Assembly: GCA_020356005.1 (NCBI GenBank) | Contig: CP070629.1 | Span: 2,992,765 to 3,044,488, forward strand | Length of the DNA: 51,724 bases | DNA from: Thermoplasmata archaeon | Lineage (GTDB): Archaea; Thermoplasmatota; Penumbrarchaeia; JAEHCK01; GCA-020356005 | Direction: 5' to 3' | Shown here: piece after piece, positions 1 to 51,724 of the stretch | How positions within the stretch are numbered: the first letter of the stretch is position 1 | Layout of the letters: each line of letters starts with the position of its first letter | The notes under the pieces: model-generated | Databases searched by the model: none | Seen by the model: the letters and a program-made list of their open reading frames with translations, nothing else | Told to the model about the DNA's origin: nothing | Position numbers and translations under genes: made by a program

Positions 1-228
1 CAATTTAAACACAGAAACACAGAAGCACTGAAAAAATCGAGGTCTAAAATTATTTCGGGCTTTCGATTATAAAATTTTTGTTAAATCAATTTCGTGATAT
101 CGTGGTAAAATGTGGAATTGATTTTTTTAATAATTTAACTTTTGATTTTATTTTTAATTTTGTATTTTGAATTTAGTGATAGATTTGATAGCTCCCTAAA
201 AGGGTAGGCAAATCTTTGTGAGAAATTT

Positions 229-340
229 GGGAGTTTGGATCTGTTTTTGAAGTTGGGAGTTTGAGCTTACTTGGTAGTATTGGTAGTATTGGTATGTATT
301 GGGATTTCCACCGAAGGTGGTGTAGTATTTGGATTTAAGA
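229..340. repeat. C-poor block of degenerate tandem words (GGGAGTTTG x2, 9-mer GGTAGTATT x3)
   Basis: The sequence reads gggagtttggat...gttgggagtttgag...ttggtagtattggtagtattggtatgtattggg. It lies just downstream of the stop of the 360..5111 gene. Confidence 0.6.
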
Positions 341-359
341 ATCAACCAATAATCAAAGT

Positions 360-3300
360 CTATTCTTCCAAATCAAAATCATCAAACTCTTCATCTTCAC
401 TGTCAAATTCTTCTGCATAGAACTCGTAACCGCACGAGGGGCATACCGAATCGGATTTTAAAGTAACATTCTCACAGTCGGGGCAGATTCGCTCATCTTC
501 TCCTAACTCATCTTCCTCATCTTTTATCTTGCCTTTGGCAGGCATCAGTCTTTTATCTTCAGGTATCAAACCCTCTTCGAGCTCCTCAGCCTCTTCTCCC
601 TCGGGTGCGGGCAGCTCCTCGGCCTCCTCTTCTCCCTCCAACGCTTCTTTTTCCTCGGCCCCCTCAAGCTCCTCATCGGTTTCCAGCTCCTCCTCTTCCT
701 CACCCTCCTCCTCTTCCTCCTCCTCGTCACCATAAAGCCTCTTGAGCTCCCGTTCCTCCTTACCTCTATACCAGATGACAACAAATATGATAATTATTAT
801 AATTATGATAAGCAGGATGATCAGGCCCAGTGTTCCCAACAAGCCGCCGAGTTCAGTGCCCTCGTCTTCGGTATCTTCAATTACTGTTACGGTGAGCGTG
901 TCTGTATCCGATGAGCCGGTTGCGTCCACCACTGTCAGCGTCACAGTATAGGTCCCGGCCTTGGTGTACTGCCAGCGCGCCTCAATTTCAGACCTGTCGC
1001 GGTCGTTGGTGTAATTACCATCGCCGTCGGAATCGATCAATGAATCGAAATCCCAGTAGTAGTTCTGTATATCATTATCCGGATCGGTTGAGCCCGAAGC
1101 GTCAACAGTGAACACTTCATCTACTTTGACTTCAAGATCCTCTCCGGCCTCAGCAACCGGTTTGCTTGCCGTTATGTTCACAACCGTACTGGTTTGAAGT
1201 GTTTGAAGCATGCGTATGGTGCCGTCGTGGGCCACAAAACTCACGGTGTGCGACCCCGACCCGAGCTCCGAGCCTGATATTGTAAATGTAAAATCGACAT
1301 AAGTTTCATAATTCGCTGCTGTGGGATCTTTTTCAGTCATAAAATAAGGATTCCCGTCGATATAGACCTTCACATACCCTCCGTCGCTCGGGGGGTCGTA
1401 ATCACTGTCCCTGTACTTTATCCAGAACGTATAATCATCGATCTCGCGGCCGGTTTTGGGCGAGATCATCTCACCCTCCCAGGGTTCGTATAAATTAGGC
1501 GGCGTATTGTTGAACGTACCCGGTGCGAAAATCAATGGAATGGTTCTTATCAAACCCGTAAAATTCGCCCAGACCTCCACCTTTTCGGCATCAACAAATG
1601 TAACACCGCTGTGCGGGAGCTGCACCCAGCCGGCGTCCCAGTAGTACATACGCATTCTTGAGATGTTCATCTCATGCATTACATCTACTTTATTGAACCC
1701 GATGGTTATGTTTGTCCAATTAATTTTAAATGGATTTACTGGCTCATCCTTGAATCTATAAGTAACGAACTTGTTCACGCTGAAGTTAGTGTAATAGTTT
1801 TCACCAGGATTTGATGCTGAGATCATAGTCACAATACCAGGTCCACCTACCATTATCAAACATCTTGCGGGAATTGTATCGTCGCGAAACTCTTTGATTT
1901 CATATTCAAAAATATCGGGCGTGTCAGGGTCACCGGGCTTACCAAAAATAGAAATATTAACAATTGCAGTACTATTAGCACCTAAATTGTCACGGACAGT
2001 CAGATATATAACATAAACATTACCTAAGGAAACCTTCTGATAAACAATAGGTTCGGGTCCGGAATAGATTATAGTTTTAGTTGTCTCGTCTACTCCTTTT
2101 CTATACCATGTAAAGGTTAATTTTGTATCGTCCAGATCATAACTTGCACTTGCATCAAATTTTATTTCATCTGTGTAATCATAAACCGACCCATTCAGAG
2201 GACTGGATATGACGGCAACCGGTGCAATATTGGGTGCGCCCAGTGCGTATACCCAGCCGGCCTCGTCAGCGCAAAACACACGGTTGCCGTATATGGCCGG
2301 TGAGCCCAGCATCGACGATTTTGTATAGCTGGTATAGTTCCAGAGATGTCTCGCCTTGTCCGTGGTTGTATCTATTAATTTATCTAAAGCAAACAATTTA
2401 CCGCTTTCTGTAGTGAAAAAGACGGCACTGTCACCCACAGCGGCAGAACTTTCAATTCTGGAGCCTGCATCAAATGTCCAGTTAAGTTCACCGGTGAAAA
2501 GAGATACCGAATGGAATTTGCCACCGCCTGTACCGATGTAAACGAAGGAGCCATCGGGGTCCGCAGCAGGCGAGCACCGGCCCGGTGAGCTGTCAAGCTG
2601 GGCGCTCCATAGTAAATCACCCTTGGTCAAACTTGTATCGCTGTCGGTTACGCCGTCGTCACCGTCATAAAAGCCCTGGAGGTCAAAAGCATAAAGCTTG
2701 GTATCATTGGAACCCACAATTACCATATCGTTTACAATCGTTGGTGTCGAATGGATCTGTCCACCTGTACGGTATGTCCAGTTTATTGCACCCGTCTTTG
2801 GGTTTAGGGCAACAAGATCGCCAGTCAGGGTTCCGATGTAAAGTGAGTCTGTTACATTGGAAATAGCGGGGGTGGAATATCCCACCGCTCCACCAAGATT
2901 GGTGCGCCATATATAATCAGTGGTACCGGCAGTTCCATCCTCGTCAAGCGCATAGAGGTATCCGTCCGAAGCACCCACATATACCATACCGTAATAGACC
3001 ATGGGCGTCGATAAAATGGTTGCACTTGTATCATAACTCCATTCCTTTGACCCGGTATAGAGATCCATGGAATAGACCGTCCCCTCTTTCGAAGCTACAT
3101 ATATCCTGTCAAAAATGGATGTATCCTCGCCAAGAAATATCGTGGGCTCTCTAATAAAAGTCCCTCCTGCGGCAAAGTCATCTGCTGGCTGACCTGAGCT
3201 TTCATAAAAACTCTGCACCCTGCCGTTGGATGTAGCAACATAGATCTTATCCTTGGCCAGTATAACCGAACCGCGTATCGCTCCGGGAGTCAGCGTGGAG

Positions 3301-5111
3301 TTCTTCCAGATGTCGCGGTTACTGGGCGAGCCTCCCGGCGCGTAGCCGGTGTGCTCGAAATTCCCCTGGAACATCTGCCAGTTCGATAGATCGCGTAAAT
3401 GATACGATAATGACTTCGAAAGTAGATTATCGGTATTACCTTCACTGGGTTCAACATCTGTAACATTGAACCACATCACCCACAGGTTCTCACCAACAGT
3501 TGGATTCTCAGGTAACTGCCAATCGAGATACAAGGTTGTTTCTGTCCGGGCGGGCAGGCTCACATGTTCCCTTGTAATCTCTTCATGAATTGATTTGTCT
3601 GCAGATGCATAGCTGAAGGTCACATTGGCACTGCCGTTCACAGATCCGATATTTTTTACCTTTGCAGTAAAATTGATAAATTCACCTACAAACGGTTCTG
3701 TATCCGAAATTATAACATCATTGGTATCTATAACAAAATCCGGAGCACCGAAGACGATCATAGAGCCCGGAGAGCCCCCATTACCGGTGAACACCCTGCC
3801 TTTGGCAATGGCCGGTGATGAAATGAGGTTTGCGCCCTGGATCTGTTTCTCCCAGGCGAGCGACTGGCTCGCAATGTCAAATGCATGGATATACTCATAT
3901 GCATGTACGAACACGCGGCCCTCAGCAACCGCGGGCGAGGCATACGACCTACCCAAAAGCTTCTTGCTCCATTTCAACGACCCGGTAAATTTGTTAAAAA
4001 CATAAAGCCCACCATCATTATCCGTGGCAGGAGAGCCGTCCCAATCGATGGTGGTTATGAAAACATCATTGTATGAAATTGCAGGTGTTGATTTTATTCC
4101 TCCCTTTAATTTATTTGATGAATCCCAGACGGAAGCGCCTGTCTCTGCGTTAAGAGCATAAAACTTTTTATCAAGAGAGCCGAAAAAAACCGTGCCAGAA
4201 TCCAAAGATGGTGAAGATTCTATGGGGCCGCCGGTAGTAAAATTCCACTGCTCCTCGCCGTCAGATACATTCACCGCGTAAAATTTATTGTTATTACAAC
4301 CGAAGTAAACCTTATCATAGCCCACGGCGGGTGAGCCCCGGATGGATTCGCTTACATTGAAATGCCAGACCAGATCGCCGTTATCAACATCCAGTGCGTA
4401 AAGCGTACCATTTGCTTTTGGTAGGCTTTTCATTGATGTAGCAAAAACCATCCCGGAGCTAATTGTTGGCGAACCCAGAACCTCGCCGGTGGTCTGGAAT
4501 TCCCAGATCTTCGAACCGTCATCAGCATCTATGGCATAAACGAAATAATTATTGCACCCGAAAATAAGTTTTCCATCATGGATGTTCATTGCAGTCCAGA
4601 CACCCCCACCGTTTATGGCATATTTGGTCGTGTGGTGTTTCCATATCTGTTCTTTGGTGTCGATATCAATTGCGTAGATCCATCCCTGGGCGTCTCCAAA
4701 ATAGACGATGCCATTATCCACAGTTGGAGGCGAATAAACAGATCCATGTGTGGAATATTCCCATAATACAGCTGCATCCTCGGGAGATATACTTGTTGAA
4801 TTGCCGTGATGTGTAGCACCTGCCAAAAACGATAACCATTGGTCAGCTCCCGTATTGATTGATGAGCGGGTGCTGAGAAATTGATTTGATCTGAATTCTA
4901 CTGTATTAATCTCGTTATCGATTGAATTGGTTTGGGTACTGGCAATAATAGAAAAATTAAGATTTATCATCAAGAAAATGATGATGATTCCAGTAATAAC
5001 TCTAATTCTTTTAGGAATTACTTCTTTAAACGATCCAAAGAAAATCATAAAAAGCCCTCTAGATGCTAGAATTATTCGATGTAAAATATTAGAATATATA
5101 AAAGTTCCCAT
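360..5111 (-). CDS. Giant membrane-anchored surface protein: several PQQ-like beta-propeller repeat blocks, PKD/Ig-like domains, a C-terminal TM helix, and a poly-Glu cytoplasmic tail ending in a zinc ribbon
   Basis: Uninterrupted 1583-aa ORF with an N-terminal hydrophobic anchor (ITGIIIIFLMINLNFSIIAS). A propeller-blade motif recurs (NGIVYFGDAQGWIYAIDIDTKEQIW, DKVYFGCNNNKFYAVNVSDGEEQWNF, GMVYVGASDGYLYALDEDG, DMVIVGSNDTKLYAFDL). A PKD-like segment reads YYWDF...AGTYTVTLTVVDATGSSDTDTLTVTV. The TM helix is LGLIILLIIIIIIIIFVVIW, followed by an EEEEEEEGEEEEE tail and CPDC-x10-CPSC. The exact start is uncertain (an alternative Met lies 21 codons in). Confidence 0.85.
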   Translation of the reverse strand: MGTFIYSNILHRIILASRGLFMIFFGSFKEVIPKRIRVITGIIIIFLMINLNFSIIASTQTNSIDNEINTVEFRSNQFLSTRSSINTGADQWLSFLAGATHHGNSTSISPEDAAVLWEYSTHGSVYSPPTVDNGIVYFGDAQGWIYAIDIDTKEQIWKHHTTKYAINGGGVWTAMNIHDGKLIFGCNNYFVYAIDADDGSKIWEFQTTGEVLGSPTISSGMVFATSMKSLPKANGTLYALDVDNGDLVWHFNVSESIRGSPAVGYDKVYFGCNNNKFYAVNVSDGEEQWNFTTGGPIESSPSLDSGTVFFGSLDKKFYALNAETGASVWDSSNKLKGGIKSTPAISYNDVFITTIDWDGSPATDNDGGLYVFNKFTGSLKWSKKLLGRSYASPAVAEGRVFVHAYEYIHAFDIASQSLAWEKQIQGANLISSPAIAKGRVFTGNGGSPGSMIVFGAPDFVIDTNDVIISDTEPFVGEFINFTAKVKNIGSVNGSANVTFSYASADKSIHEEITREHVSLPARTETTLYLDWQLPENPTVGENLWVMWFNVTDVEPSEGNTDNLLSKSLSYHLRDLSNWQMFQGNFEHTGYAPGGSPSNRDIWKNSTLTPGAIRGSVILAKDKIYVATSNGRVQSFYESSGQPADDFAAGGTFIREPTIFLGEDTSIFDRIYVASKEGTVYSMDLYTGSKEWSYDTSATILSTPMVYYGMVYVGASDGYLYALDEDGTAGTTDYIWRTNLGGAVGYSTPAISNVTDSLYIGTLTGDLVALNPKTGAINWTYRTGGQIHSTPTIVNDMVIVGSNDTKLYAFDLQGFYDGDDGVTDSDTSLTKGDLLWSAQLDSSPGRCSPAADPDGSFVYIGTGGGKFHSVSLFTGELNWTFDAGSRIESSAAVGDSAVFFTTESGKLFALDKLIDTTTDKARHLWNYTSYTKSSMLGSPAIYGNRVFCADEAGWVYALGAPNIAPVAVISSPLNGSVYDYTDEIKFDASASYDLDDTKLTFTWYRKGVDETTKTIIYSGPEPIVYQKVSLGNVYVIYLTVRDNLGANSTAIVNISIFGKPGDPDTPDIFEYEIKEFRDDTIPARCLIMVGGPGIVTMISASNPGENYYTNFSVNKFVTYRFKDEPVNPFKINWTNITIGFNKVDVMHEMNISRMRMYYWDAGWVQLPHSGVTFVDAEKVEVWANFTGLIRTIPLIFAPGTFNNTPPNLYEPWEGEMISPKTGREIDDYTFWIKYRDSDYDPPSDGGYVKVYIDGNPYFMTEKDPTAANYETYVDFTFTISGSELGSGSHTVSFVAHDGTIRMLQTLQTSTVVNITASKPVAEAGEDLEVKVDEVFTVDASGSTDPDNDIQNYYWDFDSLIDSDGDGNYTNDRDRSEIEARWQYTKAGTYTVTLTVVDATGSSDTDTLTVTVIEDTEDEGTELGGLLGTLGLIILLIIIIIIIIFVVIWYRGKEERELKRLYGDEEEEEEEGEEEEELETDEELEGAEEKEALEGEEEAEELPAPEGEEAEELEEGLIPEDKRLMPAKGKIKDEEDELGEDERICPDCENVTLKSDSVCPSCGYEFYAEEFDSEDEEFDDFDLEE

Positions 5112-5517
5112 AGTTTATAAAAGTTATAGTACATACATCGAATGGAGCAGGTATGATTCAATATTGTAGATATGGAGATCAATCCTCGCTTTTTTTATGG
5201 GTTTTAATTTGGGCCGATTAAAATATAATTTGTCGAATAAAAACATAGGTGAAAAAAAGGGGGCTGCCGCGAGTTATTTATCTCATTACAAATTTATAAA
5301 AATGTTATTATATTTTTATAACTCAATATTAATATAATAATATTTTAAAAAACGCATTGAAATTTTGATAAAATATTTGTACATGTACATTTCAACCCGA
5401 AGATGGAAAAGTTTTATATCCCACAAATTAATGGTTCATTAATCGGAGAAGGTCAAAACCTCTGAATTATCGAGGGGGAAGATCGGTAATTCAGCTCCAA
5501 ATTCGGAGGAGGTCAAC

Positions 5518-6039
5518 ATGGGACCATTCGGACACTTCGCAATAGGGCTACTATGCGGTACAATAATCATGCTACCGTTTCTTAGGGACAGATCGCTATA
5601 CGATTATGATAAGCAGAAATGGGTTTCAATCGAGTGGATTCAATATACCAAAACTGAAATTACACCGTCATCCCGAAAATTGATCACCTCAGACAATGTA
5701 AAAAATGATTCTATAACTAACGAACTCAACCCCATAACAAAATCAAAGTTCATTTTGTATACACCGATCATTGCGGTTATATGTGGATTTTTTGCAATGC
5801 TGCCGGACATATCACATTTATGGGGTAATTCAAGTCTTGACCAGTCTCATTGGGCTGATTTTTGCTTCTTTCATTATACTCTTGATCACCTCTATATAAA
5901 TAATCAATTTGTTATTACAAACGGTGCATTAACGGAAACCTTCATTGTATTTACCTCGGTTGTATTTATGGTCAGCTTGATGGCAATCTCTCAAAATTAT
6001 CAATACAATCGGAAAAATTATGAAAATGTGGTTGTCTAG
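5518..6039 (+). CDS. Integral membrane protein, possibly a DUF457/YdjM-like membrane-bound metal-dependent hydrolase
   Basis: Strong SD (GGAGGAGGT) 5 nt upstream of the ATG. The N-terminus MGPFGHFAIGLLCG and the internal MLPDISHLWG resemble the His and PD(I/L)(D/S)H motifs of the DUF457 family (from memory). Several hydrophobic helices are present. Confidence 0.55.
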   Translation: MGPFGHFAIGLLCGTIIMLPFLRDRSLYDYDKQKWVSIEWIQYTKTEITPSSRKLITSDNVKNDSITNELNPITKSKFILYTPIIAVICGFFAMLPDISHLWGNSSLDQSHWADFCFFHYTLDHLYINNQFVITNGALTETFIVFTSVVFMVSLMAISQNYQYNRKNYENVVV

Positions 6040-6115
6040 TACCATGGCAATGAAGTTATTAGGATTTCAAAAAAATAGCCCAGTATTTACTGATATAGTA
6101 GTAGAATCAACCTGA

Positions 6116-6622
6116 CTATTTAATAACAGTTGCCCTCTTAATTCTTTTGGCCATGGTGGGATTAATACCTTTTATTTTTATCAGATCCTCAAGTTCAGCA
6201 CGCCTGATTTTTGTTATATTGCGGTAACCTGCGTCGTAAAGGTTGGTTGCGCGTACCTCGTCAAGCTCGAATAATCTCATATAATTCACTATCATTCTAT
6301 TCTGCGGCAGCGGCTTTGCCATTACCACTTCCGGTTCCGGAGCCGTAGGGAGTTTCTCCTTTCTGCCCCATTCAGGATAACTTTCATCAAGCGGTCTATC
6401 AAAGCCGGCTTCATCCTCGTATGTTCCCAGGTGGGCCCGTTTTAATTTCCTCTCCTCCAGGTAATCATTCAAAACAAAAGTAAGAGCGATGATGGAAATA
6501 AAAGCTGCCAGGCTGCAGGCCCAAACAGTTACCAATGAAATGATAACTGCCACTATAGCAGCCAGGCATACAATCAAAAATAAATGCATTTTAGTAAATT
6601 CCATAGTCTGATATTCTCCCAC
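6116..6622 (-). CDS. Membrane protein with a C-terminal helix-hairpin-helix-like segment
   Basis: Two N-terminal TM helices (LFLIVCLAAIVAVIISLVTVW, LAAFISIIALTFVL). The C-terminus reads NLYDAGYRNITKIRRAELEDLIKIKGINPTMAKRIKRA, which is HhH-like. Confidence 0.6.
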   Translation of the reverse strand: MGEYQTMEFTKMHLFLIVCLAAIVAVIISLVTVWACSLAAFISIIALTFVLNDYLEERKLKRAHLGTYEDEAGFDRPLDESYPEWGRKEKLPTAPEPEVVMAKPLPQNRMIVNYMRLFELDEVRATNLYDAGYRNITKIRRAELEDLIKIKGINPTMAKRIKRATVIK

Positions 6623-6658
6623 GGCAATATAAACTTTCTATTTCAATAATTCATTCAT

Positions 6659-7615
6659 TCAAATAGCACTTTCGATAATTTTTTGCATTTCACAGGCTTT
6701 ACACAGAAGCCCGGATGAAGGTTCACCGCAAGTTGAACATGTATTCATAGGTCCAGTCTTAATATTTGCTTCGATATTATCAAAAAGATGGTCGTATATA
6801 TTTATTATTGCATGGCGCGTCCCGGGCTGTTGATCTTCAAGTTGGTTCAGTATTTTTCGGTAAAGGCCTCGCTGTGCAAACTGCGCATACGGGCATTCGC
6901 CGGTATATGCATCGATATGATTCAGGATTGTATGAAGATAGATCTCTTTCTCAGGTATTACGCGCAGCGGCATGATTCGAGGTATGAGCCCCTCTTTGAT
7001 AATCCGGTGAGGTCCCAATCGAAATAATTTATTAAAATCACCTTTGCAGATGTTCATTAATATTGATTGCGAGTTATCGTCAAGATTATGGCCGGTTGCA
7101 AGTTTAGTGGCAGAGATCTCACGTGAAAGTACATTCAAGCAGCTGCGGCGGAAAACCCCGCAGTAACTGCAGGGCAGCAAATCCGGGATATCTGCACGGG
7201 CAATCTCATCCAGGGTATACCCGAACTTTTTTTTAAATGAAATAACCCGATGCTCCACTCCAAGTTTTTTACACCACCGGCTGGCTATCGCCAGACTATC
7301 TGTTCTGTACGGCTCAATACCCTCATCCACGGACAGTGCAACAAGTTCCAGGTCTTTGTGGTTAGCAAACATTTCCACCATTAAATGCAGGAGCGTCAAA
7401 CTATCCTTTCCACCTGAAAGTGCTACTGCAAGCCTGGAATCTGGAGGGAGCTTGCCCTGCTTGCGCATTTCGCGCTTCACCCTGGTTTTCAAGAACTCCG
7501 AGAAGTGGTTCGCACAAAGATGTGCACCGCTGTATCTGATGTAAGTAACAGCGGGTTTTGTACATGAACTGCAGATATGTTCTTCCGGTTTTTGCTGGTT
7601 TTTCGGCATAATCAA
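6659..7615 (-). CDS. tRNA 2-thiolation PP-loop ATPase (TtuA/Ncs6 family)
   Basis: PP-loop ALSGGKDSLTLL. N-terminal CSSC...CANH zinc finger and C-terminal CSTC...CKAC zinc finger. PCSYCGVFRR is a Cys cluster typical of Fe-S dependent tRNA thiouridine synthetases. Confidence 0.85.
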   Translation of the reverse strand: MIMPKNQQKPEEHICSSCTKPAVTYIRYSGAHLCANHFSEFLKTRVKREMRKQGKLPPDSRLAVALSGGKDSLTLLHLMVEMFANHKDLELVALSVDEGIEPYRTDSLAIASRWCKKLGVEHRVISFKKKFGYTLDEIARADIPDLLPCSYCGVFRRSCLNVLSREISATKLATGHNLDDNSQSILMNICKGDFNKLFRLGPHRIIKEGLIPRIMPLRVIPEKEIYLHTILNHIDAYTGECPYAQFAQRGLYRKILNQLEDQQPGTRHAIINIYDHLFDNIEANIKTGPMNTCSTCGEPSSGLLCKACEMQKIIESAI

Positions 7616-7704
7616 TTAATGTAATAATCGTTTGATATATTATATTTATTTAGAGTAGAACTAATAAGAAGTGATGTCGAATCTATTAATTTCATAATGA
7701 TTTA

Positions 7705-7850
7705 CTCAGGACCTAGGACTCAGGACTCAGGGTTAGATTCTTTCACTCTTCAACTTTTCCACTATTCCACTATTCCACTTTTCTACTGTACCACTTATCC
7801 ACTAATACTTACACTATCGGCTATCGACTGCCGACCATCGACTTTGGACT
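7705..7850. repeat. Modular intergenic repeat: 7-mer array (ACTCAGG-like), a nearly G-free 8-mer array (CCACTATT-like), and a CTATCGACTGCCGAC module
   Basis: The sequence reads ctcaggacctaggactcaggactcaggg, then ccactattccactattccacttttctactgtaccacttatccactaat, then ctatcggctatcgactgccgaccatcgac. It is the reverse complement of module types seen at 38879-39020 and 40233-40367. Confidence 0.7.
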
Positions 7851-7941
7851 ATTTTGTTAGTGAACCCACAACGATAAATTAATAAATGCTAAAGGCCTTA
7901 ACCGGAATTGTCATATAACATAACAAAAAAGGCTTGACAAC

Positions 7942-8241
7942 ATGGCATTGACCGATGAACTTAAAAAACTGGTAAATAATGAGATCGCTATTGTAATGAA
8001 CGACGGTATGACTTATCGAGGTATACTAACAAATTACGATGAAGAAACCATAGTAATGGAAAATGTTTTTGAAGCCTCTCGTGGACAGGTTGATTGGATA
8101 GCGACCGCGGATGCAAAAAACAGCGGTGGTAAAACCCTCAAGGGTTATCTGCACTGGCGAAAAATCACACTGCCCAAACTACTTGCCAGAACCGACAGGG
8201 TTCTTCGAATATGGCCGTGGAGGCCTTCAGAAAAAGAATGA
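7942..8241 (+). CDS. Sm-like (LSm/SmAP-type) protein with an extended internal loop
   Basis: Sm1-like segment EIAIVMNDGMTYRGILTNYDEETIVMENVFE and a possible Sm2 segment DRVLRIWP, separated by about 35 aa. The family call is tentative. Confidence 0.5.
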   Translation: MALTDELKKLVNNEIAIVMNDGMTYRGILTNYDEETIVMENVFEASRGQVDWIATADAKNSGGKTLKGYLHWRKITLPKLLARTDRVLRIWPWRPSEKE

Positions 8242-8262
8242 TCGTAATAAATTCAGCCTAAG

Positions 8263-8673
8263 TTGAGTAACATGGTAAATGTAGAGATAGAAAATATAAT
8301 CGCATCTGCCACTATCGCGGATGCGCTAGACCTGCCCAAAATAGCAGAAACAATTGAAGGTGCAGAATATAACCCGGACAGATTCCCCGGGGTGGTATTA
8401 AAATTCGAATCACCAAGGGTTGTGGTGCTGCTTTTTGAAAAAGGGAAAATGATGTGTACAGGTGGCCGCAGCCTGAAGGATGTGCAGGAAGTGATGGATA
8501 GCGTCTTCGATACACTTACATCACAACAATTGCTTGTTCCCATAGGAGAGGGAGGGGAAGCCGGGGCAGATAAAGCCAAAGGAGCCAAAGGTGAAGGCGG
8601 AAAAGGCGGAGAAGGTCCAAAGAAAGGTAAAGAACCCGCCGCTCCACCGGAAACGCCAGAAAAACCACAGTAA
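8263..8673 (+). CDS. Single-repeat TBP-domain protein ('half TBP') with a Gly/Lys/Glu/Pro-rich tail
   Basis: Residues 6-88 (VEIENIIASATIADALDLPKIAETIEGAEYNPDRFPGVVLKFESPRVVVLLFEKGKMMCTGGRSLKDVQEVMDSVFDTL) match one TBP repeat strand for strand. There is no second repeat. The tail reads GEGGEAGADKAKGAKGEGGKGGEGPKKGKEPAAPPETPEKPQ. The start is TTG 8263 or ATG 8272. Confidence 0.85.
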   Translation: MSNMVNVEIENIIASATIADALDLPKIAETIEGAEYNPDRFPGVVLKFESPRVVVLLFEKGKMMCTGGRSLKDVQEVMDSVFDTLTSQQLLVPIGEGGEAGADKAKGAKGEGGKGGEGPKKGKEPAAPPETPEKPQ

Positions 8674-8705
8674 AAAAGCCATCAACAACCTCAGCCCTTC
8701 AACTA

Positions 8706-8718
8706 TTTTGTTTTTTTT
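8706..8718 (+). terminator. Oligo-T tract downstream of the half-TBP gene
   Basis: ttttgtttttttt lies 33 nt after the stop codon. Archaeal intrinsic termination typically uses T-runs. Confidence 0.35.
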
Positions 8719-9035
8719 AAGATTACTTTAGTTATTATTTATTGCTTTTATTACTTACAGAATTTTTATTTCAGCATTTTAATTAAAAACTTCCACAATT
8801 TTTTTTAGTTAATAAATAATTGACACCAGATAAATATATCTCACCAAAAAGATTATATTATTGCATTGTAGTATAGAGTATAACCGGGAATAGTACCAGT
8901 TGCTGGTAATATAGGGGAACCCAAGCAACTTATGGAAGGGGCCGACACTAAAAAATTCAAATTCGAAGGAGACGCAAGACTATCAAAATATTCGGTCAGA
9001 TAAATCAAATATAATAAGCTTGAGGGAGGTCATTA

Positions 9036-17946: not shown

Positions 17947-18010
17947 AAACCAAAAAGATTTAATTCAATGACATATTTAACGTAGACTAATAAGCTCGGG
18001 GGAGAACCTC

Positions 18011-18277
18011 TTGGTAACCAAACTTCAGGTGAAAGAGAGCCCTATCGCAAAAAGTGGGGTTTCCAGGATACATATCAGTGTTCTAGAGAATCTTGGAATT
18101 GAAGTTGGTAATACCATCGTGGTATCCTCCGACAATGGTTCTATTTTGGTACATGTTTACGCAGACACCTTGATTGAGGAAAATAAAATAAGTTTACGAC
18201 CTGCCGATCGGAAAAAACTGGGTGTAAGGGGTGGTTATGAGGTAGCAATAGCACCTCATAAGGGCGGTAAAAAGTAA
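18011..18277 (+). CDS. Stand-alone Cdc48/VAT N-domain-like barrel protein (A2)
   Basis: The segment LQVKESPIAKSGVSRIHISVLENLGIEVGNTIVVSS...LVHVYADTLIEENKISLRPADRKKLGVRGGYEVAI aligns along its whole length with A1 (14993..15349). It starts at TTG after SD GGGGGAG. Confidence 0.6.
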   Translation: MVTKLQVKESPIAKSGVSRIHISVLENLGIEVGNTIVVSSDNGSILVHVYADTLIEENKISLRPADRKKLGVRGGYEVAIAPHKGGKK

Positions 18278-18304
18278 TTAAGGTAGAATTGAATTAAATT
18301 TAAA

Positions 18305-19486
18305 TTGAAACATGGTGTGGGTATGGGCAGGAGTAGCGACAATAAGATACTTCTAATTGATTTAATGTTCATCTGCGTTTTAATTTTAATTCTTATTTAT
18401 TATTTTTTAACATCAGATTATCTAACGATTATCATTATTGGAATCGTTGTATTATCAATTCTTATCATTGTACTAACAGTAATTTACTTTACAGAACAGC
18501 AACATAAAAAGCTCATGGTAGATATGGCTCATATTCTGTATGATAAGGCTGTGGCTCTGGAGAATGCACAAAAAGAACCTGCTGGTGAGTTTGGTAATAA
18601 TAACCCGTTGATTCCCATAGAGAAGCCCGAGATATCATTCTCCAATCTTGGCGGTATGAAAGCTGTGAAAGAGGATATTAAAAAAGCTATTGTTTATCCC
18701 TTCGATCATCCTAACCTGTATGCCATGTACGGCAAAAAAATTGGAGAGGGAATTTTGCTTTACGGCCCACCGGGCTGCGGTAAAACATACATCGCAAGAG
18801 CCGCGGCCGGGGAGTGCGGTGCATCGTTTCTTAATTTGAAGATCAGTGATATCTTGAGTAAATGGGTTGGCGAAAGTGAAAAAAATATACGCGCTGCTTT
18901 CGATGCTGCGACAAAGCATGCACCAACTATATTGTTCTTCGATGAGATCGATGCAATAGGCAGTAAACGGGGAGAAAGTCTTGAGGGTCACACAAAACGG
19001 CTCGTGAATGAACTGTTGATACAGCTGGACGGCCTGGAAGGACCAAAAGAAAAGGTGTTGACCCTTGCTGCAACGAACGCACCGTGGTCGGTAGACCCGG
19101 CGCTGCGCAGACCTGGGAGATTCAGCAAGCTGATCTATATCCCTCCACCGGATTTTAATGCACGAAAGGAGATATTCAAGTTACAAACCAAAAACCGCCC
19201 CATTGCAGATAATATTGATTTCGATGACCTCGCAAAAAGAACGGAATGGTATAGTGCCGCTGATATCAATCAAATCTGTGAGGAGGCGGCAGACATTCCG
19301 TTGCGCGAAGCTATCAAGAATCAAAAGACGAGGAAGATAACCAACGAAGATTTTCAGAAGGTATTAAAGCGCCGCAAATCATCATTAATATCATGGGCAA
19401 AATTAGCTAAGCAGCAGATACAGATGAGTAAAGAACAGGAGGTTTTTGAGGAGCTGTCAAAGGAAATCGAACAGATTCTGGAATGA
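18305..19486 (+). CDS. Membrane-anchored single-module classic-clade AAA+ ATPase
   Basis: Two N-terminal TM helices (LIDLMFICVLILILIYYFL, IIIIGIVVLSILIIVLTVIYF). Walker A is GPPGCGKT, Walker B is ILFFDEID, and the second region of homology is ATNAPWSVDPALRRPGRF. The segment SKWVGESEKNIRAAF is also present. An alternative start is ATG 18323. Confidence 0.9.
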   Translation: MKHGVGMGRSSDNKILLIDLMFICVLILILIYYFLTSDYLTIIIIGIVVLSILIIVLTVIYFTEQQHKKLMVDMAHILYDKAVALENAQKEPAGEFGNNNPLIPIEKPEISFSNLGGMKAVKEDIKKAIVYPFDHPNLYAMYGKKIGEGILLYGPPGCGKTYIARAAAGECGASFLNLKISDILSKWVGESEKNIRAAFDAATKHAPTILFFDEIDAIGSKRGESLEGHTKRLVNELLIQLDGLEGPKEKVLTLAATNAPWSVDPALRRPGRFSKLIYIPPPDFNARKEIFKLQTKNRPIADNIDFDDLAKRTEWYSAADINQICEEAADIPLREAIKNQKTRKITNEDFQKVLKRRKSSLISWAKLAKQQIQMSKEQEVFEELSKEIEQILE

Positions 19487-19692
19487 CGAAATTATTGATA
19501 TTATCATAAACCAATCCTTTTTATCAAATTTATTGAAATCTAAATAGATATTTGTTAATAGCGTCAATGATACTGAAAAAAAGAGCTGAAAAAATAACAA
19601 AAATTCTTAAATTATTCAATTTTTCATTAATAAATAAATAAATTTTGTACTAGTCATATTATTTAATTATTGTCCAAAAGTTTATATTAGAA

Positions 19693-22683
19693 TTGACATC
19701 TTCTGTGGATAGAATGCCAGATAAGAACGTCGGTGCAGTAGAGTTCGAGCTAAGGCGAGACTTAACCTTTTTTGATGTCACTATGATTGGCATCGGAGCA
19801 ATGATAGGAGCAGGGATATTCGTACTCACGGGTTACGCTATAAACGGTGCGGGGCCTGCCGCTATTATTGTATTCGGGTTGAATGGAATAGTCGCTATTT
19901 TGACAGCTCTTACGTATATGGAACTCGGCTCATGCTTCCCTGAAGCAGGCGGCGGATATCTATGGGTAAGGGAGGGTATGCCTCACCCCTTCGGGTTTCT
20001 TTCCGGCTGGATGTCCTGGATGGCGCATACAGTAGCTTGTTCACTATATGCCCTGGGTTTCGGCAGCTATTTAACCTGGGCTTTCGAGGCCTATGATGTC
20101 ACGTTTTGGATTATTCCTTATGAAGTTATAGCCAAGATCTTTGCGGTTTTAGTAGCTATTGTACTGCTGGGTATAAATTATGTAGGCACGGGCACTACAG
20201 GTAAGACTGAAAATATAGCAACCATCGCCAAGCTCGTGACGCTTTTCATTTTCATCGGCTTTGGTGTTGTGGCGTTATTCCATAATCCTTATGCAGTTGA
20301 TAATTTTACCAAGAACTTTTTACCGAACGGTTTCGGCGGCATCGCGTACGGCATGGGTCTTACTTTTATTGCATTTCAGGGATTCGAGGTTATTGCTCAA
20401 TGCGGTGAGGAAGTTAAAGAACCCCGGAAGAACATTCCGAGGGCGATACTGGTATCTTTGATCGTTGTCATCATAATCTATATTTCAATCGTCGTTATTG
20501 TCATCGGAGCAGTTAAAGGCGATGGCCCAGGTACATCATGGGAGGTTATTGGTTCTCACGGCGAACTTGCAATGGTGGAAGCCGCAAAATCGTTCATGGG
20601 GCCCATCGGATTCATTATCATGATTGTGGGCGGGTTGGTATCAACAGTTTCGGCACTTAATGCAACTGTCTTTTCATCCTCGAGAGTGTCATTCGCCATG
20701 GGCCGTGACGGTACACTACCGGATTCGCTCGGAAAAATACACAGAAAGAGGCGAACGCCTTCAAATGCGATTATGCTTACCGGCGTTATAATGATAATAA
20801 TGGCTGTGGCACTTCCTATCGAGGATGTGGCGGCGTCTGCAGACATCATGTTTCTACTACTGTTCAGCTTCGCAAATATCTCGCTGATTACGCTCAGAAG
20901 GAAAATGCCGTACCTCCAGCGCGGGTTCGTGGTTCCCCTGGTACCGTTTGTTCCCATGGTTGCCACCGGCCTGAATTTAGCTCTTGCCATTTACCTGTTC
21001 TTCTACAGCCCGGTTTCATGGTATATAGCAATCGCTTGGATAGAATTCGGGCTGATCGGATACTATTTTACGCGCGGTAAGGAAGAAATAACGGAGATAG
21101 ATAAAGTCGAGAAGCTTATCGGTGTGCCGCGCAGGGAGACCGGTAAGAGCTATCATGTGCTCGTCCCCATAGCCAATCCGAAGAACACGGAACTGATCGA
21201 CTTTGCCAGCACAGTAGCCAAGAACCAGGACGGGGATATGATCTTATTGAATATCGTACGAATTCCCGATAACCTACCAATTAAAAATGTGGATTATGAT
21301 TTTGTAAAGAGGCGCATTGGAACCGCAGAAACCTTAAGCGAATATTCCACCACGAAGCATAACATAATGACAAGGGCACGGGTAGTTGTCTCACATAAAA
21401 TACGAGATACTATCCTCGATACTGTGAACAAGGAGAAAGCAAATTTCACTCTTATTGGTTGGAGCGGTAAGCCCTCGCGCTCGCGGATTATGTTCGGTTA
21501 TAATATCGATGATATTATCCAGTTTGCCAAGAGCGATGTTGCGGTGTTAAAAGGTCCCATAAAAGGTGAGATCAATAAAATACTGGTTTTACCCGGTTAC
21601 AGTTACCACGGCGAACGGACAGTGGAGATTGCGGCATATCTTGCTAAAGAACATAAGGCAACAATTACATTGGTCGGATTCTTAACACCTGAGAGGTCGG
21701 AAGTAGCAGTACGGAGTGAGATAAAACCCCTCATGGATATTATCAGAAGACATGGTGTACAAACCGAGGAGAAGATCATCAGGACGAAGCGGCCTGTGGG
21801 AAAACTGGTAGAACTATCAACGGAATATGATTTCCTGCTCTTGGGTGCATCGGAAAAATGGAAGCTGTTGAGGTATGCATTCGGACCGATACAGGATAGT
21901 GTGGCGAGAAAAGTGGATATCCCGCTGCTGATGCTGCGCGCTTATGAGAAGGAGGAAAAGATGCTCAGCACGAGCAAACTCGGAGAGGAGAAGAAGGAGA
22001 AGCCCGCGCGTGTAGTAAAGATACCTGAAAGAATATTGGAACCCACACCTGTTCCCACACCAGTACCTACACCTGTACCTGTACCGGTTCCCGTGCCCGA
22101 AACCCCGGAGGAGGGAAAAGAAGAGGCAGAGGGCGTTGCTGAACCGGAAGGTGGTGAATCACCGGATGGCGAAGATACAGCAGAGGCCGGTTCAGATTCT
22201 CCGGAGCCAGCCTCCAGCCAGAAATTAAAAATCGATTCCAAGAAACCCTCACTTGAGGATTCGTCTGTAGAGCTAATAGAACCTGGTAAGGAGCTGGAAA
22301 CTCCGGATATTCCTGGAGAAGATGTTGGAGACCTCCAGGAACCGGAGATGGATGAATCTGAACTTGATAAGATTATAAAAGAAGATGCGACACCTGATTC
22401 AGGGGAAAAAGAAAAAGAAGTTGAAGATGATATAGTACCTGAAAGCGATGATGAAATGCAAAAACCAAAACCAAAAAAGGAGGCGCCAAAAATAGATCCT
22501 TCGGTACCCGAGGAATTTCAAGAAGAAGATGAGATAGAATCAGAAGAACTTACGGATTATGTTGACAGAATACTTCAAGAAGAAGGAGAAGCCGGAATAG
22601 ATTCTGAAAGCGGAACATCTAAGTTAGATGAGAAAACTAAAGATAAATTAACAAATCTGCCCAGAGGTGGTAAAAACGTTTAG
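19693..22683 (+). CDS. APC-superfamily amino-acid permease fused to two universal-stress-protein (USP) domains and a long acidic/Pro-rich tail
   Basis: The permease signature is FFDVTMIGIGAMIGAGIFVLTG, with about 12 TM helices. Two USP-like halves follow (YHVLVPIANPKNTELI..., NKILVLPGYSYHGERTVEIAAYLA...LLLGASE). The tail contains PTPVPTPVPTPVPVPVPVP and E/D/K-rich sequence. An alternative start is ATG 19717. Confidence 0.85.
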   Translation: MTSSVDRMPDKNVGAVEFELRRDLTFFDVTMIGIGAMIGAGIFVLTGYAINGAGPAAIIVFGLNGIVAILTALTYMELGSCFPEAGGGYLWVREGMPHPFGFLSGWMSWMAHTVACSLYALGFGSYLTWAFEAYDVTFWIIPYEVIAKIFAVLVAIVLLGINYVGTGTTGKTENIATIAKLVTLFIFIGFGVVALFHNPYAVDNFTKNFLPNGFGGIAYGMGLTFIAFQGFEVIAQCGEEVKEPRKNIPRAILVSLIVVIIIYISIVVIVIGAVKGDGPGTSWEVIGSHGELAMVEAAKSFMGPIGFIIMIVGGLVSTVSALNATVFSSSRVSFAMGRDGTLPDSLGKIHRKRRTPSNAIMLTGVIMIIMAVALPIEDVAASADIMFLLLFSFANISLITLRRKMPYLQRGFVVPLVPFVPMVATGLNLALAIYLFFYSPVSWYIAIAWIEFGLIGYYFTRGKEEITEIDKVEKLIGVPRRETGKSYHVLVPIANPKNTELIDFASTVAKNQDGDMILLNIVRIPDNLPIKNVDYDFVKRRIGTAETLSEYSTTKHNIMTRARVVVSHKIRDTILDTVNKEKANFTLIGWSGKPSRSRIMFGYNIDDIIQFAKSDVAVLKGPIKGEINKILVLPGYSYHGERTVEIAAYLAKEHKATITLVGFLTPERSEVAVRSEIKPLMDIIRRHGVQTEEKIIRTKRPVGKLVELSTEYDFLLLGASEKWKLLRYAFGPIQDSVARKVDIPLLMLRAYEKEEKMLSTSKLGEEKKEKPARVVKIPERILEPTPVPTPVPTPVPVPVPVPETPEEGKEEAEGVAEPEGGESPDGEDTAEAGSDSPEPASSQKLKIDSKKPSLEDSSVELIEPGKELETPDIPGEDVGDLQEPEMDESELDKIIKEDATPDSGEKEKEVEDDIVPESDDEMQKPKPKKEAPKIDPSVPEEFQEEDEIESEELTDYVDRILQEEGEAGIDSESGTSKLDEKTKDKLTNLPRGGKNV

Positions 22684-22717
22684 TTCATCCACCATACCAT
22701 CGCTCCTGCCATGTTCA

Positions 22718-24064
22718 ATGGTAATGGCAAATTCCGATACAGAGATATTCAAGGATATAATACAGAGGTATGCACCCTGGGTTTTGGCAATTATATTTTT
22801 AATTATTGTATTATTGTATTCATTTGCATATTTTACAAGACATATTCAAGCGTATAAGATCAAGGGAAGTGTCTTTTTCGATGATGATACATTAGATTTC
22901 ATCAACCGCGGCGGCCAGTATTTGATCTTTCTGATTATTTTAATTCTAATACTGATGACCGCGTTCAGCAGTGAGGAATGGACCTGGGAGAATCTCTGGA
23001 AACCATTCTCTCATTATATCCCATATATAATGTCCATTGCAATTATACTGTTCTTCTCCACCTTGATAATCAAAGTAATCCATCGAATCATCATGAACAT
23101 GAGAAATGAAATCAGAGATATCGAAGATAAAATGATGAAGTTCAGGATTCTCGGTATAATCGATATCGTTCTGAAGTGGACAATAAATCTCATTGTATGG
23201 ACCATCGTTATTGCAATAGGACTTGCAATGGTAGGGCTGCACGAGCAGGTCCGGGAATCCGTTATGCGTTTCATAGAAGAGAAGCTTGCGTCAGTAATAT
23301 TTATCATCGCCTGGATTTTTATTATATATTTTATAAACAAAACACTGGAGTCGTTCTTGCAGGACATCAAAAAACGGTCTACGACCCTCAGCCCTCAGTT
23401 CATTGACCTCAGCGGTAATATCCTTAAATACGGGCTGTGGTTATTTACCGTGATTTTGATCATTTACACCGTGCTGAGCATACTTAATCTTACAGGCATC
23501 GGCACCTTCATGATTCTATTCTTTGCTATTATTTTGATACTTGCAGTGGCGGTAGTCTTGACCACACCGCTCCGTAATATTTTTTCAGGTATTGTAATAA
23601 TCAACATGAAGCCTTTCGAGCAGGGAGACCGCATCAGGCTAGAAGACGGGACTATGTGTGATATAATTGAGATTAGATTATGGTTCACGCGACTGAAGAC
23701 GCCGTTTGGTGAGTTGATCGAGGTACCGAACGACCAGCTGCTCAAGGGTAAAATCATAAACTACAGCAAGGAGGGCAAGACGACTATTACAATCAGCTTG
23801 AATGTGGATTCGAAAATACCGTTCAAAACCGTTGAGCGCAGCCTGCGCGAGGCGGCAGGTAATACCTGGGGGGTGGAGGACCAGCCGCGGCCGCGGGTGT
23901 TTGCCAGGGAGCTCCAGGGCAAGACCATACGGTATGAGCTGGTAATACATACCACTAAAATCAAGCGCTTGATTACCGTTCGGTCCAGGTTAATCAAGAG
24001 CATCCAGGCCAAATTCCAGGAGGAATCCATACCGCTGCTATCATTCTCAAAAAGCGAGGATTAA
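22718..24064 (+). CDS. Mechanosensitive ion channel (MscS family)
   Basis: Multiple TM helices precede the MscS beta-domain signature GIVIINMKPFEQGDRIRLEDGTMCDIIEIRLWFTRLKTPFGELIEVPNDQL. The ORF is open from 22667 (GTG, overlapping the upstream gene), but ATG 22718 is the likelier start. Confidence 0.85.
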   Translation: MVMANSDTEIFKDIIQRYAPWVLAIIFLIIVLLYSFAYFTRHIQAYKIKGSVFFDDDTLDFINRGGQYLIFLIILILILMTAFSSEEWTWENLWKPFSHYIPYIMSIAIILFFSTLIIKVIHRIIMNMRNEIRDIEDKMMKFRILGIIDIVLKWTINLIVWTIVIAIGLAMVGLHEQVRESVMRFIEEKLASVIFIIAWIFIIYFINKTLESFLQDIKKRSTTLSPQFIDLSGNILKYGLWLFTVILIIYTVLSILNLTGIGTFMILFFAIILILAVAVVLTTPLRNIFSGIVIINMKPFEQGDRIRLEDGTMCDIIEIRLWFTRLKTPFGELIEVPNDQLLKGKIINYSKEGKTTITISLNVDSKIPFKTVERSLREAAGNTWGVEDQPRPRVFARELQGKTIRYELVIHTTKIKRLITVRSRLIKSIQAKFQEESIPLLSFSKSED

Positions 24065-24104
24065 AGGGTAAAATTTTAATGTTAAATAACCATTATCCTG
24101 CTAT

Positions 24105-24647
24105 ATGGCCATCCGGAAGGGGCGGGTAGAAGATATACCGGCTTTTGAGTACATAGATAAGCTGTGTTTTCCACAGACCATACGGTACAGCAGGTTCGAT
24201 TTTATCTATTATTTTTTCAAAAACAATGTTTTTACACTGGTCTGTGAGGAGGGCCGGCGCATCCAGGCTTTTATGATCGCCGATGTGAAGTCCACCGAAG
24301 AAGGTCATATAATATCTATCGATGTTCATCCGAACTATCGGCGGAAGGGCCTGGGCAGGAATTTGATGGATGAGGCAGAGAAGATATTTATGAAACTTGG
24401 CATCCAGCGCGTTACGCTGGAGGTACATGAGAGCAATGTTTTAGCACAATTATTTTATTCGGATATGGGCTACAGGCTGGAGAAGAAGCTTTATAATTAC
24501 TACCACTCGGGCCACGGCCTGCAGATGTCCAAGATGCTGGTGGCTGTTAAGCCAGAGGAGAAGGAGGAGGTGGAGCCGATAGTGGTGGAGGCGAAATCAG
24601 AGCAGGCTCAAAAGCAAATGACGCTGGAAAGGTATCAACTAACTTAA
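24105..24647 (+). CDS. GNAT N-acetyltransferase (RimI/Ard1-like) with a charged C-terminal tail
   Basis: The acetyl-CoA binding segment is ISIDVHPNYRRKGLGRNLMDEA, followed by ...RVTLEVHESNVLAQLFYSDMGYR. Confidence 0.8.
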   Translation: MAIRKGRVEDIPAFEYIDKLCFPQTIRYSRFDFIYYFFKNNVFTLVCEEGRRIQAFMIADVKSTEEGHIISIDVHPNYRRKGLGRNLMDEAEKIFMKLGIQRVTLEVHESNVLAQLFYSDMGYRLEKKLYNYYHSGHGLQMSKMLVAVKPEEKEEVEPIVVEAKSEQAQKQMTLERYQLT

Positions 24648-24663
24648 GATTTTAATAGATTTT

Positions 24664-24728
24664 TATAAGCTTTTAAATCGCTTACAGAAAAGCGTAGAGC
24701 GGTTGCGTTGGCGAGGTGCGTAACGTCT
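24664..24728. repeat. Copy A (left-arm only) of the palindromic intergenic element family
   Basis: tataagcttttaaatcgcttacagaaaagcgtagagcggttgcgttggcgaggtgcgtaacgtc aligns with the 5' arms at 26526 and 28203. Confidence 0.7.
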
Positions 24729-24729
24729 A

Positions 24730-24885
24730 GCGTTTGCGATGTGCGTCTCGTTGGGCGGGTTCGATGCTCGTTTCGTAAATCGGTATCGAAGCTCGTCTCG
24801 TTGGGCGGACTCGAGGCTCGTCTCGTAAGACGGGTTCGATGCTCGTTTTAACTTTTGCCTTTTGTCTTTTGCCTCTAGCTTCTCC
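24730..24885. repeat. Interleaved direct repeats (CGTCTCGTTGGGCGG x2, GGGTTCGATGCTCGTTT x2) followed by a CTTTTGCC word array
   Basis: The words start at 24744 and 24794, and at 24757 and 24832. They are followed by acttttgccttttgtcttttgcctc. Confidence 0.7.
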
Positions 24886-25021
24886 TGCAGGGCTGGATTG
24901 TTATATAAATAAATAACGGATAAAATCAATAAATTTAAGTAATCATTAAACTTATTATTTACATATAATCAAAATAATAAATCGGAGGGTGTCAAATTAT
25001 CGGAATGATTGGTGATAATTT

Positions 25022-25693
25022 ATGAATAAAAAATTGTTGGTAATAATTATAATTTTCTTGGTTTATACAAGTTGTGTATTTTACCTATGTAATAATTATA
25101 TGCAAAATAATAATTATACAATTAATATTCATACTAACGCAAATAAAACTAATGAACCGATAAATGAAGAATCTATGGTAACATTATATGAGATTGACAT
25201 TAGTACGAATTCAAGTGAATTTTTCGATATAATAGTTCCTATCTGTATTAATTGGGATGGTACTGTTTCAAGTTTGTACAATAATTTAACAGTAATTGGA
25301 AGTAATGTTTCAAATTTTGAAATAATCTCAACAGAATTAAAAAATACAAAATATAATATCGGATTGAGATTAATTGGATTTGGCAATGTTACTTTAAAAG
25401 CATATAATTATAATTGGTTAGAAGATTTTGATGAAAAAAATCAATCGAGTATAACTTTAAGTTTGATAGATATCTCTACAAATCCAATAATCCCAGAATA
25501 TGAAAATCAGGGATTTCCTCATTGGGTTTATTTGAATTCTTCAATTGATAATGGAATTTATGTTAGAATAAAATTATATTTCCACATAATTATGAAACCA
25601 CATAATTATATTCATTGGGAAATAATAATAAATGGTTACATTAACAATGGATGGCAATCGGTTGACAGTTTTGATATACACATGCACAGTTAA
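25022..25693 (+). CDS. Hypothetical secreted or membrane-anchored protein, conspicuously AT-rich ORFan
   Basis: SD GGTGAT. N-terminal anchor KKLLVIIIIFLVYTSCVFYL. The composition is Asn/Ile-rich. I recognise no motif. Confidence 0.55.
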   Translation: MNKKLLVIIIIFLVYTSCVFYLCNNYMQNNNYTINIHTNANKTNEPINEESMVTLYEIDISTNSSEFFDIIVPICINWDGTVSSLYNNLTVIGSNVSNFEIISTELKNTKYNIGLRLIGFGNVTLKAYNYNWLEDFDEKNQSSITLSLIDISTNPIIPEYENQGFPHWVYLNSSIDNGIYVRIKLYFHIIMKPHNYIHWEIIINGYINNGWQSVDSFDIHMHS

Positions 25694-25756
25694 TTAAATT
25701 GCACAATATTAAATCTATCAAATCACACATGCACCATGCAACCTGCAGCTTATAAT

Positions 25757-25805
25757 CACCCTAGCGCCTATTCTCTATTCTCTAGCGCCTGATTTCATCG
25801 ATTTC
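25757..25805. repeat. Near-identical copy of the 35139-35187 repeat arm (CTAGCGCC 7-mer words + CCTGAT + ATCGAT)
   Basis: caccctagcgcctattctctattctctagcgcctgatttcatcgatttc compares with gcaccctagcgcctaatctctagtctctagcgcctgattttatcgattc. Confidence 0.8.
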
Positions 25806-25806
25806 T

Positions 25807-26493
25807 CTACGGCCTTATTGCCTCCATAACACTAACCTTTGCTACCCGATTCAGCGGCCACAGTGCGGCGCTTATGCCCACGAGCATGACGATTAGAAGC
25901 GCTATGAGGATTATAACCGGTGGGGTGCGGAGAGGCCCGAAAAATATTGTACTTTCGCCGGATTCGAACATTGCATTAAATATATTGTTGGAGAGGTGGA
26001 CACCGACGAAGGTCCCCACCACCCATCCTGCGGTAACGATCCACATACTTTCGATAAAGAACAACCGCCTGATATTTGCCAGTGAGACACCAACCGCTTT
26101 AAGTATACCCACCTCCCGCCGTCTTTCCAGCATTGAGATTATCATAGTGTTGCTGACCAGAAATATGGCTGTTAAGAACACGATAAGGGTTGTCACATAC
26201 AGCCAGCCCAGGAGGGTTCGTTCCAGGTCGGAGTTGAGCTCATTCACCTCTTCGGTTTCGGAATCTTCCTCTGCTGTTGTGTTTTCATCCGGCCTGATTT
26301 CGGGCTCAAGTTCACCCCGAACTTCGAGCATCACGCCCATGCTCAGCGATGCGATAACTATGAAGAACACCACGCAGATAGCTACACCGGTTATGGTCAA
26401 AACATACCTGAGCTTGCGGTGCTGGAAATTGCGGTAAATATAGAGATAATGAGAAAATCTCTCTTTCTGCTTACTTTCAATCTTAGCAGTCAT
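25807..26493 (-). CDS. FtsX/MacB-type ABC permease, minimal form (no large extracytoplasmic domain)
   Basis: TM1 is RYVLTITGVAICVVFFIVIASL. A short acidic loop follows, then three C-terminal TM helices with the FtsX-like segment MLERRREVGILKAVGVSLANIRRLF. Confidence 0.8.
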   Translation of the reverse strand: MTAKIESKQKERFSHYLYIYRNFQHRKLRYVLTITGVAICVVFFIVIASLSMGVMLEVRGELEPEIRPDENTTAEEDSETEEVNELNSDLERTLLGWLYVTTLIVFLTAIFLVSNTMIISMLERRREVGILKAVGVSLANIRRLFFIESMWIVTAGWVVGTFVGVHLSNNIFNAMFESGESTIFFGPLRTPPVIILIALLIVMLVGISAALWPLNRVAKVSVMEAIRP

Positions 26494-26522
26494 TATTTCG
26501 CCTTTATTAGATTATATTAGAT

Positions 26523-26700
26523 TTTTATATGCTTTTAAATCGCTTCCAGAGGGGCGTCTGACGGTTTGCGGTTGCGCAGTGCGTACCGTCTTACGGCCAA
26601 CGTTTCACGGACGTCTACCGCTAGACGCCTAACGTTACGCCCCTCGCAACCGCACAACGTGAACCGCACCTCTATAAGCGATAAACAATCGCTTCAAATC
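26523..26700. repeat. Copy B of a roughly 175-bp imperfect palindromic intergenic element
   Basis: The left arm cgcttccagaggggcgtctgacggtttgcggttgcgcagtgcgtaccgt is roughly the reverse complement of the right arm acgttacgcccctcgcaaccgcacaacgtgaaccgcacctctataagcg. It lies between the ABC ATPase gene and the downstream permease gene. Confidence 0.75.
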
Positions 26701-26706
26701 TTTGTC

Positions 26707-27465
26707 CTACATGATTCTTCCGTCCTTCATTTTCATTATTCTGTTAGCATATGAGGCTATCTCGCTGTTATGCGTGGCCAAGATGATTGTGGTGCCGGTC
26801 CTGTTTTCCTTTTTGAAAAGTTCCATTATATGTTTGCCTGATCCCGAATCTACATTTCCCGTGGGCTCGTCTGCAAGTAACAGCTTGGGACGGTTCAGAA
26901 GAGCTCTGGCGATCGCCACGCGCTGCTGCTCCCCACCGCTCAGCTCAGAGGGGCGGTGGCTCATACGTTTTTCCAGGGCCATGCGGGTGAGCAGTTCCAC
27001 TGCATAATCCCAGGCGGCTTCTACCTCGCTTTCGGGATCGAACATCCTTGACACCATCACATTTTCCAGCGCCGTCAATGTGGGGATGAGGTTGAAGAAC
27101 TGGAAAACGAATCCCACGTTTTCTTTTCTGAACCTTGCCAGCTCGTCCTCAGACATACCATGTAATTTCGTGCCGCTAATCCTGATGCTGCCGCTGGAGG
27201 GCTGCTCCAGACCGCCCAGCAACTGCAGCAGCGTTGATTTACCTGCACCGGATGCGCCTTGGAGGGCAATGAATTCACCCTGCTGAATAACAAATGAGAC
27301 CTCTCCAAGTGCCTTCACCTTCATCTGGCCTACGGTGAATACCTTTTGTAAATGTTTTACTTCGATCAATGGTGTTTTTTCTTTCGGTTTGCGGCCTTCC
27401 GCTTGTTTTTGCAAGGTATCATGACCTTTCCGGTTACCTGGATTGGTCCTGTTCTTTTCATTCAT
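26707..27465 (-). CDS. ABC transporter ATP-binding protein (MacB/LolD type)
   Basis: Walker A is GASGAGKST, the signature is LSGGEQQRVAIARAL, Walker B is LLLADEPTGNVD, and the H-loop is ATHN. There is a roughly 35-aa basic N-terminal extension. The start overlaps the upstream permease stop by 8 nt. Confidence 0.92.
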   Translation of the reverse strand: MNEKNRTNPGNRKGHDTLQKQAEGRKPKEKTPLIEVKHLQKVFTVGQMKVKALGEVSFVIQQGEFIALQGASGAGKSTLLQLLGGLEQPSSGSIRISGTKLHGMSEDELARFRKENVGFVFQFFNLIPTLTALENVMVSRMFDPESEVEAAWDYAVELLTRMALEKRMSHRPSELSGGEQQRVAIARALLNRPKLLLADEPTGNVDSGSGKHIMELFKKENRTGTTIILATHNSEIASYANRIMKMKDGRIM

Positions 27466-28126
27466 ATCTCAACGCCTCTGCAGGTTTTAGTGATGCCGCA
27501 CGAAGAGCGGGGTATAATGCCGCAAGAGTTCCTGCGACAATTGAAATAAATGCGGCTGAAATTATTGTCCTGAATGTGATCTTGGCAGGTGCGAAAAACC
27601 AACCCAGCCCCTCACCGCCGCTTCCCGCGGAAGTAAACAGCTGGTCGCAACCAAGCGCAAGGGCTATTCCCAGCAACGTCCCTATCAAAAAAGCCAGGCC
27701 GGTGATAGCCCACGCTTCGAAAAAAACGAGTTTTCGAACCTGGCCGCTTGTGATCCCGATTGCTTTGAGGGTTCCCAGCTCGCGCTGGCGTTCCGAAATC
27801 GAAATCAGCATGGAATTGGCAACTGCCACAACCAGAATAATAACGAATACGGATGTGAGAACATTCAACCATCCGTCCAATAACTCCGACATTTCTTCGT
27901 AACGCTCGAGATGTTCAGAGCTTGTACGCCCTGAAATGTAATCATTCAACCCCTCCCCGAGGGAATTGAATAGAATAAATAATGCGATGCAAACCGCTAT
28001 ACCGCTAACCGTCAAATAGGTTCTTAATTTGTGTTCAGTTAGTGAGCGGAATATGTAATCTATTACACTGAATTTTTTCTGTTTATCTTTATGCAATTTG
28101 ATCCAACTCAATAAATTAAAATACAA
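27458..28126 (-). CDS. FtsX/MacB-type ABC permease, minimal form (second paralog)
   Basis: TM1 is LRTYLTVSGIAVCIALFILF. A short loop follows, then the FtsX segment ISERQRELGTLKAIGITSGQVRKLV and three TM helices. TTG start. Confidence 0.8.
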   Translation of the reverse strand: MYFNLLSWIKLHKDKQKKFSVIDYIFRSLTEHKLRTYLTVSGIAVCIALFILFNSLGEGLNDYISGRTSSEHLERYEEMSELLDGWLNVLTSVFVIILVVAVANSMLISISERQRELGTLKAIGITSGQVRKLVFFEAWAITGLAFLIGTLLGIALALGCDQLFTSAGSGGEGLGWFFAPAKITFRTIISAAFISIVAGTLAALYPALRAASLKPAEALRYE

Positions 28127-28198
28127 AACCAGCTTGCATATTTGTATTTATTATAATTAAGATTATAGGTGGATTTTTGACATATTTGGAGGATTACA

Positions 28199-28372
28199 AT
28201 AGCTTTTTTAAAGCTTTCTAATCGCTTCCAGAAGTGCGTCCGACGGTTGCGTCGGCGAAGTGCGTAACGTAATTCGGTTGTGTACTACGGCCGTCAAACG
28301 TCAGACGTGTTACGGTACGCCCCTCGCAACCGTCCAACGTTTACCGCCCTTCTATAAGCGCTTATAATCTCA
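28199..28372. repeat. Copy C of the roughly 175-bp imperfect palindromic intergenic element
   Basis: The left arm reads cgcttccagaagtgcgtccgacggttgcgtcggcgaagtgcgtaacgt and the right arm reads acggtacgcccctcgcaaccgtccaacgtttaccgcccttctataagcg. It lies between the KaiC-like gene and the first permease gene. Confidence 0.75.
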
Positions 28373-29074
28373 CTTAAATGTCTCGAACGCGATTTCGTCC
28401 GCCGCTATAACTATTCCCTGGTCGGTTATTGTGAACGGTCGTATGTGTTCGTCAAAGGATGTGCCCCTCATCTTCTCTATACCGATAGCGCGGATCTTTT
28501 CGCCTGCGGTGGTGGTCGTATAAAGCTTGATAACACCGCGGGCGAGGAAACCTTCCATCGAAGGTGAATTATCATTCGTCTCACAAATAATCAAAGATGT
28601 ACATCTGGCCTCGGTTAAAATCTTCATTATTGAAAGTATCCTGCGTCGACCTCCGGTAGGGTGGTCTTCCAGCATGCGCAGAGTGGATGTCGAGTCCAGT
28701 CCCACACGCTTGTGAGGGTGCCTGCGCAGTTCCTGGACTAACTCCTCCTCAAGGTACGAAAGGCTGAACATATCCGAACCCTCCTTTGTACCCGCCTCGG
28801 GTGAGACATCGAGTATCCTCACCTGACGGGTATCCCAGCCAAACTGCGCCATGTTCTGGCGGATCTCGTCGTAGGGCTCCTCGAGGGTGATATATAATGC
28901 CTCTTCACCTTTTCGTATGCTTTGCATAAGGAACTGCATAACAAAGATGCTTTTACCGGCACCGGGGCCCCCTGAAATTAAATAAGGGCGGCCTTCGATG
29001 AGTCCCCCTTTCAGCATTTTATCTAATCCGGGTATGCCTGTTCGGATTTTACGCAACTCAGGTATCGGTTCCAT
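28370..29074 (-). CDS. Single-domain KaiC/RadA-like (RecA-superfamily) ATPase
   Basis: The segment GIPGLDKMLKGGLIEGRPYLISGGPGAGKSIFVMQF contains Walker A. Walker-B-like RVGLDS is present. The length of 234 aa matches archaeal one-domain KaiC homologs. SD GGTGAT. Confidence 0.85.
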   Translation of the reverse strand: MEPIPELRKIRTGIPGLDKMLKGGLIEGRPYLISGGPGAGKSIFVMQFLMQSIRKGEEALYITLEEPYDEIRQNMAQFGWDTRQVRILDVSPEAGTKEGSDMFSLSYLEEELVQELRRHPHKRVGLDSTSTLRMLEDHPTGGRRRILSIMKILTEARCTSLIICETNDNSPSMEGFLARGVIKLYTTTTAGEKIRAIGIEKMRGTSFDEHIRPFTITDQGIVIAADEIAFETFK

Positions 29075-29231
29075 TTGATCACCATATCAAATTAATAAAG
29101 GCCAGATATGCAACTAAATCCCCTTATGGCACTTTCTATTTATAGTCATTTCGCTGTGGATTATTTAAAATGAATACTGAAAATGGGACCAAAAATTATT
29201 ATAGACGGCATCAATTATCAACTTCGATAGA

Positions 29232-30146
29232 ATGTCGATGGTATATGCCGTTAAAGGTAAGAATTCTTATGATAATACCCGGAAAATCCTGGAAGCGGCG
29301 GGCAATGAATTTATTAACAATGTAAGATCGCCGCTGCTTATAAAACCTAATCTTGTGGCAGACAGCCGCCATGAGGGCGCCACCACAGATCCGGAGGCTG
29401 TAAAAGCCGTTGTCGAATATTTAAAGGAAAAAACAAATGTTGAGGAAATCATAATCGCTGAGGGCTCAAGCGGCGATACGGAAAAAGCCTTTGATGTTCT
29501 AGGCTACCGAACGATATTCGACGCTTTGCGGATCCCGCTGAAAGATTTGAACAAGGACCAACCAACCTGGATAGATGGCGTAGACCCGTTGAGAGGCCGG
29601 CCGATAAAAATCCCCATTGCACAGAGCGTCCGCAACGCTCGCTACATTATATCATGTGTATTACCCAAAACCCACGATCACGGTATAGTAACATTGGGAA
29701 TAAAAAACCTGATAGGCGTGGTGCCGGGTACGAAATGGAAAAAGACCTTGCACGGGGGTGTTTATCCCGATGAACTGTCGGATCAGGAGCTTAAACGCAG
29801 TATCAGGGGATTTCATCAAAATGTATATTCTATATTTCGAGAGGTGGGAATAGATTTCACTATCATCGACGGGACTGTAGGTATGGAGGGAAACGGTCCC
29901 ATATCGGGTAAGCCTAAAGCAGCAAATTTCGGGCTCGGGGGATTCGATGCGGTGGCAACCGATGCCATAGGAACATTTCTTATGGGATTCGACCCGTATG
30001 AAATTGGTTATATTTACCTAAGCGAAAAGGGCGGTCTGGGGAAGGCAGATATATCTAAAATACAGGTCAATCTTGAGGGGTGGATATCACTTCGCAAGAA
30101 ATTCAAACCCCATTCGAGATACAGCAATATGCATTACAAACCCTGA
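29232..30146 (+). CDS. DUF362-family protein
   Basis: The pattern LIKPNLV...ATTDPEAVKAVVEYL...IIIAEGS...LPKTHDHGIVTLGIKNLIGVVPG...DGTVGMEGNGP matches what I recall of DUF362. The function is unknown. Confidence 0.6.
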   Translation: MSMVYAVKGKNSYDNTRKILEAAGNEFINNVRSPLLIKPNLVADSRHEGATTDPEAVKAVVEYLKEKTNVEEIIIAEGSSGDTEKAFDVLGYRTIFDALRIPLKDLNKDQPTWIDGVDPLRGRPIKIPIAQSVRNARYIISCVLPKTHDHGIVTLGIKNLIGVVPGTKWKKTLHGGVYPDELSDQELKRSIRGFHQNVYSIFREVGIDFTIIDGTVGMEGNGPISGKPKAANFGLGGFDAVATDAIGTFLMGFDPYEIGYIYLSEKGGLGKADISKIQVNLEGWISLRKKFKPHSRYSNMHYKP

Positions 30147-30292
30147 GCATTCCTTCTATTAATATAATACAGAACTATTAATTTTATACCAATTATTCTT
30201 CTGTGTAATATTAGTATTAAAGCATGTGTTTATTTAAGAGTAAAATATATACCCATTCACGATAATAATGGCCAAATTTCGGAGAGGCATAT

Positions 30293-31255
30293 ATGAAAGA
30301 AATCTGGACCGAAAAATATCGGCCGAAATTACTCAAAGAAGTAATTGGCCAGGCTGAAATTACAGATAGATTGAGTTCATATGTTACATCTAAGAATATC
30401 CCGCATCTATTATTCACAGGTGCTGCAGGTACAGGTAAGACGACCTGTGCACTTGCACTTGCCCGAGAGCTCTTCGGTGAGGATATCTGGCGGCAGAACT
30501 TCTCTGAGCTCAATGCTTCTGACGAGCGGGGCATTCAGGTGGTGCGTACAAAGATCAAGGATTTTGCCAGAACCGCACCCATGGGCGATCTGCCCTTCAA
30601 AATAATCTTTTTGGACGAAGCTGATGCGCTCACGCCGGAGGCCCAGGCAGCTTTAAGACGCACCATGGAGCGTTTTACTCATACATGCAGGTTTATTTTA
30701 TCATGCAATTACAGCAGCAAGATAATCGAGCCGATCCAATCGCGCTGTGCGGTATTTCGATTCCGAAAACTTGCGGATGACGCCGTAAAAAAGCACTTGC
30801 AGGCATTGGCAAAAAATGAGAAGTTGAAGCTTAACGCCAAAGCATATGATGCAATCATTTATATTGCGGAGGGCGATTTACGAAAAGCCACGAATGCACT
30901 GCAGGTGGCTGCAACACTTGGAAAGGACATAACTGAGGATACCATATACCATTCCACGGCGACAGCGCGGCCAGAGGAAATCGAAAAACTTGTGAAAACT
31001 GCTCTTAACGGCGATTTTTTGGGGGCACGAAGCTTACTGGATGAACTTTTAACGACATACGGGCTCTCCGGTGATGATATTATCAGCCAGATACATAAGA
31101 ACATATTTAATTTAAGTATACCGGAGCGATCAAAAGTAGAACTTGTAGATACCCTGGGCGAAATCGAATTCAGATTAGTAGAAGGCAGCAATGAGCGTAT
31201 TCAGCTTGAGACATTACTGGCACATTTCGTTCTGGTGGGTTCCAAGCATAAATAA
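30293..31255 (+). CDS. rfcS: Replication factor C small subunit
   Basis: WTEKYRPK, Walker A GAAGTGKTT, Walker B FLDEADAL, and the SRC motif IQSRCAVFRF. Length 320 aa with no intein. SD GGAGAGG. Confidence 0.95.
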   Translation: MKEIWTEKYRPKLLKEVIGQAEITDRLSSYVTSKNIPHLLFTGAAGTGKTTCALALARELFGEDIWRQNFSELNASDERGIQVVRTKIKDFARTAPMGDLPFKIIFLDEADALTPEAQAALRRTMERFTHTCRFILSCNYSSKIIEPIQSRCAVFRFRKLADDAVKKHLQALAKNEKLKLNAKAYDAIIYIAEGDLRKATNALQVAATLGKDITEDTIYHSTATARPEEIEKLVKTALNGDFLGARSLLDELLTTYGLSGDDIISQIHKNIFNLSIPERSKVELVDTLGEIEFRLVEGSNERIQLETLLAHFVLVGSKHK

Positions 31256-31301
31256 AATAAATCGATAATTTTTTTAAGTGAGGTAAATTCAAAGGTCAGG
31301 T

Positions 31302-32060
31302 GTGGAAGAATTGGCAAAAAAACGCAGGCAAAAAATCGAGAAAAAAGAGGATTATGTATTTAAAAAGCCTGATTTTCCCAAAGACGAATTCGTTCGAAAT
31401 GAACTGAGGAGCGCAAAAGCAACAGTAATTGCGTTTTTTTTCGGGATTCTAATTGCGTTAATATCACACGGTTTTTTGCGGGCGCTTGATGATTTCAGGG
31501 TGGGTGCTATCCTCGGGATATTTGCTATGGCTGCACTGCCGTTTGTATTTAATGCATTAAAAATGGATATGGGTGACTTCGAGAAGAAAAGTTGGTTAGG
31601 GGTTTTCGCTACATATTTTTTCACCTGGCTCATGATTTCTATATTAATAAGTAATCCACCTATATACGACCGTGCAGAACCCGCCATCAGGGATATCACC
31701 TTAGAACAATTAAATGAGAACATAACAAATAATCAAACCTTCTACAATTGGGTAGGCGCAGATAGTGCTGAAGGTAATTTTTTCTTCTATGAAAATCATA
31801 GCTTTCGAATTATAGTAGTGATCTGGGATAATTACAAGCTGAATACCAATACCATAAAATGTGAATTAATGCGCGTTGGAGGTGGGGAATACACAGCTGA
31901 AGCTGAAGATATGGGTAATGATAAATTCAGCTTTGAATTCAAAAAGGGTAGTCAAAGAATGCCCAAAGGAGATTATGAATACCTCATTACGGCAAAGGAC
32001 AAGGCGGGCAACACCGCCGAGGAGAGAGGGAAATTTCAAATTATAGAAAAGTTGTCGTAA
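31302..32060 (+). CDS. Hypothetical membrane protein with a C-terminal Ig-like region
   Basis: Three or four TM helices (ATVIAFFFGILIALISHGF, GAILGIFAMAALPFVF, LGVFATYFFTWLMISILI). The C-terminal segment KGDYEYLITAKDKAGNTAEERGKF is typical of beta-sandwich adhesin-like folds. GTG start, uncertain. Confidence 0.6.
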   Translation: MEELAKKRRQKIEKKEDYVFKKPDFPKDEFVRNELRSAKATVIAFFFGILIALISHGFLRALDDFRVGAILGIFAMAALPFVFNALKMDMGDFEKKSWLGVFATYFFTWLMISILISNPPIYDRAEPAIRDITLEQLNENITNNQTFYNWVGADSAEGNFFFYENHSFRIIVVIWDNYKLNTNTIKCELMRVGGGEYTAEAEDMGNDKFSFEFKKGSQRMPKGDYEYLITAKDKAGNTAEERGKFQIIEKLS

Positions 32061-32174
32061 GAGGCAGGAGGCAAGAGGCAAAAGCTCGACTCTTAGACTC
32101 CTTGACCCCTTGACTCTCAGACTCTTTTATATTTTTGACTCTTGGACTCTTGGATTCACAGACTCCTTGACTCG
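32061..32174. repeat. Word arrays: GAGGCAAG-type followed by 8-mer GACTCYTN arrays
   Basis: The sequence reads gaggcaggaggcaagaggcaaaag, then gactcttagactccttgaccccttgactctcagactc, then gactcttggactcttggattcacagactccttgactcg. It lies between convergent genes. Confidence 0.7.
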
Positions 32175-32221
32175 TTTGCTGCTAGCGCTTAAAATTATTT
32201 TCAGGTCGAAGCGTTCTGATT

Positions 32222-33628
32222 TTAATACTCCCACGGCGGTTTGTTTAAAATAAATTCAGTGAGGTATTGAGCGAATTGCTTCGAAGTAAGTTCGTCGCCG
32301 GAATATATATCGTAATTATCGTTTCGCACACTCTCATTTAATTGTTTACCGTGATTTAAGGTTTTAAACCGGTCCTTAATAAGTTCGAGTGCAGAAGTAT
32401 ATTCACGGTGAATGTTAACGAACCATCTCCCATCCTTCTCATACGGTTCCTTGATAACATTACTGGCGGATTTCCATTTATCAAGAAAACTGTTAGAATT
32501 ATTATGATCCACCGGCGGGCCTCGATGAACGGTCTCTGATGGAAGCTCAAAAGTATCAAGATGCAGTACCAGTAAAATTCTAGTGGGAAGGGGTCCTTTA
32601 GCATCATCTTCAACAAAAAAACGCGTTCGGTCAGCAGAGAAATCGTGCTGATCTAATAACTTTAATACGACCCTCATACTTTTTCTTACCTGGCCGAATA
32701 AAATATCATGCACAATTGGTTTTGAGCGAATTTCCAGCACAACGGTTAATCCACCCATTTCAGCTAGACCCGATTTCAGCTCTCCTGTTGACATCGGTTT
32801 CGGTATATTCGGAAAAAAGAACCGTTCGTCAGGCTTGGCAAGGTAGATAACAGCAGCCTGTTTCAGCAAATTCAGGATTTCTACCGAAACAGGTGCAGCA
32901 ACATTTCTAGAGACATCAATAGGATCGATAACCACCAGCGGTTCCGTGAATTTTGCTAGAGTTGCACGGTCAAACTCGGAGGCGATCGACTCCGGTATAA
33001 CAATGTTGGTTCCAGGTACCTCCCATTTTAAGGCAGCTTCCAGGACCTCATGGAAGCCTTTGTACTCGATGATAAGTACTTCGCACAGGTAGCCCGAAAA
33101 GCCCATAACGCGAATCTCGGCGCCGTACGCTCCGATACCTTTTAAAAACTGTTTGAACAGCCTTACCTGGGGCTTTAATTTATCATCCAGGTTGTTTATT
33201 ACATATTCCATATGAAAAGGTGTCCTGTCTACCGCAGAAAGCTTTTGCTTAGAGCTTTTGATTTCATAACAGGGAACGATATCAAGATGAATTTCATCGA
33301 TTTTACCGCGGAGGTAGGGATGCTCCGCATAGAGCTCCTGGGCATCCGGCAGGATTTCATATCCGATTTTCAATCCCATCTTTTCCAGCTCGTCCCGGGG
33401 TGTACTGGCCGGGAACATAATAAAAATATCAAGGTCCACTTCCTTGAGATGTGTATCTTTTGCTACCGAGCCTACAAGCATGGGCTTAACGCCCTCCAGG
33501 CCGAGTCGTTTTGTAATTTTTAATATCTTTTCTTCGATGTCGTTTTTAATAGCAAATATTTTTTCATTTTCCTCTGCCGAAGGCGTTATTCTGGTTAAAA
33601 CCGACTGTTCTAACTCCTGATGATCCAT
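32222..33628 (-). CDS. cca: CCA-adding enzyme (archaeal class I tRNA nucleotidyltransferase)
   Basis: The nucleotidyltransferase motif is LVGSVAKDTHLKEVDLDIFIMF. The 468-aa length and overall collinearity match archaeal CCA enzymes. Confidence 0.9.
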   Translation of the reverse strand: MDHQELEQSVLTRITPSAEENEKIFAIKNDIEEKILKITKRLGLEGVKPMLVGSVAKDTHLKEVDLDIFIMFPASTPRDELEKMGLKIGYEILPDAQELYAEHPYLRGKIDEIHLDIVPCYEIKSSKQKLSAVDRTPFHMEYVINNLDDKLKPQVRLFKQFLKGIGAYGAEIRVMGFSGYLCEVLIIEYKGFHEVLEAALKWEVPGTNIVIPESIASEFDRATLAKFTEPLVVIDPIDVSRNVAAPVSVEILNLLKQAAVIYLAKPDERFFFPNIPKPMSTGELKSGLAEMGGLTVVLEIRSKPIVHDILFGQVRKSMRVVLKLLDQHDFSADRTRFFVEDDAKGPLPTRILLVLHLDTFELPSETVHRGPPVDHNNSNSFLDKWKSASNVIKEPYEKDGRWFVNIHREYTSALELIKDRFKTLNHGKQLNESVRNDNYDIYSGDELTSKQFAQYLTEFILNKPPWEY

Positions 33629-33673
33629 TATACTACTCCTTTTCTTAATTTTAATGAAATGATCTCAATGGAT

Positions 33674-34246
33674 TCAAATTTCATCATTTGCATCGCTGAG
33701 GTCTACTACACTGATATCGGTATAGGTCGGTCCAGCTGGTGAAAGTACGCTTTTTTTAAGGATGATTTTATTTACATTTAGTGTACCGAAGAAATCACTG
33801 CTGTGCGCATTGATAACATTTTTCAGCTCTGACTTACCTCTTGGCGAGCGCACTCTCGCCAGGGTAATGTGTGGTTTGAAACCCTTTTTATCGGATTTGA
33901 ATCCAAGTGAGCGGAGTCCGGAATCCAGTTTACGCGAAATCTGAACCAATGGCGTTGCACCCTCCAGTCCGACCCAGATGACCTTTAGATAGTTTATGTT
34001 GGGGAATGCCCCGATTTTTTCAAATCTCAATTCGAAGGGCTGGATACCCCTGGAGCTTTCTATCATTTGTCCTGTAATTTGTTCTACCAGTACCTCATCT
34101 GTGTCGCCCAGAAATTTCAAGGTAATGTGAATATTTTCGGGTTCAACCAATTTAAGATCGGCTTTGGTGGCTTTCAGCTCTTCGGATAGTTTCACCAGTT
34201 CAGGCATTGGACCGATGTCCACTGCGATAAAAGCACGGAAAGGCAT
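33674..34246 (-). CDS. thpR: RNA 2',3'-cyclic phosphodiesterase / 2'-5' RNA ligase (2H family, ThpR/LigT)
   Basis: Two HxT motifs, HITLKFLG and HITLARV, at the expected spacing. Length 190 aa. Confidence 0.9.
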   Translation of the reverse strand: MPFRAFIAVDIGPMPELVKLSEELKATKADLKLVEPENIHITLKFLGDTDEVLVEQITGQMIESSRGIQPFELRFEKIGAFPNINYLKVIWVGLEGATPLVQISRKLDSGLRSLGFKSDKKGFKPHITLARVRSPRGKSELKNVINAHSSDFFGTLNVNKIILKKSVLSPAGPTYTDISVVDLSDANDEI

Positions 34247-34313
34247 TGCAGGGCTTCAATGGAGTAATGGTTTAAAAATTTTCTGTATGTCAGGGGAGTA
34301 GTACAAAACGAAA

Positions 34314-34327
34314 TATTAAATATAAAA
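34314..34327 (+). promoter_or_regulatory. Candidate TATA box for a leaderless pdaD transcript
   Basis: attaaatataaaaa is centred about 25 nt upstream of ATG 34345. There is no SD in between. Confidence 0.35.
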
Positions 34328-34344
34328 ACAAATATTGTGAATTT

Positions 34345-35031
34345 ATGGAAGGTAGCACCAATTCAAAAAGATGTCAGCCCCCCAAAAGTAATAATGCCAT
34401 ATCCGATAAGAAATCCAAGAAGGCAACTACTAATAAGATCAATAAACCCTCAGTTCAATCATCAATGTCTGTAAATCAGGGCTCGAACCTTGTACCTTCC
34501 CGGATTTTTTTCACCAAAGGCTGCGGTCACCATCGTGAGAAGCTTAACAGCTTTGAATTGGCTTTGCGCAATGCAGGCATTGCGAGGTTTAATCTTGTCA
34601 GGGTATCTTCAATTTTCCCACCGGGCTGTAAAATAATTAAAAGGGACGAAGGATTTGCCGAACTCCAAACCGGCCAAATCGTTCATTGTGTGATAAGTGA
34701 AAACGCCGCCAATGAACCGAACCGGCTAATTGCAGCCTCCATTGGTGTTGCCATCCCTGCAGACCGAACGCACCACGGTTATCTGAGCGAGCATCACTCC
34801 TTCGGTGAGGGAGAGCGGGTGGCAGGTGACTACGCCGAGGATCTGGCTGCTGAAATGCTTGCAACTACAGTTGGAATCGAATTTGACCCCGATACCGGTT
34901 ATGATGAACTGCGCGAGATATACAAAATCGATGGGAGGATAATCAACTCACGCAACATCACCCAATCCGCTGTTTGCGCCAAGGATAAGAAATGGACCAC
35001 GGTACTTGCAGCAGCAGTGTTTTTACCGTAA
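34345..35031 (+). CDS. pdaD: Pyruvoyl-dependent arginine decarboxylase with an N-terminal Lys/Ser/Asn-rich extension
   Basis: The core starts at VPSRIFFTKGCG. The self-processing region is NLVRVSSIFPPGC. The segment VAIPADRTHHGYLSEHH is also present. An alternative internal start is ATG 34465. Confidence 0.88.
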   Translation: MEGSTNSKRCQPPKSNNAISDKKSKKATTNKINKPSVQSSMSVNQGSNLVPSRIFFTKGCGHHREKLNSFELALRNAGIARFNLVRVSSIFPPGCKIIKRDEGFAELQTGQIVHCVISENAANEPNRLIAASIGVAIPADRTHHGYLSEHHSFGEGERVAGDYAEDLAAEMLATTVGIEFDPDTGYDELREIYKIDGRIINSRNITQSAVCAKDKKWTTVLAAAVFLP

Positions 35032-35032
35032 A

Positions 35033-35187
35033 GAGGCGCTAGGCGCTAGAGAGGAGGCGCTAGGGTAATCTCATTCGATTATAGACTCTCTCGAACCTAA
35101 AGACCAATAACATAGAATCCTATTCCATCGATTTAACAGCACCCTAGCGCCTAATCTCTAGTCTCTAGCGCCTGATTTTATCGATTC
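35033..35187. repeat. Inverted 7-mer word arrays (GGCGCTAG-type) flanking an 74-bp spacer
   Basis: The left arm is gaggcgctaggcgctagagaggaggcgctagggt (35033-35066). The right arm is accctagcgcctaatctctagtctctagcgcct (35141-35173), followed by gattttatcgattc. Confidence 0.8.
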
Positions 35188-35309
35188 AAAAGCTTTACTC
35201 ATTAAAACAAATCTTATTAATAATTCTATAATTATAAAATTGTTAGTTTATTCTTGTAACTATACCAGCGATTTGGCACAAACTATTTTTAGTTGAAAAT
35301 TATACGGCT

Positions 35310-35669
35310 ATGCGAGGTGTTGTTTTGCCACAAGGAATATTAAAATTGATACAACCCAATGGTGATATAATCTATATTGTTTGTGAAGATGTGCCACCAG
35401 CAGATGGTACAGAAGGAAAATTGGTAATCAACGGTGTTAGTCGTAGAGAAGCAACCGTGGAGGGTGGAGAACCTTATAAATTTATTTCCATACCACGAAC
35501 AGCGGATGATAATCTGCCGGTTGTGGACCAAGAAAATATTCTCGAAATCAACCTTACCGAGGATGTTTCCGAGGACCATCTTATACTACCCTACAACGGC
35601 GGTGTACCCAACGTTGAAGTCTCTATAAAATTCAGGACTACTGATAGCGGCGAGGCTCCACCACCGTGA
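35310..35669 (+). CDS. Hypothetical protein
   Basis: 119-aa ORF with no recognisable motif. Coding status rests on ORF length and the absence of a competing frame. Confidence 0.45.
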   Translation: MRGVVLPQGILKLIQPNGDIIYIVCEDVPPADGTEGKLVINGVSRREATVEGGEPYKFISIPRTADDNLPVVDQENILEINLTEDVSEDHLILPYNGGVPNVEVSIKFRTTDSGEAPPP

Positions 35670-35769
35670 GGAAAACAGTAATATCAATATCTACGCTACA
35701 ACAAAATAAATCAAAACAAGCATAAATAACATTCCTATATCAGGATTGGTGAGTGAAAATAAATACCGC

Positions 35770-38736
35770 TCACGATATTAATTCTTCAAGTTCAGTGGTA
35801 ACTACGTCTATGTATTTTACCGCTCCAAGCTTCTTATAAATTTTTAATGCCTCTTGCAGATATCTCCGGCCCTCTACAATAGAGTCGGGGGTCCCCTGTT
35901 CCGCCAGCAGCAGGCCCAGCTGACGGTTACAATCTGCAAGATAGTACGGGACATTCAGGTTTTTTAAAAGTGCTCTACTTCTTTCAAAATATTTGCGGGC
36001 TGTATCCCATACCTTCTTTTGTTTGTTAATGATACCGTAATTCATCCATGCAAGCGCAATCATAGGTTTTTCATCAAGCCTGGTGAAGATCTCCAGGGCT
36101 CTATTGGTGTATTCCATAGCCTTATCCAGCTGGTTTTTGCGTGCGTAGGCTTCAGCGGCATTTGAATACCCGTAACCTTTTACACGGATATTACCAGACC
36201 GCTCAGCGAGTTCAATACATTTTTCATTCGATTCGATTACCTTGTCGAATTCACTTAACTCACAGTAAGTGACACCAATTCCGGCATAAGCCTTGGCTAG
36301 CTCTGAATAATTCTCCGTTTCGGACAGCAATTCTGTACATTTTTTATAATATCTCATTGCCGCTTTATATTCACCATGCTGTGATGAAATTGTTGCTATA
36401 GATCTATAGCCCCTGGCAATTTCATTGGGAGATTCCATTTTTACTGCAAGTTCCATGAAATTCTGATAATATTCCATTGCCTGAAGATGCTCACCCATTC
36501 TCTCATGTACAGAGCCCAGGCCGTAATAACTTTCCATCTGACCGGATTGATAGTTCGATTCCTCTGCAATTGAAAGGCCTTTTTTAAAATGCTCGATAGC
36601 TTCCTTCCAGGCCGAGCGGTACATATGAATCAATCCTGCATAGGTGTATGCATCGGCACGTTTCATGTCATCCTCAAGTTTTTCACTCAATTCCAGTAAA
36701 GCTTTTGAATATTTCAAAGCCTGGTCCCATTCACCGATAAGAGTTTCGAGTTCGGTTAGCTTAACCATAACCTCAGTTTTTTGCATCTTTAATGATAATC
36801 CTTCTGAAGGTTCCGCTCCCATTAGCTCGGTGCTGTCCAGCGCCCATTTGTAGAATGTTGTTGCCTTTTCAGGTGCGAAACCCATAATGGCCTTCTCACC
36901 TGCTCTTATTGCATACCGGAGGCATCGTCTGTAATCCCCGCCGTAATAACAATGCTCTGCAAGCTCATAAAGAACGGGATCAAGATCGTTTTGATATTTA
37001 TCTTCCATTGCTTCCACAGCTTTCGTATGCAGCAGCCTTTTCCGCGATTGCCCAAGACCTTCATACAGCACCTCGCAGATTTTATTATGTGCAAAACGGT
37101 AACGAACGGGCTGGCCGATGCTTGTGGGCAGCTCCTTAATTAATTGAAGCCTGACCAGATCGTCGAGATGCGTGACCAGTAGATGCTCGTGCAGTGCAGA
37201 TACGGTAGATAAAATATCATATTCGAACTCCAGGCCCAGCACCGAAGCACTCTCTAAAGCGATTCTCATGGATTTATCAAGTCTATCCGTTCTGGCGTTC
37301 ACCACATCTTTGATAGAATCGGGTGTGGCGATATCTTTAATATCGCGGCTGAGCGTCCATGATTCGAGCTTTTCATCGTAATAAATAACAGATTCTTCTT
37401 CTAGAGACCGTATGAGCTCTTCAATGAAAAACGCATTACCCTCTGTTTCTTTATAAATGAATTGAATAAGTTTCTTGGGGAATTTCGAACTGGTCAAAAG
37501 CGATTCGATCAGCATACCGGTTTCCTGTTCATCGAAGCGTTCCAGCGTAACTATTTTAACCAATTTTTCAGATGACATTCTATTTAATAGTGTCTGGAAA
37601 GGGTGGGGTTTGATCGGGTCAATCAGGTCCTCGGGCCGGTAGGAGCCGATTATTGCCACCGGCTGGTTCTTTACTGCTCGGGCAAGGTAATGCAGTAGAT
37701 GCAAGGCGCCTGCATCGGCCCAATGTAAATCGTCAATGAACAGCGCAACCGGCTTGGTGGAGGCGATATCAAGAATCTGCTGGGTGATGGCCTCGAAGAT
37801 CCGCTCCCGGCCTTGCTTGAGCACTTCTTCATTCAGCTTACTTCCCGCGGCGGTTGTATCGTTGAACACCTGGTTTCCATCCGGCAGTTCTCCATTCATT
37901 AAATCAATTGAAGTCATATCCCTTTCTATCAATGCCATTTGCTTTTTATCGATGGTGCTAGGGTTTATGGGTATTATTAATATACATTTATGCAGGGCAG
38001 TGGAATCCACGATTTCATTAACGAACCTCAGCATTTTATCAAATTCTACATTACCCATAATATATTCCAGTCCGTCCAGCATGATCACAGTATTTGGCCG
38101 GCTTTTTATAAATGAAGTAATCTCATGCGAGATCTTGGTCAGAGAGGGCGGTATGCACCCCTCTCCACCCTTTTTAGTGAGCCAGAATACCTTTGTACCT
38201 TCGCGCCCGGTGAGGTTCCCCAGCTTTTCTGTGGGGATCCTGGTGATACACAGCCCGTTATTACCGCGGTCTATCAACGCAGAGAACGCAGCAAGTGAGC
38301 GATCAGCTTTGGGCTCCTTTATCATGTAAGCCCCGAATGGCATTTGCGGGTCCTCTGCCAACCTGTTACCAATTACCGGAATCTTGGCTAGCTCGGCTGC
38401 TAAAACATTTTCCTCGGTAACAGCAGCTTCCCGCAGTGTTTTCACAGCCAGATTTTCCTGATCCATTGACCCGACCCAATCCTTCAGAGCGTCGTTGAAA
38501 GGCAGATACGGGTCTGTACCCTCGTAATGAATACAGCTTGCCGTAAGCCAGTTAAAAGATTGACCGGGTTGCCGACTTCGTACCTCATTTATCAGCCTGG
38601 TCTTACCAATTCCGGCCTCCCCGCTAATAAAGATAATTTGCCCCTTTCCTTTACCTGCCAAGTTAAGCAGTGCATTAAGTTCGTCTAACTCCTTTTGCCG
38701 CCCGATAAATTCGGCGGTTTCAGCGATACTGAGCAT
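35770..38736 (-). CDS. STAND-type (AAA_16-like) ATPase with a DUF835-like insertion and a C-terminal TPR array
   Basis: FIGRQKELDEL...ISGEAGIGKTRL contains Walker A at aa 39-46. Walker B ALFIDDLHWAD is at aa 331-341, followed by SYRPEDL and TEGNAFFIEEL. The inserted segment spans about aa 136-278 (GLCITRIP...VFWLT...VIMLDGLEYIM...FVNEIVD...LIIPINP). There are at least 8 TPR-like repeats (A.AY..(L/I)G..Y......A...Y). Confidence 0.85.
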   Translation of the reverse strand: MLSIAETAEFIGRQKELDELNALLNLAGKGKGQIIFISGEAGIGKTRLINEVRSRQPGQSFNWLTASCIHYEGTDPYLPFNDALKDWVGSMDQENLAVKTLREAAVTEENVLAAELAKIPVIGNRLAEDPQMPFGAYMIKEPKADRSLAAFSALIDRGNNGLCITRIPTEKLGNLTGREGTKVFWLTKKGGEGCIPPSLTKISHEITSFIKSRPNTVIMLDGLEYIMGNVEFDKMLRFVNEIVDSTALHKCILIIPINPSTIDKKQMALIERDMTSIDLMNGELPDGNQVFNDTTAAGSKLNEEVLKQGRERIFEAITQQILDIASTKPVALFIDDLHWADAGALHLLHYLARAVKNQPVAIIGSYRPEDLIDPIKPHPFQTLLNRMSSEKLVKIVTLERFDEQETGMLIESLLTSSKFPKKLIQFIYKETEGNAFFIEELIRSLEEESVIYYDEKLESWTLSRDIKDIATPDSIKDVVNARTDRLDKSMRIALESASVLGLEFEYDILSTVSALHEHLLVTHLDDLVRLQLIKELPTSIGQPVRYRFAHNKICEVLYEGLGQSRKRLLHTKAVEAMEDKYQNDLDPVLYELAEHCYYGGDYRRCLRYAIRAGEKAIMGFAPEKATTFYKWALDSTELMGAEPSEGLSLKMQKTEVMVKLTELETLIGEWDQALKYSKALLELSEKLEDDMKRADAYTYAGLIHMYRSAWKEAIEHFKKGLSIAEESNYQSGQMESYYGLGSVHERMGEHLQAMEYYQNFMELAVKMESPNEIARGYRSIATISSQHGEYKAAMRYYKKCTELLSETENYSELAKAYAGIGVTYCELSEFDKVIESNEKCIELAERSGNIRVKGYGYSNAAEAYARKNQLDKAMEYTNRALEIFTRLDEKPMIALAWMNYGIINKQKKVWDTARKYFERSRALLKNLNVPYYLADCNRQLGLLLAEQGTPDSIVEGRRYLQEALKIYKKLGAVKYIDVVTTELEELIS

Positions 38737-38878
38737 TTATACCAGCTTATAATATTAAATATCTGACAATTTTTTTGTAACTACCCTCCGTTAACACATA
38801 CAATAATGAACCATACTATAAAGATTGTGGTTTTCTTATTAATTATTATATTTTTATTTTTAGGAGATATAAGTTAAT

Positions 38879-39051
38879 AGTGTAAAAGTATAAAAGTGGA
38901 TGAGTGGAAAAGTTATAGTCGACTCGAAATCTTTTGTTAATCCCTTCGATAGTTGGTAGTCGATAGTACGAGTGTACGAGTGAAACAGTGTAAAAGTGGA
39001 ATTGTGTAAGAGTGGAATTTTGCACTTTTGTACTTTTCTACTCTTTTACTG
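38879..39051. repeat. Modular intergenic repeat: C-poor GTGTAAAAG/GTGGA word arrays, a TAGTCGATAGTACGAGTGTA module, and a complementary G-poor arm
   Basis: The sequence contains agtgtaaaagtataaaagtggatgagtggaaaag, then tagtcgatagtacgagtgtacgagtg, then gtgtaaaagtggaattgtgtaagagtggaatttt, followed by gcacttttgtacttttctactcttttac. Confidence 0.7.
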
Positions 39052-39073
39052 ATGCACTATACATATACTGAAA

Positions 39074-39637
39074 TTAATTTAAATTCTTTATTTGCTTTCT
39101 GCACCGCCTGCAGTAATTCTCTGATTTATGATCTGTATCTTCCAGGCGGTTTGAAAAGTGCATAACACAGGTGTCTCGTTCACAGTGCCGGAGCCCGAAG
39201 GTGTGGCCCAGTTCATGCACTGCCTCTTTTATCATACGTGTTACAAAGACCTCCCGGGGTTCAAGTTTGCGTTTGCCGATGATCCAGAACTGATTGTATT
39301 TCAGTCTAACAGTTGAGATAACAGCCGCCCGCCCGGATATTTCAGCTTGACCGAAAATGAAGTTCAGACCCGGCGTATAGAGATCTTCACCTGTTACACC
39401 CAGAACCCTGAGATAATTTGATTTGATCCCTCCTGCTTCCTTACTTACCATTTCCATGAAGGGTGCCGCATCGTACTGTCCCTGTTTTTTATCGGCTGCC
39501 GATGGGCTAGGCAGCGGACGGGCTGGTAGTATCTTAATTTCCAAATTCAGGTTCCGCTGAAGACCCTTTGATAAATCTTTCAGATCTTCTTCAGGGACAT
39601 CTCCAATGGGCAAAACTGCTATAGCTCTTGATGACAT
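39074..39637 (-). CDS. amzA: Archaemetzincin (zinc metalloprotease)
   Basis: HELGHTFGLRHCERDTCVMHFSN (HExxHxxGxxHC plus a Cys motif) and a C-terminal CRRC. The ATG immediately follows the TBP stop (TAAATG). Confidence 0.9.
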   Translation of the reverse strand: MSSRAIAVLPIGDVPEEDLKDLSKGLQRNLNLEIKILPARPLPSPSAADKKQGQYDAAPFMEMVSKEAGGIKSNYLRVLGVTGEDLYTPGLNFIFGQAEISGRAAVISTVRLKYNQFWIIGKRKLEPREVFVTRMIKEAVHELGHTFGLRHCERDTCVMHFSNRLEDTDHKSENYCRRCRKQIKNLN

Positions 39638-40159
39638 TTACGACATCAAACCTGTAATTTCCAATTCCTGGATGAGTTCGGTGAATGCCAGCTCTAAATC
39701 CTCTTCGTTCTTTGCGCCCGTACAGACGATCTTCCCGGAATCGAACAGTAATGTGCTCACCGATGGAACGCTGGCATGGTACACGAGCCCGGCGAAGTGT
39801 TCCGGGTCGTACTCCACCCTCTCCTGGCCCAGCGTAATTGCCAGCGCATTTAAATTAAGCAGCTTGTGAAGATCAACACTTGCCACGATGCTCTGGATAT
39901 TAATTTCCACTGGCTGGTTGACACGAATTCCAAGATCTCTAAGCTGCTGCACCACCCCATTCAGGATTTTGTTCACGGTTTCGATATCCTTTACGCCGGT
40001 ACACACAAGCTTACCGTTACTGAAAAAAATAATAGCTCCTTTAGGATCCTTGACATGATATATCAAGCCCGGGAACTGTGAGGGTTCGTATTCGATATTG
40101 TTTAATGCAGTGGCGATCTGTTGTAGATTTAATTTAGTTCCCGTGTCGGCCGAAGCCAC
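39638..40159 (-). CDS. tbp: TATA-box binding protein (two repeats). The true start is probably upstream of the first canonical start codon.
   Basis: Repeat 1 is LNLQQIATALNNIEYEPSQFPGLIYHVKDPKGAIIFFSNGKLVCTG. Repeat 2 is IQSIVASVDLHKLLNLNALAITLGQERVEYDPEHFAGLVYH...LLFDSGKIVCTGAK. The in-frame upstream codons encode IRIEFKIENVV, the missing first strand. Confidence 0.92.
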   Translation of the reverse strand: MASADTGTKLNLQQIATALNNIEYEPSQFPGLIYHVKDPKGAIIFFSNGKLVCTGVKDIETVNKILNGVVQQLRDLGIRVNQPVEINIQSIVASVDLHKLLNLNALAITLGQERVEYDPEHFAGLVYHASVPSVSTLLFDSGKIVCTGAKNEEDLELAFTELIQELEITGLMS

Positions 40160-40232
40160 AACGTTTTCGATTTTGAATTCGATCCTTATACCTCCCCCAA
40201 GAGATAATGAAGCAGATGAAAGTGGATTGCTG

Positions 40233-40367
40233 TTAGTCGACAGTCGGCAGTCGATAGTCCGAGTGTAATAGTTGAAGGGTGTATGAGTGTATAGGTGTAA
40301 GGGTGTATGAGTGTATAGGTGTAAGGGTGTATTAGTGTATGGGTGTAAGAGTAGAATAGTGTATTAG
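40233..40367. repeat. TAGTCGACAGTCGGCAGTCGATAG module followed by a C-free 8-mer array (GTGTAWRR), including two perfect 24-nt units
   Basis: gggtgtatgagtgtataggtgtaa occurs at 40277-40300 and again at 40301-40324, followed by a degenerate third unit. There is no C between about 40261 and 40374. Confidence 0.85.
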
Positions 40368-40495
40368 TTTTTAACCCTAAGGTGTTTTATTTTATTGAAT
40401 TCTTTGATATGTTACCTGTAGGGTAATAATTATTGTTCTATTAAAATTTGTCTAATCCAGGAGGGTTGGTTATATAAAATCAGGAGGCCCCCCTT

Positions 40496-40741
40496 CGGGA
40501 AAGACGAAGGAGGAAAGGACGATAGACTAGGGGATTATAAACGTCTTTTTTTAAAACGAGATCGGAAAGAAGAGAAGCGAAAAGCCATTCTTCTCTCGTT
40601 TTTCGGTTTGGGTTAGACGAAGAACGAAAAATGAAGTATGAAAATCATCTTTCGTCTCTCCTCTCTCGCACTTCCTCTTTTATCCAATTGTGTTAACGTT
40701 GATAATCCTATCGTCCCTCTTCTCTCGCACTTCGTCTTTCC
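40496..40741. repeat. Large imperfect palindrome with a purine-rich left half and a pyrimidine-rich right half
   Basis: The outer arms are gggaaagacgaaggaggaaaggacgatag (40496-40524) and ctatcgtccctcttctctcgcacttcgtctttccc (40707-40741). The inner segments are gaaagaagagaagcgaaaag and ctttcgtctctcctctctcgcacttcctc. Confidence 0.7.
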
Positions 40742-40786
40742 CGAAATCAATCTAAAATTGATTAAAAAGCTTTATAAATCGCCCAA

Positions 40787-41662
40787 TTATGTTTCTCCAG
40801 TGCCTTGGCATTCAGGGCAGGTCTCCTGCGGAGGTACTAGATCAAAGTTGTAGTCATCAATTTCGTCCCAATTGTCAGAGACATCAATATTAACCGAAAT
40901 GGTCCGTGTGGAATATCCATTTATATTTTCTGATTTTGAACCTTGATATTTGTCACCGTCATTAATAACTTCCGCATTAACTGTGAATTCGCCGGCAGCG
41001 TAATACTCATTTGAGATTCTTAAATTTACATCCGCATATTTATCAACATCACCTTCTAAAGTGGCCTCATCACTTTCAATAGTATATTCGTAATCCACTT
41101 TACCAGAACCATCACAATACCAGCAATCCTTGGAAGATGTGTCCGTAATGTCAGTGGTGGATTCCAACAACCCCGCATACCAGATCACAAATAATACCAT
41201 ACCGATGGTAATCGCAACAGCGACGATACCTATGACTATTGGCATAGCCGACTTCTTTTTCTTTTTCTTCTTTTTTTTCGCCGGCCGCCGCGGAGGGGGT
41301 GCATTAGCATGGTCCTCATGATGCCGCGACGGGGGATGGTGGGGAGGCTGCCGGGGTGGCTGTCTGGGAGGCGCTGGTGGAGGAACATGATGTGCTCGGG
41401 GAGGAGGTCTTGAAGGCGGTGGAGGGTGCGAGCGCCTGGGTGGCGGAGCCCACCGTGATGGAGGGTGCGGGACAGTTGTGTGGTCGTCAAAGTCGTCATG
41501 CTCTTCAACCTCTAAGGCATCGCTGTCAAAAATCTCAAATTCTTCTTCATCTTCATCCTCGTCATGCGGCGGGGGAATTTCATCTGAAATGTGCCGGCCG
41601 CACTCGGGGCAGACAAGGGCCCAATCTGAAAATTTGGCTCCGCATTCGATGCAAAACGGCAT
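40787..41662 (-). CDS. Bitopic membrane protein: N-terminal zinc ribbon, acidic and Pro-rich low-complexity region, Lys9 tract, TM helix, C-terminal domain with two CxxCxGxG motifs
   Basis: CIECGAKFSDWALVCPEC, then DEDEDEEEFE, then PPPRRSHPPPPSRPPPRAHHVPPPAPPRQPPRQPPHHPPS, then KKKKKKKKK. The TM helix is MPIVIGIVAVAITIGMVLFVIWYAGLL. The two motifs are CWYCDGSG and CPECQGTG. Confidence 0.75.
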   Translation of the reverse strand: MPFCIECGAKFSDWALVCPECGRHISDEIPPPHDEDEDEEEFEIFDSDALEVEEHDDFDDHTTVPHPPSRWAPPPRRSHPPPPSRPPPRAHHVPPPAPPRQPPRQPPHHPPSRHHEDHANAPPPRRPAKKKKKKKKKSAMPIVIGIVAVAITIGMVLFVIWYAGLLESTTDITDTSSKDCWYCDGSGKVDYEYTIESDEATLEGDVDKYADVNLRISNEYYAAGEFTVNAEVINDGDKYQGSKSENINGYSTRTISVNIDVSDNWDEIDDYNFDLVPPQETCPECQGTGET

Positions 41663-41743
41663 GGTATCCCCCTGGCTTTAAATCTAATTTTGCAACGCAT
41701 ACAATATATATAAAATTAACTTGATTGTAGTATAAAGATTTCG

Positions 41744-41829
41744 GAGAGACGAGTAGCGAGTAGCGAGAAGCGAGGGTAATATAGAGTGATGATATCAGGT
41801 TCTAGGTTCTGGGTTCTGGGTTCCAGGGA
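41744..41829. repeat. 7-mer word arrays: CGAGTAG-type followed by ATCAGG + GTTCTRG-type
   Basis: The sequence reads gagagacgagtagcgagtagcgagaagcgaggg ... atcaggttctaggttctgggttctgggttccaggg. Confidence 0.8.
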
Positions 41830-41987
41830 CTATACTTTTAGCAATGTCACTATGTTGGAAAAGGACCTCAAGATTTAAATACCAATTTCTAGCCAGACTT
41901 TCTAGTTTTTTGGACTATAAATTATCAATATTCAGAGTGCATTATCAACTTCTATCTTATTGAGAAGCCTAAGATAGAGGTGGTAAA

Positions 41988-44900
41988 TTGAGCCGAATTT
42001 TCAGTTTATTCATTGTATTGATTTTAACAATAAGTTTTTTAGGAATATTTAGTGAAAGTAATAATGCGACTGATAATGATTATGAAAAAAATGATACAAG
42101 TAGCAGGGGCGGTCCAACATATGTTAGCGGTGTAATATCTGTAAACACTACATGGACCGTGGCTAACAGCCCATACATTGCAAAAAGCAATTTATTGGTA
42201 GATAATCAAACTACTTTAACCATAAAACCAGGTGTAGTAGTTAAATTTGACCAAGGATATTATTTAATGGTCAAAGGAACACTTTCTGCTGTTGGAAATG
42301 AAAATAATTATATTGTTTTTACCTCGAATCAAGGTAGTTGGGAATATATAAAATTCGAAGATGAGTCAAACGATTTAAATTCCTCAATAGAATATTGTGA
42401 AATAAAGTATGCAGATAGGGGGATTTATTGTTATTATTCTTCCCCTAGAATCTCAAATAACATTATTTCTAATAATCGTGATGGAATAAATTGTTGGTAT
42501 TCAAATATACATCGAATAAATAATAATACCATAGAAATGAATGAACGCGGTATTGTTATGGCAAAGAGTTCTCCTATAATATTTAATAATTCAATCAATA
42601 GAAATAAACAGGGTATCAGCTGTCACGAAAAAAGTTCACCAACGATAATATATAATAATATCTCAAGAAATGATAGAGGTATTGTATTTGAGTTTGGGGG
42701 ATCAGCTAAAATTTACAACAATACAATAAATAAGAATAAGAAAGGAATTCATATATTTGGTCAACCAGAATTATATCCAAAGATTTCAAATAATAATATT
42801 TTGGATAACTTTGAATACAATATACAAAATGAATATAATAAAAATGACGTCAATGCAACTAATAATTATTGGGGTACAATAGAAATCTTGCAAATAGATA
42901 ACAGGATTTACGATTTTTATGATGATTTTCAATGGGGTAAGGTTATTTATAAGCCGTTTTTACAAGATCCCAGTACAGATGCACCCAAGTTTGAAAAAAA
43001 TAAACCGCCAATTGCCGAAGCTGGTTCGGATCAAAGTATTATAATTAATAAAACATTAATTTTTGATGGCAGCAAATCATATGACCCTGATAATGATGTT
43101 TTAACATATAAATGGGATTTCGGTGATGGAACATCGACTGACTGGCAAGATAATTGTAACGCCTCATATATTTATAATAAAACTGGAATCTACACAGTAA
43201 CTATTATGGTTTCGGATGGATTACTTACAGATAACGATACATGTAAAGTTAATGTATCGGGTGAAGGAGAAGTACCACAACCCACTTTTTATATAATCAT
43301 AAATTCACCAGCCAACGGCCAAGTGGTTAATGGAACAATTCAGATAATCGGGACGGCGTTTAGCGAGGCGGGAGAAGTAACCAGCGTCCAAGTAAAAATC
43401 GATAATAACAGCTATGAATTGGCAACACCAGGAGAACGAGTAAAAAAGGTGTACAATCCTGAAACGGGTTTATATGAGGATGTTATTATTCCCGATTGGA
43501 GTATCTGGAGCTATAGCTGGAATACAACAGAATTTAATAATGGATTACATATGATTACTGTTCAGGCTATTGATCAGGTGAATAATATTGCTAAAGAAGA
43601 GATTAATGTTACTGTGAATAATACACAGAATATTCCAGTAAATATGATTTTCGAGATTACCCACCCGAATGAAGGAGGTGTTCTTAACGGAACTGTTGAG
43701 ATTTCAGGTAAATTCTGGAGTTCCAGTAAATCAATTCCGTCAATAAAGTTGAAGATAGGTGATGGAAGCTGGTTCATTCCAGATGTATTTCAATGGTATG
43801 ATTGGTGGCTTTTTAATTACTTATGGGATACCACAAAGTACAATGACGGAATTTATGAAATCGCCGTAAAAGGTAAAATCGATTCCGAGGAATTGGTGGA
43901 CAGTGTACTCGTCGTGGTCAATAACGGCGGCAATAAATCATCTTTTGGTGTTAAAATAACAAACCCCCAGAACGCTGAAATCCTTAATGGGACTTATACG
44001 GTGATAGGTTATACCTGGAATTATGATTATGATATTTTGGGAATCGAAATCAGGGTAGATAACCATCCGTGGCAGGAAGTGACCGAATTAGACCAGAAGC
44101 ATATTTCCAATAATGATGATCCTGAATCGGACCCTGAAACGTCATTTAAATTAAATTGGATCGATTGGAGTCATGAACTGGACAGTCGGCCGTATAAGGA
44201 GGGAATACATGAAATAACTGTAAAAGTATATGATTCCAAGGCGACCAAATTTTCGTTTGTTAACGTGATTTTCATCAATGAAGAATATTCCCCAGACGAT
44301 ATAGATCCAGACCAGACCGAGGAAGTACTTGGAATCAAAATAACCCATCCTTATAACGGCGAAATAGTTATCGGCAGCGTAGAAATCCAGGGACTTGCAT
44401 GGTCCAGGTTTGAAAATATCACATCAGTTGAGATCCAAATAGATGAACTGGGTTACATACCTGCCCAGGCTGCTGAAGAGGATTGGACCGTTTGGGGTTA
44501 TATATGGGATACCACCATTCATAAAAATGGTATACATAAAATCAGTGTAAGAATAAATGTTGTTATTGGTGAAAAAACACTATCGGATACAACCACAGTG
44601 CTTGTAATTATCAACAATGCCGTTGAAGGGCCGGGCCAGCCACCCAGAGCCGATATTGAAGTGATAATCTGGACCCCTAAGGAGAACGAGACTGTGAGCG
44701 GAGTCATAGAGGTTTTCGGGTTCGGATGGGCCAGCAATAACGGCACGATACAGGAAATACAAATCAAAATTGATGACGGGCTTTGGCTTCAGGCGAATCC
44801 GATACATTCGGATTGGTGGACTTGGAATTACAGCCTGAACACATCTGAATACGAAAATGGCAAACATAAACTTACCGCGAGATTGAACACCGGAAAGGTA

Positions 44901-45449
44901 TTGATAAATTCATCTATTAATTTCAATATAAACAACACCGGCAAGTCGGTAATAACAGATGATCCGGTCACACCTGATAATGGAGAAGAAGATGAAGATA
45001 TTGATGATGAATCTAATGGAAAAACCGAAAGTGATAAGGATTATTTGAAAAGCACATTTTTATACGCAATCATCATTGCTCTTATTATAATAATTATCAT
45101 TACTTTGTTCTACTCTATAATCTACCAGAACCTCAGAAAAAAGAAAGAAAAAGGTGATCGGGATCTGAAAGATACCGACAGCCGAATAGAAGCTGCCGGT
45201 ACTGGAATTCCCGTAGAACATCCGATTACACCAGAACGTCAAAAGGACCAAGAGGATTTTATCAGAAATTTAAAAGACGAGGCTCTAGTGCCAGAAAAGC
45301 CAAGCGATTTCGATTTGTCCAATGATGGGATGCTGGAAACATTTAAGAGAAGATATGAGGCCGGTGAAATATCCCGGGAGACCTATGATTCAATATTAGA
45401 GACACTGGATGTTCAAAATGATAAATTAGAAATAGAATGGAGATTATAA
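41988..45449 (+). CDS. Large surface protein: signal peptide, right-handed beta-helix (PbH1/NosD-like) repeats, a PKD domain, five Ig-like repeats, a TM helix, and a cytoplasmic tail with a SHOCT-like end
   Basis: SD AGAGGTGG and TTG start. Beta-helix repeats read ISNNIISNNRDGI, INNNTIEMNERGI, FNNSINRNKQGI, YNNISRNDRGI, YNNTINKNKKGI. The PKD segment is LTYKWDFGDGTS...GIYTVTIMVSDG. A roughly 100-aa unit occurs five times (I..P..G..V.G.V.I.G..W......I..V.(V/I).ID......W..W.Y.W(D/N)T....NG.H.I). The TM helix is FLYAIIIALIIIIIITLFYSII. The tail ends FKRRYEAGEISRETYDSILETL. Confidence 0.85.
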   Translation: MSRIFSLFIVLILTISFLGIFSESNNATDNDYEKNDTSSRGGPTYVSGVISVNTTWTVANSPYIAKSNLLVDNQTTLTIKPGVVVKFDQGYYLMVKGTLSAVGNENNYIVFTSNQGSWEYIKFEDESNDLNSSIEYCEIKYADRGIYCYYSSPRISNNIISNNRDGINCWYSNIHRINNNTIEMNERGIVMAKSSPIIFNNSINRNKQGISCHEKSSPTIIYNNISRNDRGIVFEFGGSAKIYNNTINKNKKGIHIFGQPELYPKISNNNILDNFEYNIQNEYNKNDVNATNNYWGTIEILQIDNRIYDFYDDFQWGKVIYKPFLQDPSTDAPKFEKNKPPIAEAGSDQSIIINKTLIFDGSKSYDPDNDVLTYKWDFGDGTSTDWQDNCNASYIYNKTGIYTVTIMVSDGLLTDNDTCKVNVSGEGEVPQPTFYIIINSPANGQVVNGTIQIIGTAFSEAGEVTSVQVKIDNNSYELATPGERVKKVYNPETGLYEDVIIPDWSIWSYSWNTTEFNNGLHMITVQAIDQVNNIAKEEINVTVNNTQNIPVNMIFEITHPNEGGVLNGTVEISGKFWSSSKSIPSIKLKIGDGSWFIPDVFQWYDWWLFNYLWDTTKYNDGIYEIAVKGKIDSEELVDSVLVVVNNGGNKSSFGVKITNPQNAEILNGTYTVIGYTWNYDYDILGIEIRVDNHPWQEVTELDQKHISNNDDPESDPETSFKLNWIDWSHELDSRPYKEGIHEITVKVYDSKATKFSFVNVIFINEEYSPDDIDPDQTEEVLGIKITHPYNGEIVIGSVEIQGLAWSRFENITSVEIQIDELGYIPAQAAEEDWTVWGYIWDTTIHKNGIHKISVRINVVIGEKTLSDTTTVLVIINNAVEGPGQPPRADIEVIIWTPKENETVSGVIEVFGFGWASNNGTIQEIQIKIDDGLWLQANPIHSDWWTWNYSLNTSEYENGKHKLTARLNTGKVLINSSINFNINNTGKSVITDDPVTPDNGEEDEDIDDESNGKTESDKDYLKSTFLYAIIIALIIIIIITLFYSIIYQNLRKKKEKGDRDLKDTDSRIEAAGTGIPVEHPITPERQKDQEDFIRNLKDEALVPEKPSDFDLSNDGMLETFKRRYEAGEISRETYDSILETLDVQNDKLEIEWRL

Positions 45450-45469
45450 TTAAATATTAAGGGTGTAGA

Positions 45470-46051
45470 ATGGCTGTTGAATCCGCTTCTTTGGAACATA
45501 AGACGCGTAAGCAAATCTACAATTATATTTATTCAAATCCAGGCGTACCGTTCAAAATCATCATGAATTTTCTCAGTTTAAATAAATCCACGTTGACCTA
45601 CCACCTGAAGTATCTAGAAAAATCAAATCAAATAACTTCTAAAAGGGAGGGTCGTCAACGGCATTATTTCTGCAATCAACAACCTTCAATTGAATCTAAA
45701 AATCAGCTACCGATAATGGAGAATACGTTGAACAAAAACCAACAAAAAATTCTTGATTTAGTAAAGAACCAGCCGGGGATCTCTGTAAAAGACCTGAATT
45801 TTAGAACCAGAATAAATCAAAGCACAATAGAATATAATTTAAATCGATTAATAGAATTAAAATTAATCTGGAAAGTGAAAACGGATAACGGGATAGGGTA
45901 TGAATATATAACGAAAGATATACTACGAAAAGAAATGTTTAATCGATTATTAAAGAAATTACTAACCAACGAGATCGACGAGGAGACGTATCATCGGATA
46001 CGGAGGAAACTGGAGGATTTGGATTTGGAGGAGCTGGAACCGAGGCAATAA
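45470..46051 (+). CDS. Transcriptional regulator with two winged-helix (ArsR-like) domains
   Basis: wHTH 1 is RKQIYNYIYSNPGVPFKIIMNFLSLNKSTLTYHLKYLEKSNQITSKREGRQRHYF. wHTH 2 is QQKILDLVKNQPGISVKDLNFRTRINQSTIEYNLNRLIELKLIWKV. Confidence 0.7.
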   Translation: MAVESASLEHKTRKQIYNYIYSNPGVPFKIIMNFLSLNKSTLTYHLKYLEKSNQITSKREGRQRHYFCNQQPSIESKNQLPIMENTLNKNQQKILDLVKNQPGISVKDLNFRTRINQSTIEYNLNRLIELKLIWKVKTDNGIGYEYITKDILRKEMFNRLLKKLLTNEIDEETYHRIRRKLEDLDLEELEPRQ

Positions 46052-46053
46052 AA

Positions 46054-46088
46054 TCAGGTTCTGGGTTCTAGGTTCTGGGTTCTAGGGG
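46054..46088. repeat. ATCAGG + GTTCTRG 7-mer array (same family as 41806-41829)
   Basis: The sequence is caggttctgggttctaggttctgggttctaggggg, immediately after the stop of the wHTH gene. Confidence 0.8.
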
Positions 46089-46504
46089 GCATTAATTGTA
46101 ATTAAACTTTGTTTTATAACAAATTGTCAATAAAAATTAGTTTTAAATATACATAAGTACGTAACCCCCTTACAAATGCTCTAAATTTGATTAGGGGACC
46201 CAAGAAACGTACTTTTATTGAAAAGAGCGATTGCCGAATATGATTGGTTCACAGTGCGAGGCTTAATCAGGGCGAAAGATTATTCGATGCAGAACCGGGA
46301 ATTCAACGTAGAGAGGGCAAGCAACGGTTTATCTGATCAAATATTGAATCATCCGAGATTGAGATGATGAGCAGAAAAGCGAATATTTACCTGGCAATAT
46401 AAAGGGGGTGAGAACAAGCTGGTTAATAAAATCGAGAAGAGAGTGTATTTAGAATATGAATAATTATAAAAAGAAATGAAAATAAGAATAGAGGAGGAGA
46501 ATTT

Positions 46505-47140
46505 ATGAAATATCAACCGGAATATATGGAATATGATGAAGTTAAGAAATTATATCCTACCGTTCAGACGATTGAGGATTATACACAAGCTCTGGAAGAG
46601 AAGGAACCGACGGTAATAATGAGGGACTATGATGAACCCACATCACCTCCATTCCTGGAGGGCAAAGTAGAGATTTTCGATTTTAAGAAAGACAAGCGCC
46701 CTGATGAGGATGTAAAAAGAGCCTACGGGACAAAAGGGAATATCCCGGGCATTGATGTGCTGAATGCTATCAGGGAGTTTATCGGAGCCGGCGGGTACTG
46801 CATCCACATAGCTGATTCAAGCTATACTGATTATTCAATCTGGGAAGTCCGTGAGTTCATAAAGAATTTCGATAATACAAATCTTCGGGTCTGGATGCCC
46901 GAGACATTTGATTGCGATGACTTCTCACAGGTTCTGCAGGGAAATATAAACGGCTTTTTCCCGGGGATTGCTTTCGGAACCATATGGTACGGGCCCAGAA
47001 ATCCACCACCGTACTGGGGACACTCTGTGAATCTGTTTTACCATCATAAAGAAAAAGCGGTTTATCTGGTAGAGCCCCAGAGCAATACTTTCTATAAATT
47101 CAATAAAGATATCTGGAAACCGTGGATGATAATTCTTTAA
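46505..47140 (+). CDS. Hypothetical protein with a possible papain-like Cys-His-Glu arrangement (MOA C-terminal-domain-like?)
   Basis: Strong SD GAGGAGGAG. The segments are FDCDDFSQVL ... YWGHSVNLF ... YLVEPQ, and the His-to-Glu spacing is 17 residues. The family call is from memory and tentative. Confidence 0.55.
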   Translation: MKYQPEYMEYDEVKKLYPTVQTIEDYTQALEEKEPTVIMRDYDEPTSPPFLEGKVEIFDFKKDKRPDEDVKRAYGTKGNIPGIDVLNAIREFIGAGGYCIHIADSSYTDYSIWEVREFIKNFDNTNLRVWMPETFDCDDFSQVLQGNINGFFPGIAFGTIWYGPRNPPPYWGHSVNLFYHHKEKAVYLVEPQSNTFYKFNKDIWKPWMIIL

Positions 47141-47292
47141 AATAATTGTAATAAGTGGGCCAGAAGAGGAAATTAATAACAAATGTTAGGCCAGGTAGAA
47201 TAAAACGAAAATCCGGGGGTTACCGATATGGTTTTAAAGCCACTTCGGTAATCCCTACCCTCTTGCGGAGGGCAGCTGAGAAGGTGCTTTCT

Positions 47293-47430
47293 GAGAGACG
47301 AGGGACGAGTAGCGAGTAGCGAAGGCTGACGCCTAGCAATGAGCAGTGAGTGTTGCGCACGGCTGCTTCGCAACCTTGAGTAGTGAGAACATTCGGGGCT
47401 GGGGCCTCGGGCCTGGGGGCTGGGGCCGCC
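47293..47430. repeat. Word arrays: CGAGTAG-type, GAGYAGTGAG-type and GGGGCTGGGGCC-type
   Basis: The sequence reads gagagacgagggacgagtagcgagtagcgaagg ... gagcagtgagtg ... gagtagtgagaac ... ggggctggggcctcgggcctgggggctggggcc. Confidence 0.75.
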
Positions 47431-47667
47431 CGTCCCCCTTTTTCTTTTTTTGATTTTTTATGCTCAATAATTGCTTATAGCGGTATAGCTCACATTGATT
47501 GTCCGGGAGGGGCGTACCGTCTTAGGTCCGGTGTTAAACGACCGTAAGATTCACTTAATATTTTAAGAAAATAAGGGAAATATATAAATATATTGAATCC
47601 CATAAATAGGATACACGTCCCAGATGTAGGACCGGTGTCCCGAATGTAGGATTTGACAAGGTGAAAT

Positions 47668-48261
47668 ATGAAAATAAATAATATTTTGGATAGCACCCTG
47701 GATTCGAAGGCCAAGATCAGGATTTTAAGGACTTTATTCAAGCATCCAGATAGGGAATTCACTGAAAGAGAAATCGCTAACATAATCAATATGAGTCCGA
47801 ATACTGTAAATCTGGCTTTGAAAAATTTAAGAAAGACGAATGTATTTACATACAAAAGGATAGGAGGAACTCATTCCTATAAATGCAATAAAGATTCCGT
47901 TTTATTTAATTTATTTTCAGATATCTTTAAAAAGGAATCACAGATTAGAAAAACTTTATTTGAGACTCTTAAGAAAGATTTTGAATCTATTGGCTCTTGC
48001 GTGATTTATGGGAGCTATGCCAAAGGGGAAGAGGAATTTGACAGCGATCTCGATATAATGGTCATTGCAAAGAATAAAAAGAAAGCAGAGGAAAAAGCCA
48101 ACAAAGCTGCCGATTTAATTCTGAAAAGATATTCAATTGTTTTATCCCCCATTATTTTAACACCTAAAGAATTTAAATTAAAATCAAAAAAGCCGTTCAT
48201 AAAAGAAGCCCTCGAACATGGAATTGTTATTTCTGGAAAAGAATTGGATGTATATCTATAG
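47668..48261 (+). CDS. wHTH + minimal nucleotidyltransferase (MNT) protein, the antitoxin-type partner of HEPN
   Basis: The N-terminal wHTH is KIRILRTLFKHPDREFTEREIANIINMSPNTVNLALKNLRK. The NTase motif is GSYAKGEEEFDSDLDIMVI. Confidence 0.85.
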   Translation: MKINNILDSTLDSKAKIRILRTLFKHPDREFTEREIANIINMSPNTVNLALKNLRKTNVFTYKRIGGTHSYKCNKDSVLFNLFSDIFKKESQIRKTLFETLKKDFESIGSCVIYGSYAKGEEEFDSDLDIMVIAKNKKKAEEKANKAADLILKRYSIVLSPIILTPKEFKLKSKKPFIKEALEHGIVISGKELDVYL

Positions 48262-48270
48262 AGGTCTGAT

Positions 48271-48678
48271 ATGTGCCCTTCGATATCTACCAGAAGTGTC
48301 AACAGGTCATATTATAAAAATTACCTGCTCAAAGCGGAGCAATTTTACAAAACGATGAAATTAAGTTATGAGAAAAAACTCTGGAATTCTGTTGTTGTTA
48401 ATGCCATACATTGTGCTATTTCCAGTGCTGATGCTCTCACTGTATACTATCTCGGTTTCAGGCATGCAGGTGAGAGACATAACGATGTAATTCAGTTACT
48501 TCAACAGCTCGAAATTGATAAAAAAGAGTTAAGAACAAAAACCAGGCAGTTGTCAATGTTGTTATCAATAAAAAATCAAGCGGAGTATGAAGAGAGACTG
48601 ATGGTAGAATCGGATGCAAATTCAGCTTTAAAAGGCAGTGAGAGGTTTTACAGCTGGGTCAAAGAGGAATTGGAATAG
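48271..48678 (+). CDS. HEPN-domain protein (toxin-type partner of MNT)
   Basis: It starts 9 nt after the MNT gene. It is all-helical and has an Rx4-6H motif in GFRHAGERHNDV. The 135-aa size is typical. Confidence 0.8.
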   Translation: MCPSISTRSVNRSYYKNYLLKAEQFYKTMKLSYEKKLWNSVVVNAIHCAISSADALTVYYLGFRHAGERHNDVIQLLQQLEIDKKELRTKTRQLSMLLSIKNQAEYEERLMVESDANSALKGSERFYSWVKEELE

Positions 48679-48780
48679 ATCAGAGGTCCGCTATATGAGG
48701 GATTAAAAAAGTGGTGAATGGTGAGAACACTCATTCACTTCGTTCATTCGTTTGAATGGTGAGTCCACCCCCAGCCCCCC

Positions 48781-48806
48781 TTTTTTCTTTTTTTTATATT
48801 TTTTTG
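48781..48806 (+). terminator. Long T-rich tract after the HEPN gene
   Basis: ttttttcttttttttatattttttt is preceded by the C-run ccccagcccccc. It lies about 100 nt downstream of the stop. Confidence 0.35.
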
Positions 48807-48862
48807 TTCAATATATTTTGACGATCATACCACAATTGTGTTATATATCCACATAAATTATT

Positions 48863-49786
48863 ATGGTGGGTGATGCAATGAATTTTGGGATTTACTATAA
48901 GATGTTAATAGTATTGATTGCAGGATTATTAATGATTGTAACCAGCTATGTGATGGGAATTGAAGATGGTATAAACGACGAAGAATCAAGTGCAACTCAG
49001 CAGGGTAATTATAATAATAAATTCAACAAAACTTCATTGCCTGATAATAATCTTGAACAAGAATTTTTAATGGAATCAAGTTCGTCAGAGGAGAAAACAT
49101 TAATAAAAGAAGAACCCGAAGAAGAGGTCATTGAAAATACAAGTGCAGATCCTGAAACGTATTCTCCGGAGTTATATCTTCATGTTACAGATTCTCCAGA
49201 GATATATTTTCATGTTGAAGACAAGGTAAAGGTCGATATTACAGTTGAAATAAAAGATGGAGTAACAAAAACAATACCCGAAATCCAGCTTGGAAATAAG
49301 GTTACATGGGAAAATTTATTAATCGATAAAAATGGAGTTATTAATTATAATGATAATGAATATGAATTTCTTTACTATGAGGGCCGGTTTCATTACGCAC
49401 CATCGAATTATGGGTGGTTAGTTACAAAAATCGATGAACAGCTTTTTCTTAATGATAACTTAGTTACAGAACAGGAATTACTAGAGTTTATAAAGATCCA
49501 AATGAGAGATTCTGGATTACATGAAAATGAAATTGAATTTCTAATTGATAGAATAACACAGAATAAAATGCTGGATTTTTCCTCAAAATATCTTTTAATT
49601 AGATACATCCCGCAAGCGGATGTTGATGAAGCTATTAAAATTCAAAGTGACCTTAATTTCAATATTATTCGCAGACATTTTTTAATTGAAGCTGTAGATA
49701 ATCATGTTGAAATGAATGATCCAATATACGAAATAATCGAGGATAGCGGGTTTTTGATTCATGAAACGGCAGTAAATCGACATTAG
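48863..49786 (+). CDS. Hypothetical membrane-anchored or secreted protein
   Basis: The N-terminal TM helix is MLIVLIAGLLMIVTSYVMG, followed by an acidic linker and a roughly 200-aa unknown domain. ATG 48878 has the better SD (GGTGGGTGA). Confidence 0.6.
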   Translation: MVGDAMNFGIYYKMLIVLIAGLLMIVTSYVMGIEDGINDEESSATQQGNYNNKFNKTSLPDNNLEQEFLMESSSSEEKTLIKEEPEEEVIENTSADPETYSPELYLHVTDSPEIYFHVEDKVKVDITVEIKDGVTKTIPEIQLGNKVTWENLLIDKNGVINYNDNEYEFLYYEGRFHYAPSNYGWLVTKIDEQLFLNDNLVTEQELLEFIKIQMRDSGLHENEIEFLIDRITQNKMLDFSSKYLLIRYIPQADVDEAIKIQSDLNFNIIRRHFLIEAVDNHVEMNDPIYEIIEDSGFLIHETAVNRH

Positions 49787-49966
49787 GAATTTATTGGGTT
49801 TTTATAAAACTAAAAGAAATACCGTGAAAAGCCCCAGGTCTAATCATGTTGATTTAATTTTATTACAAATGGATATGCCCAGCTGAGCATAACGCTTTTA
49901 TATTGCATATAATATTACTCAAGGCAATGTAAAAAATCTATACATGCGATATATGGAGTTTTAAAG

Positions 49967-50869
49967 TTGAACACCGATGATAACGCCGGGCAAATAGACC
50001 AAGAAAAATTCGGGAAAAAATACTACGGGCGAACAATCGCTATAATCGTGATTCTCATATTGATAATCTCCATCGTAGGCGTGGCCTTATATTATACGGG
50101 CAATCCCGACTCCGATGAAATCCTGCTTCTTGCAACCACAACCTCCACCGCAAATTCCGGGCTGCTGGACGAGATTCTACCGTACTTTGAAGATGAATAT
50201 GATGTCAAGGTAAAGGTAACGCCGGTTGGTACCGGGCAGGCCCTGGAAATGGGCCGTAGAGGCGACGTGGATATCTTGATGGTGCATGCACCTTCCAGGG
50301 AGCAGGAATTCGTTGATGACGGGTACGGTACGCAGAGGTACCTGGTGTGTTACAATTATTTTGTTATTGTGGGCCCCCCTGATGACCCTGTAGATATCAA
50401 ATCTGCCGCGAATGTAACGGATGCAATGAACAGGATCTATGAGGGAGAACACAATTTTGCATCCAGGGGTGATGATTCGGGCACACACACGAAGGAAAAA
50501 AGCCTGTGGGCAGGTGCGGGTTTTGACTATACGAATGACATTGACATCCCGGAAAATGAATGGTACAAATACGTCAGCGCAGGCATGGGAGATACATTAT
50601 TTCGAGCAAATGAACTTGAGGCGTATACGCTTAGCGATGAAGGGACATTCTGGTCCGTAGAAGATACAATTGATCTGGAGATAGTGCTGCGTGAGGATCC
50701 GAACCTGCTTAACCAGTACAGCGTGATACCTGCAAATCCCGACAAGTTCTCGCATGTGAATTACGAGCTGGCGATGAAGTTCGTTGAGTGGATAACATCG
50801 GAAGATACGCAGGATAGGATCGGCAGCTTCGAGGCGAACGACCACAAGCTCTTCACTCCAAATGCATGA
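49967..50869 (+). CDS. tupA: Tungstate (TupA-type) ABC transporter substrate-binding protein
   Basis: The N-terminal anchor is IAIIVILILIISIVGVALYY. The TupA-like core is LLATTTSTANSGLLDEILPYFEDEYDVKVKVTPVGTGQALEMGRRGDVDILMVHAPSRE. Confidence 0.8.
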   Translation: MNTDDNAGQIDQEKFGKKYYGRTIAIIVILILIISIVGVALYYTGNPDSDEILLLATTTSTANSGLLDEILPYFEDEYDVKVKVTPVGTGQALEMGRRGDVDILMVHAPSREQEFVDDGYGTQRYLVCYNYFVIVGPPDDPVDIKSAANVTDAMNRIYEGEHNFASRGDDSGTHTKEKSLWAGAGFDYTNDIDIPENEWYKYVSAGMGDTLFRANELEAYTLSDEGTFWSVEDTIDLEIVLREDPNLLNQYSVIPANPDKFSHVNYELAMKFVEWITSEDTQDRIGSFEANDHKLFTPNA

Positions 50870-51621
50870 ACATAAAGGTTGTGATTTACATTTTTGATCT
50901 GGACCCCATGGAATCCGAAAGACTCGTCAGGATTGTCTTCTTGACACTTTATGTATCGGGTATGAGCACTCTAATTTCAAGTCTTATCGGAATACCTGCT
51001 GGGATATTTCTAGGTTTAAGAAAGACCAGGTATGCCCTCCTGATAAAGGTCTTTACGCATACACTTTACGGCCTACCGCCGGTTATTGCTGGACTGCTCG
51101 TGTTCATGCTGCTTTCTCGGGCTGGTCCGCTGGGTGAACTGGGAATTCTTTTTACACCGACAGCAATGATAATTGCGCAGGTTCTGCTTATAACGCCTCT
51201 AATAATGGGTCTTAGCGCTTCTGCAATAAGCTCGATACCTCCAGGGGTTATAGACACTGCACGCACACTGGGAGCGCGGCGCTCCAGCATGCTGGAGACA
51301 ATGATAGTTGAATCCAGGGTAGGGATATTCACTGCCGTAATGATCGGATTTGGAAGGGCCATCTCAGAGGTCGGGGCGGTCATCATCGTTGGCGGTAATA
51401 TCAAATGGCACACGCAGGTAAGGACAACAGCAATAATACTGGAGACACAGAAAGGTAATTTCTATTTTGCTTTGATACTTGGCGCAATACTTTTGATTCT
51501 AGCATTTACCACCTCGATTATCCTAACAATACTTCAGAGCAAGTACAAGAACGGTTTTTTCACAAGATTTATAGGCAGGGTAAGAAACGGAAGAGGGCAG
51601 GAGGGACGAAGTGGTGATTAG
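50866..51621 (+). CDS. tupB: Tungstate ABC transporter permease
   Basis: The ATG overlaps the tupA stop (ATGA). It has five or six TM helices and an EAA-loop-like segment IDTARTLGARRSSML. Confidence 0.8.
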   Translation: MNIKVVIYIFDLDPMESERLVRIVFLTLYVSGMSTLISSLIGIPAGIFLGLRKTRYALLIKVFTHTLYGLPPVIAGLLVFMLLSRAGPLGELGILFTPTAMIIAQVLLITPLIMGLSASAISSIPPGVIDTARTLGARRSSMLETMIVESRVGIFTAVMIGFGRAISEVGAVIIVGGNIKWHTQVRTTAIILETQKGNFYFALILGAILLILAFTTSIILTILQSKYKNGFFTRFIGRVRNGRGQEGRSGD

Positions 51622-51724
51622 TACCGAGAATCTAACCAAGAAATTCGAAGGTAAGGTTGCGTTAAAGAACATCAGGATGACTGTGGAAAAGGGGCAGATA
51701 CTTGGTATATTCTGTCCCTCGTGT
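51611..51724 (+). CDS. tupC: ABC transporter ATP-binding protein, 5' fragment (runs off the window)
   Basis: The GTG overlaps the tupB end. The N-terminus VVISTENLTKKFEGKVALKNIRMTVEKGQILGIF is typical of ABC ATPases. The window ends inside the P-loop region. Confidence 0.65.
   Translation, partial: MVISTENLTKKFEGKVALKNIRMTVEKGQILGIFCPSC

Follow-up and report, generated by a model that had tools for sequence, protein, structure and literature searches.

A single-lobe TBP paralog encoded next to an Sm-like gene in a Thermoplasmata archaeon, a candidate symmetric TATA-binding homodimer

TATA-binding proteins (TBPs) are built from two lobes, and this pseudo-symmetry is a textbook example of a gene that was duplicated and fused. 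To our knowledge no natural protein has yet been shown to act as a single-lobe, symmetric TBP homodimer on DNA. A stretch of 51,724 nucleotides from an uncultivated Thermoplasmata archaeon (in the following the window) encodes a canonical two-lobe TBP and, 31 kb apart from it, a short protein with only one such lobe, here called sTBP. This raises the question what a half-TBP does in a cell that also has a complete one, and how it came into being. As a preliminary description made from the sequence had proposed, sTBP is an extra paralog and not a replacement, for both forms coexist in the same genome. A literature search on the sTBP family yielded nothing beyond two papers (PMC3597702 and PMC7221094).

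The preliminary description placed a 136-aa ORF at 8263..8673 of the plus strand. This ORF and the sequence blocks quoted from it are present, but the TTG codon at 8263 was chosen as start three codons too early. The start is almost certainly the ATG at 8272, since all orthologs begin with MV.V.IENIIAS and the NCBI annotation (UCH88690.1, labelled 'hypothetical protein') likewise has 133 aa; the TTG was discarded on the same alignment. The upstream gene ends at 8241, 21 nt before this TTG, as described. Pfam TBP (PF00352) matches sTBP exactly once, at aa 7-86 (E=1.5e-23, 82.8 bits versus a cutoff of 22.9) and over profile positions 2-83 of 85. No other Pfam family matches the 133 aa, and what follows the lobe is the low-complexity charged tail of about 45 aa that had been noted before (residues ~89-133, rich in Gly, Lys, Glu and Pro, with an AF2 pLDDT of 50-57). 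Two tandem lobes in one polypeptide were not found, as sTBP gives a single Pfam stretch. All 10 NCBIfam TBP models align with their N half only, and the best of them reaches 85.7 bits versus cutoffs of 181-347. A second repeat is also missing downstream, where the six frames of 8500-9040 hold no TBP-like sequence, and when all six frames of the entire window were scanned by HMM for a hidden second lobe, only the sTBP lobe and, with its two lobes, the canonical TBP came up. The latter had been described at 39638-40159. It is indeed there, on the minus strand, but its start probably lies upstream of the proposed one, at the non-canonical codon ATC at 40183. Pfam TBP covers it in two stretches (E=7.7e-47), and the NCBIfam TBP models align with it end to end. 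The features of the window are collected in Table 1.

Table 1. Positions of the sTBP operon, the canonical TBP and associated elements in the window
Feature	Position	Strand	Basis or remark
23-nt element CTATCGACTGCCGACCATCGACT	7821..7843	+	common to upstream regions of operon and canonical TBP
Conserved archaeal promoter block, BRE/TATA-like, AACGATAAATTAATAAATGCTAAAGGCCTTAACCG	7870..7904	+	aligned across loci
Sm-like (LSM-domain) gene, 99 aa, first of predicted two-gene operon	7942..8241	+	Pfam LSM
sTBP (single-lobe TBP paralog)	8272..8673	+	133 aa plus stop
TBP lobe of sTBP (aa 1-88; S1-H1-S2-S3-S4-S5-H2)	8272..8535	+	gap-free alignment, AF2
Stirrup EYNPDRF of sTBP, N-lobe type (aa 32-38)	8365..8385	+	column statistics
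Gly/Lys/Glu/Pro tail of sTBP (aa 89-133), predicted disordered	8536..8670	+	AF2 pLDDT 50-57
Oligo-T run TTTTGTTTTTTTT, likely terminator	8706..8718	+	read from sequence
Canonical two-lobe TBP, 181 aa if starting at ATC 40183	39638..40183	-	Pfam, NCBIfam
23-nt element, second copy with 21/23 identities	40235..40257	-	window match

The gene arrangement and the promoter block indicate that sTBP and the Sm-like gene form one co-transcribed two-gene operon. The promoter block, with its TATA-like part at 7874-7888, lies 38-72 nt upstream of the ATG of the Sm-like gene and can be aligned in the window and four other loci despite saturated synonymous sites. The Sm-like gene stands directly upstream of sTBP in eleven loci, and the gap between both genes is 1-36 nt in every ortholog locus of the window's clade. 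Oligo-T tracts end archaeal transcription, and the run found 33 nt past the sTBP stop codon is the likely terminator of the operon. The preliminary description did not mention the conserved Sm-like partner. Upstream of the promoter block, 8-nt-period CAC repeats (7744-7804) precede the 23-nt element, and 8-nt-period repeats (40261-40368) precede its second copy, which is located 51 nt upstream of the probable start of the canonical TBP. Two matches of this element occur in the window where 0 are expected. As a conserved regulatory site the element with its periodic repeats was rejected, because it is not conserved in the orthologous loci. Neither Rfam nor a tRNA scan produced a match in the window.

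Related single-lobe proteins come from metagenomes only. About 16 were counted among the best 150 matches listed, which is a lower bound, and two-lobe TBPs dominate the matches listed in a profile search of 5.8 billion proteins, among which no further named single-lobe members appeared. A scan of the GTDB species representatives with family-specific peptide patterns found no ortholog of sTBP; it recovered only two-lobe TBPs, one fragment at a contig end and one multidomain Asgard protein. The family is limited to a small set of lineages known from metagenomes, and the lineage-specific Sm-like family has the same narrow distribution; of its 12 members, several are recorded on contigs just as long as those with sTBP orthologs. 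Across 16 sTBP family members 26 core columns are invariant, and in four orthologs pN is 0.09-0.18 versus a saturated pS of 0.69-0.95. Judged from the metagenomic relatives, the low pN at saturated synonymous sites, the conserved promoter and the constant linkage to the Sm-like gene, sTBP is a real gene under purifying selection.

The lobe of sTBP aligns without gaps to both lobes of the TBP structures 1mp9, 2z8u and 1pcz/1ais. AF2 predicts E5-14, H21-27, E32-34, E38-45, E50-55, E59-65 and H68-84 with a pLDDT of 96-98, matching the topology S1-H1-S2-S3-S4-S5-H2. On the DNA face lie N8, I10, R37, F38, K44, L53, F55, K59, M61 and T63. Column statistics show that N8, R37, F38, K/R44, L53, F55, K/R59 and T63 are conserved in the family, and both intercalating Phe (F38 and F55) are retained. 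From these residues sTBP keeps the full DNA-contact set of a TBP lobe, and DNA binding is predicted. Two positions depart from TBP: I10, which is invariant in the family where 86-87% of the TBP lobes have Val, and the invariant M61, where TBPs have Val or Ile. The latter could change or even abolish minor-groove binding. The dyad strand S1 (IENIIAS) is 100% invariant in the sTBP family, whereas it varies in TBP lobes.

These observations are best explained by a symmetric dimer. We propose, with a probability somewhat below one half (about 0.45), that sTBP is a lineage-specific half-TBP which forms a symmetric TATA-binding homodimer and modulates or competes with TBP-TFB complexes. sTBP would be transcribed from the conserved promoter as the second gene after the divergent Sm-like protein. 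Two copies would pair via S1 to give a two-fold symmetric, ten-stranded saddle, in which F38 and F55 of both copies make up four intercalating Phe. Such a saddle would be expected to bind A/T-rich, TATA-like DNA and to bend it. As both stirrups of the dimer are of the N-type (N34/D36/R37), TATA boxes would be occupied without normal TFB recruitment, so that the dimer would modulate the promoter complexes of TBP and TFB or compete with them. This activity would be tuned or targeted by the variable tail, and the Sm-like partner may contribute.

The homodimer with a symmetric DNA-binding saddle is a plausible, and the best, mechanistic reading because the DNA-face residues are kept, S1 is invariant and the model of a self-tandem superposes on TBPs. 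This AF2 model has a core pLDDT of 96-98 and a pTM of 0.71, and it fits whole TBPs with a TMt of 0.86-0.91 and an rmsd of 1.7-2.2 A, a fit that is biased since two-lobe TBPs were included in the MSA and may have passed their saddle arrangement on to the model. An MSA-free self-tandem gave the same order of elements at a pLDDT of 48. Against a homodimer that competes with TBP stand the invariant M61 and the conserved Sm-like partner, which hints at RNA-related biology that such a dimer does not account for. In addition, the remoter single-lobe relatives have no Sm-like neighbour, and their tails differ, a Zn-ribbon being among them.

The stirrup bears on the question whether such a dimer would instead start transcription. 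In canonical TBPs, Glu at C.L3.2 and C.L3.4 of the C-lobe contact Arg and Thr of TFB (PMC7221094). In place of these two acidic, mostly Glu, contacts sTBP has N34 and D36, followed by R37; it thus is without one of the two TFB-contacting Glu, whereas D36 is still acidic. The corresponding columns are N in 94%, D in 94% and R in 88% of the sTBP family versus E in 69%, E in 74% and Q in 58% of the C-lobes. The lack of one TFB-contacting Glu in N-type stirrups argues that the dimer would not recruit TFB in the normal way; TFB binding is nevertheless conceivable, because D36 is acidic and the C-lobe of the window's own TBP has D at the other of the two TFB-contact positions. sTBP could also be an alternative positive initiation factor, whose homodimer recruits TFB, possibly a dedicated paralog and in either orientation, and serves a specific regulon. 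The fully conserved DNA face, the acidic contact retained in D36 and the nearly invariant EYNPDRF, which suggests a specific binding partner, are in line with this, and there is a precedent in haloarchaea, where multiple TBPs exist and TBP/TFB pairs have been proposed for specific regulons (PMC2121645). We nevertheless consider it unlikely, since the equivalent of C.L3.2 is Asn and not Glu, the next contact is Arg and not Gln/Leu (PMC7221094), a symmetric dimer offers no polarity cue and no TFB gene is present within the window.

The Sm-like partner suggests a different kind of function, namely that sTBP binds nucleic-acid duplexes as a monomer, like the N-terminal domain of RNase HIII, and that together with its Sm-like neighbour it serves the metabolism of RNA or of R-loops. 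Bacterial single TBP lobes do bind duplex nucleic acids (PMC3597702, PMC7221094), the Sm-like operon is strictly conserved in the window's clade and both proteins are equally narrow in distribution. The 99-aa Sm-like protein is recognised by Pfam LSM (E=7.9e-7, 29.1 bits versus a cutoff of 23.4) and resembles LSm6 and SmG in the PDB weakly (E=0.04-0.2), with an insertion of ~35 aa between the Sm1 and Sm2 motifs. The canonical uridine-binding residues (Asn in Sm1; Arg-Gly-Asp/Asn in Sm2) are not kept in it: in the alignment the Sm1 Asn position is an invariant Thr, and the RGD of Sm2 is replaced by RTD, with R-T/S-D in all orthologs. These are the positions that, from what is generally known of Sm motifs, we take to bind uridine. 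The loss of the uridine-pocket Asn and RGD speaks against a role in RNA metabolism, as does the absence of the Sm-like neighbour in distant family members. Moreover, sTBP and genuine TBP lobes share 40-50% identity, and sTBP retains the pair of TATA-specific Phe that is missing in bacterial and RNase HIII lobes (PMC7221094). Duplex binding of this kind is less likely again than a role in initiation.

The partner could also be joined to the homodimer. In such a two-component system the sTBP homodimer on TATA-like DNA would be coupled by an Sm-like ring or by the tail motif LPPE.EAELIARGDGP to something other than TFB, and the targets may be nascent RNA or a further factor of initiation or silencing. 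We regard this combination as a rather long shot. The tail motif itself (LPPE[VI]EAELIARG[DE]GP) is found in most sTBP orthologs and is absent from the sTBP of the window.

A role without DNA is improbable, although some conserved positions would suit it. As a protein decoy, sTBP would bind and titrate a partner, which could be TBP (held between lobes or at the concave face), TFB or some other protein. The short linear tail motif conserved in most orthologs agrees with this, and helix H2 has family-specific residues that suggest a protein-binding surface: D70 and V71 are invariant and Q72, M75 and D76 occur in most members, while these positions vary in TBPs. However, a decoy gives no reason why the complete DNA-contact set should be kept under purifying selection.

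As to its origin, the preliminary description referred to the symmetric saddle of a homodimer as the postulated ancestral state of TBP. That sTBP represents this state is not supported by its segments. The HMM scores of the lobe are 111.9 for the N-lobe and 92.1 for the C-lobe model. Among 97 close TBPs no N-lobe has values like those of sTBP in S4 (-0.88) and H2 (-0.46), and no C-lobe extends to those of S1, H1 and S2-S3; S5 is N-like with a value reached by only 1% of the C-lobes. In neighbour-joining trees the front half has N-lobes as sister in 97/100 bootstraps and the back half C-lobes in 63/100. The members of the sTBP family group in a separate clade (59% bootstrap with 15 members, 97.5% for the core clade) that nests among the N-lobes of archaeal TBPs, and the nearest relatives of the lobe are the N-lobes of Thermoplasmatota-like TBPs with the same EYNPDRFPG stirrup. 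By these comparisons sTBP is a mosaic, with S1, H1, S2-stirrup-S3 and S5 of the N-type and S4 and H2 of the C-type. A chimera with an N-front and a C-back made by a single crossover was rejected, as the closer reference set shows an N-type S5 between the C-type S4 and H2. Since the segments are polarised and not intermediate, sTBP points to descent from an already differentiated two-lobe TBP. The mosaic may have arisen by collapse or gene conversion of both repeats, or by loss of the C-lobe with subsequent adaptation.

Consequently it is very improbable that sTBP is a living fossil, descending from a single-lobe TBP that existed before the duplication. Its single lobe and a plausible symmetric dimer would be expected of such an ancestor, and a monopartite ancestor has been considered in the literature (PMC3597702); apart from the strong polarisation, the position among archaeal N-lobes, closest to those of Thermoplasmatota-like TBPs, and the very narrow distribution, to which the GTDB species representatives added no ortholog, speak against it. 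Hardly credible at all is an artefact or pseudogene, i.e., a TBP copy cut short or broken by a frameshift, or a fault of the assembly: it would suit the label 'hypothetical protein' and the scores below all NCBIfam TBP cutoffs, but more than 12 independent assemblies have the same one-lobe architecture, and the frameshift or hidden repeat considered in the preliminary description is practically ruled out by the one-lobe orthologs, the strong purifying selection, the conserved promoter and the absence of a lobe remnant in any frame.

The sTBP family is a natural candidate for testing a symmetric TBP dimer, and a good one because it is near to genuine TBP, keeps the DNA contacts, is clearly under selection and is small. 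If the homodimer indeed competes for TATA boxes without TFB, sTBP would be a new type of global modulator of archaeal transcription, and the strict linkage of the Sm-like gene points to a partner yet to be explored. If instead the two-component system were true, it would provide a symmetric TBP that is natural and evolvable, and archaeal promoters would have a new layer of control. With regard to evolution, sTBP illustrates the reverse path, in which differentiated lobes collapse into one mosaic lobe, apparently as in TbpA of Halobacterium salinarum; both mosaics caution against seeing single-lobe TBPs as ancestral relics.

Half-TBPs as such are already known in archaea, and sTBP with its N-type stirrup, tail and Sm-like partner is a variant of them. 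Single-lobe TBPs were reported for halobacteria (TbpA) and Thermococcales (Brindefalk 2013, PMC3597702); these published proteins are absent from the preliminary description. sTBP agrees with the monopartite proteins described there in having less than 150 aa, one TBP domain and no other domain, and its genomic context (six-frame check; more than 12 contigs) excludes a split or mis-annotated two-lobe TBP. TbpA of H. salinarum (pNRC100, WP_010890513.1, 100 aa) is monopartite and clusters with genuine TBPs (PMC3597702). Like sTBP it is a single TBP-like lobe that coexists with two-lobe TBPs, and it likewise is a collapsed lobe, with the N-type start TIENVVAS followed by C-type sequence ending in ...LEDLGLLD; the cores are identical at 35/89 positions (39%). 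With the same reference set the front and back segments score -0.08 and -0.40 in TbpA and +0.25 and -0.11 in sTBP. In contrast to the N-type EYNPDRF of sTBP, the stirrup of TbpA is C-type (DYDPEQFPGLVYR) and keeps the acidic TFB signature D-P-E. TbpA also has no long tail and no Sm-like partner, and it is encoded on a plasmid beside IS elements in the class Halobacteria, whereas the host of sTBP belongs to another class.

The monopartite proteins of Thermococcales (for example NP_578195 of P. furiosus, and YP_184404; 82-136 aa) resemble sTBP in that they are small euryarchaeal proteins with one TBP domain, exist beside a normal TBP and have no adjacent second lobe (PMC3597702). Compared by their description only, they are highly diverged, form a separate cluster and give weak, short BLAST matches to their own TBPs, unlike sTBP with its Pfam TBP match at E=1.5e-23 and ~40-50% identity to TBP lobes. 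The N-terminal domain of bacterial RNase HIII is another single TBP-type lobe outside a two-lobe saddle. However, this domain is joined to a catalytic one, its ligands are RNA/DNA hybrids, it lacks the TATA-intercalating Phe signature (PMC7221094), and in sequence it is very distant from sTBP. With the canonical archaeal TBP (PRK00394; 1mp9, 2z8u, 1pcz/1ais) sTBP shares the fold, the strand order, the DNA contacts and both Phe of a lobe. Its H2 ends in LL in the manner of C-lobes, and variable, charged tails at the C-terminus occur in many archaeal TBPs as well. Unlike the canonical protein, sTBP has one lobe, falls below every curated cutoff, has the N-type stirrup only and, at two DNA-face positions that are mostly Val in canonical TBPs, carries the invariant I10 and M61.

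The open reading frame at 8263-8673 exists on the plus strand and its translation matches the sequence quoted in the preliminary description; its start was placed too far upstream, the conserved start being the ATG at 8272. The resulting 133-aa protein, the single-lobe TBP paralog (sTBP), is identical to NCBI UCH88690.1 ('hypothetical protein JSV49_10625'), from a Thermoplasmata archaeon MAG with a 3.58-Mb contig. As had been described, exactly one TBP lobe is found by Pfam (aa 7-86, E=1.5e-23, 82.8 bits versus a gathering score of 22.9), and the final ~45 residues form a low-complexity Gly/Lys/Glu/Pro-rich tail, disordered in the AlphaFold prediction (pLDDT 50-57). The Sm-like gene 5' of sTBP terminates at 8241. 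Downstream, no TBP-like sequence was detected in any frame between 8500 and 9040, in agreement with the missing second repeat, and in a six-frame HMM scan of the whole window the only TBP lobes were that of sTBP and the two of the canonical TBP. The canonical gene, reported at 39638-40159, is present but lies on the minus strand, and sTBP was rightly called an extra paralog.

Coordinates of the features discussed (positions in the window unless a locus or replicon is named)
Feature	Position	Strand	Remarks
Sm-like gene	7942-8241	+	LSM domain
sTBP	8272-8673	+	single lobe
Canonical TBP	39638-40183	-	if ATC start
BRE/TATA-like block	38-72 nt upstream of Sm-like gene		conserved in five loci
Regions of shared 23-nt element	7744-7843; 40235-40368	+; -
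Intergenic repeats	24712-24848, 25750-25803, 32088-32176, 35034-35186, 38879-39019, 41744-41828, 46048-46087, 47300-47427
58-nt intergenic module	24647-24704, 26509-26566, 28191-28248		3 copies, 74-81% identical
74-nt intergenic module	26607-26680, 28287-28360		2 copies, 80% identical
Surface protein, 1583 aa	360-5111	-	PQQ/beta-propeller repeats, PKD
Surface protein, 1153 aa	41988-45449	+	beta-helix/NosD, PKD, Big_7
P0019, distant single-lobe relative	L006/L007 6001-6351
Asgard 435-aa protein	L034 2842-4149		Promethearchaeota MAG JAEORV010000088.1
TbpA	L039 19983-20285 = Halobacterium pNRC100 30044-30346		TIENVVAS start; C-type stirrup, S4-S5, H2 ending LEDLGLLD

sTBP is a real gene, and an artefact is excluded for practical purposes. 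Ten single-lobe orthologs with 59-84% identity were obtained by searching 5.8 billion proteins, and the sequences of further loci added two; every one has one lobe and a low-complexity tail. For 88 core codons pN is 0.09-0.18 whereas pS is saturated (0.69-0.95), which indicates strong purifying selection. The alignment of 16 family members has 26 invariant core positions, among them all of strand S1 (IENIIAS). A BRE/TATA-like block of ~35 nt, AACGATAAATTAATAAATRCTAAAA.CCTTAACCG, is kept ahead of the operon, and an oligo-T run follows the sTBP stop codon.

In every locus of the window's clade (L001-L005, L009-L011, L036-L038) an LSM-domain gene (98-107 aa) lies 1-36 nt upstream of sTBP, also where the downstream neighbour is different. 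Its distribution is as narrow as that of sTBP (12 proteins, several on records size-matched to those of the sTBP orthologs). The protein is atypical, with a conserved insertion of ~35 aa, Thr substituted for the Sm1 Asn, and R-T/S-D replacing RGD. The other genes of the window are those of an ordinary archaeal chromosome (TtuA, HhH protein, GT2 glycosyltransferase, RFC, CCA-adding enzyme, Lrp/AsnC regulators and others); no TFB gene is found in the window. Two large predicted surface proteins are also encoded, and the gene of the longer one is syntenic with the sTBP region in three related contigs (L001, L009, L036).

The sTBP lobe aligns gap-free to both lobes of solved archaeal TBPs and keeps the DNA-face set N8, R37, F38, K/R44, L53, F55, K/R59 and T63. 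Two residues fixed throughout the family, I10 and M61, differ from the usual TBP state, which is mostly Val (in 86-87% at position 10; Val/Ile at position 61). A single lobe can span no more than half a TATA element, so that sTBP would have to dimerise to function on DNA; a self-pairing interface would be expected to keep the dyad strand S1 fully invariant, as is the case. The homodimer proposed in the preliminary description is plausible: a self-tandem model with the natural tail as linker (core pLDDT 96-98, pTM 0.71) superposes on whole TBPs with TMt 0.86-0.91 and rmsd 1.7-2.2 A, which demonstrates saddle compatibility and not proof, because the MSA included two-lobe TBPs. Prediction of the self-tandem without MSA was unsuccessful. 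In canonical complexes two Glu of the C-lobe stirrup (C.L3.2, C.L3.4) touch a conserved Arg and Thr of TFB/TFIIB (PMC7221094). The sTBP stirrup is N-type, with N34 and D36 at those positions followed by R37, and this favours a dimer without normal TFB recruitment.

We therefore tentatively propose, at slightly below even odds (roughly 45%), that two sTBP copies would self-pair via S1 and bind TATA DNA symmetrically without recruiting TFB in the normal way; that the dimer competes with or modulates canonical TBP is the less secure part. Alternatively, sTBP might be a positive initiation factor, a role compatible with the kept DNA face, to be weighed against the replaced stirrup Glu. It could also bind nucleic-acid duplexes as a monomer together with the Sm-like protein, its constant neighbour in the window's clade. 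As a third rival it might serve as a protein decoy, against which the retained DNA-face residues may be set.

Concerning its origin, the lobe scores 111.9 bits with the N-lobe HMM versus 92.1 with the C-lobe HMM, and with each of the ten NCBIfam TBP models its alignment falls on the N half. In NJ trees 15 single-lobe proteins form one clade (59% bootstrap; 97.5% for the core sTBP clade) nested among N-lobes. These results point to an overall N-lobe character. Compared segment by segment with 97 close two-lobe TBPs, S1, H1 and S2-stirrup-S3 are N-type, with values reached by no C-lobe, as is S5 (+0.48 versus -0.07 for C-lobes, reached by only 1% of them). S4 (-0.88 versus +0.50±0.38 for N-lobes) and H2 (-0.46) are C-type, and no N-lobe is so low in either. 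In this comparison the lobe is a mosaic. The nearest two-lobe TBPs already have EYNPDRFPG in the N-lobe and PKVVVLLF in the C-lobe. The strongly polarised segments and the narrow distribution argue that sTBP probably descends from a differentiated two-lobe TBP, by repeat collapse, gene conversion, or C-lobe loss and later adaptation; the suggested relic of the pre-duplication ancestor, with which a single lobe would agree, is disfavoured on the same grounds.

When 1.84 billion cluster representatives were searched exhaustively with a profile, 5564 TBP-domain proteins emerged; only six of the best 150 have a single TBP stretch. Distant single-lobe relatives outside the core clade share the signature IENIIAS / EYNPDRFPGV / MMCT. 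Their tails are acidic or Pro-rich (P0071, P0149), absent (P0154), or, in P0019 and P0104 (114-116 aa), a CPxC...CPxC zinc ribbon in place of the disordered tail. None of the three with readable gene context (P0019, P0071, P0149) has an Sm-like neighbour; in L007 the P0019 gene is located close to where a gene called at 9504 aa ends. No sTBP ortholog turned up in 185,579 GTDB species representatives when these were scanned with family-specific peptide patterns, and the only NCBI record in the family is the window's own genome. A tail motif, (L)PPE[VI]EAE[LI]IARG[DE]GP, is conserved in most orthologs (P0002, P0004, P0006-P0008, P0010, P0011, L036 3329-3745, L037 3334-3783) and absent from the window's sTBP, P0003 and P0005, the rest of the tail being variable; the motif might act as a short linear element for interaction. 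A lone lobe (…IEYNPDRFPGLIVKM…IIIFSSGKIILAS…) also occurs in an Asgard protein, between two segments resembling Lrp/AsnC-type regulators, and represents a further, multidomain setting.

For the canonical TBP, the reading frame (40157-40201, minus strand) offers no ATG, GTG or TTG ahead of S1; the earliest of these codons, GTG 40159, would cut into IENVVAS. A Shine-Dalgarno-like GGAGGT at 40195-40190 precedes ATC 40183 by 6 nt, which suggests a non-canonical start at this ATC (or at ATA 40189); with ATC, alignments to the NCBIfam TBP models begin at profile position ~6. The upstream regions of this gene and of the Sm-like/sTBP operon share a 23-nt element, CTATCGACTGCCGACYRTCGACT (21/23 identical), with only these two matches in the window versus 0 expected. 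It is itself a 7-nt-period CGAC repeat, has the same orientation relative to its own gene in both copies, and each time follows ~8-11 units of a CAC repeat with an 8-nt period. Upstream of orthologous operons it is not conserved; co-regulation of the two TBP-family genes and a fast-evolving repeat phenomenon are both possible. Many intergenic regions hold short repeats, tandem or periodic, with units of 7-8 nt (GACTCnTn, GGTTCTn, CGAGTAG) or 25 nt, together with CTAGCGCC-type palindromes, and orthologous loci of related metagenomes show similar repeats with different units. The 58-nt and 74-nt modules, which may represent promoter or terminator cassettes that were duplicated, recur every ~1.7-1.9 kb and flank FtsX-permease, ABC-ATPase and KaiC-like genes.

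sTBP is chiefly valuable because it offers a natural test of a symmetric TBP and indicates that the two lobes of TBP can revert to a single one by collapse. In the literature nothing specific to this family was found. Brindefalk et al. (2013; PMC3597702) reported archaeal proteins with a single TBP domain, which fall into two groups: one is halobacterial TbpA, clustering with genuine TBPs, and the other consists of strongly diverged Thermococcales proteins of 82-136 aa. TbpA of pNRC100 (100 aa) joins an N-type S1 to C-type sequence, so it is a hybrid formed by lobe collapse and not a simple truncation; 275 nt downstream there is an ISH8-family transposase. The sTBP family fits this general kind and is distinct from both groups. 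It belongs to a different lineage, has 39% identity to TbpA and a stirrup of the opposite type, and it resembles TBP much more closely than the Thermococcales proteins are reported to do. In contrast to both, it has its own disordered tail, in most members with the short conserved motif LPPE[VI]EAELIARG[DE]GP, and its own dedicated Sm-like operon partner.

What the first reader, a model, noticed from the sequence alone, without database searches (positions are those of the whole stretch)
37903..38331. DUF835-like module inserted between Walker A and Walker B of a STAND/AAA_16-TPR ATPase
In the 988-aa protein at 35770-38736, Walker A (GEAGIGKT) is at aa 39-46. Walker B (FIDDLHWAD) is only at aa 333-341, about 290 residues later. 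In ordinary AAA_16 proteins I recall a spacing of roughly 100 residues.

The extra segment spans about aa 136-278 and reads GLCITRIP...KVFWLTKK...NTVIMLDGLEYIMGNVEFDKMLRFVNEIVD...CILIIPINPSTIDKKQMALIERDM. This is the pattern I associate with archaeal DUF835. From memory, DUF835 is considered an inactivated KaiC/RecA-like signalling module.

The protein has no recognisable HTH or effector domain, only TPRs. A domain-in-domain STAND architecture could couple a KaiC-type signal to NTPase switching. A stand-alone KaiC-like ATPase lies 7 kb away at 28370-29074.
Basis: partly seen in the sequence, partly recalled or inferred. Interest (0 to 1): 0.6.

Follow-up and report, generated by a model that had tools for sequence, protein, structure and literature searches.

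The report
STAND ATPase with nested dead-KaiC domain
An archaeal signalling ATPase of the MalT/PH0952 type has a complete, ATPase-dead KaiC-like domain (DUF835) inserted in the middle of its nucleotide-binding domain, a conserved but apparently undescribed layout that probably connects this molecular switch to the KaiC-like ATPase signalling network of archaea.

Summary
The 988-aa ORF at 35770-38736 (-) is a STAND NTPase (AAA_16 NBD, helical and winged-helix domains, arm, TPR sensor). Pfam finds a full-length DUF835 domain (E=7e-31, aa 144-274) between two halves of AAA_16.

Walker A to Walker B is 291 aa here. It is 124-174 aa in the nearest relatives without the insert.

An MSA-based AlphaFold model (pLDDT 88) shows the insert as a separate, confident alpha/beta domain on two disordered tethers. 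The best PDB match is the STAND-TPR protein PH0952 (6MFV). By order of secondary-structure elements, the insert lies between the ISM helix and helix H2. In PH0952 and MalT that tip is where the TPR sensor latches the NBD shut.

The layout is conserved in about 33 clusters at 90% identity and at least 6 at 50%, apparently all in Thermoplasmata-like archaea. The insert is as conserved as the ATPase core and keeps the DUF835 signature. All ATPase motifs are intact.

Two sister subgroups are always encoded next to KaiC-like ATPase genes. The window's subgroup is not: its KaiC gene lies 6.7 kb away behind housekeeping genes.

The protein has no terminal effector. The insert is most likely the module that couples the STAND switch to KaiC-like ATPases, but the direction of signalling is unknown. 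I rate it a new variant of a known kind.

The parts
35770..38736 (-). Whole gene: 988-aa STAND NTPase (NBD with nested DUF835, HD, WHD, arm, TPR sensor)
   Evidence: ORF and translation. Pfam. AF2 model pLDDT 88, pTM 0.73. Foldseek top PDB hit 6MFV_A, E=3.6e-14.
38473..38712 (-). NBD N-terminal half (aa 9-88): strand S1, P-loop with helix H1, strand S2, and the ISM helix carrying the conserved DPYLPF motif
   Evidence: AAA_16 stretch 1 = profile 1-104. Model elements E33-38, H45-54, E62-67, H78-84. Invariant G39 E40 G42 G44 K45 Y77 P79.
38599..38622 (-). Walker A GEAGIGKT (aa 39-46)
   Evidence: Translation. Invariant in 60 relatives.
38335..38472 (-). Tether 1 (aa 89-134): poorly conserved, partly disordered, with two short helices
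   Evidence: pLDDT below 50 at aa 89-107. Mean pairwise identity 0.32, against 0.62 for the flanking domains.
37903..38334 (-). Nested DUF835 ('iKaiC') domain, aa 135-278. It is a 6-stranded alpha/beta fold with no P-loop, and it keeps a Walker-B-like strand VIMLDGLEY.
   Evidence: PF05763 E=7e-31, full length. pLDDT 87-94. Identity 0.62, equal to the NBD core. Family signature residues G161, R166, W185, L186, D221, G222, E224, Y225, F232 and P259 are shared with 28 non-nested DUF835 domains. No GxxxxGK[ST] motif in the segment.
37831..37902 (-). Tether 2 (aa 279-302): disordered and the least conserved part of the protein
   Evidence: pLDDT below 50 at aa 282-299. Mean pairwise identity 0.14.
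37537..37830 (-). NBD C-terminal half (aa 303-400): helix H2, strand S3 with Walker B, strand S4 with sensor-1 Arg367, strand S5
   Evidence: Second AAA_16 stretch. Model elements H303-327, E330-335, H342-354, E360-366, E394-397. Invariant or near-invariant D335 D336 W339 D341 Y366 R367.
37714..37749 (-). Walker B strand and motif (aa 330-341, VALFIDDLHWAD)
   Evidence: Translation. D335/D336 conserved in 60 relatives.
36817..37536 (-). Helical domain, winged-helix domain and arm (aa 401-640), with GxP motif G433-N434-P435 and invariant His570 and His595
   Evidence: Model secondary structure. Invariant columns. Foldseek alignment to 6MFV spans 930 columns.
35773..36816 (-). TPR sensor array (aa ~641-988, about 17 helical hairpins)
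   Evidence: TPR_12, TPR_1, TPR_2 and TPR_MalT matches. Model helices 643-987. PDB TPR hits.
28370..29074 (-). Stand-alone single-domain KaiC-like ATPase with intact Walker A and B. It is a candidate partner but is not specifically linked to the STAND gene.
   Evidence: PF06745 E=6e-55. Motifs. It is 6.7 kb away with DUF362, RFC, EMC6_arch, CCA-adding enzyme, 2'-5' RNA ligase and PvlArgDC genes in between. It is 90% identical over the 114 residues aligned to its partial counterpart at the end of the syntenic relative's contig.
35310..35669 (+). Small convergent ORF (119 aa, no family match) immediately downstream. It is conserved at this position in 3 subgroup-A loci and could be a partner (low confidence).
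   Evidence: Similarity to the small ORFs downstream of subgroup-B genes is not supported.

Best explanation
The gene encodes a functional MalT/PH0952-like STAND switch: AAA_16 NBD, helical domain, winged-helix domain, arm and TPR sensor.

A whole DUF835 domain is inserted into its nucleotide-binding domain. DUF835 is a KaiC/RecA-like fold that has lost its P-loop ('iKaiC'). The insert hangs on two floppy tethers in the connection between the ISM helix and helix H2, just before the Walker B strand.

Shown here:
- the architecture;
- its conservation in a family;
- the intact ATPase motifs;
- the independent folding of the insert;
- purifying selection on the insert.

Inferred:
- The protein has no effector at either end, so the nested DUF835 is its coupling module to KaiC-like ATPases.
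- The TPR array senses a signal, and the NOD exchanges ADP for ATP and multimerises head-to-tail, as in MalT and APAF1.
- This frees and clusters the DUF835 domains. They sit at the NBD tip that the TPR sensor caps in the resting state.
- The clustered domains then recruit or regulate KaiC-like ATPases. Signal could also flow the other way (see the first rival).
For: Architecture:
- Pfam gives DUF835 at E=7e-31 between two AAA_16 stretches.
- The same order AAA_16-DUF835-AAA_16-TPR is seen in homologs.
- Walker A to Walker B spacing is 290-319 aa with the insert and 124-174 aa without it.

Fold:
- The AF2 model has pLDDT 88. The insert scores 87-94 and the tethers below 50. The NBD strands S1-S5 re-form.
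- The Foldseek top hit is 6MFV, the PH0952 STAND-TPR protein.

Active switch: Walker A, Walker B, sensor-1 Arg and GxP are invariant or nearly so.

Selection on the insert:
- Insert identity is 0.62, equal to the NBD core, against 0.14-0.32 for the tethers.
- The DUF835 signature residues are retained.

Position:
- In PH0952 and MalT the ISM, ISMb and H2 helices form the NBD tip capped by the TPR sensor.
- MalT ISMb mutations M96T and H102Y are gain-of-function.
- STAND effectors are normally 'located at either protein end' (PMC6468293).

KaiC link:
- Subgroup C genes are always preceded by two KaiC-like genes on the same strand (5 of 5 loci).
- Subgroup B genes are always followed by a convergent small ORF plus a KaiC-like gene (3 of 3 loci).
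- Other relatives fuse KaiC-superfamily domains to the N-end (P0081) or C-end (P0098, P0115) of an unsplit AAA_16-TPR.
- In this genome 3 of 11 DUF835 genes lie within 10 kb of a KaiC-like gene (P=0.034).
- DUF835 is listed as an iKaiC output domain of archaeal response regulators (PMC5847659).
Against: - No KaiC-like gene is adjacent in the window's own subgroup A: none in L093, L130 or G186:C145. In the window and L094 it is 6.7 kb away behind housekeeping genes.
- The KaiC/RecA relationship of the insert could be tested only weakly here: hhalign probability 13%, FlaH E=0.007-0.14. It rests mainly on the literature label.
- No model coordinates or PAE were available, so contact between DUF835 and the TPR or NBD is not shown.
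- The direction of signalling is undetermined.
Confidence: 0.5

Rival explanations
1. Input or latch model. The nested DUF835 is a regulatory input, not an output. It occupies the ISMb position that in MalT and PH0952 makes the autoinhibitory NBD-sensor contact. Binding of a KaiC-like ATPase or another partner to DUF835 would make or break the latch and so gate nucleotide exchange. The TPR array would then act as the scaffold or output.
For: - The insertion site is between the ISM helix and H2.
- In PH0952 and MalT this is the sensor-capped tip, and ISMb mutations are gain-of-function (PMC6468293).
- The insert is placed between Walker A and Walker B, close to the nucleotide site.
- KaiC-like genes neighbour subgroups B and C.
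- A second class of ~100-aa insert uses the same site, which suggests a regulatory socket.
Against: - In response regulators DUF835 sits in the output position (REC-DUF835; PMC5847659).
- In this genome DUF835 sits in the cytoplasmic transmitter position of membrane receptors.
- The long disordered tethers argue against rigid allosteric coupling.
- This model would leave the protein with no effector at all.
Confidence: 0.25
2. Passive decoration. The DUF835 domain landed in a permissive disordered loop and is kept as a structural or self-association module, for example to help oligomerisation, with no link to KaiC-like ATPases.
For: - In relatives without the insert the same loop is a variable, partly low-complexity linker.
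- Other inserts occur at the same site.
- Subgroup A has no adjacent KaiC gene.
Against: - The insert is as conserved as the catalytic core, and its family-wide signature residues are retained.
- KaiC-superfamily domains recur with this STAND clade in three different topologies.
- KaiC genes are strictly adjacent in subgroups B and C.
Confidence: 0.15
3. Antiviral STAND (Avs-like defence NTPase) whose insert is a novel effector.
For: Many prokaryotic STAND-TPR proteins are defence proteins (general knowledge). There are faint PADLOC hits to generic TPR and STAND_TPR models.
Against: - No defence family matches beyond generic TPR.
- The gene lies in a conserved housekeeping block that runs from TBP to PvlArgDC, the CCA-adding enzyme and RFC, shared with a relative whose STAND protein is 59% identical over the N-terminal 420 residues.
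- It carries no nuclease, protease or other toxic effector domain.
Confidence: 0.05

Closest known systems
PH0952 of Pyrococcus horikoshii (PDB 6MFV) and E. coli MalT: STAND ATPases with a TPR/SUPR sensor
   Same: Both have an NBD-HD-WHD-arm-TPR layout. 6MFV is the best structural match (Foldseek E=3.6e-14). Both carry Walker A and B, sensor-1 Arg and GxP. An ISM helix follows S2. The ADP/ATP switch with head-to-tail multimerisation is expected to be the same (PMC6468293).
   Different: PH0952 and MalT carry a DNA-binding effector at one end, and only the short ISMb helix lies between ISM and H2. Here there is no terminal effector. A 144-aa DUF835 domain plus two tethers (about 215 aa in all) occupies that connection. 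A sequence profile did not reach 6MFV; the relationship is structural.
DUF835 / 'iKaiC' output domains of archaeal signalling proteins (REC-DUF835, REC-PAS-DUF835, receptor-TM-DUF835)
   Same: It matches the same Pfam family over its full length and above the cut-off. It has the same signature residues as 28 free or receptor-attached DUF835 domains. It lacks a P-loop. It occurs in the same lineages, Thermoplasmata-like archaea.
   Different: The known architectures put DUF835 at the C-terminus after an input domain (PMC5847659; L082). Here it is nested inside another NTPase domain.
Archaeal KaiC-like ATPases as 'signal transduction hubs' (Makarova, Galperin & Koonin 2017, cited in PMC5847659)
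   Same: The same superfamily and the same idea: active and inactivated KaiC-like domains connect varied sensor modules. KaiC-like genes are adjacent to the nested STAND in subgroups B and C.
   Different: That paper is not in the held library, so I could not check whether it mentions a STAND-nested form. No KaiB is present in this genome. No circadian-type KaiABC system is implied.
Relatives with terminal KaiC-superfamily fusions (P0081: 2x DUF835 + AAA_16-TPR; P0098 and P0115: AAA_16-TPR + C-terminal KaiC PF06745)
   Same: The same STAND clade is combined with the same superfamily of domains.
   Different: In those proteins the AAA_16 domain is unsplit and the KaiC-like domain sits at an end, the canonical effector position.

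Membership tests
STAND NTPase (AAA_16, MalT/PH0952-like) | P-loop NBD with Walker A GxxxxGK[ST] and Walker B hhhhDD | tested here: met
   GEAGIGKT at aa 39-46 and LFIDD at aa 332-336. Both are invariant in 60 relatives. AAA_16 E=4e-24.
STAND NTPase (AAA_16, MalT/PH0952-like) | NOD architecture: NBD followed by a helical domain (GxP motif) and a winged-helix domain, plus a sensor-1 Arg | tested here: met
   R367 follows strand S4. G433-N434-P435 is present. The model shows helical and winged-helix elements at aa 403-560. The Foldseek top hit 6MFV_A aligns over 930 columns.
STAND NTPase (AAA_16, MalT/PH0952-like) | C-terminal repeat sensor (TPR) | tested here: met
   TPR_12 E=2.5e-27, plus TPR_1, TPR_2 and TPR_MalT, at aa ~650-950.
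STAND NTPase (AAA_16, MalT/PH0952-like) | Effector domain at the N- or C-terminus | tested here: not met
   The NBD starts at aa 9 and the TPR array runs to the last residue. No HTH or enzyme family matches. This is the respect in which the protein departs from the usual layout.
STAND NTPase (AAA_16, MalT/PH0952-like) | ADP/ATP-dependent closed-to-open switch and multimerisation | not testable with these tools
   Needs biochemistry (SEC or native MS with ADP or ATPgammaS).
DUF835 (Pfam PF05763, 'iKaiC') | Match to the family model above the curated cut-off over its full length | tested here: met
   107 bits against a cut-off of 33.1, covering profile positions 5-136 of 136.
DUF835 (Pfam PF05763, 'iKaiC') | Family signature residues (G..CITR, WL, DGxEY, F, P..P, E) | tested here: met
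   These residues are invariant in 20 nested domains and 79-100% conserved in 28 non-nested domains.
DUF835 (Pfam PF05763, 'iKaiC') | KaiC/RecA-like fold without a functional Walker A | tested here: inconclusive
   No GxxxxGK[ST] motif in aa 135-278. The model shows a 6-stranded alpha/beta fold. The register against KaiC is plausible but weak: hhalign probability 13%, FlaH E=0.007 in NCBIfam and E=0.14 in PDB.
Active KaiC-family ATPase (PF06745) | Match to PF06745 with Walker A and catalytic residues | tested here: not met
   The insert does not match PF06745 and has no P-loop. The neighbouring gene at 28370-29074 does meet this test.
Anti-phage STAND (Avs and related, PADLOC) | Match to a defence-system protein model, or location in a defence island | tested here: not met
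   Only generic TPR hits; STAND_TPR scores E=0.005 and 13 bits. The gene lies in a housekeeping syntenic neighbourhood.

The most novel reading that the evidence does not exclude
The ISM-to-H2 loop at the NBD tip of archaeal MalT-like STAND ATPases may be a plug-in socket that has repeatedly taken up small NTPase-related signalling modules. DUF835/iKaiC was taken up at least once and perhaps twice, and an unrelated ~100-aa module in another subfamily. These modules would replace the ISMb sensor latch. The STAND switch would then be gated by, or report to, trans-acting KaiC-like ATPases through a domain inside its own ATPase core. That would be a wiring principle for STAND proteins not yet described, and a direct physical bridge between two major archaeal signalling systems.
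Probability: 0.25. Interest if true: 0.75.

Novelty: new variant of a known kind. Interest (0 to 1): 0.55.

Why it matters
STAND ATPases (MalT, APAF1, NLRs, Avs) are described as carrying their effector at one end. Here the only candidate effector or regulator sits inside the nucleotide-binding domain, at the position where the TPR sensor latches the NBD shut in MalT and PH0952.

DUF835 domains are abundant in archaea (11 genes in this genome alone) but have never been studied experimentally. The proposal that KaiC-like ATPases are archaeal signalling hubs is still largely untested.

This family offers a compact soluble protein in which an iKaiC domain is tied to a well-understood ATP switch. 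In its sister subgroups the candidate KaiC partners are encoded next door. That makes the question 'what does DUF835 bind and do?' directly testable by pull-down, AF-multimer and insert-swap experiments.

It is also a clear natural case of domain insertion into a P-loop NTPase core without loss of the catalytic motifs.

Tried and rejected
- The single-sequence AlphaFold model of aa 1-482 was useless (pLDDT 36). The MSA-based model replaced it.
- Sequence searches of PDB did not reach the relevant structures. The full protein found only TPR proteins. The NOD profile A5 found only a spurious Windbeutel hit, not 6MFV. The insert, alone or as profile A3, found nothing significant; FlaH scored E=0.14-1.
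- hhalign of the insert profile against four KaiC-like neighbours was weak (probability 13%).
- The genome-contig scan with the family alignment was swamped by bacterial AAA_16 proteins and returned no clearly nested locus. The genome search was used instead.
- I tested whether the small convergent ORFs downstream of subgroup-A and subgroup-B genes are one family. This was not supported (BLASTP E=0.066; hhalign probability 1.6%). A word-based search with the window's small ORF found only itself.
- KaiB was searched in the genome and is absent.
- The defence reading was rejected.
- Makarova et al. 2017 could not be read because it is not held.
- The overlapping antisense ORF at 37736-38329 (+) of 197 aa is a shadow of the real gene. 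It is low-complexity and Ser/Leu-rich, and I did not pursue it.
Full report
**1. Observation**

The ORF at 35770..38736 on the minus strand encodes 988 aa. Walker A GEAGIGKT is at aa 39-46 and Walker B FIDDLHWAD at aa 333-341. The reported coordinates 37903-38331 equal aa 136-278.

Pfam finds DUF835 (PF05763) at aa 144-274 with E=7.4e-31 and 107 bits against a cut-off of 33.1. The match covers positions 5-136 of the 136-position model. AAA_16 (PF13191, E=4e-24) matches in two stretches, the first ending at aa 124 = profile position 104/167. The remaining matches are TPR families at aa ~650-950. No HTH or enzyme family matches. NCBIfam adds only weak FlaH-like hits on the insert (E=0.007).

**2. 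It is a true insertion in a conserved family**

A search with aa 1-420 returned about 32 clusters at 90% identity. They are 30-59% identical to the query, 874-1006 aa long, cover 87-100% of the query, and carry PF05763 plus PF13191. They are followed by AAA_16-TPR relatives of 810-870 aa that lack PF05763 and cover only the flanks.

- The distance from Walker A Lys to Walker B Asp is 290-319 aa in 30 insert-bearing members and 124-174 aa in 30 non-nested relatives.
- Precomputed domain order in homologs on their contigs is AAA_16 - DUF835 - AAA_16 - TPR.
- An exhaustive profile search of 1.84 billion representatives at 50% identity found six full-length nested representatives: P0015, P0019, P0134, P0156, P0154 and P0167. 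All six were confirmed by Pfam. There were also fragments.

The family is real but small.

**3. Distribution**

Among 401 genomes of the window's phylum, full-coverage matches occur in all four sampled genomes of the same order. One of these has two paralogs. Matches at 28-30% identity also occur in six genomes of one other family of the same class. One of those more distant proteins has a divergent DUF835-like insert below the Pfam cut-off (E=7e-7).

Public names for relatives are 'Thermoplasmata archaeon' and 'Thermoplasmatota archaeon'. They are annotated only as 'DUF835 domain-containing protein', 'tetratricopeptide repeat protein' or 'predicted ATPase'.

**4. Structure**

With a 60-sequence alignment, AlphaFold2 gives mean pLDDT 88 and pTM 0.73. 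The NBD elements are:

| Element | Residues |
|---|---|
| S1 | 33-38 |
| P-loop / H1 | 45-54 |
| S2 | 62-67 |
| ISM-type helix (conserved DPYLPF motif) | 78-84 |
| Low-confidence stretch | 89-107 |
| Short helices | 108-117, 123-127 |
| Insert | 135-278 (pLDDT 87-94) |
| Low-confidence stretch | 282-299 |
| H2 | 303-327 |
| S3 (Walker B) | 330-335 |
| S4 | 360-366 |
| S5 | 394-397 |

The insert has six strands alternating with helices. The P-loop core is therefore predicted to re-form around a separately folded lobe held by two flexible tethers.

The best PDB match of the whole model is 6MFV_A, the STAND-TPR protein PH0952 (E=3.6e-14, 930 aligned columns). Sequence profiles did not reach it.

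**5. Where the insert sits**

The PH0952 paper (PMC6468293) makes four relevant statements.
- Two helices, ISM and ISMb, lie between S2 and H2.
- The TPR sensor caps the NBD tip formed by ISM, ISMb and H2, which is an autoinhibitory contact.
- MalT ISMb substitutions M96T and H102Y are gain-of-function.
- STAND effectors are 'located at either protein end'.

By order of secondary-structure elements, the DUF835 domain lies in the ISM-to-H2 connection, at the ISMb position. This mapping is an inference from element order. I could not superpose coordinates.

**6. The host ATPase is intact and the insert is under selection**

Walker A, Walker B (D335, D336), R367 after S4, the GxP motif (G433-N434-P435) and two histidines (H570, H595) are invariant or nearly so in 60 relatives.

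Mean pairwise identity within the window's subgroup:

| Region | Identity |
|---|---|
| DUF835 insert | 0.62 |
| Both NBD halves | 0.62 |
| HD-WHD | 0.58 |
| TPR | 0.51 |
| Tether 1 | 0.32 |
| Tether 2 | 0.14 |

The nested domain keeps the residues that are also conserved in 28 free or receptor-attached DUF835 domains. These are G161, R166, W185, L186, P197, D221-G222-x-E224-Y225, F232, P259 and E271. It has no GxxxxGK[ST] motif. Its VIMLDGLEY strand aligns with the Walker B strand of KaiC-like proteins, but only in a weak profile comparison (probability 13%).

Galperin et al. 2018 list DUF835 as 'iKaiC', an output domain of archaeal response regulators in Methanomicrobia and Thermoplasmata (PMC5847659).

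**7. Evolution**

In a tree of the NOD with the insert removed, three nested subgroups (A = window type, B, C) are each monophyletic at 100/100. Subgroup A is sister to a non-nested clade (93/90), with B outside them (94/77). C lies elsewhere with weak support.

In a DUF835-domain tree, the A and B inserts group together (91/87), while the C inserts group with a non-nested domain (96/90). Well-supported branches force at least two changes.

The simplest reading is one insertion in the A+B ancestor with later loss in the sister clade, plus a separate event for C. That sister clade retains unusually long, low-complexity linkers of 142-174 aa. With 150 columns in the domain tree this is not settled.

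A second, unrelated insert of ~100 aa occupies the same site in 16 other relatives, for example P0082, which has a split AAA_16 and no Pfam match on the insert. The loop looks like an insertion hot spot.

**8. Genomic context**

In the window the gene is monocistronic. It lies between an archaemetzincin gene and TBP upstream and a convergent 119-aa ORF downstream. Beyond that come PvlArgDC, 2'-5' RNA ligase, CCA-adding enzyme, EMC6_arch, the RFC small subunit and DUF362. A single-domain KaiC-like ATPase with intact motifs follows, 6.7 kb away.

The whole block is syntenic in the relative carrying P0002. There the KaiC fragment is 90% identical over the 114 residues that align, while the STAND protein is about 60% identical. 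That proximity is therefore weak evidence of a functional link.

Context by subgroup:

| Subgroup | Neighbouring KaiC-like genes | Loci |
|---|---|---|
| A (others) | None adjacent | L093, L130, G186:C145 |
| C | Two KaiC-like genes directly upstream on the same strand, 5 of 5 | L096/L097, L129, L131, G186:C129, G129:C37 |
| B | Convergent small ORF plus a 303-320-aa KaiC-like gene downstream, 3 of 3 | L095, L128, G094:C16 |

In the one subgroup-B neighbour that was read (L095, P0123) the Walker motifs are degenerate.

Relatives also fuse KaiC-superfamily domains to an unsplit AAA_16-TPR. P0081 has two DUF835 domains at the N-end. P0098 and P0115 have PF06745 at the C-end.

The window's genome has 11 DUF835 genes, mostly at the cytoplasmic end of membrane receptors. 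Three of them lie within 10 kb of one of the 12 KaiC-like loci listed for this genome, out of 14 matches (randomisation P=0.034). There is no KaiB and no match to defence families.

**9. Mechanism**

Shown:
- an intact STAND switch;
- a nested, independently folded DUF835 domain under purifying selection;
- its position between ISM and H2;
- recurrent gene-level and fusion-level association of this STAND clade with KaiC-superfamily domains.

Inferred: the DUF835 domain is the interface to KaiC-like ATPases. My preferred version (confidence about 0.5 for the coupling as a whole) runs as follows. The TPR sensor binds a signal. The NOD opens, binds ATP and multimerises. The tethered DUF835 domains, released from under the sensor and clustered, then recruit or regulate KaiC-like ATPases.

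The main rival reverses the direction. A KaiC-like partner binds DUF835 at the ISMb position and gates the switch. A passive-decoration reading and a defence reading are less likely. Nothing here tests these directly.

**10. Comparison and novelty**

In mechanism and membership this is a STAND NTPase of the MalT/PH0952 type, and the insert is a member of DUF835. It departs from the usual STAND layout in two ways: it lacks a terminal effector, and a whole domain sits inside the NBD.

Only one paper in the held library mentions DUF835. None combining KaiC, STAND and insertion describes this layout. Makarova et al. 2017 could not be checked.

Earlier reports of this same scan describe the same family in other genomes. 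I re-derived their main claims independently: the nested layout, 6MFV as closest structure, and the insert at the latch position. I found that 'fixed housekeeping position' holds for only part of subgroup A.

Verdict: a real, conserved, apparently unpublished variant of a known kind, of moderate to good interest.

Noticed in passing
Relatives P0082, P0069, P0078, P0088, P0093, P0096, P0101, P0114 and others (not in the window): A second discrete class of AAA_16-TPR relatives has a Walker A to Walker B spacing of 220-259 aa (16 of 139). An insert of ~100 aa with no Pfam match sits at the same ISM-to-H2 site. JGI labels one such protein (P0116) 'Roadblock/LC7/MglB family'. The same loop therefore hosts at least two unrelated inserted modules.
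   Followed up: partly
Own genome G000:C1:2164542-2164997 (loci L091 and L092), outside the window: A 1295-aa ORF combines a HerA/FtsK-like ATPase part, a DUF835 domain that is itself split by a low-complexity stretch, a coiled coil and a winged-helix-like tail.
   Followed up: no
Own genome: G000:C1:2025839-2026231 with 2026758-2027420, and 2235689-2236090 with 2238701-2239372: A stand-alone 213-aa DUF835 protein sits 0.5 kb upstream of a KaiC-like ATPase gene. A 421-aa DUF835 protein lies 2.6 kb from another. In all, 3 of the 11 DUF835 genes in the genome are within 10 kb of a KaiC-like gene (randomisation P=0.034).
   Followed up: partly
window 35310-35669 (+); L094:11021-11353 (-); L130:11627-11974 (-): A small protein of 110-119 aa with no family match lies convergent and immediately downstream of the nested STAND gene in three subgroup-A loci (32-55% identity, shared C-terminal LPYNGG motif). 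Small ORFs at the same position in subgroup B share only a short LP.NG motif, and homology is not supported.
   Followed up: partly
Subgroup C relatives (P0022, P0023, P0032, P0033), C-terminal ~170 aa: Instead of a long TPR array these proteins end in an unannotated alpha/beta region (for example ...GIYICINHPS...FIMVDNISNL...GIVIMDDKTN). It looks like another degenerate KaiC/DUF835-like domain. Pfam finds nothing there.
   Followed up: no
P0131-P0137 and P0153 (1684-1796 aa), from the representative search: These proteins are made of two complete AAA_16-TPR STAND units in tandem, without DUF835. They were among the best-scoring hits to the family profile.
   Followed up: partly
P0014 (WP_455392094.1) and P0130 (WP_455393158.1): Two members of this archaeal family carry RefSeq names assigning them to '[Eubacterium] cellulosolvens'. 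This is probably archaeal contamination in a bacterial assembly.
   Followed up: no
L095:11441-12352 (-), protein P0123 (beside subgroup-B STAND genes): The KaiC-like neighbour has a lysine-rich N-terminal tail and degenerate motifs: GDHFSGKE in place of Walker A, and RIMFNS with Asn in place of the Walker B Asp. It may itself be inactive. Its closest relative in the window's genome is part of a 715-aa ORF at G000:C1:3572737-3573456.
   Followed up: partly
window 37736-38329 (+): A 197-aa ORF lies antisense to the DUF835-coding segment. It is Ser/Leu-rich and has no support, so it is almost certainly a shadow ORF of the real gene.
   Followed up: no

Follow-up and report, generated by a model that had tools for sequence, protein, structure and literature searches.

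Dispersed heptamer-word modules behind archaeal genes: a variant of the intergenic heptamer repeats

Tandem repeats with a unit of seven nucleotides are known from the intergenic DNA of several bacteria. For instance, the heptamers GGGAATC of Xanthomonas and GGGGA(T/C)T of Nostoc are intergenic, and the Xanthomonas repeats fold into G-quadruplexes and are found some 28 nt past the end of the upstream ORF (Rehm et al. 2015, PMC4692102). The heptamer TAACTGA occurs in Beggiatoaceae, Cyanobacteria and Bacteroidetes (MacGregor 2015, PMC4679880). According to the earlier work as it is cited by Rehm et al. (PMC4692102), the STRR of Calothrix is a further case of heptamer repeats, and heptamer SSRs are over-represented in many prokaryotes, with slippage proposed as the cause. 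These bacterial repeats (STRR, GGGAATC, TAACTGA) have been noted for decades, still without an established mechanism or function.

REP and BIME elements are units of about 35 nt that are present in hundreds of copies past gene 3′ ends, in alternating orientations and with short conserved linkers. In REPIN-RAYT systems, a small protein gene is flanked by repeats that are thought to be serviced by its product; REPINs are said to have been described by Bertels and Rainey in 2011.

The DNA analysed here, called the window in the following, is a stretch of 51,724 nucleotides from a Thermoplasmata archaeon. A preliminary description of it had listed arrays of heptamer words at several loci. The listed arrays exist, at offsets of no more than about 12 nt from the positions first given, and are collected in Table 1. 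CGAGTAG arrays were recovered at all three loci where they had been noted (41750-41776, 47299-47325 and 11539-11552), the last consisting of two words only. The words quoted for the minus-strand arms are right for those with boundaries at 11704-11709 and 25788-25793; the copy at 35176 was misread, since it contains GACTAGA GATTAGG and not GAATAGA GAATAGG.

Table 1. Heptamer-word modules and arrays in the window.
Feature	Position	Strand	Remarks
Boundary word GATTTCGGAGAGA of the CGAGNNG module	41737-41749	+	Sequence read; GATTTCGGAGAGA or CCCTTCGGGAGAG leads most of the genome's 69 CGAGNNG arrays
Module A: CGAGTAG CGAGTAG CGAGAAG CGAGGG	41750-41776	+	TRF period 7, 3.6 copies
Linker of 17 nt between modules A and B	41777-41793	+	Unrepeated elsewhere; blastn coverage falls to about 1
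Module B: ATCAGG + TTCTAGG TTCTGGG TTCTGGG TTCCAGG	41794-41827	+	Solo arm with divergent genes on either side; ATCAGG 41794-41799, words 41800-41827
Arm ATCAGG + TTCTGGG TTCTAGG TTCTGGG TTCTAGG	46053-46086	+	Starts 1 nt past the TAA stop (46049-46051) of a double-wHTH gene; ATCAGG 46053-46058, words 46059-46086
Short arm ATCAGG + ACCCAGG ACC	11512-11527	+	ATCAGG 11512-11517; 1 nt past the TAG stop of a GT2 gene; inverted pair with 11677-11709, as its left arm
Two-word CGAGNNG module, GAGAGG + CGAGTAG CGAGAAA	11533-11552	+	
Arm ATCAGG + ACCCAGG GCCCAGG GGACTCAGG	11677-11709	-	ATCAGG 11704-11709; inverted partner of 11512-11527; genome coordinate 3004473
Arm ATCAGG CGCTAGA GAATAGA GAATAGG CGCTAGG	25760-25793	-	ATCAGG 25788-25793; one of 104 copies of the 34-nt arm; leader AGAAATCGATGAA abuts the TAG stop of an FtsX-like gene
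CGCTAGG arm led by AAGAGG	35028-35065	+	Overlaps the TAA stop of arginine decarboxylase; left arm of a true hairpin
Arm ATCAGG CGCTAGA GACTAGA GATTAGG CGCTAGG	35143-35176	-	ATCAGG 35171-35176; right arm of the hairpin with 35028-35065
Module GAGAGA + CGAGGGA CGAGTAG CGAGTAG CGAAGG	47293-47325	+	TRF; CGAGTAG array at 47299-47325
GGGSCTG heptamer array, then C-run/T-run terminator-like tail	47394-47427	+	
Array ACTCAGG ACCTAGG ACTCAGG ACTCAGG	7704-7731	+	ACCCAGG family without ATCAGG

Two modules of 35-45 nt, independent of each other and with sharp ends in blastn, make up the focal locus (41737-41829): a 40-nt module A is present in about 24 copies and module B in about 14 copies. Nothing is enclosed by the focal arms, which are solo; a search within 450 nt found no complementary partner of module B. 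The locus shows no significant fold (z-scores of +1.4 and +0.5) and no oligo-T run after the arm at 41828. TATA-like, AT-rich stretches are seen by eye before both flanking genes, at a distance of some 100 nt or more from the focal arrays. In the window as a whole, 14 period-7 arrays are found against 0-4 in 20 dinucleotide shuffles, and ATCAGG occurs 45 times where 27.8 ± 5.3 are expected. The period-7 calls of TRF include 41750-41774, 41797-41827, 46057-46083, 47306-47322, 11689-11707, 25768-25784 and 35034-35049. TTCTRGG and CGAGTAG arrays have 87-94% matches in TRF, and the CGCTAG arm is a fixed series of different words.

The modules are dispersed over the genome. Seven is the modal tandem-repeat period of the 3.58-Mb sequence (784 of 3679 TRF rows, 203 units), with GTTCTAG (35 arrays) and CGAGTAG (31 arrays) as the third and fourth commonest period-7 units. 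The intergenic share of the period-7 arrays is 89%, while non-coding DNA amounts to 24% by crude ORF calls. The preliminary description had proposed a genome-wide scan for confinement to the window or artefact; 108 ATCAGG-led arms, in five vocabularies with a leader and linker common to all families, and 69 CGAGNNG arrays were found across the genome, and the arrays are thus not confined.

ATCAGG is the polar first word of its arms. Genome-wide, it opens 56 of the 390 arrays of three or more N4RGG words, and in only two of its 58 occurrences is it away from position 0; it precedes 18 of 46 TTCNRGG arrays. The view of a recurrent, non-random class whose words keep strictly to a 7-nt register behind a constant, polar boundary is upheld. 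The claim that both array types share the ATCAGG boundary is not, since the CGAGTAG type has its own, GATTTCGGAGAGA or CCCTTCGGGAGAG. The arms had also been described as often next to ATCGAT. The exact hexamer is found at -9 to -4 in 11 of the 108 arms, and one-mismatch variants (ATCAAT, AGCGAT, GGCGAT, ATCTAT, ATTGAT, ATCGAA) occupy the same place in about 31 further arms; the description is thus only partly borne out, the word being a degenerate leader or linker and not a fixed site. ATCGAT as a specific intergenic signal was rejected, its density being 0.82 per kb in intergenic and 0.67 per kb in coding DNA.

The 34-nt CGCTAG arm is present in 104 copies, against 0 for a reversed control sequence. 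Its conservation is not uniform: positions 4-12 and 25-34 are 91-100% conserved, and positions 16, 17, 23 and 24 are nearly saturated. Exactly four words are found in 36 of 38 CGCTAG arms, and the copy-number distribution falls sharply above five. Within the arm, direct repeats of AGGCGCTAG with a spacing of 21 bp, or two helical turns, are highly conserved.

The location at gene ends or between divergent genes, as first noted, was confirmed, and the arrays are neither promoters nor classical terminators. Terminator-like sites in the region number 7, where 4.4 ± 2.2 are expected. What lies upstream of the 101 intergenic ATCAGG arms is a gene 3′ end in 71 cases (sense strand) and a 5′ end in 30; the ratio is 36:17 in tandem spacers, and convergent and divergent spacers hold 35 and 13 arms. 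More than half of the intergenic arms (58 of 101) lie within 37 nt of a stop codon. Period-7 arrays overall are placed in a like manner, with 180 close to 3′ ends and 25 close to 5′ ends; among those at 3′ ends, 106 have a G-rich and 37 a C-rich sense strand. Such a location is also characteristic of the REP/BIME class. The leader TAGCTGAGAaATCGATATA/A of the ATCAGG arms carries stops in three frames, so that insertion at the extreme 3′ end of a gene would be harmless. Annotation of such genomes calls for caution, because repeat elements may supply gene 3′ ends and stop codons.

In genomes of the same order, the grammar of ATCAGG plus words is present at low copy. ATCAGG(TTCTRGG)n was found on 34 metagenome contigs with 34-70% GC, a number that counts matches and not the share of all TTCTRGG arrays. 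It lies there just past bacterial genes, those for NtrC, bacterial uS19 and uL6, GapR and SufS, and long pure (TTCTAGG)n runs occur in some metagenome contigs. Since boundary and word are also found behind bacterial genes, the arrays are an archaeal variant of the long-known heptamer-repeat excess, for which there is no explanation. A universal role of ATCAGG as boundary was rejected, as it leads none of 19 TTCTRGG arrays in viral contigs. The CGCTAG arm is absent from every other genome and metagenome contig searched. Word-wise rearrangement is seen between two near-identical strains, L041 and L043, which differ only inside a hairpin, where a 21-nt indel of three words is accompanied by clustered changes; parsed by hand, the difference appears to be an inversion of inner words.

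A candidate partner of the modules is the four-helix-bundle family PF05635 ('23S rRNA intervening sequence protein', Avd-like), whose cassettes in inverted word arrays may be compared with ORF-bearing 23S rRNA intervening sequences. The genome has 6 such genes; in a ranking of 1011 short genes by inverted-flank score, they take places 1, 2, 3, 8 and about 20. Among 41 genomes, the family is confined to the order (3, 17 and 22 genes) and a single genome outside it, and 36 other relatives are without it. Its co-occurrence with word arrays rests on one clade. In the relatives, 25 of 37 PF05635 cassettes exceed the 95th percentile of their own-genome control for inverted flanks, and 47 of the 85 arrays in their flanks have period 7, which is the dominant one. 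Words of the ACGGTACGC type, which build the arms of a PF05635 cassette (genome position 34960), often come directly after CGAGNNG arrays. Moreover, the word families around four of the genome's PF05635 genes are abundant as gene-less arrays as well. The closest solved structures, 2GSC and 2RLD, have five chains each. No ATCAGG/CCTGAT-bounded, TTCTRGG or CGAGTAG arms were found beside the PF05635 genes in the 6 own cassettes and the relatives' 37, so the ATCAGG family is linked to them by class and co-occurrence only. A search of the 34 metagenome ATCAGG-TTCTRGG loci with a local HMM (E ≤ 0.01), a weak test as the loci are short, found no PF05635 gene.

Other candidate partners were rejected. 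A retro-element origin finds no counterpart in the genome, which has no RVT_1 match and no reverse transcriptase. The sole IS200-type Y1 transposase (PF01797) has none of these word arrays in its flanks, which argues against a RAYT-like partner. Empty sites, target-site duplications and array-linked transposases were searched for in the genome and none was found; in self-megablast for empty sites, the long dispersed repeats were genes or IS-like sequences beside masked stretches and not word modules.

The arrays are, with somewhat better than even probability in our judgement, dispersed non-coding repeat modules that recombine and belong to the heptamer-repeat class (STRR or long heptanucleotide SSRs), selfish or domesticated and possibly serviced by PF05635. 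Each module has a fixed polar opening word, (A)ATCAGG or GATTTCGGAGAGA, followed by three to five family-specific heptamer words and often by a short linker (GTGATT..ATCGAT). Modules would be copied to many sites; their combinations vary, and some stand as inverted pairs able to form hairpins. They accumulate directly past stop codons with the G-rich strand in sense orientation, where the leader with its three-frame stops would render the insertion harmless. The word system is genome-wide and expanded in the lineage, and its lifestyle would be comparable to that of REP/BIME mosaics. Possibly the modules depend in trans on the ring-forming four-helix-bundle proteins of PF05635.

A stronger form of that dependence is conceivable, in which the heptamer words are a code read by protein: on arms of some five words, each subunit of a PF05635/Avd-like ring, or of a different oligomer, would recognise one word, and the protein would copy or recombine the arms. 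A simple rule of five words to a pentamer is not supported: copy numbers in the arrays beside PF05635 cassettes are broadly spread around a median of 2.9. We regard this code as unlikely. If it were true, the modules of ATCAGG(N4RGG)4 type would form a protein-serviced family across domains (Archaea and several bacterial phyla) that homes to the first bases past stops, and a mechanistic account of the long-known intergenic heptamer-repeat excess would be at hand.

The sense polarity directly past stop codons could equally be compatible with a function at the RNA level. The arms would then be transcribed 3′-UTR elements, that is, a two-tetrad RNA G-quadruplex or a site of an RNA-binding protein, acting in protection of the mRNA 3′ end, as an aid to termination or on ribosome release. 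The bias of 71:30, the tight position past stops and the predominance of G-rich sense strands near 3′ ends agree with such a role. ATCAGG with four N4RGG words makes five GG/GGG tracts with loops of 4-5 nt, which by sequence have G-quadruplex potential, and the precedent is the Xanthomonas GGGAATC repeat behind its upstream ORF (PMC4692102). Some arm pairs also give very stable hairpins; that of 35028-35065 with 35143-35176 folds at -62 kcal/mol (z -7.7). A complementary partner within 450 nt exists for only 13-18 of 82 ATCAGG arms (about 15-20%), most arms being solo, and a general hairpin model with ATCAGG...CCTGAT as stem bases was rejected on that ground. Selection for RNA hairpins was also rejected, and the folding of the spacers speaks against the RNA reading: in array-bearing co-directional spacers the sense strand folds no better, the mean difference of +2.2 kcal/mol favouring the antisense strand (p = 0.03), and the MFE per nt is about equal to that of array-free co-directional spacers. 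Neither the focal locus nor the arm region 46045-46100 has significant structure, and the CCTTCGGG punctuation has no orientation bias relative to genes, by which a UUCG-tetraloop polarity was rejected. In addition, 30% of the arms, the focal one included, are antisense or in divergent spacers; abundant families such as CGAGTAG, ACTATCG, AAGCACT and AATACTACC are free of G-tracts; no oligo-T follows the arms; and no Rfam family matches in the window at gathering thresholds. An RNA element is thus possible but, in our estimate, rather unlikely.

The preliminary description had named the local wHTH and Lrp regulators as proteins to be checked for binding. As operator or iteron-like sites of host transcription factors, for instance these neighbouring regulators, the arrays would control the flanking genes. 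The conserved AGGCGCTAG repeats at a spacing of 21 bp in the CGCTAG arm, the position of the focal arrays between divergent genes and the double-wHTH gene adjoining the 46053 arm fit this idea. It is nevertheless quite improbable, and the arrays are no local feature that points to these regulators, because the modules are genome-wide, with more than 100 copies behind unrelated genes and mostly at 3′ ends, the focal arrays are distant from the TATA-like stretches, and boundary and word recur behind bacterial genes of unrelated phyla. Neutral SSRs that arise in place by replication slippage, without copying between sites, are highly improbable. The heptamer excess of many prokaryotes, for which slippage has been proposed in work cited in PMC4692102, the long pure (TTCTAGG)n of some metagenome contigs and the 21-nt indel between the two strains would be expected from slippage. 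The fixed length of the CGCTAG arms, the conserved non-repetitive boundaries and leaders, the 104 near-identical copies and the sharp fall of copy number above five would not, and the fixed heterogeneous order CGCTAGA GAATAGA GAATAGG CGCTAGG largely refutes it. Nothing was found in favour of an assembly or vector artefact, which is hardly conceivable, with hundreds of individually variant copies amid intact genes on a single 3.58-Mb contig and related arrays in independent assemblies.

For work on heptamer repeats, the grammar of this genome is unusually clean: polar boundaries, four-word arms, a conserved scaffold set against saturated positions, and placement at stop codons. Its boundary and word recur behind bacterial genes that differ widely in base composition. 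For binding or mobility experiments, it offers concrete 35-nt arm sequences and six PF05635 genes as candidate partners.

Among known systems, CRISPR arrays have repeats of 24-48 nt with unique spacers of similar length, whereas the units here are 7 nt and contiguous. Intrinsic oligo-T archaeal terminators differ in their T-run, which is lacking after the arms at 41828 and 46087. The modules resemble MITEs in being small, non-coding, dispersed and close to genes, but terminal inverted repeats, target-site duplication and a parent IS element are not seen at the module ends, and the units of 35-45 nt recombine as modules. With REP/BIME and REPIN-RAYT they share units of about 35 nt in hundreds of copies, gene 3′ ends, combination in alternating orientations with short conserved linkers and a small flanked protein gene; most arms here, however, are non-palindromic and partnerless, no RAYT-type Y1 transposase is linked, and REPs are without the internal 7-nt periodicity. 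The PF05635 cassettes have arms of heptamer to nonamer words, and genes and arrays co-occur in the archaeal order; they differ in having no ATCAGG-bounded, TTCTRGG or CGAGTAG arms, and the focal arms are solo.

The heptameric SSR/STRR class is matched in the excess of period 7 over chance and over other periods and in arrays that are predominantly intergenic and dispersed. In both, 7-nt units are in tandem, about 90% intergenic and at many loci per genome, and are nearer to the upstream ORF end (a mean of 28 nt in Xanthomonas; here, 37 nt or less for most arms). Both have one word common to distant phyla without a known transfer mechanism. The GGGATTA/GATTGGG family of this genome is close to the Nostoc/Xanthomonas word, and (A)ATCRGG is a relative of GGGAATC at the level of rotation. 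The differences are that the host here is an archaeon, that it has dozens of vocabularies instead of one dominant word, and that its short arms do not vary in length, open with a polar boundary word and contain non-identical words in a set order. The modules here are also concatenated into mosaics, and a leader provides stop codons in all three frames.

On re-reading of the window sequence, the arrays listed in the preliminary description were found to be present as described (table). Period-7 arrays number 14 in the window vs 0–4 in 20 dinucleotide-preserving shuffles, and ATCAGG occurs 45 times where 27.8 ± 5.3 occurrences are expected. In the genome, a single 3.58-Mb contig (C1, 42.6% GC, with the window at C1:2992765–3044488), 7 is the commonest tandem-repeat period, with 784 of 3679 Tandem Repeats Finder rows and 203 canonical units. 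GTTCTAG (= AACCTAG; 35 arrays) and CGAGTAG (= ACTCGCT; 31 arrays) are the third and fourth most frequent of these units. By crude ORF calls over the whole genome, 89% of the period-7 arrays are intergenic vs 24% non-coding DNA. With this share and 784 arrays spread across the genome, the reservation that the arrays might be confined to the window or be artefacts therefore fails.

Word arrays in the window and arms at stop codons (window coordinates)
Feature	Position	Strand	Remark
ATCAGG + TTCTAGG TTCTGGG TTCTGGG TTCCAGG	ATCAGG at 41794–41799	+	
ATCAGG + TTCTGGG TTCTAGG TTCTGGG TTCTAGG	ATCAGG at 46053–46058	+	1 nt past stop of double-wHTH gene
ATCAGG + ACCCAGG ACC	ATCAGG at 11512–11517	+	1 nt past stop of GT2 gene
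Minus-strand ATCAGG	11704–11709	-	
Minus-strand ATCAGG	25788–25793	-	arm 25793; leader abuts stop of FtsX-like gene
Minus-strand ATCAGG	35171–35176	-	
AAGAGG-led CGCTAGG arm	35028		overlaps stop of arginine decarboxylase gene
CGAGTAG-type words	41750–41776		period-7 array (Tandem Repeats Finder)
CGAGTAG-type words	47299–47325		period-7 array (Tandem Repeats Finder)
CGAGTAG-type words	11539–11552		period-7 array (Tandem Repeats Finder)

Octamer arrays (period 8/16/24) also occur in the window, at 40261–40368, 38946–39050 and 7744–7804 (GTGTATGA/GGTGTAAG, GTGTAAGAGTGGAATT, CACTATTC), and period-8 arrays are likewise strongly intergenic across the genome (287/370). Between the TBP gene and a zinc-ribbon membrane protein gene, 40479–40747 holds an ATCAGG-opened palindrome of ~250 bp with a purine arm and a pyrimidine arm (aaaATCAGGAGGCCCCCCTTCGGGAAAGACGAAGG...).

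Arrays of at least three N4RGG heptamers number 390 genome-wide, and ATCAGG comes first in 56. Of the 58 times it appears in such arrays, 56 are at position 0, which makes ATCAGG a polar opening word. A slightly wider pattern yields 108 ATCAGG arms, series of heptamer words opened by ATCAGG. The common plan of an arm is a leader (T)AGCTGAGAaATCGATnnA, ATCAGG, usually four heptamers, and a linker GTGATTttAATCGATTA. Chief among the vocabularies are CGCTAGA GAnnAGA GAnnAGG CGCTAGG, TTCTRGG, ACCCAGG/ACTCAGG, AGGCAGG and GATTGGG. Of the genome's 46 TTCNRGG arrays, 18 are preceded by ATCAGG. With up to 10 mismatches allowed, the genome contains 104 copies of the 34-nt CGCTAG arm, vs 0 of the reversed-sequence control. 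Its positions 4–12 and 25–34 are 91–100% conserved and its positions 16, 17, 23 and 24 are near saturation; neutral decay of copies cannot account for both patterns together. Either the scaffold is constrained or homogenised, or else the inner positions are hypervariable. The preliminary description also placed ATCAGG often next to ATCGAT, which holds in a loose sense: the exact word lies at −9 to −4 in only 11 of the 108 arms, and about 31 carry one-mismatch variants there. GTGATT follows directly 3′ of 27 arms. The linker GGTGATTATAATCGATTATAATCACC, found downstream of many arms genome-wide, is itself a palindrome centred on ATCGAT; its ends, GGTGAT and ATCACC, probably match the Shine-Dalgarno and anti-Shine-Dalgarno core of archaeal 16S rRNA.

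CGAGNNG arrays of at least three words number 69 in the genome, 65 of them intergenic. They consist of three to five words, often running on into CGAGACG and ACGGTACGC-type words, and they open with GATTTCGGAGAGA or CCCTTCGGGAGAG instead of the ATCAGG boundary formerly ascribed to CGAGTAG-type arrays. When the spacer at 41663–41987 is compared with the genome by blastn, two sharp-ended blocks of similarity appear, 41732–41774 (~24 copies) and 41793–41830 (~14 copies), with no similarity between or outside them. The two arrays of this spacer are therefore independent modules that are neighbours by chance. One unrelated metagenome contig with 54% GC (loci L041 and L043) has GAGTAGCGA-like words ahead of an ATCAGG-TTCTRGG arm, a single case whose resemblance to this pairing is suggestive.

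Placement of the arms is asymmetric. Upstream of 101 intergenic ATCAGG arms lies the 3′ end of a same-strand gene in 71 and a 5′ end in 30, which bears out the earlier statement that the arrays sit at gene ends or between divergent genes; the 41794 arm belongs to the minority in divergent spacers. The ratio of 3′ to 5′ ends is 36:17 in co-directional spacers, and convergent exceed divergent spacers by 35:13, although divergent spacers hold more DNA. In 58 arms the start lies at most 37 nt from a stop codon. For 20 of these, the stop abuts or overlaps ATCAGG itself (TA|ATCAGG, TAA|ATCAGG, TAAa|ATCAGG); for the other stop-proximal arms, it abuts or falls inside the leader of ~19 nt. Inspection of the leader, read as TAGCTGAGAAATCGATATA|A, reveals TAG, TGA and TAA in three different frames, and thus any ORF entering the element is closed within ~20 nt. 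Period-7 arrays as a whole lie more often within 40 nt of a 3′ end (180) than within that distance of a 5′ end (25); near 3′ ends, 106 arrays have a G-rich sense strand and 37 a C-rich one. A like asymmetry toward the upstream ORF characterizes the GGGAATC repeats of Xanthomonas, whose average distances to the upstream and downstream ORFs are 28 and 160 nt, respectively (Rehm et al., PMC4692102).

The CGCTAG arm was not found in the 40 relatives, GTDB species genomes and JGI metagenome contigs searched. ATCAGG with three N4RGG words behind it has 34 occurrences in this genome vs 0–4 in relatives, where only two same-order genomes offer convincing cases. These use other words, and in one of them the array again lies just past a stop codon. 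ATCAGGTTCTRGGTTCTRGG was found in 34 metagenome contigs of 34–70% GC, usually with more words than the pattern requires and often as the first arm of a hairpin. A same-strand ORF ends at most 80 nt upstream in 21 of the 35 metagenome occurrences, and at most 20 nt upstream in 11 of those 21. These ORFs include NtrC, bacterial-type uS19 and uL6, GapR and SufS, and the metagenome hosts are therefore bacteria of several lineages. In viral contigs ATCAGG precedes none of 19 TTCTRGG arrays; hence the boundary is not universal. TAACTGA repeats are likewise common to several phyla, "but no mechanism is evident" (MacGregor, PMC4679880). In metagenome Ga0170475 and a related one (L027, L031, L040, L056), bacterial ribosomal-protein operons carry a conserved spacer element after uS19, uS11 and uL6. 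It begins 18–20 nt past the stop codon and reads ATGAAAnnTTTCACATTTC-ATCAGG-TTCTAGG TTCTAGG TTnnAGG TTCTAGT ..., followed by TATCACC word arrays.

L041:2000–2300 (-) and L043:1455–1780 (+) represent one locus in two near-identical metagenome strains with almost identical flanks. Nearly all the differences lie within the ATCAGG-TTCTRGG hairpin, where a three-word indel of 21 nt accompanies a cluster of six substitutions. Parsed by hand, the cluster fits an inversion of the hairpin's inner words from one strain to the other: those of the right arm in one strain are the reverse complement of left-arm words in its counterpart. Change in the arrays is thus by whole words and by inversion from arm to arm, at a rate well above that of their flanks, and the arrays behave like small invertible or recombining segments.

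A link between word arrays and genes of PF05635, a four-helix-bundle protein family, was tested independently. The genome has six such genes, and all five with readable flanks lie between inverted word arrays; for inverted-flank repeat strength among 1011 short genes they rank 1, 2, 3, 8 and ~20. Among 41 genomes the family occurs in this one (6), three of the same order (3, 17, 22) and one other (2), and is absent from 36 others, a distribution parallel to that of ATCAGG arrays, with the co-occurrence coming from one clade. In relatives, 25 of 37 cassettes (PF05635 genes with their flanking arrays) exceed the 95th percentile of the own-genome control. Vocabularies are peculiar to each gene, and period 7 accounts for 47 of 85 flanking arrays. 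The 17 and 22 genes of G002 and G003, two same-order genomes (loci L066–L100), are nearly all bracketed by inverted arrays of a private word (TAGTTGC, GAGTCTA, GGGATGT, AGGCACA, CGGGAGT, TAGAGAT, GGCGAAA and others); as a rule, the arm ahead of the gene is rich in G and the one behind it in C. Words flanking four PF05635 genes of this genome, AATACTACC (two genes), AAGCACT/AAATTCT and GGGATTA, are also abundant as gene-less arrays. No ATCAGG-bounded, TTCTRGG or CGAGTAG arm was found at the own-genome cassettes or the 37 in relatives; the sole direct thread to the CGAGNNG family is the ACGGTACGC-type words, frequent after its arrays, which also make up the arms of the genome's cassette at position 34960. 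The nearest solved structures, 2GSC (Xanthomonas XCC0516) and 2RLD, hold five chains per entry. A simple rule of five words per pentamer is not supported, the median copy number of cassette arrays being 2.9.

At 24660–24846 of the window lies a 25/50-nt periodic array of CGTCTCG/ACG-type words with AAATCGCTTACAGAAAAGCG ahead; because it resembles the upstream arm of the 34960 cassette, it is probably a gene-less relative of that cassette. A toxin-antitoxin-like pair, wHTH-nucleotidyltransferase (MNT) and HEPN (47668–48261 and 48271–48678), has on one side a G-rich word array ending in a C-run/T-run tail (47394–47470) and on the other a similar tail (48760–48810), and may be a word-bracketed cassette with non-PF05635 cargo. 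Outside the ~35.7 kb masked as N, the genome contains no reverse transcriptase domain, and the flanks of its one IS200-type Y1 transposase carry no word arrays of the ATCAGG-arm or CGAGNNG families; because of the masking, absence of an enzyme is not absolute. N-masked stretches of C1 adjoin the IS200-type transposase (308643–308742) and several dispersed repeats of 200–800 nt, and may hide mobile-element genes.

The main rival explanation is a function of the arrays at the RNA level in 3′-UTRs, including a two-tetrad G-quadruplex. Sense polarity and the position after stops favor it, while the folding tests, the word families that are not G-rich and the minority of antisense or promoter-side copies weaken it. 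The pair 35028–35065/35143–35176 folds strongly (−62 kcal/mol, z −7.7), and no significant fold is found at the 41737–41829 locus on either strand (z +1.4 and +0.5) or in the 46045–46100 arm (z −0.8). In 145 array-bearing co-directional spacers the sense strand folds no better than the antisense (mean +2.2 kcal/mol, p = 0.03), and the folding energy per nucleotide is about that of 351 array-free spacers; these results speak against selection for an RNA hairpin. ATCAGG...CCTGAT as the base of a stem was rejected as a general rule, a complementary partner lying within 450 nt in only 13–18 of 82 arms; commoner are two arms of different vocabularies facing across a palindromic linker, or an arm followed by an unrelated array. 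An origin by slippage only is unlikely: exactly four words are present in 36 of 38 CGCTAG arms and array copy numbers generally drop sharply above five, and the arrays are therefore unlike slippage-driven microsatellites. Binding of the arrays by a local regulator is unlikely too, as is an artefact.

These observations agree with a system whose units, small non-coding modules, undergo copying and recombination. Such modules would settle preferentially in the first bases past stop codons with a fixed orientation, and their internal grammar would be under some sequence-specific constraint independent of host base composition. Most economically, they are read as a repeat family within the heptamer-repeat class, either selfish or domesticated, which probably has a protein partner that reads its sequence. 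The best candidates for this partner are the PF05635 proteins, since arrays of this kind package the very genes that encode them. REP/BIME mosaics have a similar lifestyle. As a class, heptamer repeats were known before and are still without explanation; new here are an archaeal host, an explicit grammar in which boundary words are polar, arms are fixed at four words and the scaffold is conserved around saturated inner positions, the anchoring to stop codons with a three-frame-stop leader, and the occurrence of ATCAGG(TTCTRGG)n behind bacterial genes too.
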